64,000 nt of DNA, taken from the NCBI GenBank assembly GCA_024679065.1, contig JAGIQG010000007.1, positions 123,876,001-123,940,000 on the forward strand, given 5' to 3'. The notes under the pieces were generated by a model. That model had not been told where the DNA came from. It ran no database searches and saw only the letters and a program-made list of their open reading frames with translations. How positions within the stretch are numbered: the first letter of the stretch is position 1; every line of letters starts with the position of its first letter. The stretch comes from Sphyrna mokarran. Taxonomy: Eukaryota. Of the stretch, positions 1 to 64,000 are shown one piece after another. The translations under genes were made by a program, and so were the position numbers.

Positions 1-1152
1 AGATGGATATTCTGAAGATGAAGACGGACTGCCGAAGAAAGAAGATGGATCTTTAGGAACATTCTGAGGGCGGAAGATGGATTTCCACATTGACATTGAA
101 TCTAGATGATCTCCCTGTAGATCTTCCCCTTACTCACTGCTGTGGTGTTCTAGAATCCAGCATTTCTGGCAGCCCTCATTCCAAACTGTGGAGTCTGTGC
201 CATGCATGGTTCAGATGAGTACTGACATCTGCATGCCACATTGTTCCAGACGTGTATTTTTTACCAGTGAGTTTTCCTGCTGGCGATGTGGAGAATTGAG
301 CTTTGGAAGATTCTGGTTGGGTTCAATTTCATGGAATTGGAATCAATTTCATGGGATCTCCAGTGTGTTTCCTGATCCTCCGTGGTGGGCACCAGCAGAA
401 GAATGGTTCTGTGGAATTTTGGGAATTGCATGCCGGCAGGAAACTAATTTTTGAATTCCCACCAAATTCGACCCCATTCCCAACCCACAATTAAGTGAAT
501 TCTGGCCAGGGGCTCTGAATCTTTTTGGATCACCATTTCATTCATAGCTCCAGTCATTTTTAAAATTTGATTGATTTGTACCTTAATTGCTTATTGAACT
601 TGCCGCACAAAATTGTGTCTGGTAATTAATAGAGCAAGTATTTGATCATTTTTTAATCCATTGTTAATCCATCGCTTAGCACAGAAATCGAATAATTGAA
701 GTGATGGAATCGCATTGCTTTCGCTCATAAACAGTTTATAAGATGTGTTAAAATGCTTACTTGCCCATTTTATGATTTTTTTAGTTGGAGAAAACAGAAT
801 AGACAAACAATGATGAAAAACAACATGTAAAACAGTGTTTAAGAGAAGAAAGATAACACAAGTAGGACTTCACAGAAGAATTAAGACATAAGGGAACAAC
901 TTAAGTTTAAAAAAACGTATACATGAAGTGGAGGAATATATGATCAGAGAGAATATAAAAAGACTAATAAATAAATTGAAACTAAAGGAAGACAAAGAGG
1001 AACTATAAAATTAAATTAGCAAAGAATAGCCAATGAAATAGTAAATTATTTTGCAGAGACATCAGTAAAAGAGGAAGGCTGTGATGGGATAAGAGCATCG
1101 AGGGACAGATAGGATAAAGCCACAGATAACAATGTAGGAATGGCTGAGATAT

Positions 1153-1361
1153 TGGGCAGGATTTTTTTCCTCTCTACAGCGTGTCTCGCTGCGGCGGGAG
1201 GCAGCTTGCCCCTCGCTTGTGGTGGGGTCGTATGTCCCCGCTGTTGTAATCAGAGTTTCCCATCATACGTACCCCTTCCATCGGGAATCTTGTGGTGGCA
1301 GGGATGTGCCGTCAGTGGGAATGTATCTGGCTGGTGTGAACGATAGCAATATTTCAGCGAT
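1153..1361. mobile_element. GC-rich MITE (GGGC/GG..GATTTT-terminal family) inserted in CR1
   Basis: Starts gggcaggattttt; abrupt GC/CpG rise inside an AT-rich CR1; similar to 2284-2469 and 12552-12731. Confidence 0.6.
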
Positions 1362-2283
1362 TAAATAATGACATTGCTTTGTCGTTCAGCAGGGAGGAAG
1401 AACGAATGGGGAGGTGGGTAATGGGATAACTTAAAATTAAAATGGTAGTGTATTTGATGCAGCAAATAAACTAATTAAGGACAAAACTTTGGCTCCAGAT
1501 CGATTGTCTGTAATTTCAAAGAATCTAACAAAGATAATTAACAGAGGCCTTAATATTCATATTTAATATTTCACAGCTAAAAAGTGTCATGTCAGAAGAC
1601 TGATGGGAGTCAATGTAATTCCTATATTTAAGAAATGGATTGAACAGATGCAGGGAATTATGGACCAGTCAGCTTAGCATCAGTGGTCGGAAAACTAAAG
1701 GAATCCTTATGAAAGGGGAGACTCAAAGAACACATAGAAATAAGAAATATAATACTGATTCATCAGCATGGATTTCAAAAAGGAAAACCTTGTTTGGCCA
1801 ACCTTTTTGATTTTGTTTAGGCAGTAACAGAGTGAGTAGCTAGTAGTAATGTGTAGATGTAACTTATCTGAAGGACATTGATATGATGAATCATAATAGA
1901 CTAATGAATAAAGTTAGAGAATATAGAGGCAGGAGAAGTGGTGGGATAAAAGCAGACAGTGGGAGTAAAGAATAATTATTCAGAGTGATAATTGTGGGAA
2001 GTGGTGTTCCACAGGATCAGTCCTGTGGAAAAACAGTTACTTTCGTTTACAACTAATGTCGACGGTTTGAACTTGGGAATCAAAGATGCAGTTTCTAAAT
2101 TTGCAGTTGTCAACAAAGTTTGGAGATAATCCATGCTGAGAAGGATTGCAATCAATTACAAGAGAATGTTAATAAACTTAAAGATTGGGCAAACTATTGC
2201 AAATGAAGTTCAACACAGGTGAAAATGAGGTAGCACATTTTGGTAGGGAGAATAGGGAGGTCATGTATTACTTGGAAAATGTT

Positions 2284-2469
2284 GGGGGAGATTCTCCGAC
2301 CTTGCAGCCACATGTTTCCCATTGGTGGGAGGAGGTGTGCTTTTGGTTGCAGCAGGATTCTCCAGTCCCGTTGATGTTACCCTACACCAGCGTGATACCC
2401 ATGGGTGGGGTGTGCTGCCAGCAGGACTGGAGGATCCCACCAGCATGAATGGACAGTGAATTCCAGCCA
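2284..2469. mobile_element. GC-rich MITE inserted in CR1
   Basis: Termini gggggagattctcc ... gtgaattccagcc; internal inverted pair ggattctccagtcc / ggactggaggatcc. Confidence 0.65.
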
Positions 2470-2659
2470 TTAAGTCTTGGTGCAGCAGAGGAACAAGTAA
2501 ACCAATACTAAAGGTTATACCAGAGGTGACAAGAACACAAATAAAGTACACCAAGGGTTGAGCTTTAATTCTAGAGGAATAAAATTGAACATTGGAGATG
2601 TTAAACTAAAGCTATATCAAACCTTGGTTGTATCACACTTTGCATATTTAGATATGCAT

Positions 2660-3152
2660 TGTAAGAAAGATGTGGAGGCACTGGAAAGGGTACAGAGGAG
2701 GTTTACCAGGATGTTGCCTGATATGGTGGGAAGCTCTTACGAGGGAAGGTTGAGGGACTTGACGTTATTTTCATTAGAGAGAAGAAGGTTAAGAGGTGAT
2801 CTAATTGATGCATGCACGATGATCAGAGAGTTAGATAGCGTGGACAGTGAGAGCCTTTTTCCTCAGATGGTGATGGCTAACATGAGGGGACATAGCTTTA
2901 AATTAAGGGGTGGTAGTTATAGGACGGATGTCAGTGGTAGGTTCTTTACTCAGAGGGTAGTAAGGGGCATTGAATGCCCTACCTGCAGCAGTTGTGGACT
3001 CACCAACTTTAAGGGAGTTCAAATGGTCAGTGGATAGGCATATGGATAACATTGGAATAGTTTAGGTGAGAGGGTCATTAGATTGTTCCACTGGTCGGCG
3101 CAACATCGAGGGCCGAAGGGCCTGCACTGCACTGTAATGTTCTATGTTCTAT
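2660..3152 (+). mobile_element. Younger CR1 LINE 3' end
   Basis: ORF 2558-3037 contains KDVEALERVQRRFTRMLP...LFSLERRRLRGDLI...RGHSFKL...FFTQRVV (CR1 C-terminus); ends in CR1 tail gggccgaagggcct...tgttctatgttctat. Confidence 0.92.
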
Positions 3153-3460
3153 AAAGGATATAGAGGCACAAGAGAAAGTGCAGGAAGGTTAAGAGCAGAT
3201 GTATTTCAATTTAATGTGACTGGCAAAAGAAGCAACACAGGAATGAGCGAAAGGTTTTCTATGCAGCACTTGGGATCTGGAACGCTCTGTTTGTGCATGT
3301 GATATAGGCAGAGCTAATCAGTGTTGAAAGAAATCTGGATAATTAATCTGACATTAAAACATTTGCAGGGCTAGAGGGAGAAAGAGAGGAGTATAACTCA
3401 GTAAGTTACTCTTGGAAAGAACAGCACAGACACAATGGACGAAATGGCCTCTGTTTGTTC
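3153..3460 (+). mobile_element. Resumed older CR1 3' remnant
   Basis: aaaggatatagaggcacaagagaaagtgcag (KDIEAxEKVQ), then degenerate 3' UTR ending acaatggacgaaatggcctct. Confidence 0.6.
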
Positions 3461-3541
3461 GTAAACATTGATTTTTAAATAAAATTACTGCTAGTTTGCC
3501 AAGATAATGATGCAGGAAAATTCTATGTTCAAAGTGAGTGA

Positions 3542-3914
3542 ATTTTTTTTATTTGTTCAAGGGATGTTGGCCTCGCTAGCTGGGGCAACGTTTATTAACT
3601 ATCCCTAATTACCCTTGAACTAAGTGGCTCACAAGGTCATTTCAAATGGCATTTAAAGAGCCCATTGCTGTTGGTCTGGAGTCACATGAAGGCCAGCCCA
3701 GGTAAAGGTAACAGGTTTCATTCCTGAATCAAATGTCTTTATTCCCAACAATCAACAATGATTTCATGATCATCATTAGACTTGTAATTCTGTATTTTTA
3801 TTGAATTCAAATTTCACCTTCTGCTGTGGTGGGATTTAAACCTGGTTCCCAAAAGCATTACTCTGGGTCTGGATTACTAGTCCAGTGACAATACCACTAC
3901 GTCACCGTCTCCCC
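3542..3914 (-). mobile_element. tRNA-derived SINE (family B here), near full length
   Basis: Reverse strand: gtgacgtagtggtattgtcactggactagtaatccaga (A-box-like), ggtttaaatccc (B-box-like), body and tail shared with copies at 8540, 34890, 45497, 48370. Confidence 0.8.
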
Positions 3915-4544
3915 AGGCTACGCCATACCACTTCCCTGTCTGAGGTTGACATATTTTGCAGTTGTTTAACATCAAAAAAAAAAGTTGCAACAGATTTTGA
4001 TTTCTCATCTTGTAGCTCTCAGTATGCTTCCAATGTTTAATAAATAGTAAGTATTTTAAGCAAAGTCTGTCAAAAAGAATTGTAATAGGTCTAAGACCCT
4101 CATGTATTTTATATCCACATAGCTACTTTTTAAATCTTAAATGTGGACAATGACTTTTCAAAATGACTGAAGCTGTGTCAACCTATGACAATTAACAGAA
4201 ATTAGATCACACCAAAACTGAAAATATTGGAAAATATCTATCGCTTACAAAGGGAAAAAATGTTAATAGATCGGTGATGAGAAATCAGGGCTGTTTAAAA
4301 ATAAACTCCCTTCAGTCTATAAAATAATATATATTAATAAACAAGTACAAAATATGCTAATTTACTCTAATGGACAATATTATTTTACTGAACTATAAAA
4401 AATAAATTGAAGTTAATGTTGCAAGCTATATTCAAGTTCCTTTTTGCCTTATTTCCCACCCTTTATTGTGTGTTTTTCCTTGTCTTTTACATTGAATTAC
4501 ATAGGAAACATAGGACTGATGGGTCATTCAATCCAACCTTGTCC

Positions 4545-4677
4545 ATGGCTGGAATTCTCAAACCTTGCCTATGGCTGGAATTTTCCACTGCAGTGAACGA
4601 GGATTCAGCTGAACTCCAAATTCTCCACTCTTGCTGGTCGTGGTAGCACAGTGTATGACATTGGAGAATCCCAGCCC
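4545..4677. mobile_element. Short MITE
   Basis: ggctggaattctc ... ggagaatcccagccc inverted ends; body similar to 52563-52694. Confidence 0.65.
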
Positions 4678-4689
4678 ATGTGTTTATAT

Positions 4690-6600
4690 TCCACTAGAAT
4701 TTCTTCCCAACCTTCCTCAGCTAATTCTGTCAGCAAAACCTGGTGTTGCCTCCTCCCTCATATACTCACCTAGCTTCCCCTTAAACATTGCTTATTAGAT
4801 GCACTTCAACCACTGCATATAGCAGTGAATTTCACATCCTCACCACTCTCTGGTTAAAGGCATTTCATCTGCATTTAGTTTTTTGGATAATTTAATATTA
4901 ATAGCCTTTAATTTTGTCTTTTTCCATATGTGCAAATGCTCTCTTAACATCTATTCCATCAAAACATTGCATACTTTTAGATACCCTCTTTGATCATCTC
5001 TCAGACTTGTCTTTTGAAGAGGAAGAAAAGAACCATCTTGTTCAACCTTCCCTGAAGTATGCAACCTCACATTTCTGATATCATCCTCCTAAATTTTCTT
5101 TTATTTTTTTCTAATGCCTTTATATTCTTTCTACAATATGGTGACCAAACTGTATAGTCAAGTCTGGTCTAACTAAGGTTCAATAAAAGTTTAACATAGC
5201 TTTTTTTCAAATTTTCCAGTCGATGCATTTAAAAATAAACTCTGGTTCTCATTTTTCTTTTCATCGACTTATTAACCTGAGCCACCACTGTTCATGATTT
5301 GTTTATTTGTCGTCTGAAATTCCTTTTCACTACTGCTCTAGTTAGATCCTCATTTTCCAAGTCATATGTGACCTTATTAATGTTCTTCGTAAATTGCAAT
5401 GCCTTTATCTGCGTTGAAATTCATTTGGCAATTCGGTAACTATTCTCCAACATGCCAAATGTCTTCTTGCAATTATTACAATTCTTTTTAATGTTGATGA
5501 CCTCCTCCCAATTTTTTAAAGTGAAGTTTATTTATTAGTGTGACAAGTAGGTTTGCATTCACACTGCAATGAAGTTAGCGTGAAAATCCCCTAATTTTCA
5601 CACTAGCACCTGTTCAGGCACACTGAGGGAGAATTTAGCATGGTCAGTGCATCTAACCAACATGTCTTTTGGATTGTGGGAGGAAACCAGAGCACCTAAA
5701 GGAAACCCATGCCGACACAGGGGGAATATGCAAACTCCAACAGATAGTGACCCAAGCTGGGAATCAAACTTGTGTCTTTGGCACTGTGAGACAGCAATGC
5801 TAACTGCTGTGTCACTGTCTACCTTAATCTGATGTCATCTGCAAATTTAATAGTTGTGTTCCTGATTACAAACTCCAAATTATATATAGAAATTGTGAGA
5901 AAGAGTGATCACAGCACTGATCCTACTGGGACTTTTCATCTTCTGCCACTCAAAGGCTATCCTTCACTCCATATTTTTGTCCATTTCCAGATAGCTGTTC
6001 ATTTAGCGCTTGACAGTTTCAAATAGCTGCTTGAGCTCTGAGACGCCGTGGTCTGTGCTGATTCGTTAATCTGTCATCAAGCACCATTTGGTCTTATGAA
6101 AATCTAGATAAATTAATCTATTCCGTTACTCTCTCTTTTCAAAGAGTTTAGTGAGGTTGGTCAAAACAGACCTTCCCTTTTGAAGTTCATACTGGCTATT
6201 TATTATTACATGTTTGGGCTCTAAGTGTTTTTTCTCTTTCTCTTGTAGTAGTGATTCAATTTTTTTTCCTATTGCTGATGTTAAAGGCTAAGGTTTCTTG
6301 GAAGTAATCTTTTAAATATAGGTATAATATTAGAGATCTGCCAGTTCTCTGACAATAGACTTTTCCTAACAAATGATTAAATATGTGCATCGCTGCCTCT
6401 TGCTATCTCTTTGCTAGATTCTTAATAACATGCAGAGATGCAATTCATCCCAGCCAGTAGTTTTATCCTTTTTGAGTTTGATTGCTTTATTTAATATTTC
6501 TGCTCTTTATTTCAAATGCAGTTATGCAATTTCTGACCTCCCATCATGTCCACTTGAACCATCTCTGCAGTGATGTTTAAGTAATCAGTTAGTATTTTTG
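4690..6600 (-). mobile_element. Old CR1 LINE ORF2/3' remnant, interrupted by an HE1 SINE
   Basis: Antisense CR1 signatures: ttcacatcctcaccactctctgg, gatgtcatctgcaaattt (KFADD, ~5831), tcaaaacagaccttcccttttgaagttcatactggct (SQxxFxKGRSC region). Confidence 0.75.
5515..5818 (-). mobile_element. HE1-like V-SINE, tail type B
   Basis: ttggattgtgggaggaaaccagagcacc...gcaaactcc...gacccaagctgggaatcaaac...tgctaac; tail (reverse) ttcattgcagtgtgaatgcaaacctacttgtcacactaataaataaac. Confidence 0.85.
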
Positions 6601-7097
6601 CCATTTCATAGCTGTGTCTGGTTTTATCCTGTCCATTTCCCTGTGGCTCTATTCCTGACCCTACTTCCTGTTTTTAAGCTTTATTTTCCTGCAGAATATT
6701 TCACTATTTTGTTTGATGCTTGGCAGGTGAATTTGCCTTGCTTTATTTTCTCACCTAATCTCATTTCACCATCTCGTCCCATGCTCTCCTCTGCTGCTCA
6801 TGAGTTGAATTTTATCATCCATGCAGAGACCTTTGGAGAGGTTATGGTGGGGTGGGGAAAACATTTCTGAAATGCTTGTGCTAAAGTGGTTTAATGACAT
6901 GCTCCCATCTCCAAGGGTTTCTGTGGAGGCAGAGTCTGGACATCCAACCAGATGCCAGCTGCAGCTAACAAATCAGTGGTAGTTAAGTGGCCATTTGCTG
7001 ACAATACTGAGCCCACTGGGATCTTTCAAAAGGAAGGCAGGCCCTTTGCTGAGGCTGAAGCCCAGTGGATAGCTGGAGGGAGCCCCCTGGTAGTAGC

Positions 7098-7343
7098 TGT
7101 AACAAGTCTTCAGAGGCAGAAGTTCCTTTAACAAAATCCCTTTATTTACAAATTCCAACCACTGTACACAGACTATCAGTCAGCAGTCGAGAGAAACTGA
7201 CACTCCCAATTAAATACAAGGGAATGAATCCCTGATTGGCCTATCAACTGATTCCTTAACCAGGGACATTGTTTGGTGACTCCTTAATCAGGGAATTCAC
7301 ACTCCAATAGACCAACCTCAATGGCGTAATTAAAGTCACTGCA
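7098..7343 (-). mobile_element. Possible degenerate solo LTR
   Basis: Starts tgtaac, ends cactgca; antisense poly(A) signal tttatt; internal inverted pair ccctgatt / aatcaggg. Confidence 0.35.
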
Positions 7344-7499
7344 ATAACCAGAGAAGAGAGAGGTCTTTTTTAATCCAGTTCACCCACGCCACTTAAAACT
7401 CCCCTTCCCAACAATCGCACCACCCTTACCCCACAACCAACAGTGTGCTAAAGGGCCACATTTACAGCTGCAGGCTCCCCTTCTTCCATGGTAGCCTGG

Positions 7500-7640
7500 T
7501 GCAAAAGTAAAATACTGCAGATGCTGACACTCTGAATTGGAAACAGAAAATGCTGAGCAACTCAAGCAGTGGAGAGGGTTACAGAGGAGAGAATTAATTG
7601 CTTAAAGGTTGGTTGATGATGGCTTGGCATCTGTGGCCGC
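7500..7640 (-). mobile_element. Penelope-like element terminal fragment
   Basis: aaatactgcagatgctg...aaacagaaaatgctg...ggcatctgtgg is the reverse complement of the Penelope ends seen at ~17850 and ~46950. Confidence 0.5.
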
Positions 7641-8160
7641 AGTTTATTTTTGAACACTATTGAAGTCTTCAGTGGGTGCCTCCATCTTCAGGCACACTCA
7701 CAGTCCCCCATCTACATCTGCTGGCACTGAGAGAAACGGGGCTCTCCGCCTTGCTGTTCTCAATTGGATGGAGCTCCCAGAGATGGTTGATAAATTTACC
7801 ATCCTCAAGAAGATTGTTCAGGCCTCAAAGTATCCAGATTGGGATTCAGAAATGTTCCAAGCCCACCTTTAAAAGCAAAAGAGACAAGGTTCCCCTGCCT
7901 GTGCTCAACGAGTGCTATGTTCTTCACCGTCACTGTTTCCTTTATTCCCTTATTCATCCATGGTTTCTCAATAGTTCACTCTTGATTTTATTGGAATATA
8001 TAATTTCCTGGACTCTATTGGCCAAGTTAAATGCTATTAATCTGTTTTACATCATTCTTTGTCAAGACTGATTTTGATTTTATAGTTAGCCTTTCAAAAA
8101 TCAATATTTTTTTTCAATATTTGGCTCTTTTCTTTATCATGCTTATATCCTTCTCAGTTA

Positions 8161-8289
8161 TTGGCCAGAACCCTACCACCTCACCGTTCATAGGAAACGG
8201 CATGGACGAGGGCCCGACAATGGAAATCTCCATTGACCTCAGGCGGGAATTTCCAGTCTCTCTGGAGCAAAGCTGTAAAATCTTGCCCA
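8161..8289. mobile_element. Short MITE
   Basis: ttggccagaa ... gtaaaatcttgccc; internal ccattgacctcaggcgggaatttcc, also seen at ~36150 and ~63260. Confidence 0.55.
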
Positions 8290-8539
8290 ATGTCTCAAAT
8301 TATATTTGCTCACTATTGTCTAGATGTTCCCCTCTTGTTTTTCATTTACCTACTCTGGTTGATTGTCCATTACTAGGTCCAGTGGTGAATCACCCTTTGC
8401 TTGTTTATATATTGGGTTAGAAAGATGTCTTCTACATTTTGCGTAAATGCCTTCCCTTTGTCCCCTTTACCCACCTACCTTCTGATAATTCATTTTGGGG
8501 CAGTTAAAATCCCCATGAACAATTATCCTTTTGTTTCCC

Positions 8540-8702
8540 CAAAGGAAATCTGCCGTCTTTACCTGGTCTTGCCTATATGTCACTCCAGAGCCACAGCAAT
8601 GTGATGAACTCCCGACTGACCTCTGAAGAAGGGTAGCAAGGGAAGGGCAATAAATGCTGGACAGCCAGAGACACTGATATCCCATGAATGAATAAAAATA
8701 AA
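8540..8702 (+). mobile_element. Family B SINE, 3' half
   Basis: ggaaatctgccgtctttacctggtc...gggcaataaatgctggacagccag...atcccatgaatgaataaaaa. Confidence 0.75.
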
Positions 8703-9519
8703 TTGTCTACACATGTCTTTCTCCAGCTCCTTTCCATTACTGGGTGGACCATTCCCATTTGTGTGATTGATCATTGATTCTTTCTTCTCTCTACCAGCTT
8801 GTATTATGTTTCTGTCCTGTTGGTGGTTGAGTCTCTTTGTGCTCTTACCATTTTATTATCTCTGATAATTACAGTTATATCACCTGTACTTTTCTTCTCA
8901 ATATTTTCTGAATATGCTGTGCCTTGCAATGTTACATTGGGTTTTCAAATATCTCCTGATGATTTGAGATCCTGTCTGATTGTTGGTCCACTTTTGCCCA
9001 GATGTTCAGACAATGCCTGACTTCTTGATCCTGTAGCAGTTTAATTCAATTTTACAACATGCTTCGCTAAAACATTTAGCTCATTCTTCATTCATGTGTC
9101 TCACATGTCATTGGTATTTTGCATGAAATTTTTCTTTGTGATCATCAGTAAAGGCAAAATCTAACTCATTACCAAAAGTTAAATTTCCTCTTATATTGAT
9201 TAATGATTGCATTCATCTTTCTATTACTGAGCTCAGCCACAGTTAGGGATAAAAATACCAGATTCAAAAGCAGTACCTTACATGCTGCTCTTAGTTATTA
9301 ACAAAACTGTCATAGTGCCTAAGGAGGATTATATTCTTTCAGGATTACTTTAACTTTGTGTGACAGTATAAAATAGGAAAGTTCAATTCATCCCTCTATT
9401 ACACATCATTACCGAGTAACTGGCAACTGCACTTATATTATCCAAAATCATCACTACCCACTTTGTATCAATTGATGTTAATTCTGTTTTATTATATATT
9501 TAGGCCTCGTAAGTTCAGT

Positions 9520-9652
9520 GTCAGCTGTAGCTCAATTGGTAATGCTGTCACCTTGGAGCTCCGGGCTCAATTGCCACTCCAAGACTTGAGTATGAAAGAA
9601 ATTAAGGCTGACGCTCCAGTGCAATGGTGAGGGGTTGCTGCATTGTTGGAGA
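9520..9652 (+). mobile_element. SacSINE1-like Deu-SINE, 5' fragment
   Basis: gtagctcaattggtaatg...ccactccaagacttgag...aggctgacgctccagtgcaatggtgagggg. Confidence 0.6.
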
Positions 9653-9861
9653 CATTAGGCAGGATCTTTTTGAGCCAACCATGAGAATGCTGGTGTAGGT
9701 TCAAGATGCATGAAACCCGGAAGTTTCAGATCTCACTGGTGAGATCACAACTTATGATTTTCCTTGTCCCTCATTGGAAATGTGATCAGGTTCATACCAA
9801 AAATCAGCATGAACAAGTGACCAAATCCAATTGCCTTCTGCTCAATGCACCATAGTGTGGT

Positions 9862-10268
9862 ATCAGCTGTGGTTTTTAATGGGTAGCATTCTCACATTGG
9901 AGTCAGAAGGCTTGTAGGTTCAAGGTACACTCCTGAGGTTTGATCATAATACCTAGGCTGACATTCCCAGTGGAATTCTGCAGTATTAGAAGTGCTATAT
10001 TTAGATGAGATCTTGAACTGAGGTCCTGCCTCTCAGGGAAAGCTGGAATCCCACAAGGCTACTTTGAAGAAGGGAAAAAAAAAATTCCAAGATGTCCTGG
10101 AAAATATTTATCCATCAAACAACATCACTCGAGTATCTGGTCATTATCATACTGCTGTATGTTGCTATATGCGGATTGACTGCTACCTCCAATGTTACAA
10201 CATGACTACACATGCAAAATACTTTACTGACAGTGAAATACTTTGGAATATCCTGGCAATGTGAAAGT
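9862..10268 (+). mobile_element. SacSINE1-like Deu-SINE, near full length
   Basis: tRNA-like head (ggtagcattctc...gagtcagaagg...ggttcaag), Deu-domain-like gatgagatcttgaactgaggtcc...gtcctggaaaatatttatccatcaaacaacatcact...tatctggtcattatc. Confidence 0.75.
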
Positions 10269-10365
10269 TGTTGAACAAAGGAAGGCTTTTTCACTCTTTT
10301 TCTTTTCTCGACTAGGAAAGATCTATCAAACTGGGGGGATTGTTGTTGGTGCAGGCTCAATGGGA

Positions 10366-10710
10366 AGGTGGCAAGGTGACACAGTGGTTAGCACTGCTGC
10401 CCCAAAATTCCAGGCACCTGGGTTCAACTCCCAGGCTTGCATCACTGGCTGTGTGGAATTTGCACATTCTCCCCATGCCTATGTGGGTTTCCTCCAGGTG
10501 TTCTGGTTTCTTCCCACCATCCGAAGATGTGCATGTTACGTGCATTGGCCATGTTAAATTGCCCCTAAGTGTCCCAGGATGCATAGGTTAGAGGGATTAG
10601 CAGAGTAAATATGTGGGGTTACGGAGATAGAGCCGAGGTGGGATGGTTGACAGTGCAGACTCAGTAGGCCGAATGGCCTCTCTCTACTTCCAGGCTTCGA
10701 TGATTCAATG
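10366..10710 (+). mobile_element. HE1 V-SINE, CR1-type tail (type A)
   Basis: acagtggttagcactgctgcc...gggttcaactccc...gtggaatttgcacattctcccc...ggccatgttaaattgcccc...ggccgaatggcctc. Confidence 0.9.
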
Positions 10711-10797
10711 AACTCAAGTTTCAACTTATTCAGCGTTCACTGACTCGAGAGGGATTTCCAATGTCTTTGCTGAATCACAAGAGGCAATTTAGTCAGA

Positions 10798-10824
10798 GGG
10801 TGGGGCTGAGGGACGGGGAAGGGG
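10798..10824 (+). other. Potential G-quadruplex (five G-tracts)
   Basis: GGG t GGGG ctga GGG ac GGGG aa GGGG. Confidence 0.5.
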
Positions 10825-11940
10825 CAGCATTGTTACCCACATTCATCGTATTTTTGATGTTGTGTAATGTTCTTTAATAATCACTTAAGAATCTCAAATT
10901 TATTCTCATGAATCCTCAATTCCACCAGTTCGTGTTGAACTATGCCTCTGCCATGTTGTCCCTTATTTGGTAAAAGAACATGAAAATATTTTTCCCACTA
11001 TAGCTTCAATTGGCTGGAAAGTGACAAGTTGTTTCAAGTCAGTATTATGAATGCTTTTGCAGATTTTATATTAATGAAATACCTTTTGTTCTTGAGGAAT
11101 AAACAATGAACCACAATTATAACAGGAAGAGAAATAATCAATATAATAGATTATTCTATGTAAAAGAAATTATGTCATATTCTACTTGGCTCTTGTTCAT
11201 CTTTGCTGGTTTACTGTGTTAGTCTCCTGTGGCTTTGAATACCAACTGTGTAAAAGTAATTTAATTCTGAGTGAAGCACACTAGAATATACAATTATGAA
11301 AGGAGTGAGCCTCGGGAATCATTAGACTTCTAACTGAAGTATGTCTGGCTTCTTAATTTTAACGTTTTTCCTTCGTGCAGTAACAATGCTTATTCCCAAG
11401 TTGGTGATATTCACAATAATGTGACATTTAATTGGCCTCAAGTGTGTTTCATTTTGTCTGTGAGCAGACATTGAGGTTGGGAGTTTCCAGCCACATTCAC
11501 CCCAACACCAAAAAGTGCTGTCTGAGGGCAACAGACCATTGCATAGTCTGCCCACCCAACCCTCTCCACCGCACCAGCTATGATTCCCATTGTGGGTGAG
11601 ACAGAAAAAAAAAACCCTAAAAGTTTGACCTTCTTAATATCAACACAACATCGTAAAAATATGCAAATGTAGTTTAGAGAAAAATAAGTAATTACTCAGC
11701 AGAGTCTCGATATCCAGTAATTTGATGACTGTTCCATCTTTAGATGCTGAAGGTTGTCTTTCCTTTGTATTCCTATAGCAAATATATTGAACCTAATAGT
11801 TATAGCAAAGGCAAGTGGGGCATTCAATGCCCAGCCCTATTCAACTGAGTCAATTGCTAGGATATGTCAGTTAATAGTCAGCCTCTTTGCTAGCAGACTG
11901 GGTCAGAATGCCCAATTTCCTTCTGAAAGAGGGATTAGTG

Positions 11941-12434
11941 CAGTGGTGGACAACCTACAGCCTGGAGGTCACTTGCAGCCCATCAGGGTTCTGAGTGTGA
12001 CTCACAAGGCATTTTGTTGCTCATGCTCAGGGCCGCTACATTCCATTGGTTTCCATCTATGTGGCTTTTTTTCCTATCAGTATAGCTGAGGTGAGATGTG
12101 TGCAAAACAAGGGCAGCTGGTGTGATATGCACTTTGACTATACACAACCGTGAGAGCATTGCACTTCCCCCTGCATCCAATCAAGCACAAATACTTATTT
12201 TGTGTTTACCACTTGATGTTAAAGGCATTTCAATTAATATCTGAGTGAGCATTTTTTATAATTTATGATTGAGCATTTTCTCTAACTTATGAAATATTTA
12301 ATGTGTGTTCAATGTATTCAGTCTTATTCGAGACTCATGGTTAGTGAACAAGCCTGACTTCAATCTTGCGGTCCACTCTGATGAAGGAAGGTTACTAATG
12401 CACCCCACTGTCTAACCTTAGTTGCTTGTCACTG
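11941..12434. mobile_element. hAT (Charlie-like) non-autonomous DNA transposon
   Basis: Degenerate TIRs cagtggtggacaac ... gttgcttgtcactg; subterminal tgcagccc / tgcggtcc motifs typical of hAT MITEs; no clean 8-bp TSD. Confidence 0.55.
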
Positions 12435-12551
12435 CTTCACTGAATCTTGTAAATTTCTTTCATACTCACCATTATTAACTTTTTAAAAAAAAAATCCAGA
12501 TTTATTTAATCGTCGTGGTATTTGAACTCAAATCTCTGCATTATTAATCTA

Positions 12552-12731
12552 CGGGTGAAGTTTTCCACCTCTGTCCCCCTAATCCCCAGGACATGTTTTC
12601 CAGCGGCAGAGGCAGTTCATCATTCACTGCTTGTGATATCATCTAATCCTGCCGTGTCTAAGGCATTTTGCATTGATCAGCCGTCCTGCTGCCAGGGATC
12701 CTGGGGGAGAGTCACCCAGAAAAATCCCACC
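12552..12731. mobile_element. GC-rich MITE
   Basis: gggtgaagttttcc ... gaaaaatcccacc inverted ends. Confidence 0.6.
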
Positions 12732-13286
12732 TTCTGTCTGTTATATTAATAGCCCAGTAGCATAATAACTACACTGATGCTCACAAAATGACTTTAGGCC
12801 ATAGATTTATGGCCTGATAGGATTTAGCCTGGCACAGTGTAAAACATTGTATTGAAGAAGAGTGAAATAAAAATCCAATAAAGATGCAATGAACTAAAAA
12901 GATACAAAAACTGCAAACTCAGTAAATACCATTCTTCAATACAGTATCTATATATGTGTATGTATGTGTATATATGCCCCCAATAAACCTTGTTTTAATA
13001 TGAAATGATATGCAACTGAGACAGCATGACACAGTCTTCATCAAAGTATAGTTCTCATATAAATCCTGATTCTATAGCAGAGAAGGAATATGGCTTACTA
13101 TTAAACTATAAAAATTTTTTAATACGTATTAACTGTCTTGCTTTCTGATTGCTGATTGGAATGTGATAAACTTGAAATATTTCTACCAAGGTTATTTGAT
13201 GATGCTGACATCATGTACAAGCTAGTGAAGTTCCCTCGGAGAAAACTTTTATTAGTTTGAAATAATGGGATGAATTTGGATTTGAA

Positions 13287-14036
13287 TTGGGGTTCAGAAG
13301 AATGAGAGGTGGTCTTATTAAGATAAGTAGGATTCTCAGGGGGTCTGACAGAATAAGGACTGAGAGGATGTTTCCACTTGTGGGAGAGTCTAGGACCAGG
13401 GGGCATAATCTCAGAGTAAGGGGTTGCCCATTTAAGACAGAGATCCGGAGAATGTTTCTTCTCTCAGAAGGTCATGAATCTGTGGAATTCTTGATCACAG
13501 AGCTGTGGAGATTGAGTCATTGATTCAAGGCTGAGACGAGTTTTAATCAGTAAGGGAAATAGTGTTATAAGGATAAGACAGGAAAGTGGAGATTTTTTAT
13601 TGGTACCTTTCTAATCAAAAAAAGCCAGTTCAAATTAAGTCTAATCTTGGTCCCCATATGAGGGGTAAACAAGATCCACGTTGATGGAATGAGGCATTGC
13701 ATCCCTTCCTAGGCTTGATCTATTGCGTCATTTAGCCAAAAGATTGAGATGCCTTTGCATCATTTGCCATTGCAAGAAAATTGCATCAAGTAAACATTGG
13801 TTTAACCTCATTGGCTGCCCTGATCTTTTATACTAGCTTAGGCAAACCACCATCACAGATGTCAGCACACCACCCCAGTGAAATGGACTAGCTTCGTCCC
13901 CTGTCTGATCATGGTTTCACCCCTGCCAGTTAATTATTGAGACTTATCAAATCAGATCAGCCATGATCTCATTAAATGATGAAGCAAACTCGATGGACTG
14001 AATAGCCTACTTCCACTCCTCTATCTTATGATCTTA
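13287..14036 (+). mobile_element. CR1 LINE 3' end, split by the U1/U2-derived insert
   Basis: FRRMRGGLI...RMFPLVGESRTRGHNLRVRG; 3' UTR ggaaagtggag | tgagac...atcagatcagccatgatctc...gatggactgaatagcctac...cttatgatctta. Confidence 0.88.
13592..13937 (-). mobile_element. U1 snRNA-headed, U2-fragment-containing retroposed element (SINEU-like)
   Basis: Minus strand begins ataattaactggcaggggtgaaaccatgatca (28/32 identical to vertebrate U1 nt 1-32), further U1-like sequence to 13852; gcatctcaatcttttggctaa...agatcaag (U2 5' end-like) at 13752-13714; ends aataaaaaa. Confidence 0.8.
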
Positions 14037-14059
14037 AGGCATTGTTTGTTAGCTTTCTA

Positions 14060-15800
14060 ATAATTCATTCATTGAATATGAAGGGCAGAATTTTTATTGC
14101 CCACCTCTAACCTTCATTGACGAATGTAGTGAGCTTTTTTTCGTACATTGTTGCAATCTTTTTGGTGAAGACACTCCACAATGCGGTTAGGGAAGACGAT
14201 CCTGAATTTTGACCTAACTATGATGAATGAATAGTGATACGTTTCCAAGTAAGGATGATGTGTGGCTTGGAGGGGAACTTGCAAGTAGTCACTTTCCCAT
14301 GTGTCTATTGCCCCTGTTCTTCAAAGTCCTAAAGGTTGGAGATTTGGGAGATACAGCTGAAGGAGCTTTGCTAAGCTTCTGTAATGTATTGTAAATGGTA
14401 CACAGTTCAGTCAAGTTATACTAGTAGTGGATTGGGTGCCTGGATTTCTGGAGTTCAGTTCTTTTGTCCATGTTTTTAATGAGATCAGGAGCTGAATGGT
14501 CCAGTTGGAACCTACACTGAGCGTCAATAGCAGGTTATTGCTGAGTAAGTGTCATTTGATTTGATTTGATTTATTATTGTCACATATATTGGGATATAAT
14601 GAAAAGTAGATTTTCTTGTGCACTATACAGATAAAAATACCATCAATAAAGTATATAGGGGGAGGAATGGAAAAGAGAGGGTGCAGAATATACTGCTACA
14701 CTCCTAGTTAAATGGTAGAGAAAGATTAGTTTAAGATTAAGTAGGTCCATTCAAATATATGATGGCAACAGCAAAGCTGTTCTTGAGTCGGTTGGTATGT
14801 AATCTCAGACTTTAACATATTTTTCCCGATGGAAAAAGATGGAAGTAACAATGCTCTGGGTGCATGGGATTGATTTTGATGGACTTTAATTTGCCAGTTT
14901 GGATTTATCCTGCTTTTCACGGACAGGACGCGTGTACAATTTTCTATATTGTCAGGTAGATGCTAGTGTTGGAACTGTATTTCAACAGTCCAGAGCACAG
15001 CTCTTTAAGAAAACAGCTAGGATGACATTGCAACCAACAGCATTAAGTGAATACAATGCAATCTGCCATTTCTTGATATCAAGTGGAGTTCATTCCATTG
15101 ACTGAAGAATGATACCTGTAATACTGGGATATCAGAAAGAGCTCAAAATAGATCAACTACTTAGTACATCTGACCAAAAATGGTCGCATACACTTAATCT
15201 TCTCTTTTATAGTCTCATGCTAAGCTCCACCATCATTCAGGATGGGAATGCTCCTGACACCTTTTTCTGTTAGTTCTTTGGTTGTCCATCATCATTCAGG
15301 ATTGCATGTAGCTGGATAGCAGAACTTTGATCGGATCTGTTAGTGGCAGCATCACTGAGCCTAATCTACATGTTTCACATGTATATATCTTCATCATTCT
15401 GGCGCACATTTTCAAGGGTGCTGGATATTATTCCCATCATGCTCTTCTCCGTGTCATATCCAGCAAAAGTTGGTTCCCTTGCTTGATGGTAATGTTAGAA
15501 ACAAAAATGTGACAAGTCATGAAATTACAGATGGTGGTGGAATACAGTTATTCTGCAGTTAATGTCCACGGAATCTCATAGATGTCTGGTTTTGACATCT
15601 AGATCTCTATCTGAATCTATCCCATTTTGCCAGAAGATAGTATCAGAAAACAGGAATGTGTTCAGAGTGAAAATGGGACTTCATCTCCTTAAGAACTAAT
15701 GTGCAGTCAGTATTGTTACCAATACAACCATGAACAAAAGGATCTGTAACAGGGACGATTGTTGAGGACAAATTCAAGTCTGTGTTTTCTTTGTGCTGGT
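14060..15800 (-). mobile_element. CR1/L2-group LINE remnant (3' end plus RT N-terminal part), internally deleted
   Basis: 3' end tttattgcccacctcta...ttccaagtaaggatgatgtgtggcttggaggggaacttgca; ~14890-14950 reverse reads like CPVxxKQDKS..ANY (RT domain 0). Confidence 0.7.
14555..14872 (-). mobile_element. Rex1/Babar-type LINE 3' end
   Basis: (tttga)3 tail, ttattattgtcaca, and aagctgttcttgagtcggttggt (reverse: TNRLKNSF); matches plus-strand copy at 53000-53478. Confidence 0.7.
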
Positions 15801-16339
15801 CCTGTTTGTAAGTGGAAAGTTTGACTATTTGGCAGTTGCACTTGGCACCTTGGAGTTTAAGATGCATCATCAAACATCCAACAGGAAGCAAAGGAATTTT
15901 CAATGTGCTGTCATCTCGTTAGCTCCCTCTTAGTTTGTGGATGATATCTACTCAGGTGATGGGTTTCTGCCATGGGTTTTATGTAATTGAACAGGCTAAT
16001 TCTTGACCCGCAGATCTTTAGGCACATGGGGCAGTGAGGTCTGGAGTGATGGGTTTCCTTTCCTGAGAGGGCCAGAGAAATTGAAACGGCAAATGTCACA
16101 ATAACAGTTCTTAATGAAAAGATCAAGAGCAATAGGAGGCCAGAAAGTGGGGTCCAGGTAGAAAGAGAATCCTGGAGGTGGTGAAAGTATCCATTGAACA
16201 GGGAAAAGATTCCTTCTCAAAGAAGTGAGGCAAGAGAAGACAAGTTCATGCATTGATCCAAGCCTGAAGGGGATGAACTGAGTCATTGGCCGAGTCCAGA
16301 ATGTTCAGCACCTCTCAACTGAATCTGGAAAAAATTATG

Positions 16340-17902
16340 AATTTTACTTTAATTTTTACCTCTTTCTTGCCTCCATGTGGTCCATCTTTGAAACGTTCCT
16401 TCCCTTCCTTGCCCTCTCTGTCTCATTTCCAAAGATAGACTGACCACCAATATTCATTGCAAACACACTACTCCCACCGCTACCTTGAATACAACACCTC
16501 ACACCCCTCCACCCCATCATAACTCCATCTGCTTCTCCCAGTTTCTCTGCATTGGTTCCAATGATGTCATCTTTGTAAATGGTGCTTCTGACATGTCCGC
16601 TTTTCTCCTTAACTGAGTTTTCCTCCTGCCCGTGCTTGACAAGGCACTCAATTTGGTTTGACCCATTTCCACATGCCTGACTTCACCCTTTTCCTCCCTC
16701 CCAGAACCATGACTTCGGTCTTCCTGTCCTCACTTTCCAGTCCACCATCCTCTGCATTCAAAGGACCATCCTTCACCATTTCCGCCAATTCCAGCACGAT
16801 GCAACCACAAAACACATCTTCCTCGCACCTCCCCAATCAGCATTCCACAAGGGCTACTCCCTGTGTGAAACCCTAGTACGCTTCTTCATCACGCCCAACT
16901 TCCCGTCCCTTTCCCACAGCACCTTCCCTTGCAAACACGGAAGCTGCAATTCCTTTCCTCTCAACACCTCAAACTTTCTTCAAATTAAGCAATCTTTTAA
17001 TTGCATGTCTTTCAATTTGGTTAATTGTACTCACTGTTCCTTATGCAGTCTCTTTCAAACTGGGGAGGACATACACATTGGGTAACTGCTCAGCAGAATG
17101 CCTTCTCTCAGTCTGCAAGCATAATCCATAATACTGTGGTGGCACGGTAGCATAGTGGTTAGCACTGCTGCTTCACAGCTCCAGGGACCTGGATTTGATT
17201 CCCAGCTCAGCTCACTGTCTGTGTGGAGTTTGCATGTTCTCCTCATGTCTGCATGGGTTTCCTCTGGGTGCTCCGGTTTCCTCCCACAGTCCAAAGATGT
17301 GTGGGTTTGGTTGATTGCCCCTCAGTGTGCTGAGGGGGATAGGTTAGAGGGATTAGCGGATAAAATATGTAGGGATATGAGTGTTGGACCTGGGTGGGAT
17401 TGTGGTCGTTGCAGACTTGATGTGCCTCTTTCTGCACTTGAGGGTTCTCTGGTTCAAACCATCCTGTTGCTTATCAATTTAACTCAGCACCGTGCCCCAT
17501 GTCCACATGTCTATCCTTGGCCTGCTGCAATGCTCTATTGACTTGGCACAAACCGGAGGGGCAACATCTCATCGTCCAAATGTTCACATTACAACATTCA
17601 GGACTCAACATTGAGTTCAACAACAGAAGACTGAGATTTTTTTCCTCCATCTTAAATCCCTTTTAGAAAATATCCCAAATATGTATTGCCTCAATGAAAA
17701 TCCCAACCTGCCCCCACAAGGCCATTTATCATTTGCTCTTAAAGTTGTTACATCTTGTTGCAATCTACTCTTTAATTTTTAACAAACTCTTCCTTTCTCT
17801 ATGATCAAGAGGCAAAAGGACTCAAAATGTCAATCCTGCTTTCTGTCCTTACAGATGCTGCAAAACCCGCTGAGTTTTTCCAGCACCCTCTCTTCTTGTT
17901 TC
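16340..17902 (+). mobile_element. Penelope-like element remnant (RT thumb + GIY-YIG endonuclease + terminal repeat)
   Basis: Decayed LPFL.LSV, DRLTTNIH, YLxYxTSHP, FSQFL, ASDMS; FNLVNC(T)HC...GE (GIY-YIG); SGLNIEFNN; terminal acagatgctgc...gctgagtttttccagca. Confidence 0.85.
17137..17452 (+). mobile_element. HE1 V-SINE (type A) inserted in the Penelope GIY-YIG region
   Basis: ggcacggtagcatagtggttagcactgctgcttcacagctccagggacc...ctccggtttcctcccacagtccaaagatgtg. Confidence 0.92.
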
Positions 17903-18259
17903 ATCTTATTCTGTCTTGCCAGAGATCAGCAAGTGGAGCCAGTGTGAGGGTTTGATCTCCTTGAGCAGGAGCACTGAATGGTGGCAATGGGCAAAGACAA
18001 TCCACGCTTGCCCGAGGTCAACAGACCTTTATGTGGCCCATGTCCTGCCCACTACAATTCCCCTGGCAGGTTGCACAGGAAACTTCCATCCCATGTAGCA
18101 AAAAAAACCTGCTTTGTCAAGAATTTCTACAGGTGGCAACTCTTAGGGGGAAAAGAAGTTTTTTTTATACCATTTTTTCAGTGTCAAGTAGCTGGGAGTC
18201 TTGTTATTATTTTTACATGTAAATTAATAACTAATTAACTAATGAGATAAAGTTAGATA

Positions 18260-19510
18260 ATCATGGCGGGATGGTGATTTTCCATGACAGCAACATGTGG
18301 GAATCAGTGGAATGCATTCCTGTTGCAGAAAATTAGTAATCGTTTGTGGCTTGAGCAACTTCAGCTCGGAATTGCTCAGCTGGAACCCGAGGAGGAGAAT
18401 TTTCCAGGCATTTCTTGCTGGAAGACAATCACTCTTCTTAGCTAAGATTTGGTCAAATATTTGGTCGTTATAGTAGAAGACACGGGCTGCATCCCAAAAC
18501 TGGAGGGTTACCTGGGTGCAAAAACAAGTGAGGAAATTAAGGAAATTCACATCAAGCAGAGAAAAAGTACTGAGAAATTTAAGGAATGGAGATTGAGTAA
18601 ATCTCCAGGCCTAATCCAAAGCTTCTAGAAGAGATAACTGTAAGATAATGGATATGTGGACTGTGATTTTCCACAGTTTACTAGATTCTGGTATGGTCAG
18701 GGCAGATTGGAATTTGGCAAATATAATACAGCTATTCAAGAAAGAATGGAAAGAGAAAACAGAGAACATAAATGAATTAGGCTGATATCAGTCATCCGGA
18801 AAATGCTGGAATCCATAATTAAGGAATTTTCACTAATGTACATAGAAATACATAGTAAAATCAGACAGGATCTGTTGTTGAGGTTGTGAATGTTGTAAAG
18901 GTGGGGGTTAAATGTTATATATTATGTTATATGTAAGGGTTGAGTTCTGATTAGTAGACAATGTTCAATAGGTTTGTTGTGAATTGAGTCGTGGACGGGG
19001 GTGAGTGATAAAATCTGCTACTTCTTCCTGAATCACGTTCACTTGCTCAGAGAAACAATCCTGGTATTTGACCTTCGGACCTATATCTTCCCACTACCTC
19101 CTTTGCACGTGGGAGGTAGGACGATTTCCTCCCACCGTCCCCCTGCAGATATGGGACATCTCACCACCTGTCCGCCTTCCCATCAAGATCTCAACTCCAT
19201 TTTCTGAAAATTTTGCTGCTCACACTCTGACAGAGAAAAGCAGCACGTTATTTAAACGGAGTGAAATTTCAGACCTCTGAGATGTAGAAGGATCTATGTG
19301 CTTTGGAAGATAAATCACAAAAAGTCTGCAGGAAGCAAGTAAATAGGAAGAAAAATGGAATCTTGTTGTTTATTTCAAGGGGTTTGGAATACAAAAGATT
19401 TGTCACACTTGTAGGGGGCATTTCTGATACATATCTGGAACACTGTGTACAGTTTGGGTCTTATTTATGAAAGGTTATAAATGTAGTAGAAGCTGTTCAA
19501 AAGTATTTGC
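18260..19510 (+). mobile_element. CR1 LINE remnant with ORF1 zinc-finger/coiled-coil fragment and ORF2 pieces
   Basis: NMWE...CRK...LEQLQLGIAQLE (CR1 ORF1-like); KSPG, LDSG...DW..ANI..LFKK (~18600-18741); further 3' ORF2 at 19250-19510. Confidence 0.65.
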
Positions 19511-20240
19511 CATCTTGAAAATTCAGATTTTAATCTTCTTTTCTCTGAACCCAAGCTATTCCAATTTAATTTTGTCTTTAAAATCCCTCATTCCTGGAAT
19601 CATTCTGATCGATCATATTCTTACTCCGGTGTGGTGACCAAAACTGAAAAAAAATATACTATTTGTGTTGAATCAATGGTTCGGCATTAATTCCTTGCTT
19701 TTGTATTCAATATCTCAATATCCCTTTACTAAGTGCTTTCACTGCATCCTGCCATCTTTAAAGATTGATGCACACAAATCCACAAGTCCATCCCTTCCCT
19801 CCCTTTAGACTTGTGTCATTATATTTAAATTGTTCCTACCTGTTCCTTCTGCTAAAATGTATTGCATTCCACTTCTCTGTATTAAATTGCATCCTCTATC
19901 CCCTTATTTTACGAATGTCCTGTTGCAGTTAATTGTTATCATGTTCACTGTTAACTGCATCTTGAAGTATTATTGATATCATTAGCAAATTTTGAAAATG
20001 CTCCTCTTCATTCCAATGTCACAACTTATTTAGATATAAATCCTTGGTCTGAACACTGATCCTTGGGAATACAATTGTTTACCATCCTCCAGTCTGAAAA
20101 CAAACTTTTAGCGTGCTGTTTTTCTGACCTTAAGCCTATTGTTTAATCCAAGCTGACACCAAGCTCTGTACTTCAGGAATCTCAATTTTGTGATCCAGAC
20201 ATTGCTTTAATTATTACTGTTCAGATTGCCTTTTGAAAAA
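19510..20240 (-). mobile_element. Old CR1 LINE RT remnant
   Basis: Antisense atcattagcaaattt (KFAND), aacactgatccttgggaatac (IPQGSV), gtggtgaccaaaactg. Confidence 0.65.
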
Positions 20241-21076
20241 CTGTCACTACTTATTTATATTTAGAATGTGCAGATGACTTCAAATGAACATAAGATTTGT
20301 GTTGGCCTGATGCTGTTGAGCTTCATGCTTGGTGTCTGATGATGTTCCTAATTCCTTGATGAAATTAATGGTTTGCAATCTTTCTCAGATATCAGTTATT
20401 CTACACTGACCTTTGCAACTTTCCTGCAGCTATGGTGTTACAGGTATTATGTGTTTGTATAGATAAGCATGCTTGACTCACATTTTTCATGGAAACTTCT
20501 TGGTTCTATTATTTTGTTGTTTAAAGGGACCCAGGAGATGGTGCTATTCCCTACAGGTTAATACCTTCCTCTAATCAAAGACTATGACGTGTGAATTTCC
20601 ATTACTGTCCTAGAGATCTTCATGGTTTGCATTGATCAGCTTTTGTACAATGGACTCCTATGCACTAGGAATAAGAGTGAGATAGCTAAGTCGATTTTTC
20701 TCCTGCCACCCTTGTAGACTGGAGAGAGATCACATTTCCATTCTATCTGTGGAGACAGCATTTATCAAATCTCAGCAACAAAAAGACCATTTACACAAAA
20801 CACTGACCTATCATACTGATTTCTTACTATTAGAGAAATTTAAAACTCATCCAACTGCACTAACTCTATCCCCTGGTAGTATTTTGTTTTTCTACCTAAA
20901 TAAATGCCACGGTCTCCACCTCAAATACTCCCTGTGACAAAGCATTTTATCATTTTCACTTGAAAAGCAATTCTCCGAATTTCACTTAAGTGCTGATCCC
21001 TTGTTACTCATTACACAATCACAGCCTTGCTCTATTAAAATCTTCAATAAATGAAACATGTATTAAATGGAGCATA

Positions 21077-21350
21077 GGGTGCATGGTGGCACAGTGCTTA
21101 ATACTGCTGCCTCACAGGACCCAGGTTCAATTCCTGGCTTGTGTCACTGTCTTTGCAGAGTCTGCACATTCTCTCTGTGTCTGCATGCGTTTCCTCCCAC
21201 AGTCAGAAAGACCTGCTGGTTAGGTGCATTGACCATGCTAAATTCTCCCTTACTGTCCCCGAACAAATGCCAGAATGTCTCGGTGATTTTCACAGGAACT
21301 TCACTGCAGTATTAATGTAAGCCTACTTGTGACACCAATAAATAAACTTA
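21077..21350 (+). mobile_element. HE1-like V-SINE, tail type B
   Basis: ggtggcacagtg...ctgctgcctcacag...ttcctcccacagtc...cttcactgcagtattaatgtaagcctacttgtgacaccaataaataaac. Confidence 0.85.
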
Positions 21351-22156
21351 AATTAGATTTCCTCTTAGTCTTTCCATTGCACATACACTGCTACAACCAC
21401 AACTGATGTTACTGTTGAGCAAGTCAGATGCCAGAGTAAAATCTGTCTCACTGATCATAAGACCTTTCTTTATTATTGGAAACAAGGATGAAGACTTCTT
21501 TAAAATTTTAAAAATCAAAATATTATTGAAAGAGAAAAGTAACTTACACACACACAGGAAAGAGGTTACACAGTTAAAAACTCTTACAGAACAACTTGTG
21601 ATGTTAGTGTATGTTGAAGTGATTTTTTTTTAAAATCATGATCTCTGCAGCTCTCAGCTTCTCAGCTCACAGCCTTAGCTCATGTCATTATGGCTCTGGT
21701 TTGACTGGAGGCACAGTTTTACTGTTGTTTAAATGGGGGCTTGTTTATTTTGACTGGGATGTTTGTGACTCTGCAGTGTTAGAAGAAAAATGGTTGGCAG
21801 GGCAGGTGATAGTTTTTTTTCATTTTCAGTTTGGAGCTACATATTTGAGTCTTAATCTTAGAAGTGGTATCAAGTTGAAAAGAAATTTCTCTCTCTCTTT
21901 CCCTGGTTTTAGGAATTCTGCAGGTTAGCTGAAAGCATTGTCTTGACTTTCTGAAGAGGGAAATCGGCTCTTGGTGGCCTGCCTAAAGTCTCTGGTGTTT
22001 TGGGTAGCTGTTCTGACTTCAAACTGTTCTGAGTCTATCCAGAGAACTGCAGACTTCACCCAATGATCTCAAGTCCAGTATCACGTGAGCATTAGTTTTT
22101 GCTGTGTTAAAGCTTGAAAACAGTCATTTGTCTACGTGACTGGTTTTATTGGAACA

Positions 22157-22471
22157 TGACATACTATCTGTAACCCCCGTAACTTGCCTGGGTTAGCAAA
22201 AAACCTCACTTACTGTGCTGTCTGGAGAAAACACACAATTCTCCAACACACACTTCACACACATTGTTCGCCACTTTAACACCTCAATAGCAGGTTAGAT
22301 GTAAGGATTCGCATTCTAATCAGCAATCTCTGACTGTCTGTGCTGATGTGTGCTATTGCAGACCAGAACACTGCATTTGCCTGAGGAAGACACAGAGTGT
22401 TGAAAGCTCGCTTTTTTACTATCGAATAAATCGGTTGGATTATAAATTGGTGTTGCTAAATTCTTACTGAG
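22157..22471 (+). mobile_element. Penelope pseudo-LTR fragment flanked by an 11-bp duplication
   Basis: ttattggaaca at 22146-22156 and 22472-22482; ends with hammerhead motif, aataaa and gttggattataaattggtgttg. Confidence 0.75.
22375..22412 (+). ncRNA. Minimal hammerhead ribozyme motif (Penelope type)
   Basis: CTGAGGA (22381-87), a, stem II gacac/aga/gtgtt, GAAA (22402-05), g-ctc; stem I only 2 bp. Confidence 0.6.
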
Positions 22472-24236
22472 TTATTGGAACACATCAGGAATATTTTTTA
22501 AGGGTTATCCATGATTGTTGTTGTTCTATTTCTTGTTTGTAATTGATAAGATTCCTTGCTAATTTTCTTACTGTACGTGTGAACTATATTCCAAAATAAA
22601 CTTTGTTTGAGAAAAGCTTCCAAGTGGGTGGGCCATTTGAATCATCCCTGAAATGGTATGATTCTAGCCAAATTCACAAGGCAAAATTTATGATCCAGGC
22701 GGGCTCCATAAAACACATTGGAGTTTCTGACCTGAACCATAATAAACCCCAAACAAAACATGCTCGATAAAGTTGCTCATCATTCTTAAAAATCCTGCCC
22801 ACTGAAGTAAAGGTACATAATTAAACAACACCTTTATAGATTTTAACCACAGAAATCAAGTTGATATTACCCAAGTCAATGAATTGTATCATTTTATTGA
22901 AGATATACTTCATGACTTTTTAGATTCTTTCACTCTGATGTGGAATTTCAAAAGCAGCTTCAGAAACAAACTGTTTCCTAAAACACAGTGATTGGTGTGA
23001 TTGGCTTAACGTTGATTGGTGTCCCCAAGTCAAAACTTTCGCAGCTTCTCAGCATTCCACACAAAGGAACTGGTGATCAGAACTTCCCCCATACAATAAC
23101 TCTGTTCAATATCATTTCTTCTTTAATCACAGTTCCATTGTCTTAAGCACCTCTTTGAACCCAACTTCTCCAAATATAAAAATCTTTCATGTTTTCTATT
23201 TTACTTTTAGGTGAATAAAATTCAATATACCTTTTTTGGTTAGTTGTGCAATCCCTGTAAGTTGCAAATGTTCCCCACATCATATATTAGCATATCTCAT
23301 CTCCTAACCCTTTATGCCACACCTCCTCTTAGGTATGCTATGCAACTTTTTAATAACCACATGAACCTATATTTTAAACTGTTTATATTGCATTTCTATA
23401 ACCCCTCTTTCTGTAACTACTGATTCAACTCAACTCCCTATCTTTCCCTCCCCAAGTCTGAGGGTTCAATCCCCCACAGTATTCTCAACCTTAGGCAAGA
23501 CAGCACTGCAATACCCGTGAAAGTAAGCCAGGTAATCGAGATCATCTCCGGCAACAGGCCGTGAAAATCATGGGTGAAAGTGGTGTACAATGGACACTAC
23601 AGTATAATAGTTACAAATAATAAATCACTCTGTCCACGCACAATTTCCACCCGTCATTTCATGTTGCTAGGCTCAGCAAACCCACACACACACGCCCAGC
23701 ACTTCATTTCTGTGGAGTGTGAGAATGGTTGTCCGTCCGTCCCACACTGAGGGCAGAATAAGTAAGCCCTGCTTCAGGAAATTACATCCCCAACCTCAGG
23801 CTACACTTCCCATTCATGGAAGGAGCAAAACTAGCCCCCTTCATCAACTCAAATCAAAATTCATCTCCCATATAGCCTTCACATTTTCTCCCTTCCACCC
23901 TGGAATGAGTCTGGTGAATCTTCTTGCCAGGAACTAGGAAACTGGAGCCTTGATTTCACATAAAGAAAACCTGAATGATACCCAGCTCAAATAAGGGCCA
24001 CAATTTCACTCACCACCAACAGTTTATTAATAACTTTGCCAGTCAAGATCATTACTCCCAAACCTCTACCAAGCTATCATTCTTATCCAGGAGGCTCCAA
24101 CTTCTCTTGTGCAAACTACCTAATTTTTGTAGGAGTCTGCAATGAGCCAAATTATCAGATGTTTTCATGCGTTCCTGATTTATCCCCTACCTGAGAGTGT
24201 TAACACATCCCACAATCATAACTATGGACTGTCTCT

Positions 24237-24942
24237 GTTAAAATTCCATCCATTATCTCTGCAGTAGCTACAATGTGACTGGGTGCTTTGAGGGGGGGAA
24301 GGGTCTGGGTGGTTTCCTGGGTGTGGCAGGTGGAGTTTGGTTGTGGCCATCAGAAGGACTTGAAAGTCTCACTCTTCACCTGTCCTTTGGAAATCCAAAG
24401 TCGTGCATGCCTCGAATCACTGTCGGTTTTCTTCAGAGGACAATTCCTGGAGTATCTGTGGGTCAGAGACACCCAATACTCCTATCGCCTTGGGAATAGA
24501 GAGAGAGGATGCAACAAAGGGAGACTCTTTCTAGTGAATAACAAAGGCTAGCAACAGGCAGTGGCAGAGGGAGAGACTGGTCAGGGCAAACCATCTGTAG
24601 AAGCATTATAAAAGACAGGCAGAAAGCAGTGTAGAAGGTGGGCACCTGCTGGTGAGCTGTATAAGGGACTCCTGGTTCATGTTTGACTGGGAGACTCTAA
24701 TACAGCCCACGAGCAGATGTGGCATTGTCAGCTGACAGTGGGTTACAGCAAAGAAATGCTTCCCAGCTGTGAAATCAAATATGTTTCCCATGAATGTCAT
24801 CAGCCCCCTGAGATTTTTATTTAAAATCGTGTGGGAAATGGGAAAGAGCAAATGAGTAGAAGTGTTGTACTGTTCAGGTTATGAATCAAGAATGGAACAA
24901 CACCGTTAAAATTCCATCCATTATCTCTGCAGTAGCTGCAAT
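24237..24942. repeat. 38-bp direct repeat pair flanking a 630-bp segment
   Basis: gttaaaattccatccattatctctgcagtagct(a/g)caat at 24237-24274 and 24905-24942, one mismatch. Confidence 0.9.
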
Positions 24943-26559
24943 TCCCTCAATCTGTAGCCTGGCAACATATGATTGACATTTCCGACTCAGTCTCTGGTTT
25001 TGACCCCATCAAATATTGCTTTTCCCCAACTTAGAAAATGGCTAATTCTGTTATTTGCAGAATGAACAGCAGATTGAGTGAAATAGATTGCACCTTTCAT
25101 TGAGGATATTGAAGCTTTATCATGGATTTCTGGATTGGAAACCAGGTATTATTGTTTACAAACAGTAGTCATCTTGTCGATTATACTGGCTGGCAGATTG
25201 CTATGATTTGTTCTCTGAAGTCAGCTTGGTTCAAAAATAGTGCTGCAAAACCTGTTGGATTTCTGATACGTGCAATCTTTTACTACTTTAACACCTATTT
25301 TACATTTTGAAGATTGAAGCCATCACATCACTCATCTTTAACTATTTTCTCATCAATTTTAAGCTGTGTTAAATTGAAGACAGGGACCATGTTGACCATG
25401 CGATATCTTAAAATTATTGGGCAGATTATTTGTGCACTTTGCAAACTCTGTGGAGACTGCGGCTGGGATGCAAAACAAAACTGGTTCTCAGACCTCAACT
25501 AAATAATTAGAATGAGTTGTCTGTTATATCTAAAAGGGAAACTCATCCGTATAGAGAGATCCATCTTACACTGGGAAGGATAATGGAGTTGCAGGTGGGA
25601 TGAGCACAGACCAACTTTGTTGAGTTGTTATATTGATAAGGATATCAATTGCTCCTAAGGGATTGGGTAAATACATTGTGTGTTCATTTATTTAGATGAA
25701 GCACATGATAACAGATATACATTGGAGAAAAAGACTGCGCCTCAATTTTTGGTACAGTCCTACACTCCTGATCTTCTGTCACCTGGTGTGAAGTGGGGTG
25801 CAGGAAGGGGGGAGGACTTCCTTATAAACTTGTTCCTGGGCTTAACCAAGTTGGCTATGAAATAGTCCAGGCAATGAGTGGTTGAAGGGGTTGTCCAAGC
25901 TGTTTGTCTCTCTACCACAGTTACATTTGATCTTGGAGAGGGAGCACATGGTGTCCATTGGCTTGCTTCAGGGCTCCCGCGAAAACAAAAATCAAATTAA
26001 GACTGGGTTGCATGACACACTTCAGTTTTAATGATGTCAAGCTGCTAAGTATGAAAGGCACATTACAATAACCAGTGACTCCTGTAAGTGTTGCAGAGAC
26101 AGAAGAAATACTCCTGCTCGTCCTAACTGGTCTGCTCAGAAAGCCCAATTACATGAAGGTTTTACAGGCAGATGATGCATCAATAAATTATACAGATGTC
26201 TACTCCAGGTGGTTGCCAGAAATGCCTGAAAAATTGCCCATACTAATAACAAATTGGATATATTTCAACTGTTACTTTGGACATAGCCAGGTGAAATTTG
26301 TTTAATTTCTCCTGTCTTCCAAATGATCATTCTTCCGTGAAAACAGAAAAGGATTTTTAAAGGGGATGATCGAACTGATTCAAGAAATGATGCACACGGA
26401 GAATAAAGTCAATTTGATAATCGATAGTCCCCGCACCTTGTTATTAATCATAAACAATAAGGCAAATGATCCACTTGTAAAGCTGAAACATCTCTTTTGT
26501 TGAGATTTGCAAGGGCTGGAATGAAGGTGTTTTCAGATAATACCACAAATTGCTCTGTG

Positions 26560-27125
26560 GTTGATATTAATAAAAGTGTAAACTGCAGAAAGGTATCAAT
26601 AAGCTAGACAGGCAAGGATAAAAATGGCAAATGGAATTCCATCTGGAGGAGTGTAAGACGAGGCATGATGGTAAGGCCAACAAGGCACAGAATATATACT
26701 GAATGGATGTTGGGAAATGTAGAGGAACAGAGGAAACTTCAAGTGCACGTCCATTGATGTATGAAAGCAATAGAACAGGTAAAGAAAGTGTGTAACAAGT
26801 ATATAAAGTGCACTTTCCTTTAATTGTTAAGGCACAAAATGTAGGGTGAGGGTGATTATGCTGGGACAAAATTAGTTCGGCCACAGCTAGATGACAGTGT
26901 ACAGACTGGCCACCAGATTACTGAAAGATGTGATCACAGGAGAGAGAGAGAACAGAAGAGATTTACAGAAGTCCGAACATGGAGAATTTTAGCTCTGAGG
27001 AAATATTGGATAAGCTGTAGTTGTTTTCTCTGGAATAAAGGGGGATTTAATTGAGGAACATCAAATCATTACCAGAGAGATCAATGTCCAGGGATGTAGA
27101 AATATAGGGGCAGAGGGACAGGGTG
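26560..27125 (+). mobile_element. Old CR1 LINE 3' ORF2 remnant
   Basis: KWQMEF (aaatggcaaatggaattc), gttcggccacagctaga (VRPQL), cagaagagatttac (QKRFT), ggggatttaattgag (GDLIE). Confidence 0.7.
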
Positions 27126-27204
27126 AAGCAATTTATACCCTCAAGCCCGTGCCTGATTTGCAACTTAATTCCATATATGTGACTGATTTGCCTCATATTC
27201 CTTA

Positions 27205-27575
27205 ATAAAAGAAAAAAAAAGGCTTGCGTTCATGTCGTGTGTTTTTACAATCACTGGATGAATCAACATGATTTACAACCAATTAAGTGCCTTTGAAGTG
27301 TAAATACTGATGTAATGTGGAAAATATGGGCAATCAAAGTTGTGCGAGCAGACTCCCACGACATTGTGATAATAATCAAATGTTTTTGCGATGTTGATTG
27401 ATTGATAAATATTGGTCAGAACACTGTCATGATGTCCCTGATCATCTTTAACATTGTGCCTTTCACATCTATTCAAACAGGCAGGAGGGGTCTCAGTTTA
27501 ACACCTCATCCACAAGACAAACACCTCACTCAACGCTGCAGTGCGATAGTCAACCTCAATTTTAATGTCAATCTT
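27205..27575 (-). mobile_element. SacSINE1-like Deu-SINE
   Basis: Antisense gatgttgattgattgataaatattggtcagaacac and ctcagtttaacacctcatcc; tail region ggcttgcgttc. Confidence 0.7.
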
Positions 27576-27909
27576 TGATGAACACAAACACAAACTTCAG
27601 ACCGATCAATTGTTATCTGTTGAAGTGAATCATAGAAGTGTTTTTTGATTTACCTTTTGCAAGATCTGATTGTAGTTTCCAGACCCCTCAACCAACAGGA
27701 ATCGCTTCTCTTTATATACCCTATCCTTTATTGTATAATCCTTAAACCTTCCAAATTACAGGCAATATATCGCCAGTTTTTGTGTTGTTTTGACAGCTCC
27801 TGTATATTTCTTTTCAAACGCATTTTTGTCGCTCTTACTATTTGTTTTGTCACCCTTTGCTGTTGGTTATATCTTTCCCAAGTCTCTGGGATCCATGCTA
27901 AGTTTTACA

Positions 27910-28260
27910 CTTTGAGCCCTATTTTACCATTGCATCATGCCCGTTTCCAGGCACAAAAAGGCGGTAAATTCGGCTGTGAGGCCATTAACGCGATCTGTAC
28001 CTATGGAGATTGCCACTTTATCGAAAACCGGGAGTGGCGGCGATCCAATTTGCGCCCGAAATGGACACAGCGGCGATTTAAATGCATTTCGATTGAATTG
28101 ATGAACTACCTGCCCAAGGTCATCAGCGTTTCCCCCTTTATCACCGTGTTCGCCGATCTGGAATCATGCCAAAATGAACTTGCTGAATAAAAGTCTGAAT
28201 CAGGCGTTCCGGCTGCTGAAGAGGCAAGTTCAGAGCTTCCAATGGCTCCCTGACTCAGAT
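27910..28260. mobile_element. CpG-rich terminal fragment of a probable DNA transposon
   Basis: Starts gagccctattttacc with inverted ggtaaattcggct; abrupt CpG enrichment relative to flanks. Confidence 0.4.
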
Positions 28261-31200
28261 CTAAGAAAGATGTGGCATCCTTATTTGCTCCACTAACATT
28301 CAACCCCTGATCATTACTTATATTGAAATATATTTGTTAGTTGCACACTCATTTTCTAATTTTCTTATCATCTTCCTGAGTATTGACTATATGCCCAATT
28401 AGGTTTCATTCTCAAGTTTTAAAATTGTAATTTCCTGAGACTAATACCTCGATTTTTGTGAAGTCTTGGAGACTCTGTGTTTTATCCAAATTCACAACAG
28501 GGCCTCAGATCTAGAGCCATAACCAGCATGTCCAATAGATCCTATTCTCATCTGTAAGAAGGGATGTAACTCAAACATATTGGAAACTCCAACTCAGCAG
28601 GGTCATTTTCAAACTGACCCTGTTTTCACTGGAGCAAGAGTCTTTTCCCACAGAATATATAATGATCTTTGAAAGTAGAAATAATTGCTTGTAAAAAAGC
28701 AGATACTCTCTGTGGAACTATCAGGCTGTCAGTTATTTAAAGGTCAGTCTTTAAATTTTGAAACAAAACAGCCTGTTTATGTCTTTGTTTTTAGAAAATG
28801 GCGCTTACAGTTTTAATAGATTACGTTGACAGAACCCTAAATGCTATCATTGTAGATTTGCTACTGTTTGACTGGTTCCACAAGCCATCATTGTCACAGT
28901 ACTTTGAAGGTGGAGATGGCAGGATAAATTTGACTGATAGTTCAAAGGGATTATTAAAGGATTAGCTGTCTTTTGAAATAGGATAACGTACTCAAACGTA
29001 TTTATTAAATAAACTATGAATAACTTAAGTTGAATTTTCTGTGTTTTTATCAATGAGGTGTTTTTTTTATATAAAGTTATAGTGAAGATTGTACTAGTTA
29101 TTTAGAACTTTATCCTATTTCAGCATGACTCCTGATGTGTGCCCAAGGATGACACTGGGTGAATTGGCGGATGTAAGGGCAAAGCGTTGTAAGTGGGGGT
29201 CATTTGTGGAATGAATAGGTACTATGTTTAGATAGGAGCTCCTAGGACTAAGGGCATGGGTGAGGGGTACAGTTTGGCATGAAGAGTTGAGGAGCTACTG
29301 GGGACAAATGCATGGACAGAGGTTGTAACTGAATGATTATGGTGAGTGGCTGGATGCTGGAAGTTTATCAATATTGAGGACTAAAGGACTATACTCAAAA
29401 GCAGAATTGGGGATGAAATCCCAGAGCGCTAAGGTAGATCCTTCAACGACATTGCCTCAGAATTCAGCAGCACCTGAACCAAGTCTTATCTGTATCAATT
29501 GATAGTGCGCCTGACTCCAATATGCAACATCCAGCATGCAAGAACAAAGATTCTATTCTTTCACTGCAATGACCAACCAAGTTTCCTAACCCTGCTATGG
29601 AAGTCAAAATCCAGGCCCAAATTATGTTTGTAAATGAGACACAATAATGGTCCCTCCACTGATTCCTGTGGAACATCATTTTCCACATTCCACTCTTAAA
29701 GTCACTGACTATCTTCAACATTGATTCTCCTCCTTTCAGTTTTTCAGCCAGTTCATTGTCCTTTCTATTTGTCTCCTGATTCAATAAACTCTAATTTTAA
29801 TCGTGCATCTCCAAAGGGGTATCCTATCTCTGATTTTCTGGAAGTCCGTATATACTACATCCATTACATTGCCCATATCTGCTTTCTTGATTACTTCCTC
29901 CTTTCATTACAAACATATAAAGCAATGCTTTAGTACAGCTCAATCAAAAAGTTACCATTTCTTGGAGCGCTAATTTACAGTTGTAGTTATACCATGATTT
30001 GTTTTGTTGTGCAACATGGGGGTGAATGTTGCGCTTTGGAATCAGTATTGTTGCTGCCTTGCACAAGAGTTGAGAGAATAACTCTGGTTTCTTGGATTTC
30101 AGTTGCACAGAAGAACATCTGTTGAATGTGCTATGTCATAGACAAAAACAACATACTTCAGGGCTACTCAAGATAAATACCAAACAAAAAGGTTGGCTGT
30201 TTCTTCTTATAAAACATAGGAACGTCGTGGGGTCTGGAACTAGCTTCAGAATCTCAAAGGAATTGAAGATATCAGAGTAGCTATAAAACTGAGAGAAATG
30301 TGACTGTTGTGAACACAGACACAAACAGCCCCCTTTTCCCCATGTGCTTTATATTACACCTCAATGCCTCGGATAGTGTGGAACCTCTCTGAAAAGCAGA
30401 GGAGAGGAACTATTTCAAATATATAATCGAATAAATGAGTGATAGAAAGGCTAACTTGTTCATGATCATTGATACAAAAAATAATGGAGCATTGCAATCC
30501 CTGAGTTATCATAGTCAATATTCTCAGTATACTGATAGTCGTTTGTACAATTGCAGTAAACCTTGACTTTGTATACAGAGTACAATGGATGACAGTGAGT
30601 TGGCAGCCTGGTTCTCATCTTTTCTGATTCTTAGGTCTCAGACAGGCCTCAGGACTTTGACCTGTTGTGTTTCAGTACAATGGATGTGCGTTATTGACTC
30701 CATTAAGAAGCTCTCAGTGTAATAATGGATTGTGTGTTAACACGAAGCTAACTTTTGAATACCTAGAAGCAATGGGTCTGATGTTGGAATGAAAATGTTA
30801 TTGACAGTATTATGTTTTTGTATATCAGTTTACTCAATGATAATTGTATATAATCAGAGAGTGAGCATCTTAATATTCACTGCACCTTATTTACCCTTAT
30901 TCTTTTTGCATATGCTTCCCTCCTCCCAGCAGGCATGCATGAATCGAGACCAGAAGATGTGAATAGTTCTGACTTCAGGAAACCCCATAAGACTAGCCCA
31001 CCTATTGGTACTAAATTCTGCTGCTCCAATAGAAATTACTGGAAAAGTCACCCTCAATTCATTTGCATTTACCAATCACTGAGCTGTGAATTGTACAATT
31101 CATACCATTACTCGTTTTGCTTCTCATTATTCATCTGCAAGCCTAGTACTGTCAAAGGGCTAGAATATGGAGATATTTTCAACTAAAGCAAAATGCACAT

Positions 31201-31729
31201 TCAGGCAATGTCCACACAGTTGCCTTTCTAATTGGAGTTGCTGAGTGGCTATTAAAAACAGCACCTCAAGTTGATCTTTCCCTGACTAATGCAGAGGCCA
31301 ATTATAGCGATCCTCATCGCTGCCCCAAATTGAGACCAGCTAAATTCATCCGTACTGGAGATTGCGAAGACTGAAGGATCCATCAGCATGACTCTGTAAG
31401 TCAGTGAATGAAGTTGAGTCGCGGAGAGATCTTTACTAAGCATTGTTAAAAATGGCATGCCCAATGTCATGTGACAGATTTAGATGAGATGTAAACTGGC
31501 TTTAAATATTTTGTTTAAATGTGTTGTTTAAATGTCTATGAATAGTCAAACCAAACCTATAAAAATGTCAAAAAAAAGGAATGATTACAATGATAGAGAT
31601 CAGAACAGAAATGAGGTTTCCACACCAATATTAAAGATTAAAGCATTATTACCTAATTTGATTTCTGGGCAAAAGTTACAATCAAGTGGGTGAGATGGTT
31701 ATTTGTACTTTTTTGTCAATTTTCTGCTA

Positions 31730-31980
31730 GTTGAGTGTGGACCCTTTAAGAGGTAAACCTTCGTGGGCCACATGATCAAAACTGAACCAGTGGAGCGTGA
31801 GCACCCAAAGCTGGGCATATCATAGTGAGGGTACACATTTCCGGGCCTGGAAGACTTCAGTTGGAGTTAGAGCAGGATAGGGAGAAGACCTGTATAGTTG
31901 TGCTGTTATACCCTTCCATGTATATAGTTCTTCTCGAACAATAATTCTTCTAATCAATAAGACCTTTATTTATTTGATTA
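31730..31980 (+). mobile_element. Possible LTR-like remnant
   Basis: ccctttaag...cacatgatc...tgtatatagtt...aataa layout typical of small fish/shark LTRs; termini not resolved. Confidence 0.3.
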
Positions 31981-32706
31981 TATATTTGAAATAGTTCCTC
32001 TCCTCTGCTATTAGGAGAGAATTCACACTATCCTCGGCATTTAGGTGGAATATAAATAGTTTCTTTCTTGCCACATCAAGTTGCCTCGAGTTATTACTCA
32101 AAGGTATTTTTCCATCAGCTGTGTAGGCTTCGGACGGACAGTTTACTGTCCTTCTGACAACTGACTGGTCTTTGCCGATACCTCTGAGCTGAGCTCAAAT
32201 GATTTTTTTTAAGCAATTTGAATGAAACCTCATTTCAGGCATTGGACTGGTATTTATGAGGTGTTTATTTTTAACTTGCAAATAAAGAATTTAAGATGCT
32301 CTGCTCGATTAAACGTTACTTATATACCCAGGAGAATTTTTGCAAGATTGTTTTCCATGGTGGTCAGTTTGTCCAGTTTCCTAATCATTGTTCTGATTTA
32401 ATCACTAACTTTGGTTTATTGCTCATTCATTGTGCATCTTTTAACATACAACTGCTTTAACTCACTCAGAGCGGTAATGGACAATCACTCGTCAATGTTT
32501 GAAATTCAGCAAAATAAATCACAGACTCAGCAAAATACATTGCACATTCATGGTGTCTACCAATACTAAAAATTGTGTCAACTTTTTTTCTGTTATTATT
32601 TTTAATATTTTTGGCTTACGTTAAAGACAGTGTTACACGTTGTACAGATGCAAATGGCATTTGCAGAATATAAATACGTAGGACTAAAAACTGCAAGAGT
32701 ACTTAC

Positions 32707-32970
32707 TTTATGCTCAATTTTATTCTCATCACACAGCAGTTCAGATTTGTCACGAATTGGCTCTATTCGAACAGTCCAAGAATGTACTTTCCTGAAGTCA
32801 GCAAGGTTTCTTGTAATGCCCTTTTGAAGGACAAAATATTGAGTTTTCAAGATTTCTGATGGATAGCGCCACACACCATTTGTCTCAAACTTTGCAAAAA
32901 AAGGCTGAAAGATCACTTTACATGCAGCGAGGTCACAAATGGAAAGGGCACCGAGTGCTCTTCTCCTCAG
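32707..32970 (-). other. Candidate exon of an unidentified gene (open phase-0 frame, 88 codons)
   Basis: Minus acceptor tttagtcatttcttcag|, donor aaa|gtaagt; 264 nt open: LRRRALGALSICDLAACKVIFQPFFAKFETNGVWRYPSEILK...ENKIEHK; no recognised homology. Confidence 0.25.
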
Positions 32971-33939
32971 CTGAAGAAATGACTAAACATCAGCAGCCCA
33001 GTACTTACAGCAATTCCCGGCAGTGCAAACTTCATGCTGACTTTAAAAGCACTTTTCACATTTTCTTTTTTTTTGCATTTCACATGAAACTGGGGGTGGG
33101 GAGGGATCACATTAAAGATTTGGGTTCACTGTTATCTGGCAGATTGGAATTAAACTGGTGAACGAAGGAGTTATCTACCCATCCACCATCCTCCGACACC
33201 AAAAGCCCACCACCACCATCTTGTCAGTTACAGCAATCAACACCATAACTTATAGTAATAATCTAATGAATTTATTAATGTCTTTTTCATTTCTTTTTTT
33301 TTTCACCCTCAGTTCTTGTGGTTCCCAAATTGTTTCATTAGACATGTTGATGTGAAGCAATGGGTCATGATCAGTTCACTGATCTTCTGAAAGCATGTAC
33401 CCTTTTAATATATTGTAAATTACTTCTTAATGTCTAAAATTATTTGCAATATATAAAAGAGTACATTGGAACTTGATAGTATGAGGTTATCCTTTTGAAT
33501 TCAAAGAGGGGTTAAGGTTAATTGAATCAGTAAAATACGTTAAATTTCTTCTTCACCGAAATGATGTTTAAATTTCATATTTCATTAATGTAATGCAGCA
33601 AATGATTTAAGATTGATATTAAATAGAAATTATTGTTGGAATGTGTCATCTTTGATGCATTGTTCTGAATTTGTTCTCTCACCATATTGTTCAATTGAGA
33701 AAATATAACACTGCTTTAAAAATTGTAAGGCTGCAAATGATCCATTTTCATAATTTACTGAGACAGTTGCTTGGTAGTATAGAATTTGAATATTGCCGAA
33801 AAGACGGATGTGCTGAAGTTTTGCAATTTTGTCTTTATCAGGACAAATGCAAGAATACCAAACTTTAAATGGAGAAAAATGATACCACAGCAGACCAGCG
33901 ATACGGATTAATTGGCAAGTTTTTGACTGCCATAGCCAA

Positions 33940-34885
33940 TCAGCAAGATTCCCCAAGCCTCCAGGTCATTAAGAAAATCCTCATCGTCCAAGGAAATCTG
34001 GCATTCACCTATGTCCTCCAGGTCTAAGTTGTCTCACCTACGCAGCACCAGGATTTTGTAGAGCGCAGCAGACCAGACATGCGGAGACCCTTCGGGACCT
34101 GCATTGCATGGAACCATCTCTACTGATTTAGGCACCAGAACTGCATATTGAACCATCCGATTGTCTACTCCACCAACACATTTTTTGAAGTTTAAGCGTC
34201 ACTGTATCAAATCTCTACTGGTGTTTGTGGCCTCCGCACTGACATCATTAGCCACCTCCTGAGTTGGTACCGTCTCTGAGAAGCCATCAAACTCAGCTGG
34301 GATTTGCAAGTGGCCTGTAGGAGGAAACGGGAAACGGGTACGAACCTACGTGATTTACATTGTCGTCGCAGATGAGTTGGACATTGAGGGAATAGAATCC
34401 CTTGCAGTTTCCGAATAGCATCATATCCCACCATGGTGACTTAAGAGACACATGGTTGCAGTCTATCAGACTTTGCAGCTGAGGTATGCTTGCTAGGTGG
34501 GTGAAACCCATGGCCTAAGTGTCCTGGTTCACCTTGTCCTGATCAAATTTAATAAAGATTTTAGTTCTGGCATTCAGGGCATCTATCACCTCTCTAATAC
34601 ATTTGTGAGTGACAGAATGGAAGATATCACAGACATCCCCTTTGCTGTCCGAGAATGAACCGAGGTGTCCTGCAGTTCCACGTGGTGTCAACTCACGCAG
34701 TATGGGGCAGAAGTGGTCCAGTGTTGCTCGGGAGAGGTACAGTCTGCTCCAGCACTGCAGCTCAGATAACTGAAGATTGGAACATCGACGCTGTAAGATT
34801 CTTTCTTCAGCGTTGTTCCTCCATGTGTGGTCCTGCTCCCTGAGCAGCTGTAGGCCACAAGTCCTGGTCCTGCACAGCTGTGCAT
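33940..34885 (-). pseudogene. PIF/Harbinger DDE transposase (HARBI1-like family) fossil, multiply frameshifted
   Basis: LQLSELQCWSRLYLSR; GSF...GDVCDI...HKCIREVIDAL; LIDCNHVSLKSP...NCKGFYSLNVQLICD; YQLRRWLMMSVRRPQT; VE.TIG; CCAL - all collinear with Harbinger transposases. Confidence 0.88.
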
Positions 34886-34889
34886 TATC

Positions 34890-35241
34890 TTTTTCCTTCA
34901 TGCGTGGAACTTGGGCTTTACTGGCAGACCAGAATTTATTGCCTATCTCTATTTGACCTTGTTCAGAGGAGAGTTGAGAGTCAACCACTTTGATGTGGCT
35001 CTGGAGTCACATGAAGGCCAAACCAGGTAAGGACAGCAGATTTCTTTCCCTAAAGGACGTTAGTGAACCGGATGGGTTTTTCTGACAGTTTCCAAGCCAT
35101 CAATGGATTCTTAATCCCAGATATTTTTTATTGAATTCAAATTCCACCACCTGCCGTGGTGGGATTTGAACCCAGGTCCCTTGTACATTAGCTGAGTTTC
35201 TGGGTTCATAGTCTAGCGATAATGCCTCTGGGCTATTGCCT
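34890..35241 (-). mobile_element. Family B tRNA-SINE
   Basis: gaatttattgcctatc...ctggagtcacatgaaggccaaaccaggtaaggacagcagattt...ttgaattcaaattccaccacctgccgtggtgggatttgaaccc. Confidence 0.82.
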
Positions 35242-37319
35242 TGGTTGTTGGTCGATCCCGATTAATGGAAATGTTAATTCAGTGGGCTCCATGATTCTAA
35301 TGAGTCATGCACAAAAGAATGAGAATACTATAGTAAGTGCTGAGGTATCTTAACAGAGCCCTCACTGTCATCACTCCACGCAGCTGTGACTTCTACCCAA
35401 GTGTTTCTCATTATCTGTGGTGAATTTCTTCTGTCCCTTACATTACTCCCTCTGATACCACAGCCTCACATAGCTCCCTCTGTACTCCAGCAGAATGGAT
35501 AGTGTCGAGCCTCTATTGTCTCAAGGCATCTAAACTGCCCATTTCCCCCTGCACCCTTCCCTTGAGTCCTGGTTCTGTGTAACATTGAAGTGCATCTCAG
35601 GCAACACATGAGGACAAAGTTTGCATTCTGACATGCCACATCAAAAATGGTGCAAACATGATATTGAACAGGGGTGGTGGTGTCAGCTATCACCATCCTG
35701 CCGGAGCAACTAACTGACAATTCCTTAGTAAGAATTGTGCCCCACTACACTACTTGACCAGTGGAATGGGAAATATGAGCGAGGGGCAAAAAGCCAGGTT
35801 TGACTTTTTTGTCTCCTCAAATCAGAGATCACATGAATAGAGGTCACATAATGATGACAAATCACAAGAAACAACAGACAAAAGTGCACAAGGCAAGTTG
35901 CCAAACAAGACCCAGCAGTGAATTTGTACATTCACCAGTAAGGACGGTGTTTGACAGGGATAAGCTCCACAACCCCTTGAACATCCACTCCGCTGGGCAC
36001 ATCATTTTTTATTCTACTCCATTAGCCAAACTGATGGCCCTATATAAATGATAATAAATATTGGCAAGTTATTACAGACAGAATTTTCCTGCTATGGGAA
36101 TTGTAGAGGGTGGGGTGGGGAGGAGGGGTGAGCAGACATTATGAAGGTCTGTTGACCTTGGGTGGGATTTTCTGGTTTTGGGGTGAGCACAGCTAGATAA
36201 TGCCACACCCCCCTGCCTCTGTACAAGTCCATTACACTTTAAGAAATCAATGTTATTGATGTCTTTTTAGGTGCATTTTTATGCACCTTTGTTTTTTAAT
36301 TGATATTTCAAAGCCAAAATATGCATCCAAGAATACGAATCAAAAATATGACAAATAGCTGAATGATTAATACATAAACAAATTGACAGGGCATCCAATT
36401 TTTTGAATGAAGTGAACAGAAAGCTGGTAGATATGAGAAGATGTCCAGCTTGTGTGTGTGCTGTGATCTGAGTATAGATTATTAATTAGGGACGCTGCAG
36501 TATAGAAAACATCAATATTCCAATACTTTGTCATTTTTTTTAATCATTATCATTTACAGTACTGAAATGGTGCATTCAGATTTAATGTATTTTCCTTAAA
36601 TGGATAAAATTCGCTGGAGGCTCGCGGTACTTTACTTGTCCATTCAATTATATATCACAATTTTAATAGGGAATGTTTTAGAAAGCCTGAGTAGAGATGA
36701 CCTGTTCATGCACTACAAATCATTTTAATGATAAAATCCAAGCGCATGTAAAACAACACAAGTTCCAAGTTGATTGTGGTTGTGTGACATCAACTGAAGT
36801 TCCTTACAAAATAAAGTGCAAGTTGCATCAGTCCTACAGTGATTTATAGAGGTGACCTATACGTAAAGGTTCTCTATGAATGCTCCATATTTTATCATCC
36901 AAAAAGAATAATGATTGATATTATTGCCCAAACATATTTCGACATTGTTTCAGAAGCTTTGATATTTCTTTGAGTTTATATTTTAACAAGCTTTGTTTCC
37001 TGGAATATTTAGAGGAAAGTTTTTGAGATCCAATATGATTAATTATTTTTTTTAACTTCTTATTCTGTACAGTTGGCTTTCAAAGGATCTCATGTTTTAA
37101 CCCAGATCTTAGACTGTGATGGAAAGAAGGATTGAGGGTGGAGGAAGCAGTCATATTTGTTCGAATAATCTCGGGTCCAACATGTCAATGGTGCTTGTTC
37201 TCATTACAATTGATAAGGTGTGTATTCCTTCACGTTTTTATGATATTCATCTTATTCCTTGGTGCTGTACATGTTTGGGGAGCTGAGAAATAAACTTGCT
37301 TTAATTTAAAGCAGTCTTT

Positions 37320-37680
37320 ACCTCTTAAAGGGGAGATATTTTTTGGCAGTGGACAAAAAAGAATCATTTTGAAGAAACAATTTGCTACAAGAAATGGGGT
37401 TACTATTTTAAAATGAAGAGGTGCCATCTTAGGACAGGGGTGAGGAGTATTTTTCACTGAGGGTTTTGTGACTTTAGAACTCTGCTTTAGAAGGAAATGG
37501 AAGCGGTGTTATTGAATATTTTTAAAGCAGAGATAGATAGATTCTTCTTGGGCAAGGCAATCAAAGGGTTTCAAAGGTAAATGGGGAATATGGAACTTAA
37601 CACTAACAGATCAGCCATGATCTTATTGAATGTGGGATCAAGCTCAGGGAGATGAATGCTTACATCTGCTCCCATTTTGT
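37320..37680 (+). mobile_element. CR1 LINE 3' end
   Basis: gaggagtattttttcactgagggtt...ttgaatatttttaaagcagagatagatagattc...cagatcagccatgatcttattgaatg. Confidence 0.8.
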
Positions 37681-38168
37681 ATATTTGTACTTGTAGATTG
37701 TGAACCCCCCTCCAGTACTGGGGGCCTTGGTCCAGGCATTCCACCTCAGGACCAGAAAACCCTGGAAGCAATGCTTACAATGCAAGTTACAGAAAAGGAG
37801 TTTAATTCCCAAAACATCTAGAAAAAAGTTCAGTGAGCTCACATGTGTTTGCAAGGTAAGAATAGAATTTTCTTACTCACTTTGGCAGGGAGATTAAAGA
37901 AGCAGAATATAATTTAAATGGAAATAATTGCAGAACATTGTGCTACAGAGGAGTTTTTGTACGTGATGTGCCCTTTTCATAACTTAAAATTTGGATTTTT
38001 TATGTGGAAGCTTCTAGAACAGTCTGAAATCTATTTTTTTAAAAGGACAGTCGCAAAGTGCCTCTGATTGATAGTTATCAAGAGTCAGTCCACCTTTATA
38101 ACTTCAGCACAGATGACTTGCAGCTTCCAGAAAGTTCCATATTGAAACACTCTGAGCAGGGTCCTCAC

Positions 38169-38513
38169 CTTGGAATGAACATACCATGATGAACAGTATC
38201 TGCCAAATTTATGCTTGCCTCTGGTTGGCATTCTAACAATGAGGATTGAGTAAAAGCTAATTCATCCTGAGAAAGTGTGAAGAACCCGTCCATTGTCTCC
38301 ATTGTAGAGCAGTAGTTTTCCACTGAGCTATTCTTGATGTACAATGCTAACATTGATCTTGAGATCGAAACTAGCTGCAAATAATTAGTCTTTATCTGAA
38401 GACCCAGAGAAATCTGGAGAGTCCAGCTGCACAGCAACACCGAAGTCTATTTGTACTTGGAGGCTGTTACACTTTCAAAAGGCTCTTGGACCGATTCCTA
38501 CATCCAAGCCCAC
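38169..38513 (-). other. Candidate exon with internal ATG (possible alternative first coding exon)
   Basis: Minus acceptor aatttctttacag|, strong donor aag|gtgagg; Kozak-like acaATGg opens METMDGFFTLSQDELAFTQSSLLECQPEASINLADTVHHGMFIP to the donor; no recognised homology. Confidence 0.25.
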
Positions 38514-38797
38514 CTGTAAAGAAATTTGCCATTCTGGTATGAAAATCACAAGTGTCCAGCTTTATGACCTGCTGAACATTCATTTCTTGCAATAATCTTG
38601 ATATCTGATTCAAGCTAAATGAAATATCTAACTTAGGGGAGTGGAAGCGATTCCTTTTTTCACTGGGCCACAATGACTTTTAAGACAGAGATTTAAAGTA
38701 TAAACTTTTATTTTGGTTTACAACTGGTGAAAGTAAATTATTGTCTGCAACTTTATGTTTCTTATGTACTTTAGCATGAGTGACATAGCTTTAAGAA

Positions 38798-38956
38798 NNN
38801 NNNNNNNNNNNNNNNNNNNNNNNNNNNNNNNNNNNNNNNNNNNNNNNNNNNNNNNNNNNNNNNNNNNNNNNNNNNNNNNNNNNNNNNNNNNNNNNNNNNN
38901 NNNNNNNNNNNNNNNNNNNNNNNNNNNNNNNNNNNNNNNNNNNNNNNNNNNNNNNN
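38798..38956. other. Assembly gap (159 N)
   Basis: Run of N. Confidence 1.
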
Positions 38957-39531
38957 AATGTAGGCCTTTATTACAAGGGAGAAGGAATATAAAAGTAGGG
39001 AACTCTTGCTGCAGCTATATGAGGCAGTACATTACATAATTAGAGGCAAACTTGCATCGCAAGCAGTTCACCAAGGTTTACTAGGCTGATTTCTGGGGCA
39101 AGGAGACTCTCTCATGAAGGAAGGTTGAGCAGATTTGACCTAACATCAACGAGATGGGAAGAATGGGTAGTGATCTTATTGAAACATTCAAAATTCTGAG
39201 GTGGGTTTGGAATATTGAGATGAGGTTTCCCATCGTGAGGGGAGCTAAAATTAGAGGGCACAATTTCAAAACAGTAAGTCACCCATTTATGAGGACGATG
39301 AGGAGGAATTACTTCTTTCAGAGGGTCATTGGTGTTTGGAACTCTTCCGACCAGTGAACAGTGGAGGCAGCATTATTGAATATATGTGAGGCTGAGTTAG
39401 GTAGATTTTTGATTGACAAAAGAATCAAGGGTCATTGAGGACTGGCAGGGAAGTGAAAAGTTCAGGCGATACTCAAATCAGCATGATCTAATATACTGGC
39501 AATACATGCTAAAGGGGCTGAATGGCCTACT
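38957..39531 (+). mobile_element. CR1 LINE 3' end
   Basis: RMGSDLIETFKILR...FPIVRGAKIRGHNFK...RRNYFFQRVIGVWNS; 3' UTR ggggctgaatggcctact. Confidence 0.85.
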
Positions 39532-39853
39532 CATAGAAAGTCTACAGTGCAGAAAGGGGTCATTTGGCCCATTGAGTCTGTACCAACCACAATCCCACCT
39601 AGGTCCCACTCCCATAAACCTACACATTTACCCACTAATCCCTCTAACCTACACATCACAGGATGCAATTTTAGTATGGCCAATCAACCTAACCTGTATA
39701 TCTTTGGATTGTGGGAGGAAACCGGAGCACCCGGAGGAAACCCATACAGACATAAGGAGAATGTGCAAATTCCACATAGACAGTGACTGAAGCGGGGAAT
39801 CGAACTGAGGTCCCTGGAGCTGTGAAACAGCAGTGCTAACCACTGTGCCGCCC
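39532..39853 (-). mobile_element. HE1 V-SINE (type A)
   Basis: catagaaagtctacagtgcagaa...ctttggattgtgggaggaaaccggagcacccggaggaaaccc...cagcagtgctaaccactgtgcc. Confidence 0.92.
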
Positions 39854-41444
39854 TTAACCTTCTTCTCTCACAGACATCCAGTAGTGAAATTATTTACTGA
39901 TGGGAGGGAATAGGTTCCAGAGTGTAATCATACACCAGTAAGCCTACATGCCAAATATCTGGTGGCCAGTGTTCCTCTTTGCTGCTATTTCTTATGTTAT
40001 TAAATGATATTAGTCCAACGATTGGCAGAGACACCCAACATGATAGAACATCTGATGATACTTTGACAGCTTCCTTGGCATGTCACACATAGCGATCATA
40101 ACTTGCTAAATCATTCCTTTGTCTATAGCTTGATGTGATTTGTCCAATGGTCAAGTGCAGTTTGTAGTACACGGTGGTGGTTTGCTGGTCACTTCCTTTC
40201 AGCTCTCACAACCAGCTAGCGGTACAACTATGGTGCAAAAGAGAATTGAGCATGGAAACCTTTCCCTGCTGATAGATAGCTTCTCCATTTAGCAAGCCCT
40301 GGGTAGTGCCTCCCCATGGAAAGACATTAACTGCAATTCAAAGCTCAACTTTAGGGGACTCAGAGGCAACCTGGTCACAAGATACTTGGCATGCAGGTTC
40401 ACCGGTGTATGGTTATGCTCTGGTACCTATACACTCCCATGAGTAAATAACTTCACTGCCAGGGCCTGGGAGAGAAGAAAGTTAAAGGAATGAACTCCAA
40501 CTGACAATCCAGAATGAAGTTCGACATGCAATTATCTATCATTAATCCGGACAATTCTTGTAGTCAAGCTGGCATCAAATAGGAACTGTTTCATCCTTTC
40601 CTTTGGACAATAGTAGCAATGCTGAGGGGGAGGTCCTGTTGCTTGGGAACCTCATGTCTCCATATTTATTGCCCAGTTCTGTTATCTGGAGAGGACATTC
40701 CAGATCTGTGTTTAATTTGGCACAATAAAGCAAAGGTTACTCATTATAAGTTTCCACTTGATTGGCTTTGAACCTAAGTAGCAGTATTTACTTCCAAATG
40801 TGGGAGAGTTAATCATATCTCTTTGGATAACTCCCTCAAACCGCCTCCAGTCAGGTTGCTGATGTCCCTGCTGATGGCAATGGGTGCTTGGAGCTTAAAG
40901 AGTCTCCTTTTGACTGGCTGCTTGGTAATTTATGCGCAAGGCAAGACGAGCTCTACAAAAAAGACATCGATCTTTCACATCGCAAAGTGGAATGTAAGGA
41001 CCTTGAGTGCTAGCCTGATCAATGATTGTCTGTAGCTTGATGATGCACACAGGACAGCTTTGATTGAAAATAGTTTACAAACTCCACATGGACATTGCTG
41101 TGCTGCAAGAAACCAGCCTCACTGAAAATGGATCCCTTAAAGAGAAAAGGAATAAATACAGGGTGGTTTTCTCGACCAACACATTGAGGAATGAACAAAA
41201 GAACAAGCCATCCTTGACTGGGTATTGTGTAACGAGAAAGGAATAATTGGCATTTTAGTTGCGCGAGACTCCTTGGAAATGAACGAACATAATGTGATTG
41301 AATTCTTTTCAAGATGGAGAGTGATGTACTTGATTCTGAAAATAGGGCTCTGAATCTCAAAGGAAACCACGATAGTATGAGGCACAAGTTGTCTATGATG
41401 CTGTCTATGATTCCCACTTCTATCACCCTTTCAATTCCAGATTA

Positions 41445-41740
41445 AAATTTATTGAATTAGTGTCACAAGTAGGCCTATGTTAACACTGCAGTGAAGTTAC
41501 TCTGAAAATCCTCGAGTTGCAACACTGTGGGGCCTGTTCAGGTACACTGAGGAAGAACTTACATGGCCGATGCACCTATCCAGCACAGCTTTCAGGAGGA
41601 AATAGAGCACCCAGAGGAAACCTATGCACACACGGGAAGAATGTGCAGACTCTACACACACAGTCATCGAAGCTAGGAATTGAACCCAGGTCCCTGACAC
41701 TTGGAGGCACAGTGCTAACCATTGTGCCACTGTGCTGCCC
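41445..41740 (-). mobile_element. HE1-like V-SINE, tail type B
   Basis: tagtgtcacaagtaggcctatgttaacactgcagtgaagttac...gaggaaacc...gtgctaaccattgtgccactgtgctgccc. Confidence 0.85.
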
Positions 41741-41809
41741 ACCACCTCTCCCATCCACACCCCCACGCCTCCAACCACCCCTCCTCCAACCACATCGCCA
41801 TCGCCATCA

Positions 41810-42090
41810 CCATCACTCATTCCCACCTGCAGAGTGAAAAAGTTTTTCCTCAAATCCTCTCCAAATCTCCTGCCCTTTATCTTAAATCTATACCCCTTGA
41901 TTATTGCCCCTTTACTAAGGGGAAAAACTTCTTCCTAACTACCATTTCTCTGTCCCTCATAACTTTGCATGCCTCCATTGGGTTCCCCCTCAGCCTTCCA
42001 GCCTATCCAGCCTCTCTTCACAGCTGAAGCTCTCTAGCCCAGTCAGCATCCTGGTAAATCTTCGCTGTATCCTTTCTAGTGCAATCACGT
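41810..42090 (-). mobile_element. CR1 3' fragment preceded by (CCA/CCATCG)-type low-complexity tract
   Basis: Reverse reads LRKNFFTLQV; gcatcctggtaaatcttcgctgtatcc. Confidence 0.65.
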
Positions 42091-42774
42091 GGCTTCAGAG
42101 GTGGCAGTCAACATTCCACATGGGCAGTTACAGGAGAATTCCATGAGTAGTGCAGACCATTCCAGATTGTCTTCATTGACCTCACATTGATCATGTAGTA
42201 GAGACAGAGAGGGTGATTCACCCAAAAAAACAAAATGCCCAATGGGCAGAAAAATGGGAAGATTGTGATTGAGGGAGATTCATGCCAGTAAGTGTAGTCA
42301 GGACTTCACCCACTGGAGAGGCTGGCATCAGCTTGCTGAACAGGCCATTGCAAGGCATCATACTGTCAGTGGAGATGTCAAAAAAAAATGCGACTCTCCC
42401 AGGCTCTATCAGCTGGATGCCATCACAAGTCCCACTATGAGCCCCTTGCTGACGTCTCCTGGCCTGCTGTGCAGCAGGCCAGAAGAATTATCTCCCACAC
42501 TTGCCTGTGTCTCCAAACAGCTGTGGAAGATAGACTGCCTGACTGTCATTTCCCCCATCCACAAGAACATGCACAGTTCCATCAGTTCGAATGAAGCAGC
42601 ATAAGAGGTGTTCAAGATCATCAGTGGGGACTGCATCCTGCTACCAGCTCTCTTTGGCATATTTCCCTCCGTTCTGCTATTGCACACTTCTGGTGACTCA
42701 AGTGAGACTCAGTCTGACCAATAAAGGAACTCTGCTTCTACATTGTATATACCCTGGGACGCACTGATGTCTCA

Positions 42775-43035
42775 CGCTACATGGAACTGGGTTTGATTCC
42801 TAGCTTGGGTTACTGCCTGTGTGATGTTTGCACAATCCCCTCCGTGTCTCTGTCGGTTTTCTCTGGATGTTCCAGTTTCCTCCCAAAGATGTGAAGGCTT
42901 GGTGGATTGCTCCTCAGTGTTGGGCAACTAACTCGGGTAACGGGGTTCTGGGGATAGGGCCTCAGTGGGATTACGTTTGGTGCAGACTTTAAGAGCTACA
43001 TAGCCTCCTTCTGCACTGTAGGATTCTATGATTCA
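42775..43035 (+). mobile_element. HE1 V-SINE (type A), degenerate head
   Basis: gggtttgattcctagcttgggttactg...ttcctcccaaagatgtg...gcctccttctgcactgtaggattctatgattc. Confidence 0.8.
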
Positions 43036-43084
43036 ATGGAAATTTTGTTGGAACTGTATTTTGTCTTCATTTCTTCTGTATTCT

Positions 43085-43418
43085 GAGGATAAGATGAATA
43101 GCCAAGGTCTTTTCCCCAAAGTACAGAAGTCCAAAAGTAGAGGGCATAGGTTTAATAAGGAATGATTTAAAAGGGGCCTGAGGGGCAAATTTTTCACGCA
43201 GAGGGTGTTGGGCACGTGGAATAGGGTGACCAGAGGAGGTGGTAGAGGCAGGCACAATTGCAACATTTGAAAGGCATTTGCACAGGTACATGGATGGGAA
43301 AGGTTAGGAAGAATATGGGTCAAACATAACCACATAGGACTAGTTCAGTTTAGGAAACCCAATTGGCGTGGGCAATTGAGCTGAGTCTGTTTCCATGCTG
43401 TATATTACTATGACTCTG
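43085..43418 (+). mobile_element. CR1 LINE 3' end
   Basis: agagggcataggtttaa (RGHRF), ttttcacgcagagggtg (FTQRV), tail tctgtttccatgctgtat...ctatgactct. Confidence 0.85.
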
Positions 43419-43730
43419 AGGGCTACACAGTGGCACAGTGGTTAGCACTACTGCCTCACAGCATCAAGGACTCAGGTTCAATTCTCAGCTTAGGTCATTG
43501 CCTGCAGAGTTTGTACATTCTTTCTGTGTCAGCGTGGGGTTTCCTCTGGGTGCCCCAGTTTCCTCCCACAATCCAAAAGAGATGCTGACTTGGCGCATTG
43601 GTCAGGCTAAATTCTCCCTCGGTGTACCCAAACAGATGCCGGAGTGTGGTGACTGTGGGATTTTCACATTTAATTTCATTGCAGTGTTAATATAAGTCTA
43701 GTTATGACATTCAAAATAAACTTTAAACTT
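43419..43730 (+). mobile_element. HE1-like V-SINE, tail type B
   Basis: gtggcacagtggttagcactactgcctcacagc...ggggattttcac...ttcattgcagtgttaatataagtc...aataaactttaaactt. Confidence 0.85.
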
Positions 43731-45496
43731 GAATAGCTTCTATATTATTCTATGGAACACAAAGGCACTAATAATGGTAAAAATAGCAATATATTAATGT
43801 TCTTGGAAGTGATGACACAAGTCTGGGAATGGGAGATTTAAGAATAAATTTTGCTCTTTATTTTTTTCCCTTGGTATCTATCAGTGCTGCGTGCTGTGGA
43901 AGATTGTTGCAGACACCATGAACATTGTGTTCCTTTCCCCTTCATCAGAGACAAGTGAATGGGCAGCAGCCATTAGGCAGATGGAGGTTTGGCTCCCTGC
44001 CACTGTTCCTGTTTCTGTCTAGTCAAAAATCTGCAGAAAATCCAACTCCTTGTTGCCTTAGTGTAGGCACACTAAAATCCATTTATTATTAATTCATCCA
44101 AGATCATTTAAAGCCATCAGTTTACCTGATGCTCAGCAAGTTGTGATCAGCAAGTTTTATGATTGGTAAAAGTACCTTGTTCCATATTATTTATGTACCA
44201 TGTAAAAAGTGTGGATCCCACAGCTGAATCTTGCAGAATTTCAACAGTTACCATTCCTCAACCACTATCTTCTTGTATTTATCAGCACTTTTAGATTTCC
44301 ACTGCTAAACCAGTTTTCAACTCATAAAGTTAATTAAATTTGCAGGGAAATTTCAAAGCTGAGCAGGAAGAGATACAACTGGAATTTTATATGGATCCAG
44401 TGGCATCACTCCGACCCCCAGCTTAAGCTAATCAAATAGCTGGCAGTTTCTCGTCCCAGCAACACCATGGGGAATGGTGGTCACCGCTGCAAGTTGTCCC
44501 CAATACCAGGGAGCCAAGTAAATCTTTCCATTCTGTGGGGCAGACTGGTCCTGGCAAGAATGATGGCTTCTGATGGCTTCAGTAGGTTGAACAAGCATTG
44601 GGAGAATCTTACCAAGTTGAGAGGTGCTTACTATTGGGCACTGGGAGTCTGAAAAGAAGGCCTCCCTCCCTCATGTCTCCCTCCACAATCTATCCTCATC
44701 TTCCATCACTACTCTGGAAGCCCACAGCAAAGCTGTCCAGCATATACCTGGTGGCCTTATGATATTGACATCTCCCATCGCTGACAAAATCCTAGGAGCG
44801 GTGGATGGATTTATTGGTCTCTCAGGCCATCTACCGAACACCTCTTGCACAGAGGGCAAAATACAAATTGAAGCAGGTAAGCAGTTAACTTCACGGTCCA
44901 TCCACCTGTCAGTCCACAGATTCTTTAGGCAAAAATTCCCATCAGGATCTGGGAGGTTTTGCATTTGCCATGTAGCCCATATTAGACAACATTTCATTCA
45001 GCTGCAGACTGTCAAGATTTAAGGGAAGGTGGGTAAATTTAGATAATGAAGCATTCTACCTTGGACCATATCTTGAGCAAGAGCCAAGTTTCCACACTAC
45101 ATACTTAATGTAAACTGAATCATTTTTTGGAGTGTGAAGATGATTTATTTAAGTGCACAGTTCCTTTAATTGTCTTGCACAGCCACACACAGATGGTAAT
45201 TTAAACAGACCAACTTCTGGGTGGTCTGCAGATGGACTTTTGGGTCGCATGATTGTGAAACTTACAGGAAATATGCTGGCTCATATTTCATGGTCAACAG
45301 TGAAGTGACACTGCTCTTTTCTGAGGTCAAAGAGCACTGACCACAAAGATCCAGCCATCTCTGTAGCATGGTCTTGTCCCTTTCCAGCATCAGTTTGAAT
45401 CTAATAACAAGTCGAGTGGATTTCAAGCAATAGCAATGCTACAAATAATCAAATCATTGAAATGGTCTGATAGGTGACAAACTATGAAATTTGACA

Positions 45497-45830
45497 GAGA
45501 GGTGATGGCCTAGTGATATTGTCGCTGGAATATTAATCCAAAAATGCAGTTGATGTTCTGGAAGTTCAGGTTCGAATCCCACCATGGCAGGTGGTGGAAT
45601 TTGAATTCATTAAAAAAGTCTGGAATTAAGAATCTATTGATGATCATGAAACCATTGTCAGAAAAGCCCTTCTGGTTTACTAATGTCCTTTAGGACGGAA
45701 ACCTGCTGTCCTTACCTGGTTTGGCCAGCATGTGACTCCAAATCCACAGCGATGTGGTTGACCGTCTACTGTACCTCCAAGGGCAACGAGGGATGGAAAG
45801 TAAATGCTGGTCAGCTTGTAAATACCCATT
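45497..45830 (+). mobile_element. Family B tRNA-SINE
   Basis: tggcctagtg (A-box-like), ggttcgaatccc (canonical B box), ggtggaatttgaattc, ctgctgtccttacctgg, taaatgctggtcagc. Confidence 0.85.
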
Positions 45831-45879
45831 TTCCATAAATGTACAAAAAGAATCATGTACAAACTCAGAAAATGCAACA

Positions 45880-47012
45880 TCCACCCTTTCCCTTCTTCCT
45901 TTGCACTGTCAAAGGTCCCAAACACTTCCAGGTTAAACAGCAATTTACATGAAGTTATCTCAACTGAGTATACTCAATGAGTATACTGAATGAAACTCTT
46001 TATGAAACATGCCCATTTTGTCTGCAAGCTTCCTGTCGAATGTCATTTTAATTCTCCACCTCACTCCCTCTTTGATCTTTCTGTCCTTGGTCTCCGACAC
46101 TGCTCCAATGAAGCTCATCATAACTTCAAGTAATGGCACCTCACATTTCAATGAAGCCCTTCACAACTTTCTGGGCTCAATATTAAGTTCAATAAATACA
46201 GATGATAAGCTCTATCCTTTTTTAGGGGGTGTTCGTTCTTGCTTTTGGTTGGCAGGAGCTGGTGATGATTTTGCTTTTCCCACTTACACTTGCTCTACAC
46301 TCATCCTTTTACTTATCAGAACTCTCACCCTGTTGGACTTTAATCTGATGTTGTGAGACTTCTTATTGTGTTTCCGGCCTTCAACAGACCTTTCCTATTA
46401 TTCTTACTCCAACCTATGCCTGTTTCTGGATTTGCTTAAAACCGATGCCATCCCCAACCTTTTGCAGTTGTGACAAAGGATCATTGACCTAAGATGTGTG
46501 GCGGGATTTTCTGGTCCTTTCTGCTGGTGGGATCTCCCAGTCACTCTGAAATTGACCCCTGCTGCTGGTTCCTGGGGCATGGACAGGTCAGCCATGCAAA
46601 TTACCACCGACTTTGGCAAGTACCTGACGGATCCCACCTAAAACCAATAGTGAGCCACCTCAACCATGGGAGATCTGCTATTGTGGGAGAGTAGACACTG
46701 AAAAATTCTGACCGTTAACCGCATTAAATTCTCCATCCATTTCATAGTGTGTTTTCCGACAGCAGAGCCAATTCAACTTTGGCCACCGACAAAATCTTCC
46801 AGTCTTCCAATCCTGCTGATGTCTACAGACTTTTGGATGGTTCACCTGTCCCACCACTGGGGAATCCACCGCAGGAACTTAGGTCCAGCGAGACTGGAAG
46901 ATTTCCCTAGTAAGAGGGTCAGAAAATCCCACCCTCTGTTTCTGCCTCCGCTGATGCAACCAGATCTGCTGAGGATTTTTAATATTTTCTGTTTTCCAGT
47001 ATCTGCAATATT
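45880..47012 (+). mobile_element. Penelope-like element 3' part (GIY-YIG C-terminus + terminal repeat), split by a MITE
   Basis: GPKH.FQVKQQFT, LPVxCHFNS, LSVLGL, SGLNIKFN; terminal gatctgctgaggattttt...ttttctgttttccagtatctgca. Confidence 0.75.
46499..46933. mobile_element. MITE with (G)GCGGGATTTTC TIRs
   Basis: ggcgggattttctg ... cagaaaatcccacc; internal inverted arms. Confidence 0.7.
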
Positions 47013-48369
47013 TGTAGTGATTATCCATCATTAGTTCACATTCATTCTTTTACAGACAGTAAAATAAATGATCTGGACACACAAATAGAAATAAGGTAAA
47101 ATGAAAATGTCAGAAATAATCTTAAAAAAGTTAAAAACGTGAAATGTTTTTAACACAATGAAGATATTTAATATTCTACAAATGGGACTCATTGGGAACG
47201 AGAGTAGAGAATTTGACATTCCAGCCCAAACTCCATTCGCTTTCAGCAACACAAGAAAATCCCAACATTCAGTAAGGGTGGAGGATTTTTGCAGTAAAAT
47301 TAGTTTTTCAAAGCTGGTGGGAATTTTCAGCAGCAATTATGGATTTTGTGTGCTGTCAAAAGTGAAGTTACATCTCATTCAACAACATGTAACCTTTTCA
47401 AGAGTTTTGTAGCAAAATGAATAAAGCAAGTTCCCATCAGCTCTGATTGAATGCAGTCTGGGGGGACTTCAACTGGACACTTTCCGGGCAAGTATCAAAT
47501 CACTAATTGCAATACTTGGGTTTCAGCATTTAAATGCACATGCTGTTAGAGCAATGGATTCTGAACTTTTTCACAGTGTGATCCCGTTTTAATGTTTCAG
47601 ATTTGCTACTATCCCAGAGTGAAAAGGGAGACAGGATTGTTGAGCAGAGTGGATGGATGGAAGGAGAATTAAGAGAGATTAAGCAGGGGGAGGCTGAGGA
47701 GTAGGGTTGTTGTACAGGATGGGGGAAGGGGGATGGTTTCTGGAGGTTCAGAACAGCAGAAGGACACAAATGAAGTGAGCACCTTCCATATTACAACCTT
47801 AACCAGTGGCAACAGTTGGGCGTCTCAGAATTGAGCTGTTCCCACGGGCAAAAAACTTGTGCAGAACTAAAAGGACCTCACAGCCAATCCCAGAGCAGTC
47901 AACTCTCAGGCTCTGCTCCTCAGCCACCTTCGCTGCCTTGGACTCTCTTGCTTCTCTATGACTCACATTTTGGGAAGCCTTACTTTAGCAAACCGTGACA
48001 GTTTTGCCATTGTGTCTGCTAAACGTGGACCGTTCTGTTAGCAATCCATTTCTTGCCTCTTTCCTGCAGTTTGGAAATGGAGCTGTGTAACATTTCGCAG
48101 TAAAATAGTTCTTTTCAGAAAATAAATAAGATTGCCAATGAAATACACTATTCTATTCATAATTACAAGATTGGAAATAGAATTTAAAAATGTGTATATA
48201 GTTGATATAGATGTGATGAGCTGATTGGTCTTATATACTGTAGGGATTCTATATCCTACAGAAAATAAACACTTAAAAATGCTTACAATGGATTTGGGTA
48301 ATGTTGCAATCTACAATGTGAAACATTGTCTTAACAATGTCCTTGATGTTGAATAATGTTCACAGATTT

Positions 48370-48742
48370 TATCACTGGGATGTGTGTGCTGCTGACAAGC
48401 CGAGCATTTATTGCTCATCCCTAATTACCCTTGAAAAGGTGGCAGTAAACCACTTTCTTGAATGCAACAAAGGAGCTATTTGGATCATTTAAGAGGGCGC
48501 TTAAGATTTAATAATGTTACTATGGGTCAGGATTCACATACAGGCCAGATCTTCGAAAGATGGCAGATGCTTTTTACTAAAGGATGTTAGTCAACCAAAT
48601 GGGTTTTTACTCTAATTTATTGGTCACCAAATATTTTGATGAATTGCATTTGCTGGTTGCCTTCATGCGAGTTGCACCCTTTCCCCAGATTATTAGCTCA
48701 AGCCTCTGGATTATTGGTCCACAGCATAACCACAATGCTACT
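48370..48742 (-). mobile_element. Family B tRNA-SINE, old
   Basis: tgggatgtg...agcatttattgctcatccctaattacccttg...ctggattattggtccacagcataaccac. Confidence 0.7.
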
Positions 48743-48801
48743 CGAAAGAGATGAATGAAGAGAAGGGTCCAGAATTTAGGAGCATTGAAACATGAATGAT
48801 T

Positions 48802-49100
48802 GGGCAGAATCTAAAGGCATTGTCGCAACGGGGGAGGGGCTGGAAAAAGTGAGAGGTTTGTAAAACAGATTGGATGGGAATTTCTAGCTAGTGACGCCAG
48901 TGGAATTTTTCTGGACCCTCCAATGGTGACTGTCCACTGTGGGTGCACCGGCAGCGGAGGGTGGCGCAAATAACGTGAAACCCCACTGATAGCAATAGGA
49001 CAGTACAATCTCACCACTGGCCAAGGAAGGTATGAAACACTCAGCGAAGGCTGCAGATAATCCCACCCTATTGACTTCAGTGGGACTAGAAGGCCCAACC
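48802..49100. mobile_element. MITE(s), probably nested
   Basis: gggcagaatc start; inner ggatgggaattt ... gataatcccaccc; body similar to 1153 and 2284 copies. Confidence 0.5.
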
Positions 49101-49594
49101 ATGGTGTGGCTTCCTTTATTTACCTCTTCCTTTATTTACTAACCAGAAAATTCTCCACTTTACATATAGATTCTGCATAATGTCATGACTCTGAATCACA
49201 GAGATCATTATTGTACAACGTGCAGAGGAATTTTGGGGCTTTTATTGTCAATTCGGGGCCTCAGTCTATGAAAATGCAAATTTTGGAATCAGACAAAAGA
49301 CAACAAGTGGCCTGATTCTCAATTTCCCCAAATCACTCCTCTTGTAACAAAATCAGGAGTGCTGTGGGTTCTCTGAGAAATTTACTCCATGAGACCTGGG
49401 CATAACACAGAGTCCGAGAAACTGTCCAAATTGTTAGACCTCTATAATACTCTTCCTGTAGGGTTCCATTTCTGAAAAACAATCAAACTACATGTCAGTC
49501 AGTAGAATGGACCTTGAAATCAATGCATATCTAATCATGGGATAAAATTGGTTTTTGTTCATAATCCAGGTGAATATTTCAGCGCAGGATTACA

Positions 49595-49832
49595 CTTATT
49601 TCTTGTCACAAGTAAGGCTTATTAACAGTGCAATGAAGTTATTGTGAAATTTCCCTTGTTGCCACACTCTGGCACCCGTTTAAGTCAATGCACGTTGCCG
49701 CCATGTTTTTCAGTTGGTGGGAGGAAACTGGAGCACCCAAAGGAAACTCACACAGACCAGGGAGAATATGCAAACTTCACACAGACAGTGACCCAAGCTG
49801 GGAATCGAACCCTGGCCCCTGGTCCATGCCGT
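49595..49832 (-). mobile_element. HE1-like V-SINE, tail type B
   Basis: cttgtcacaagtaaggcttattaacagtgcaatgaagtta...gtgggaggaaactggagcacc...cagtgacccaagctgggaatcgaaccc. Confidence 0.85.
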
Positions 49833-49835
49833 GTC

Positions 49836-50105
49836 ATGGGAGTGCTGTGATTCAGATGAGATGTGAAACCTATTTTAGAGGGCCAAACAAATGCTGGAGA
49901 TTCCACAGCGCTATTCAAAGATGAAAGGTGTGCTCCCTCAGGCGTATTCCAATTAGCAAAGCCACACAGACAAAAAGATAAACTGCTTGTTTACATGTTG
50001 GAAGAAGCTGTTGAAGAATGCTTGCCCATTTTGCTTACATAGCAGTTGTGATAAATGCTTGAAGTTAATTTTTCAATATGGTGAGGCACTATGTAAACTG
50101 CAAGT
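49836..50105 (+). mobile_element. Old Deu-SINE-like fragment
   Basis: gggagtgctg...ttcagatgagatgtgaaacc...ggcactatgtaaactgcaag. Confidence 0.45.
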
Positions 50106-52562
50106 GTTACTGTAATGTTATTTGATTGTGAAAAATTGCCATCTGTAATCTGCTAAAAACCCACTGCTCACAAACCACAAGAGGAAAAGCAGTAAGAAAC
50201 TACTATGCATGTATATATTATGCTGATTAACAAATCCTGGAGGGTTACAGCAATTTGAATTGTGATATTTCAAGATCTCAGGTCCCCAGCCCCATTGCAG
50301 TGTCGGAGGAACTGCAATGCTTTGTGTCAACAATGCCGAAGTAACACATAATTTCACATAGTTGTTACATTTTAATAATGATCCTTTGCTCCCACTCAGA
50401 TTGACTGATGGCCAGGGAGACAACTAACTGCGTTGAATGAACCCTCTGTGTGTCAATGGCAGCACACAAATTAGGCTGTGCGTTGAAAAGTGAACATTTC
50501 GTGAACATTCAGTTGCAGAGAGAAGCAAGGAGTGATAGAAACCAGGTTGCTGTTTTTGAGGACGATGCTTTGGAGACGTAGTTTAAAAAAAAGGCTTGTC
50601 ATCTTTGTAATTGTAAAGGCTCTCAAATAAAATCTGCCACAAGTAATGTAAAGTTGAGATGCAAAAGGTGTAAATGCATTACTTAGATGTGCAAGTCATG
50701 AGAGTTGGTATAGAAGACATTTCCCGGAGTCAGGAATATTGCCATGCTAAGAATATGCATAACTTGAATGTTCCTGCACACACTTTGGATGAACGTCAAC
50801 ACAAGTGAAGCTCTCAACTTGTGTTGCTCCCCTGAGGCAGTATGGAAAGCACTCAGGCAAACTTTCAAACAGGCATATCCACACACACACACACAGATTT
50901 GCTTCAAATTTGACACATAGATCTTGTAAGTTAGGATAACAACGCTCGCTGCCAACTTAATTTTTTTTTAATGCTGCGTGCTTGTGAACAGGACACAGTG
51001 ACATGCAGACTGGATACTTAAGGCTGGATCTCTGTGGAATAAAGCCAACTCCAAAGACCTTTAAAAATGGCAGGTGGGAATTAGATGTAAAAATCCTCCC
51101 CCATCTTTCAGCAGGTGTTCTGCCTACAAGTGGAAGGAAATAGGGTGGGAAAGCTAAATTCAACAAGGCATTTGAAATTACTGCTGATTTCAAAAGGACC
51201 TTTCATTGTTCTAAGGGACTGAACTCAGTATGGGAGTCATAAATTTGTTCAGGAGGGTTGAACATTCTTAAAATATCAGTAAAGTTCATTGAACTGCCAT
51301 GTTCTAAAGTTATTTAAATCCACAGTTCTTTATAAATTGAAAAGAAAACAGACTGCAGCTGACAGAGTACAGAAAAACATTTACTGTTGGAGTGTATTGC
51401 TTGACAGGACATTGTTGCAGATTAGAAAAAAAAAATTCCATTTGTTCCTGCCATTTTAAAAACTTCATTATTGACATTTTACAAGGCTATTATTATTGTT
51501 GTGTCCATTATGAATGCTGGCTGTGTTTTAAATACCACAAAACCAAATATCTCAGCACGGATGCTGAGTTCACTTTGTGATATAGGAGGCTGTTAAAGGA
51601 GTAGCTATCATCAATGTGATTAATGAATATAGGTTTATTTTTATTGCAGAAGTACTACTTGAGTGGATTTAAAATGTTTGAATGGGTCTCAAGAATTATT
51701 ATTTCTTTATCAAATGTGTAGGAATGAAATTGTTAGAAGTTTTTTTTTTCATCTCTATATGGCTCCTGAGATCTTCGCACAGGAGAGTGGTTATGGGATA
51801 TGAGGTGGCATGATGGTGGCTTGTAGTATGAGGGGGCATGGAAATGAAACAAGGGAATGTGTTGTGGGTGGAGGAGGTTGGTTGAGGGATGAGGGCTCGA
51901 AAAGCTAACTGCTTTTTATTAAACTGGCCCAAAGTCTCAAAGAACCAAAGTGGCCTTCTACTCAACCTATCTCAGTGCTTATCTACTAGCAGGGCTGCCT
52001 CTGAACAGCCCATGGAAACAGCAAGTTGTACTCAATCAGCTCACTCTCCGCCTTCCCCAAGCCCTCAAGCAGGAACAATTATTGCGCCTGTCAGGGTTGT
52101 TTTCATGAAGATGGGTCTGTCTAAGTGGGAGATTTTCTGATTTAAGCTTCCAGTTCCAGTGCCATGTTTGAACTTTGCCTGAGCACTCTGCAAGGATCAG
52201 TACAGTCTATCTGAATATCATGAATCATGAAGTTATTTCAATTCATTATCCTTGAAAAATCACTTGGTCATATTGTATCTACTTCTCTACATTCCAAATT
52301 TGAGATGATTTCCAAGAAATAGATTATAATTAATGAACAAGAACAGGTGCGAAGCAATAAAGGCCCACTCAACTCTTAAGCTACAAGCTTGAATGTTGAT
52401 TGGTTTTGATATCAAACACTAACACTAGAAGTGAATTCTTTAGCCTCATAATCCTTCTCATAAATAATTTCTGTTTGTTCTAAGTCCATTACATGTAATC
52501 TTTTATTTGTGATCCTTTAATTTTAATCCCTCACGTACTGAAAACATCCTGCACAATGCAGT

Positions 52563-52694
52563 GGGGTTGGAATTTTCTGGTTGTTCGCTGGATTCTCTGG
52601 TCCCGCTACAGTGAGAGGAAATTTGGCTGAGCACCAAACTCGCCATCCTCGCTTGCAGCGTAGGCAGAGTGCGGACAGCCGGAAAATTCTGGTC
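52563..52694. mobile_element. Short MITE
   Basis: ggaattttctgg ... ccggaaaattct; body shared with 4545-4677. Confidence 0.7.
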
Positions 52695-52999
52695 TTAGAT
52701 CTTTCAATCATTTGAAAAAGTATTTGAGCTTTGAGGCCGAGAACCTCCCTTGGCTAAGGATTACCTCCAAATGCAGTTAATTGTTCAAGTGGGAGAACAC
52801 GTTCTGACAATTCTATAGGATTTAAGTTTATTTACTCTTAGCACCCTAAAATGATGGGATGATAAAGGTACAAAAAAGAAATGAGGTGATGTAAATTAAG
52901 AACAGTAATTGACTGCTCCATTGCTACACTTACTACAAGTTCAGACTGCATCCTCTCCCTTGAGAAGTTAAATTAACTTGGCAATTTCTCTCACCTCAC

Positions 53000-53478
53000 C
53001 AATTTTTACAGATGTAACAAAGAAAGCATCCTTTCTGGATATATCACAGCTTAGTGTGGCTCCTGCTCTGACCAAGACATAAAAAACTACAAAGGTTGTG
53101 AATGTCGCCCAGTTCATCATGCAAACCAACTTCCCATCTGTTGACCCTATCTATGCTTCCTGCTGCCTCAGAAAAGCAACCAGCATAATCAAGGACCCCA
53201 AACACCGTGAATATACTTTCTCCCACCTTCTTCTGTTGGAAAAAAGATACAAAAGTCTGAAATCATGTACCAACTGACTTGAAGACAGCTTCTTCCCTTC
53301 TGCCATCAGAATTTTGAGTGGACCTACTAGATCTGAAGCTGATTTTTCTCTGCACATTAGCTGTAATTGCAACACTGTATTCTGCACTCTCTCCTTTCTT
53401 TCTCCCCTATATACTTTAAGAATGAGTTGTTTTATCTCACAATAAACAATATTTTTCATAATGAATCAAATTCAAGTA
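53000..53478 (+). mobile_element. Rex1/Babar-type LINE 3' end
   Basis: ESILSGYITA, KKLQRL, NFPSVDPIYASCCLRKATSIIKDPKH...RYKSLKSCTN.LEDSFFPSAIRIL. Confidence 0.8.
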
Positions 53479-53514
53479 TTCAGGTAAATGGGGACAAAAT
53501 AAATGTGCTCAAAA

Positions 53515-53900
53515 TCTCTTTTGAGATAGAGATCATGTGTCCCTGTCCCACTCCAATGAATAAGCACCTAATCATGGTTTCTGTGTCAATGCAGTGCCAA
53601 GGGAAAGCTGTACTGTTGACTATAAAACGTGAAATTGAAGTCTCATCTACCCTCTCACAAAGAACACACAGCACAGCTTCATAGAAGAATAGAGAATTTC
53701 TCATTGACTGTCAAATAATTATCCTTCTATCTGCAACACTTAAACAAATGATCTGATCAGGTATCTCATTGTTGTTTGTGAGATTTTGTTATGTTTTCTC
53801 AAGCACAACAGCGACGACATTCAAAAATCATTTAATTGGCTACGCAGGAATACACAGAGGTTATGAAAGGTGCCATGTAATTGCACATTTTCCCTTTTCT
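53515..53900 (+). mobile_element. SacSINE1-like Deu-SINE, old
   Basis: gtcccactcca...atgcagtgccaagggaaagctg...tatctcattgttgtttgtgag...ttaattggct...tgaaaggtgccatgtaattgca. Confidence 0.6.
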
Positions 53901-54359
53901 TTGCCGTAGCAGCAAGGAATAAGTGTCCCAAGCACAGAAACATCAGCCCATATTTTTATTACAAATCTTTGAATTTATATTTTGAAGTTGAATTATTTAT
54001 AGCATTATAGATATGCTATAATTATCAGTATGTTGATAGAAATAATAAAACATCTTCCTCTGTTAATTTGACCCAAATAAGGACTCGTGCTGTGCAAGCA
54101 TGCGTTCACTAGAAGGGGTTTCATTATGTCAGCTATCTCTGAAAATATCCTATATCATTGCAAATGGAGTGAAATAATTATCTCATTACCTTATTCTGAT
54201 TCTGAATTTATTTTCTTTCCTCCCATTTTGGTAATTGTTACAATGGTGACATTAGGAGTATACCTTTCTACCTTTCAGCACTCTTTTTATGATTAAAGAA
54301 ATTGTACTTCAACAATGGTGAGTGTAATATTTCTACCACCAGCCTGTGTTTTAAAACAA

Positions 54360-54472
54360 GGCAGGATTTTATGATCTCTGTCTGTCATCCCAAAACTGTA
54401 AAATCCTGCCCAAGTTCAACAGTCAAGATCCATCTCAATTTCCGTGGTGAGTGGACTAGTAAAATTCCAGTT
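54360..54472. mobile_element. Short MITE with perfect 12-bp inverted repeat
   Basis: ggcaggatttta (54360-71) / taaaatcctgcc (54399-410). Confidence 0.6.
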
Positions 54473-55569
54473 GGGTGGTATGGAACTACATTGTGAATGA
54501 GGTCAATATATACAAAGCCACACACCTCTCCAACAGACACGCACACGCACACACACACAAAAACAAAAGTAGCCTTGATTTGTGCACAGTGTTCTGTGCC
54601 ATGAGAAAGTCATAACCTTATCTTAAAGTTCAGGGCATAATTACATATCCAAATCTCATATAATCATCTTCTGAGTATCTGTTCCATCTTGTTTTAGACT
54701 TTTTTCCACTAAACTCCTCTTGTTTAGAATTATTGAACTTGTGTCATGTCATTCTGAGAGTGGCATTTAAATTTACAGTCTCAATAGGAATTGACAGCTG
54801 TTCCCAAGAGAAAATTTTGCCAGGCTGGGCTATGTGTTGGAGGAGAGGAATACTGGATGGGTAGTTCCTTTCCAAATTTTTCAAATGCAGGTCTCAGTGG
54901 ACAGACTAGGACTGAGATTGATGATGTGTGTGGTAATGCTTGTCCTACCTCCTGACGATGGGAAGATTATCCAGCACTGCCACTGCATCCTCATGGTGGG
55001 ATGGGAAAATTTGGAGAGTTGTTGACTTTTAACGGCTCTCAAAATTTTTCCATTCCGCCTGTGACGATTCCCATCAGTGGTGAGGTTGGGAAACCATGAC
55101 AGGGAGCAAGGATACAAGGGATGGTCGCATAAGTGGAGATAAAAATAGGTATGTTTATAAAACTCACAAGTGATGAACTTTCAAATCATATGACTGAAAG
55201 TCCTGGGTGTCTGCTCCACTAATGCAACAGAGTAGAATCTTTGTTCATCCTTCATCATAGCCTGCAAGGGTGCTTAAGCAGCAGCCATCTTGAGCTACCA
55301 TGTGGAAGGGATGTCAAAATGGAGTCCAACAGTAGACCTGATACAACCTTCTTCTCACATCTTTTTCTCCTGATGTTCCTTGACTAATGAGAAAGAAGGC
55401 TTCTTCAGGAATGTAACTGCTTCTTTTGGATCAGAATTATCTCAGAGTTTTGGTGATTAAAACTCTCAGCATAACTGAGGTTGGGTCTCAAATCCACCCT
55501 CTTGACTTGCGGGTGAAGTTGGGGTAGATGTGGTGGGCCATTGGATGGGACTGACAATGTTGGGGGAAG

Positions 55570-55745
55570 TCAGAAAGAAGCCTCACAGCACCAGGTTTAA
55601 GTCCAGCCGATTTATTTGATAGTAAACTCACAAGCTTTAGAGGTTCTCGTCTTCGTCAGGCGAATGGAGAGTTCTGGCCTCACACAGTACGTATAACAGC
55701 ACAGACAATTTACAAATTACTGATTAGCTTGCGAATCTTTACCCC
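55570..55745 (-). mobile_element. Penelope pseudo-LTR fragment with degenerate hammerhead
   Basis: Reverse: ttcgcCTGACGAagacgagaacctcTAAAgcttgtga...aataaatcggctggacttaaacctggtg; homologous to 22375-22460. Confidence 0.7.
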
Positions 55746-56209
55746 CAGGAAGTCAGGCCAGTGATTCTGCTTATGAACTTTAACAGTCTGTACTAACAAG
55801 CTGAACTATTGGTCTTCACAGGATCTTTCTGTCTCCTTCCTTCTGTTGTCCCACATACTTGAGGACTGAGGCATTGTTTTTTCCTGACCTTTATCCTGAG
55901 AGTACAAAACTCAAAGGAAAACAGCAGAAATGCAGAATAATTAAATGTTGCTCTTTACCACTTCAATTTAAAGGAGAAGTTTGAGAAATCAAACAACACA
56001 GCTCCTTGGAACGGAAGGTCTGCAGTGATTCCAAGGATACAGAGAAAAAAAAGGAAAGTATAAAAGGCATTATAAGAATTACACCCAGGATATAAATTAA
56101 TGTTTAATTCCATGCTTTCAAAAAGTGGAAGTACTCGGTATTCATTCCTGAACTACAACTAGGGAACTTATCATAGATAACTCAATTTGTCATTGGAAAA
56201 CTTTGCAAT

Positions 56210-56545
56210 AAACAACAACTTACATTTAGTTAGCATCTTTAACATAATGAAATGTCCCTAGATACGCTACACAAGAAGACATTAGGTTGTTTATTCCAAA
56301 GCTTGGATAAAGAGATAGATTTTAAGAACTGTCTTAAAGGAGGAAAGCGAGATGGAGCGGAGGAGAGGTTTAGGGAGCAATTCCAGAGGTTATGTCTGAG
56401 GCAACTAAAAATAGAACTTTGAAAATCAGAGCGGCCATATTGAGAAAAGGGCTGTTATCTTGGAGGGTTGTGGGACACAGAGATGGTGAGTGATGGGAAA
56501 GGGGAGCAGGAGAAGGTTTTGGATGGATTTGAAAATGAGCAGACT
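56210..56545 (-). mobile_element. L2 LINE 3' end
   Basis: aacaacaacttacattta...tttaagaactgtcttaaaggagga...gagaggtttagggagcaattccaga. Confidence 0.65.
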
Positions 56546-58154
56546 GATCTGGTTGAACCTTTTCCCACATCAGTTAATCTTCCCCCTATTTCCCTCCGCC
56601 CTTCCCCCGGCATTACCAGCTCACCTCTCCTTGCTCCCCAAACATTCCTCTCTCCAATTGCCCACTGAAATGTTCGATTGTCTGATTCATCTCCAGATCT
56701 CAGCTCACAGTTCTCCCCAGCCTATCCTGTCCCAAAATCCTGAACTTACTTGCTACAATGGCATTCATGGATCAGCTTCCCCACTTGACTAGAAGCTCAA
56801 TCTGTTAATCAGGCAGAGATCAACATGTTCCCTGATCAGGTAGAAAACCTGCCCATAAAAGTTCTCACTCAATGACAGAGCTATTTTATGGTTTGGCACC
56901 AATGATTCATGCTATCATCATTAAAGTTAGACAATTTGTACTCTGAAATCAATAGAAAATGACTTCATCTGAAAGTTTAAGCATCTCAAAGCAATCATTT
57001 CACACTTATCTGCATTAAAATGCATCTTCCATGTGTCTGCCTCTTCCATCAATCTGCTGAAGCCTGATACTATCCTGTTCTCTCTTTATTCCTTTGCAAG
57101 TTTGTGTCATGTACAACCTTCAACACTGTACTCTACATTCCCAAGAACAGGCCATTTAAATATAAGAAGAAAAGCAATGGTACGAATACAGATGACTGGA
57201 AGACTTCATCACCAACTCCCAGTCAGGAAAACATTTGTTTCATATAATTCTCTGCCTCCTATCCTGTTGGTATTTATAGATTCAAGAGCCAGATATTTGC
57301 GGACTGATTCTCGCTGAAATGGAGGTGGTGGTGAGGGGAGTGAGAGACACCTGAAAAATGGTCCTACTCTATGAGGCTGGTCACTCTGCCTCTTTTTCCA
57401 ATGTTGCTGCTTTTTCTGGCAGTGGGATGGGTGAGCGCAGGTCTCAAACCTCATCCATCCTCCAAAACCGGCAGATTAAATTACTTATTAAATGCCTGAC
57501 TCGACAACCTTTGTCGATTTTCTTTCCAGCAGATGTCTGAATCGGACCAGCTTCAGGCAGGCGAGGACCAAATCAGGGGAAACGGTTGGGGATGAGAAAA
57601 GTTTAGGACGTGTTGAAATAAAAGTTGCAGCAGCCGATCACACTTCGAGGAAGAAGCCAGCATCAAGGACTCTGTCAGTTGCGAGAACTGTCACTTTCCC
57701 AACATCATGTGGATATCAGAGCAATGTCCAAGTCTGTTTGGACTTCAGTTGAGCGTCAGAAAGATTTCAAGTGGAAATGGATGAACACCCTGAGGAATGA
57801 AGTTCGTTGAAGATGACGGTAAACACCAGCAAGAGTAGAGTGTTGGGCCTCAGGAGAGAGGGATAAGGGTATGAAGGAGAAGGTAACATACCCTGCGTAC
57901 ATCATTGATAGGCAGATAAGAACTTACTGAGATGACCGCGAACAAGGGTTGTCAGAGGTTCTCAACGCAGATAGTCACAGGATCATTACTTTTATTTGTG
58001 CTGACTTCTGCCAGATTCCCCAAGTGGTTGCACACCAGTGTATCATCCAAATTGACAGATGTCCAAGACTGGCCAACACACCATAACTGATGGGCCTTGC
58101 AGGATCAAGAGGCATTAGCTCTACTCTCTGGAGCGACCGTACAGTTCACCACGT

Positions 58155-58245
58155 GGGGCAGGACGGTGGCAGAGTGGTTAGCATTGTTGCCTCTCAGGCA
58201 CCAGCTTCAATTCCAGCCACGAGTGACTCTCTGTTTGTATATTCT
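58155..58245 (+). mobile_element. Truncated HE1 SINE head
   Basis: acggtggcagagtggttagcattgttgcctc...gtgactctctgtttgtatattct. Confidence 0.6.
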
Positions 58246-58581
58246 GCTTGAGGGGGCAAGGCCTAAGCTCACAGAAAGCTGGCAGATTGCAGAAGAGGGC
58301 ACAATTGCATATGCTCAGATTTCTGTGTTCTGTGAACACTGAGATCAGTCTGTCACTGCCTCCCCCAGCTTCCTCTGGCCTCCATAGCTGATCATTCCCC
58401 CCCTGCTATAGTGGGGTTCTGCGGTCAATCCTCCCCGCCTACGGACCAATCACCCACATGTCCCCGCACAAACCGATCGAGTGCTTGGCTGTTCTTAACA
58501 GTTTTCCAGGTTCATGCCTGATTTCCCACCCCTCACTATTTTACCAGCTCAGCCCGCCTACCCACCAGTAGGCAAGATGGG

Positions 58582-58637
58582 TACTTGCCCAGTGGGGAGT
58601 AGTACCACTGGGCAAGTGGTACTACTTGCCCAGTGGG
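58582..58637. repeat. Direct-inverted-direct short repeat triad
   Basis: tacttgcccagtggg (58582-96), ccactgggcaagt (58605-17), tacttgcccagtggg (58623-37); also 12-bp hairpin agtagtaccact/agtggtactact. Confidence 0.9.
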
Positions 58638-58759
58638 ACATGATGGTAAAATTGCCCCCAGCAAATTTATTGACCTGTGTGTCATACAAAATCAAGAATA
58701 TTATTTACTAACCAATATGGCATTCCTAACATTGGAAGCTAAGTTGCTGAAATCACTGA

Positions 58760-61140
58760 TCAGTATTACAGTAATGCACTCAAGAATACAATTCCAAGAT
58801 TATTCACAGGCTTCAGATACTGAAGACTGAGTACCATGTTATTCTTTGAACTGATGCTAACCAATTTTCTCAAGCGCTCTTGGCTAAAGGCAACGGTGAA
58901 ATTGAGAACATTCTGCAGTAAGGGGTTCTCTCACCAGTAAATGGTGTACAGAAATGTTTGCCGCCCCAAAGGCAAACGACTCAATTAGAATCTGCGTGGA
59001 TTTAGCTCGACTGAACACATCAATGGAAAGTAAGATTTATTCAATGGCCTCGGTGAATGAGAAGAGCATAGCCATACAGTTGGATAGAGTCCTGAAAACT
59101 CACAGGGCGCAGGTCTAACATAAGTGAAAAATGAGAATTTGCCAAATCTATCATTACATTTTTCAGTCACATTGTACAAGCCTCTGGAATAACAGTTGAC
59201 TCACAAAAACAATGATGATTGGAGAATTGTCACAACCCAGGAACATTACTGAACGTCAGAAATTCCTCAGGATGGCCAAAATTCCTATCAAATTTGGTAG
59301 AAGTCGATAAGTCTTGAGATAGCTATCGAGACAAGATCAACAATAATGCTGGACCAGCAAAATGCTTTTGAGGAAACCAAAAATCTTTGCATTTCCTCTA
59401 TAAATTTGGCACATTACAGTCCAGAATTGCTGGAAATAGTAGCAGCAGGTGCAAGTCTAGGTGCAATATTGTTTCAAAAACAGAGAGAAGGCAAGCATCG
59501 GCCAGTTTACTGCACCTCAAGGTCCCTCACACACACGCAGAGCAGATATATGCTCCAATTGGGAAGGAAGCATTAGCAGCAAGATGGGCATTTGAGAAAT
59601 TCTCACGTTACATGATAGGATTGTGATTCAAAATTGAAATAGATCATGAACTAATAGTCGCTCTACTGAACATGAAAGAGATTATAAAAGTGCTACCTAG
59701 AACTCAACACTTCAGACTGAAGTTAATGAGGTATGACTCTAACTAAGTATGCTCATAGGAAGTACCAGAAGACAACAGATGCATTGTTGAGAATACCAAG
59801 TGAAGGAACTCTTCCAGAGGATTTTAATTTTGTTAAGGAGAGAGAAGTCTTTATATCTCTCATTATGCAACACCTACAAATGAAGTTGTAGGAGATAAAA
59901 TAAACATAGCAGTAAAGTGATCTATGATTCAAAAATACTGCCCAAAGTGGTGGCCAGAATATACTCTTAACAATCCAGTATTACAGCAGTTCGTCAAAAA
60001 GAGAAAGCACCTCTAAATCATTGATTATCTTTGAGCTTTTCATGATGAAATAGTCATTCCGAGAACAGTTCAATATTGATATTCTCTAAATATTTCACCA
60101 AGGTCACTTAGAGATAGCAAAATGTCAAGAAAGTGCCCAGCAATCAGTCAGGTAGCCAGGCATTACTCATGCTACTGATGAGATATTTCATTTTGTCTTA
60201 TGTGTGCAGTTAACAGCCAAGAGCAAAAGGAACATCTCTCACTTTCTACTTTTCTATCAAGGCTGTGGGAACATCTGGCAATGGATTTATTTGATTTTTA
60301 AGGCAAGATATTTCTCATTGCCATTGATTATCACTCATGGTGGATTGAAGTGAACAAATTACATGGCATCATGGCAGAATCAGTCACTCAATCATTGAAG
60401 AGCATTCATGCAATACTTGGCACTGTGGACATTGTGGTGTCAGACAATGGTCCAAAACTTGATAAAGAATTATTCCGCATGTTTGTGAAGGAATACGGAT
60501 TCATTCGGATAACCAGCTCACCTCAATGTCCTCTACAAATGGAGAAGCTGAGAGAGCTGTGCGAACTGTTGAAGATTGATGGAGAAGAATGAAAACCTTA
60601 ATTTAGTTCCCCTGAGTTACTGAACCACATCACTGCAAAATGGCTTTGCAGGATCAGAGTTGTTGATACGAAAGAGATTGAGAACACCACTTTCAGCTCT
60701 GGAACAGAAACTCAAATCTAATATTACCTCAAGTGACCATGAGGGGGTGAAACAGCAAGAGGAAGAACAAACAAGGTCATAATTTTAGCTTCAGGCACAG
60801 AGCATGAGATTAATCAGTGCTGATCCCTGGAGAGAGAGTATGTTGGGAGACCAATCGATATAATAATTGAAAGAACTCCACCACTGAGATCATACAGGAT
60901 TGAGTATTATTAGGGAAGTATAAGGATAACCGTAGTGCCTTAATATCATGGGAAAGAAAGTGAATTGAAATATGGTCTTATTATTTCGACCCCAATGGAG
61001 ATAACAAAGAAGAAACAGGGCAAACTCCACAGCCACCCAGCAAAAGGACTCTCATACCAATTCCATGTGGAATGACCTTGACCTTAGAAAGAGATCAGGC
61101 AAGATCAATGAGTTTGGTCAAGTCACCCTGGAGACTAATC
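58760..61140 (+). pseudogene. Gypsy/Ty3 LTR retrotransposon pol fossil (RT fragment, RNase H, integrase)
   Basis: PRLFTG; PKANDSIRICVDLARLN (RT); LGAILFQ...RPVYCTSRSLT, YAPIGKEALA..WAFEKF (RNase H); HQGHL, CLMC, WEHLAMDLF, IDYHSWWIEV, VVSDNGP, NGEAERAVRTV (integrase); order RT-RH-IN. Confidence 0.92.
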
Positions 61141-61166
61141 TCTTAGTTCTGAGACCTTGGGGATGA

Positions 61167-61349
61167 TGTAGGAAGATATAAATAATTTGGATAAAGAATA
61201 AGGGAAAATGCAGAGCAGAGTTAACATCAGAAGTCCATATTGCTGATCCAATGATGACGTAACACCACAAGATCAAATTGTTTTAACGAACTCGAGTCTC
61301 GAGCAGCTTACTTTGCCAGAATAGACAAGTCTCATCTCAACCCCCTACA
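61167..61349 (+). mobile_element. Putative 3' LTR of the Gypsy element (183 bp)
   Basis: Inverted termini tgtagg ... cctaca, preceded by purine-rich ggggatga (PPT-like), directly after the integrase region. Confidence 0.6.
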
Positions 61350-62321
61350 CGTGACAAAACAAGATTGATACCACCACTGGCACTTAAATTACATAATTCT
61401 GCAGTGACTCTGGCACCTTTGGCACTTAGAAGCAGTGGTCAGTGATACCCATTCTACTTGGAGAATATAGATCTCAGGCTGATTGTTCGTCCATTCTGAC
61501 GAATGCAAATTATTTCCTCAAATGAAGAATTTAAAAACATACCTGACTTAATTTTGCTCTCCTATTCAAGGCAAAATCTTCTCTTTAGTAGTTTTTCAAA
61601 ATGCTTAATGTTCTGTTTTCATATTCTGAGATATATTACCAAAATATTTTTATCTCCATGACTTTCCCAATTGCAGTAAAAAATCAGCATATGTCTCCAT
61701 CTCATGACAGGGATCCTTTTGGTAAGGTGTGTGAAAAAATCCTTTTTCTTTTCAAAGTTTGCTATACCTTCATTCTACTTTGTAATTATATAGGGGCTGG
61801 CCAAGGCCTAACTGAAGCCAATTATTAACCATTTAAGGACGTATACCTCCAACTGTGAACCTGAAGGGAGGAGTTCGGGAGTTGGGAAAAAAACTGTCAG
61901 GTGACCTACTCAGCCTACAGGGCAGTGTGCCATGAGAAATCTCTCATGGTCTCCTTTCCATATTGTGTTACTCTCCCCAAGATCTGTCCCTATGTGCACT
62001 CTTTTCCTCCAAAGCTCTCCATCAAGACATCCACCCCAACAACTACACCAAAGCTCACCCTCCCCTCTTCAGTATTTGGTCCTGGTCTCTCAGACTTAGA
62101 ATCTGGAGACTGCTTGCAGTCTCAGTCCTGGTCACTGATCCTGCTGATGTTGCTGGGACTACAGAGCTTCTGGCTAATCAGATTAGTCAACAGCTGTCTG
62201 TGTCAGACTTTCCTGATGACTGAGGGACAGAAGTCCATCTTCAGCCAATTGATACCTGTTGGACAGTCAGTTGGCTGCAGGGAAGTTGGTAAACTCGTCC
62301 CCACACAATCTGGTAACTGAT

Positions 62322-62933
62322 CTCTATGCTTGATTGATTAAGCCTGGGTGTTGACTCAGAGTAAAAGTATATCGAAAAACTGCTAGAAGCTGATTTAAGA
62401 TAAGCATGAATACAGATACGTGGTGATTGCAGAGATATTTTAAATGACTGTAAATAAATCCTTTGCACACTTATAGAAACCTTTGTTTTCTAAATGTCAC
62501 TCTCACAAAAATCAAAAATATAAAATATACAACAAACAAGCAAAAGTCGATGAAATTGAAAGTTATCTCCAGTATTTCAGGAGAGAATAAAAGCACTCAA
62601 CTTATGTTCTTGTCAGGACAGAAGTCCTGCGAACTTGTTAAACCTGAAGCCAGATTTCAATTGTGGATAAATTTTCTGAAGGTAAATACAAAATTATATA
62701 AAATGTCAAAAAATAAATGAAAACAAAATGCTAATAATGAAATTAAACTGACATAAAAATAGAATTCTTGTGCGACTAAATCTTTACTCCATCGATGTCA
62801 ATTCAGTATGGGAATGGTTGTGTACAAAATTCTGCAAAAATAATAATAGAACTAAAAGTATACATGTGCCTTCTTTAAAAATTGAAATCTTTACTTTTGT
62901 TCTGAGTCAGCACCCAGTCAATCAAGCATAGTG
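62322..62933. mobile_element. Non-autonomous DNA transposon (MITE) with ~42/48-bp TIRs beginning CACTATG
   Basis: Left ctctatgcttgattga[ttaagc]ctgggtgttgactcagagtaaaagta; right (reverse complement) cactatgcttgattgactgggtgctgactcagaacaaaagta; AT-rich non-coding interior. Confidence 0.8.
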
Positions 62934-63339
62934 AATATGGATCAGCTAACAAACTAATGTAACAAAATGAAACAAACCACTGAACTAACTCAGAGTGGGT
63001 TGTCAGTTCTCTTGTATAACCTGATCAATTTTAACCCCAAGAATCATATATTATAATACCTCGGTTCTCTTTTTCTTCAGCAGACTTTGTTCAACCCTAA
63101 CAAAATAAAATTTCAACCATGTAAATTATCGGGACCTATTAGATGAAACTGGCTAAAATCTCTATTCCAAATTCATGATATCAGATGTAAATTTTCCAGT
63201 CCCAACTGCCGTAGGAATCATTACAAATGGGATAAATGTTTTAATGAATCATTTAAAAGTCGGTTGACCTCAGGTGAAAATTTCAAGTCTCAAGGTGACG
63301 TAAGTGGAAAAAAGCTCACCTATTTTGCCAAATGAACGG

Positions 63340-63652
63340 AGAGAGTGCTGAATTACTGGGGGTACTCATCTTTAGAGGTATTATTACACCAAGGACCAGT
63401 CTGCCCCCGCGGGTGGTTTTCGAGAATCCTATGATATTAATTGAAGCAGAACATGGGAATTGGTATCGTGGTCAGTATTTACCCTTCAACTGACATCACT
63501 GGAGCTGGTTATCTGATTGTTATCAATTAGCTTGTTTTTGTGTGAATTGATAGCTGTGTCTCCCACATTACAACAAAAACACTTAGTTACTTCTAAACTG
63601 CTTCGTGTTGCCCTGTGGTCATGAAAGATGCTAGATAAATGCAAGTCTTTCT
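63340..63652 (+). mobile_element. SacSINE1-like Deu-SINE (3' two-thirds)
   Basis: ggtcagtatttacccttcaactgacatcact...ttatctg...cattacaaca...gtcatgaaagatgctagataaatgcaagtctttc. Confidence 0.7.
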
Positions 63653-64000
63653 GTTTATAAACAGCTTACCACTGCTACTTGAATCCTTCAGGTATGTCAC
63701 TGCCTAATCATGAGCCCTAAATGAGCAGAGACGGATTTTATCTTGTATTGTGTTATTGTATTTCGTGCTGAACACAGTTCCGGTTCTCAAGTAACTAATC
63801 CTGACTTAGAAACGGATTCTCATATTCACATGGTCTGAATTACAGCTGAATGAGCACTAATCCACTCCAATGTCCCGTATTCTACAAATGCAATTTGAAT
63901 TTTAAAGTTTATCCCCTCAGGACATTAAAAGTCTTGCATGTTCGATGCTCGAGTCTGCTGGTGCATGGACACATAGGTCCTGTTCTTCGATTATAGCCCT

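Follow-up and report, generated by a model that had tools for sequence, protein, structure and literature searches.

We identified in the genome of Sphyrna mokarran a dispersed family of short retroposons assembled from pieces of the U1, U4 and U2 snRNAs, represented by one insert in a window of 64,000 nucleotides (the whole stretch of DNA that was analyzed, to which the plain positions below refer). With fairly good confidence, we regard these elements as non-autonomous, likely copied by a Keno-like LINE of the Tx1 clade and likely transcribed from snRNA promoters lying ahead of source copies. Their sequences suggest a Keno-mobilized SINEU, the type of SINE with a U1- or U2-derived head, that borrows snRNA promoters.

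The insert comprises 346 bp (13592-13937, minus strand) within the 3′ end of a high-copy LINE, presumably CR1-like. The left part of the host (13270..13591, plus strand) reached a depth thousands-fold over its flanks in four other runs, and the right part (13938..14035, plus strand) had 16 matches in an evenly spaced 600-kb sample. Fourteen of these 16 host-repeat matches reach the junction, several of them from sister families. Because these related empty sites continue uninterrupted across the insertion point, the target-site duplication (TSD) of the window copy amounts to 0-1 nt. The preliminary description, which was based on the letters of the window, had reported an insert that splits a LINE 3′ end and shows no TSD, and the empty sites agree with it on both counts. 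Contigs of runs X3, X6, and X9 (organisms B, C, and D) bridge the 5′ junction of the insert, and the insertion is therefore older than the split of these organisms. One X3 contig bridges the 3′ junction too, and one X6 contig is ~91% identical over 747 bases; among the X12 pieces listed, none bridges an insert junction. The window copy is an old, decayed member of its family and is probably inert itself. Short pieces of other very-high-copy repeats adjoin the insert at 14242-14283 and 14554-14600, and a run of 159 N occupies 38798-38956.

Using the genome’s own U1, U2, and U4 genes (L031, L041, and L051) as references, we could assign nearly all of the insert, as judged by alignment, to snRNA-derived pieces, all on the minus strand. 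It begins with a U1-derived head (13851..13937) that covers U1 nt 1-96 with an 11-nt deletion common to its subfamily (type A) and matches the U1 gene at 71 of 85 positions (blastn E 2e-11 against the whole window; E 1.4e-22 for the family profile). A start at U1 nt 1 and a short deletion leading into later U1 sequence had both been described previously; the first 32 bases now score 30/32 against the genome’s own U1, compared with 28/32 against the reference used there. The head is followed by a partial duplication of U1 stem-loop I (13820..13855), consisting of U1 33-47 and a variant-U1 19-33-like piece. These matches are weak alone in the window copy (13/15 and 12/15), and the duplication is clear in type B, where variant-U1 1-51 precedes a second 12-35. 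Next comes a piece of the U4 5′ stem-loop (13799..13816; 16/18), which spans U4 23-47 in the family (profile 23/25, E 3.3e-4). An Sm-site-like AATTTT motif lies in 13761..13790, as seen in the sequence and the alignment. There, U4 110-119 matches at 10/10 positions (13773-13764) within a stretch private to the window copy, and the family-profile search gave no significant match to the U4 3′ part; the likeness of this segment to that part of U4 is no more than a hint. The U2 5′ end-like segment noted earlier is genuine and corresponds to U2 4-36 (13752-13709, 27/33) with a short internal duplication or 11-nt insertion. It leads into a U2-derived body (13632..13701), which covers about U2 32-102 and reaches the Sm-site region; in this body, U2 70-102 aligns at 13664-13632 with 27/32 identities (family profile against U2 6-101, E 3.2e-7). 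In the alignment, this body is partly doubled in many copies and single in the window copy. The insert ends in a short 3′ tail (13592..13631) that carries AATAAA and a terminal A-run (13601-13593), and its 3′ edge is common to the aligned copies. Hence, two elements of the preliminary description need to be replaced: its anonymous spacer is the duplicated U1 stem-loop I together with the U4 piece, and its “unique tail” is U2 of about 32-102.

Rfam by itself was not sufficient for the snRNA assignment; with single copies, it reported nothing at its cut-off and only U1 below it (E 0.76 for the window copy, and 7). A profile of 30 copies matched the genome’s own U1 (2-96) with 66.4 bits, U2 with 15.8, and U4 (23-47) with 5.9, and none of 500 doublet shuffles reached these scores. 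When one copy was folded, it scored z -2.65, and 1 of 100 shuffles did equally well; this is expected, because the hairpins are inherited from the snRNAs. A reading as an LTR was ruled out, given the alignment of the body to snRNAs and the terminal poly(A).

The insert had previously been proposed to belong to a SINE family rather than to be a single U1 pseudogene, with the possibility of a single genomic copy kept in view. Used as a query, it returned 1059 first-look candidates in the genome, 40 of which were scored and showed 70-89% identity, and two other family queries returned 2482 and 3912. In 30 fetched loci, homology was limited to ~350-400 bp between unrelated flanks, with the 5′ edge falling sharply at U1 +1 and the 3′ edge being rich in A. 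A 17-nt motif across the linker-U4 junction had 70 exact matches, compared with none for the control. Many dispersed copies thus share one architecture, sharp ends, and internal junctions, which confirms the family and removes the single-copy possibility. Sixty evenly spaced 10-kb stretches (600 kb) contained no copy, setting an upper bound of ~14,000 copies (3/0.6 Mb scaled to 2.77 Gb); therefore, the family probably numbers a few thousand copies.

One U4-U2 core carries exchangeable U1, variant-U1, or U2 heads, a feature absent from the preliminary description. Type A, which includes the window copy, has the U1 1-96 head with the deletion; type B sometimes bears an extra U1 piece in front of its variant-U1 head; type C joins a U2 1-36/40 head to an A-like core; and type D joins a U2 1-40 head to a diverged core. 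We aligned the cores of 109 of 112 copies, leaving out three that lack the 3′ part. The distance to the column majority was 14.9% for type A (n=45), 17.6% for B (n=22), 15.7% for C (n=4), and 5.5% for D (n=35), with the window copy at 16.9%. Types A, B, and C were intermixed, and type D together with two basal copies formed a clade (37/37, support 0.99). Judged by these distances, types A and B are older than type D, and also older than the partner LINE family described below. TSDs, which the preliminary description had not seen, are indeed missing from the window copy but are enriched elsewhere in the family. Among 84 loci, a contiguous 3′ end was present in 58 and a clear head in 46; 9 of these 46 older copies had a TSD score of at least 8, compared with 4.7% of mismatched pairs. 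Similarly, 13 of 30 type D copies scored at least 7, compared with 6.9% of mismatched pairs. Family TSDs measure ~7-17 nt.

We then asked where copies insert. Keno had received only a passing mention in the preliminary description, which did not include the insertions at U2 sites, and this mention was the key lead. Type C and D heads stop near U2 nt 38. A search for poly(A) followed by U2 39-55 found 4 exact matches (control, 0) and, with two mismatches allowed, 33 matches (control, 3). Nine of the 33 junctions follow a SINE core (six of type D, two basal to D, and one equidistant from all types), nine follow a clear LINE tail, and one more follows only the last motif of that tail. Of the remainder, three come after other sequence but run on into U2, two are U2 pseudogenes, and eight are chance-like matches, and L272 was left out of the classification. 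L309 duplicates U2 39-47. A pattern anchored on the SINE tail was confined to the divergent copy L209 and one tandem; U2 39-52 followed the tail in 2 of 30 U2-headed copies. U2 specificity is therefore loose here, and most copies sit outside U2. When poly(A) joined to the remainder of U1 was sought in two ways, one search gave 4 rows at 3 places (control, 2) and the other 0; no fixed U1 target site was found. At L207, L213, and L219, poly(A) and U2 from nt 39 onward are preceded by neither the SINE nor the partner LINE, and these loci possibly represent further U2-targeted families.

The LINE that shares this junction had 2236 candidates, with 86-91% identity between copies. APE (PF03372), RT (PF00078), and zf-RVT (PF13966) domains were recovered in five ORF fragments, and one copy runs over ~6 kb, with U2 2-47 as its head and poly(A) at its end. 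U2 5′ fragments, varying in length, were present at 13 of 15 LINE 5′ ends, and the sites concerned had no promoter homology. The closest named protein belongs to a shark record (76%, covering 34% of the query), and no named Keno protein was among the 24 matches. Still, its domains and its U2 junction make this partner LINE likely Keno-like. A U2-headed SINE lies within 1.5 kb of 4 of 30 LINE 3′-end loci, compared with no SINE in the 600 kb of evenly spaced sequence; in the reverse direction, just two of the 52 type A loci and none of the 28 type B loci have the LINE within 1.5 kb. The SINE and LINE tails show no homology, which fits poly(A)-dependent mobilization, a mode established for L1-type elements. 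The shared target suggests that a Keno-like LINE mobilizes the U2-headed branch; it does not extend to the subfamily of the window copy. Head-to-tail SINE-SINE, SINE-LINE, and LINE-LINE trains with U2 fragments between the members occur at L368, L323, L374, L370, and L212.

In the most serious alternative, the subfamilies with U1 heads, that of the window copy among them, owe their spread to another LINE without target preference (an older Tx1 or an L1), and the Keno-like element served the younger U2-headed branch alone. Among the 58 copies of the older types A, B, and C whose 3′ end is intact, none has U2 39-52 after its tail, an age gap separates types A and B from type D and the partner LINE, and the A and D majority sequences are just 73% alike. 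Conversely, type C combines an A-like core with a U2 head that stops at this very site (the A-C and A-B majorities are each 89% alike), L209 is inserted at U2 nt 39 although it is equidistant from A, B, and D, the U2 array contains older relatives of the partner LINE (about 71%), and the TSD lengths overlap. Overall, we consider a wholly different LINE unlikely. Within the Keno-like reading itself, since types A and B are older than the partner LINE family, their driver may have been another Tx1 or L1 family; for the window’s subfamily, this may be an older Tx1.

The transcription of source copies is addressed by snRNA genes that the elements have split. In a U2 array, at G000:C949:17389778-17390226, homology to the U2 promoter (85%, 81%) precedes U2 4-37; the core and its poly(A) come next, and the gene then resumes with U2 40-191 and the U2 downstream flank. 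In the same array, 3 kb beyond this gene, U2 46-191 follows a LINE tail. The SINE in the split gene is 80% identical to the type D majority and falls at the base of the D clade, which makes this locus, by its sequence, a relative of the source rather than the source. Promoter-anchored searches returned 7, 9, and 8 places. Three of them involve the elements. At L354, homology to the variant-U1 promoter (77%) leads into a decayed U1 5′ part, after which a type D copy with poly(A) precedes U1 72-164. At L342, U1 promoter homology and a similarly decayed U1 5′ part are followed by the LINE (alignment scores of 15-28 for these two 5′ parts). At L362, U2 promoter homology continues with U2 1-39, to which eight bases from the linker of type D and then the LINE are attached. 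All other places contained snRNA genes, whether intact or decayed, or fragments of promoters. Two promoter-bearing U1 pseudogenes, L343 and L353, have internal deletions that start near the end of stem-loop I and resemble the type A deletion.

Dispersed copies start at or just past snRNA +1, and promoter homology was absent upstream of all 58 older and 30 type D copies examined; a single 25-nt promoter match on the opposite strand, upstream of older copies, is chance-like. A classical Pol III SINE derived from 7SL, tRNA, or 5S is disfavored by internal T-runs of 4-5 in both SINE types tested, a tRNA search without a hit, and no Rfam family at the cut-off.

Together, these observations lead us to propose a cycle. 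A LINE endonuclease would insert a SINE copy into an snRNA gene, whose upstream Pol II promoter would then produce RNA from snRNA +1 through the element. The LINE would reverse-transcribe this RNA from the poly(A) of the element, and daughters would gain an snRNA 5′ fragment as a new head, yet no promoter. Such daughters would be dead unless they landed in an snRNA gene again, and each re-entry would add a new head. We infer each of these steps, that is, transcription from a captured promoter, mobilization in trans by the LINE, promoterless dead daughters, and head gain at re-entry, and a captured promoter as the origin of the window’s own U1 head would follow by analogy. Such a cycle would explain 5′ ends at +1, heads that end at the nick site, the moderate number of copies, and the presence of Pol III terminators inside the elements. 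Counting against it are the rarity of U2 sites behind dispersed copies, the failure to find a fixed U1 site, the few LINEs near type A and B loci, the age of these two types, the missing tail homology between SINE and LINE, the basal position of the split U2 locus, the missing TSD of the window copy, and the decay of the U1 5′ parts at L354 and L342.

Another alternative, which we judge slightly less probable still, retains a true SINEU whose heads arose by template switching onto free U1 or U2 snRNA during reverse transcription, with source copies driven by unrelated host promoters. Stacked, duplicated U1 heads with microhomology (L149, L152, and L155) fit such template jumps, as does the failure to find a fixed U1 target site, and template switching with flanking promoters is the case argued for crocodilian SINEU in the consulted part of its defining paper (PMC4494074). 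Against it, the U2 heads stop at nt 36-40, where the LINE has its target site, promoter-bearing split genes exist, and no non-snRNA 5′ extension is common to the 30 aligned copies. Template switching is a stronger explanation for U1 heads, including that of the window copy, than for U2 heads. Indeed, given that older copies lack the U2 site, that U1 offers no fixed site, and that types A and B are old, the U1 head of the window copy may equally be the product of a template switch.

Two further readings have next to no probability. A sum of independent chimeric snRNA retrocopies would accommodate the low copy number and variable heads, yet it is already refuted by the common diagnostic junctions: the three-RNA core, the internal deletion, and the duplications recur across 109 aligned cores, with subfamilies and a well-supported D clade. 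Equally implausible is a LINE 3′ UTR or internal deletion product, a possibility raised at the outset and compatible with the poly(A) end and with similar U2 heads at LINE 5′ ends; the body aligns to snRNAs, 30 copies have no common upstream sequence, and the SINE resembles the 6-kb LINE only in the U2 head (best other E 0.23), which refutes it for the partner LINE.

The family can be placed next to known systems, beginning with crocodilian SINEU. Like SINEU, its members are non-coding, dispersed, and shorter than 500 bp, with a U1/U2-derived head, common internal junctions, a 3′ poly(A), an occasional TSD (missing in the window copy), and recurrent addition of heads to a common 3′ part. These structural features make the shark family a variant of the SINEU kind, its descent being a separate matter. 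SINEU was defined from crocodilians, found there only, and linked to the Mariner-targeting Tx1-Mar, according to the consulted part of its description (PMC4494074). As described there, SINEU-1, -2, and -3 (Kojima 2015) are likewise short and poly(A)-tailed, with repeated U1/U2 heads on a common 3′ part, partial duplications in the U1 piece, occasional ~10-nt TSDs, and internal oligo-T; a Tx1 partner is deduced for them from a common target, as is proposed here for the U2-headed branch, and they too have snRNA-headed partner LINEs and thousands of copies (PMC4494074). In contrast, the same portion describes no U4 segment, derives the 3′ half of SINEU-1 from a non-snRNA source, names a Mariner element (Tx1-Mar) rather than a U2 gene as the target, and reports no split snRNA gene with a promoter (PMC4494074). 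A preference for Mariner-N4-type targets was not seen in the shark, where 30 copies lacked a common flank and the target found was U2. The shark family is likely independent of crocodilian SINEU, as its pieces match the genome’s own U1 variants.

As to the LINE, Keno is an APE-type Tx1 element that targets U2; in the consulted part of its description, U2 resumes at nt 39 after Utopia and Keno has the same flank (PMC4640811). The shark partner resembles Keno in its APE and RT domains, in its 3′ junction at U2 nt 39 (9-10 of 33 junctions), where U2 continues after both LINE and SINE, and in tandem insertions (PMC4640811). Unlike the SINE, Keno and Utopia are autonomous LINEs, and that part does not mention a companion SINE (PMC4640811). 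Utopia, an RLE-type element without APE, was ruled out as the partner by the APE domain.

Two other comparisons are more distant. snRNA retropseudogenes and U6/L1-type chimeras, as treated in the consulted part of the SINEU paper, also fuse snRNA 5′ fragments to other sequence and carry poly(A) and TSDs, but are one-off events, whereas here the junctions are fixed across multi-copy subfamilies (PMC4494074). SacSINE1 and the CmiSINEs of chondrichthyans are short retroposons of cartilaginous fish too, but with tRNA heads, CORE/Deu domains, and L2 tails (PMC5499810). The word snRNA is absent from PMC5499810, and an snRNA-headed shark SINE is mentioned neither in its consulted part nor in that of PMC7245038. 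The literature searches listed no report of a shark or U4-containing SINEU. An entry in Repbase or Dfam that already covers the family is a real possibility, if clearly the lesser one.

At slightly less than even confidence, we put forward a fuller reading: an uncatalogued shark SINEU lineage, independent of the crocodilian one and the first with U4, which Keno would insert into U2 (sometimes U1) genes, whose promoter would transcribe it and donate heads, so that the split genes would be fossils of this cycle. SINEs normally have their own Pol III promoter, and snRNA genes have external promoters. Since snRNA promoters are external, the transcription of SINEU was called an open question in the consulted part of the defining paper (PMC4494074). 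The shark family offers a testable route with genomic intermediates, in which targeted insertion into snRNA genes provides both promoter and head, and the split genes, if promoter capture is true, point to an answer. With this family, moreover, SINEU is no longer confined to crocodilians, U4 joins U1 and U2 as a source RNA, and the Keno LINEs that target U2 acquire a companion SINE.

Several further loci contain related sequences. The genome has two U1 gene types that are ~88% alike (L031-L039, and L040 with L346-L352), with different promoters and in separate clusters; both donated heads. L179 (G000:C938:18940358-18942431) is a 2-kb minisatellite of ~50 copies of a 40-nt unit from variant-U1 stem-loop I, with a near-identical copy on a small contig (C302:68748-70821). 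Its unit is the duplication unit of the type B head, and no SINE core adjoins it; as a SINE source or LINE promoter, the array was ruled out (no core, and two ORFs of at least 120 aa in its 10 kb). Downstream of a U4 gene, at a distance of ~480 bp and on the opposite strand, there is a divergent copy with a U2 head (the same copy in the overlapping loci L052:700-1021 and L054:1930-2250), and the U4 gene in L051 has a fragment of the partner LINE ~620 bp upstream of it. Finally, L280-L308 represent another dispersed repeat (~1000 candidates, 72-84%), which occurs downstream of a split U2 at L210.
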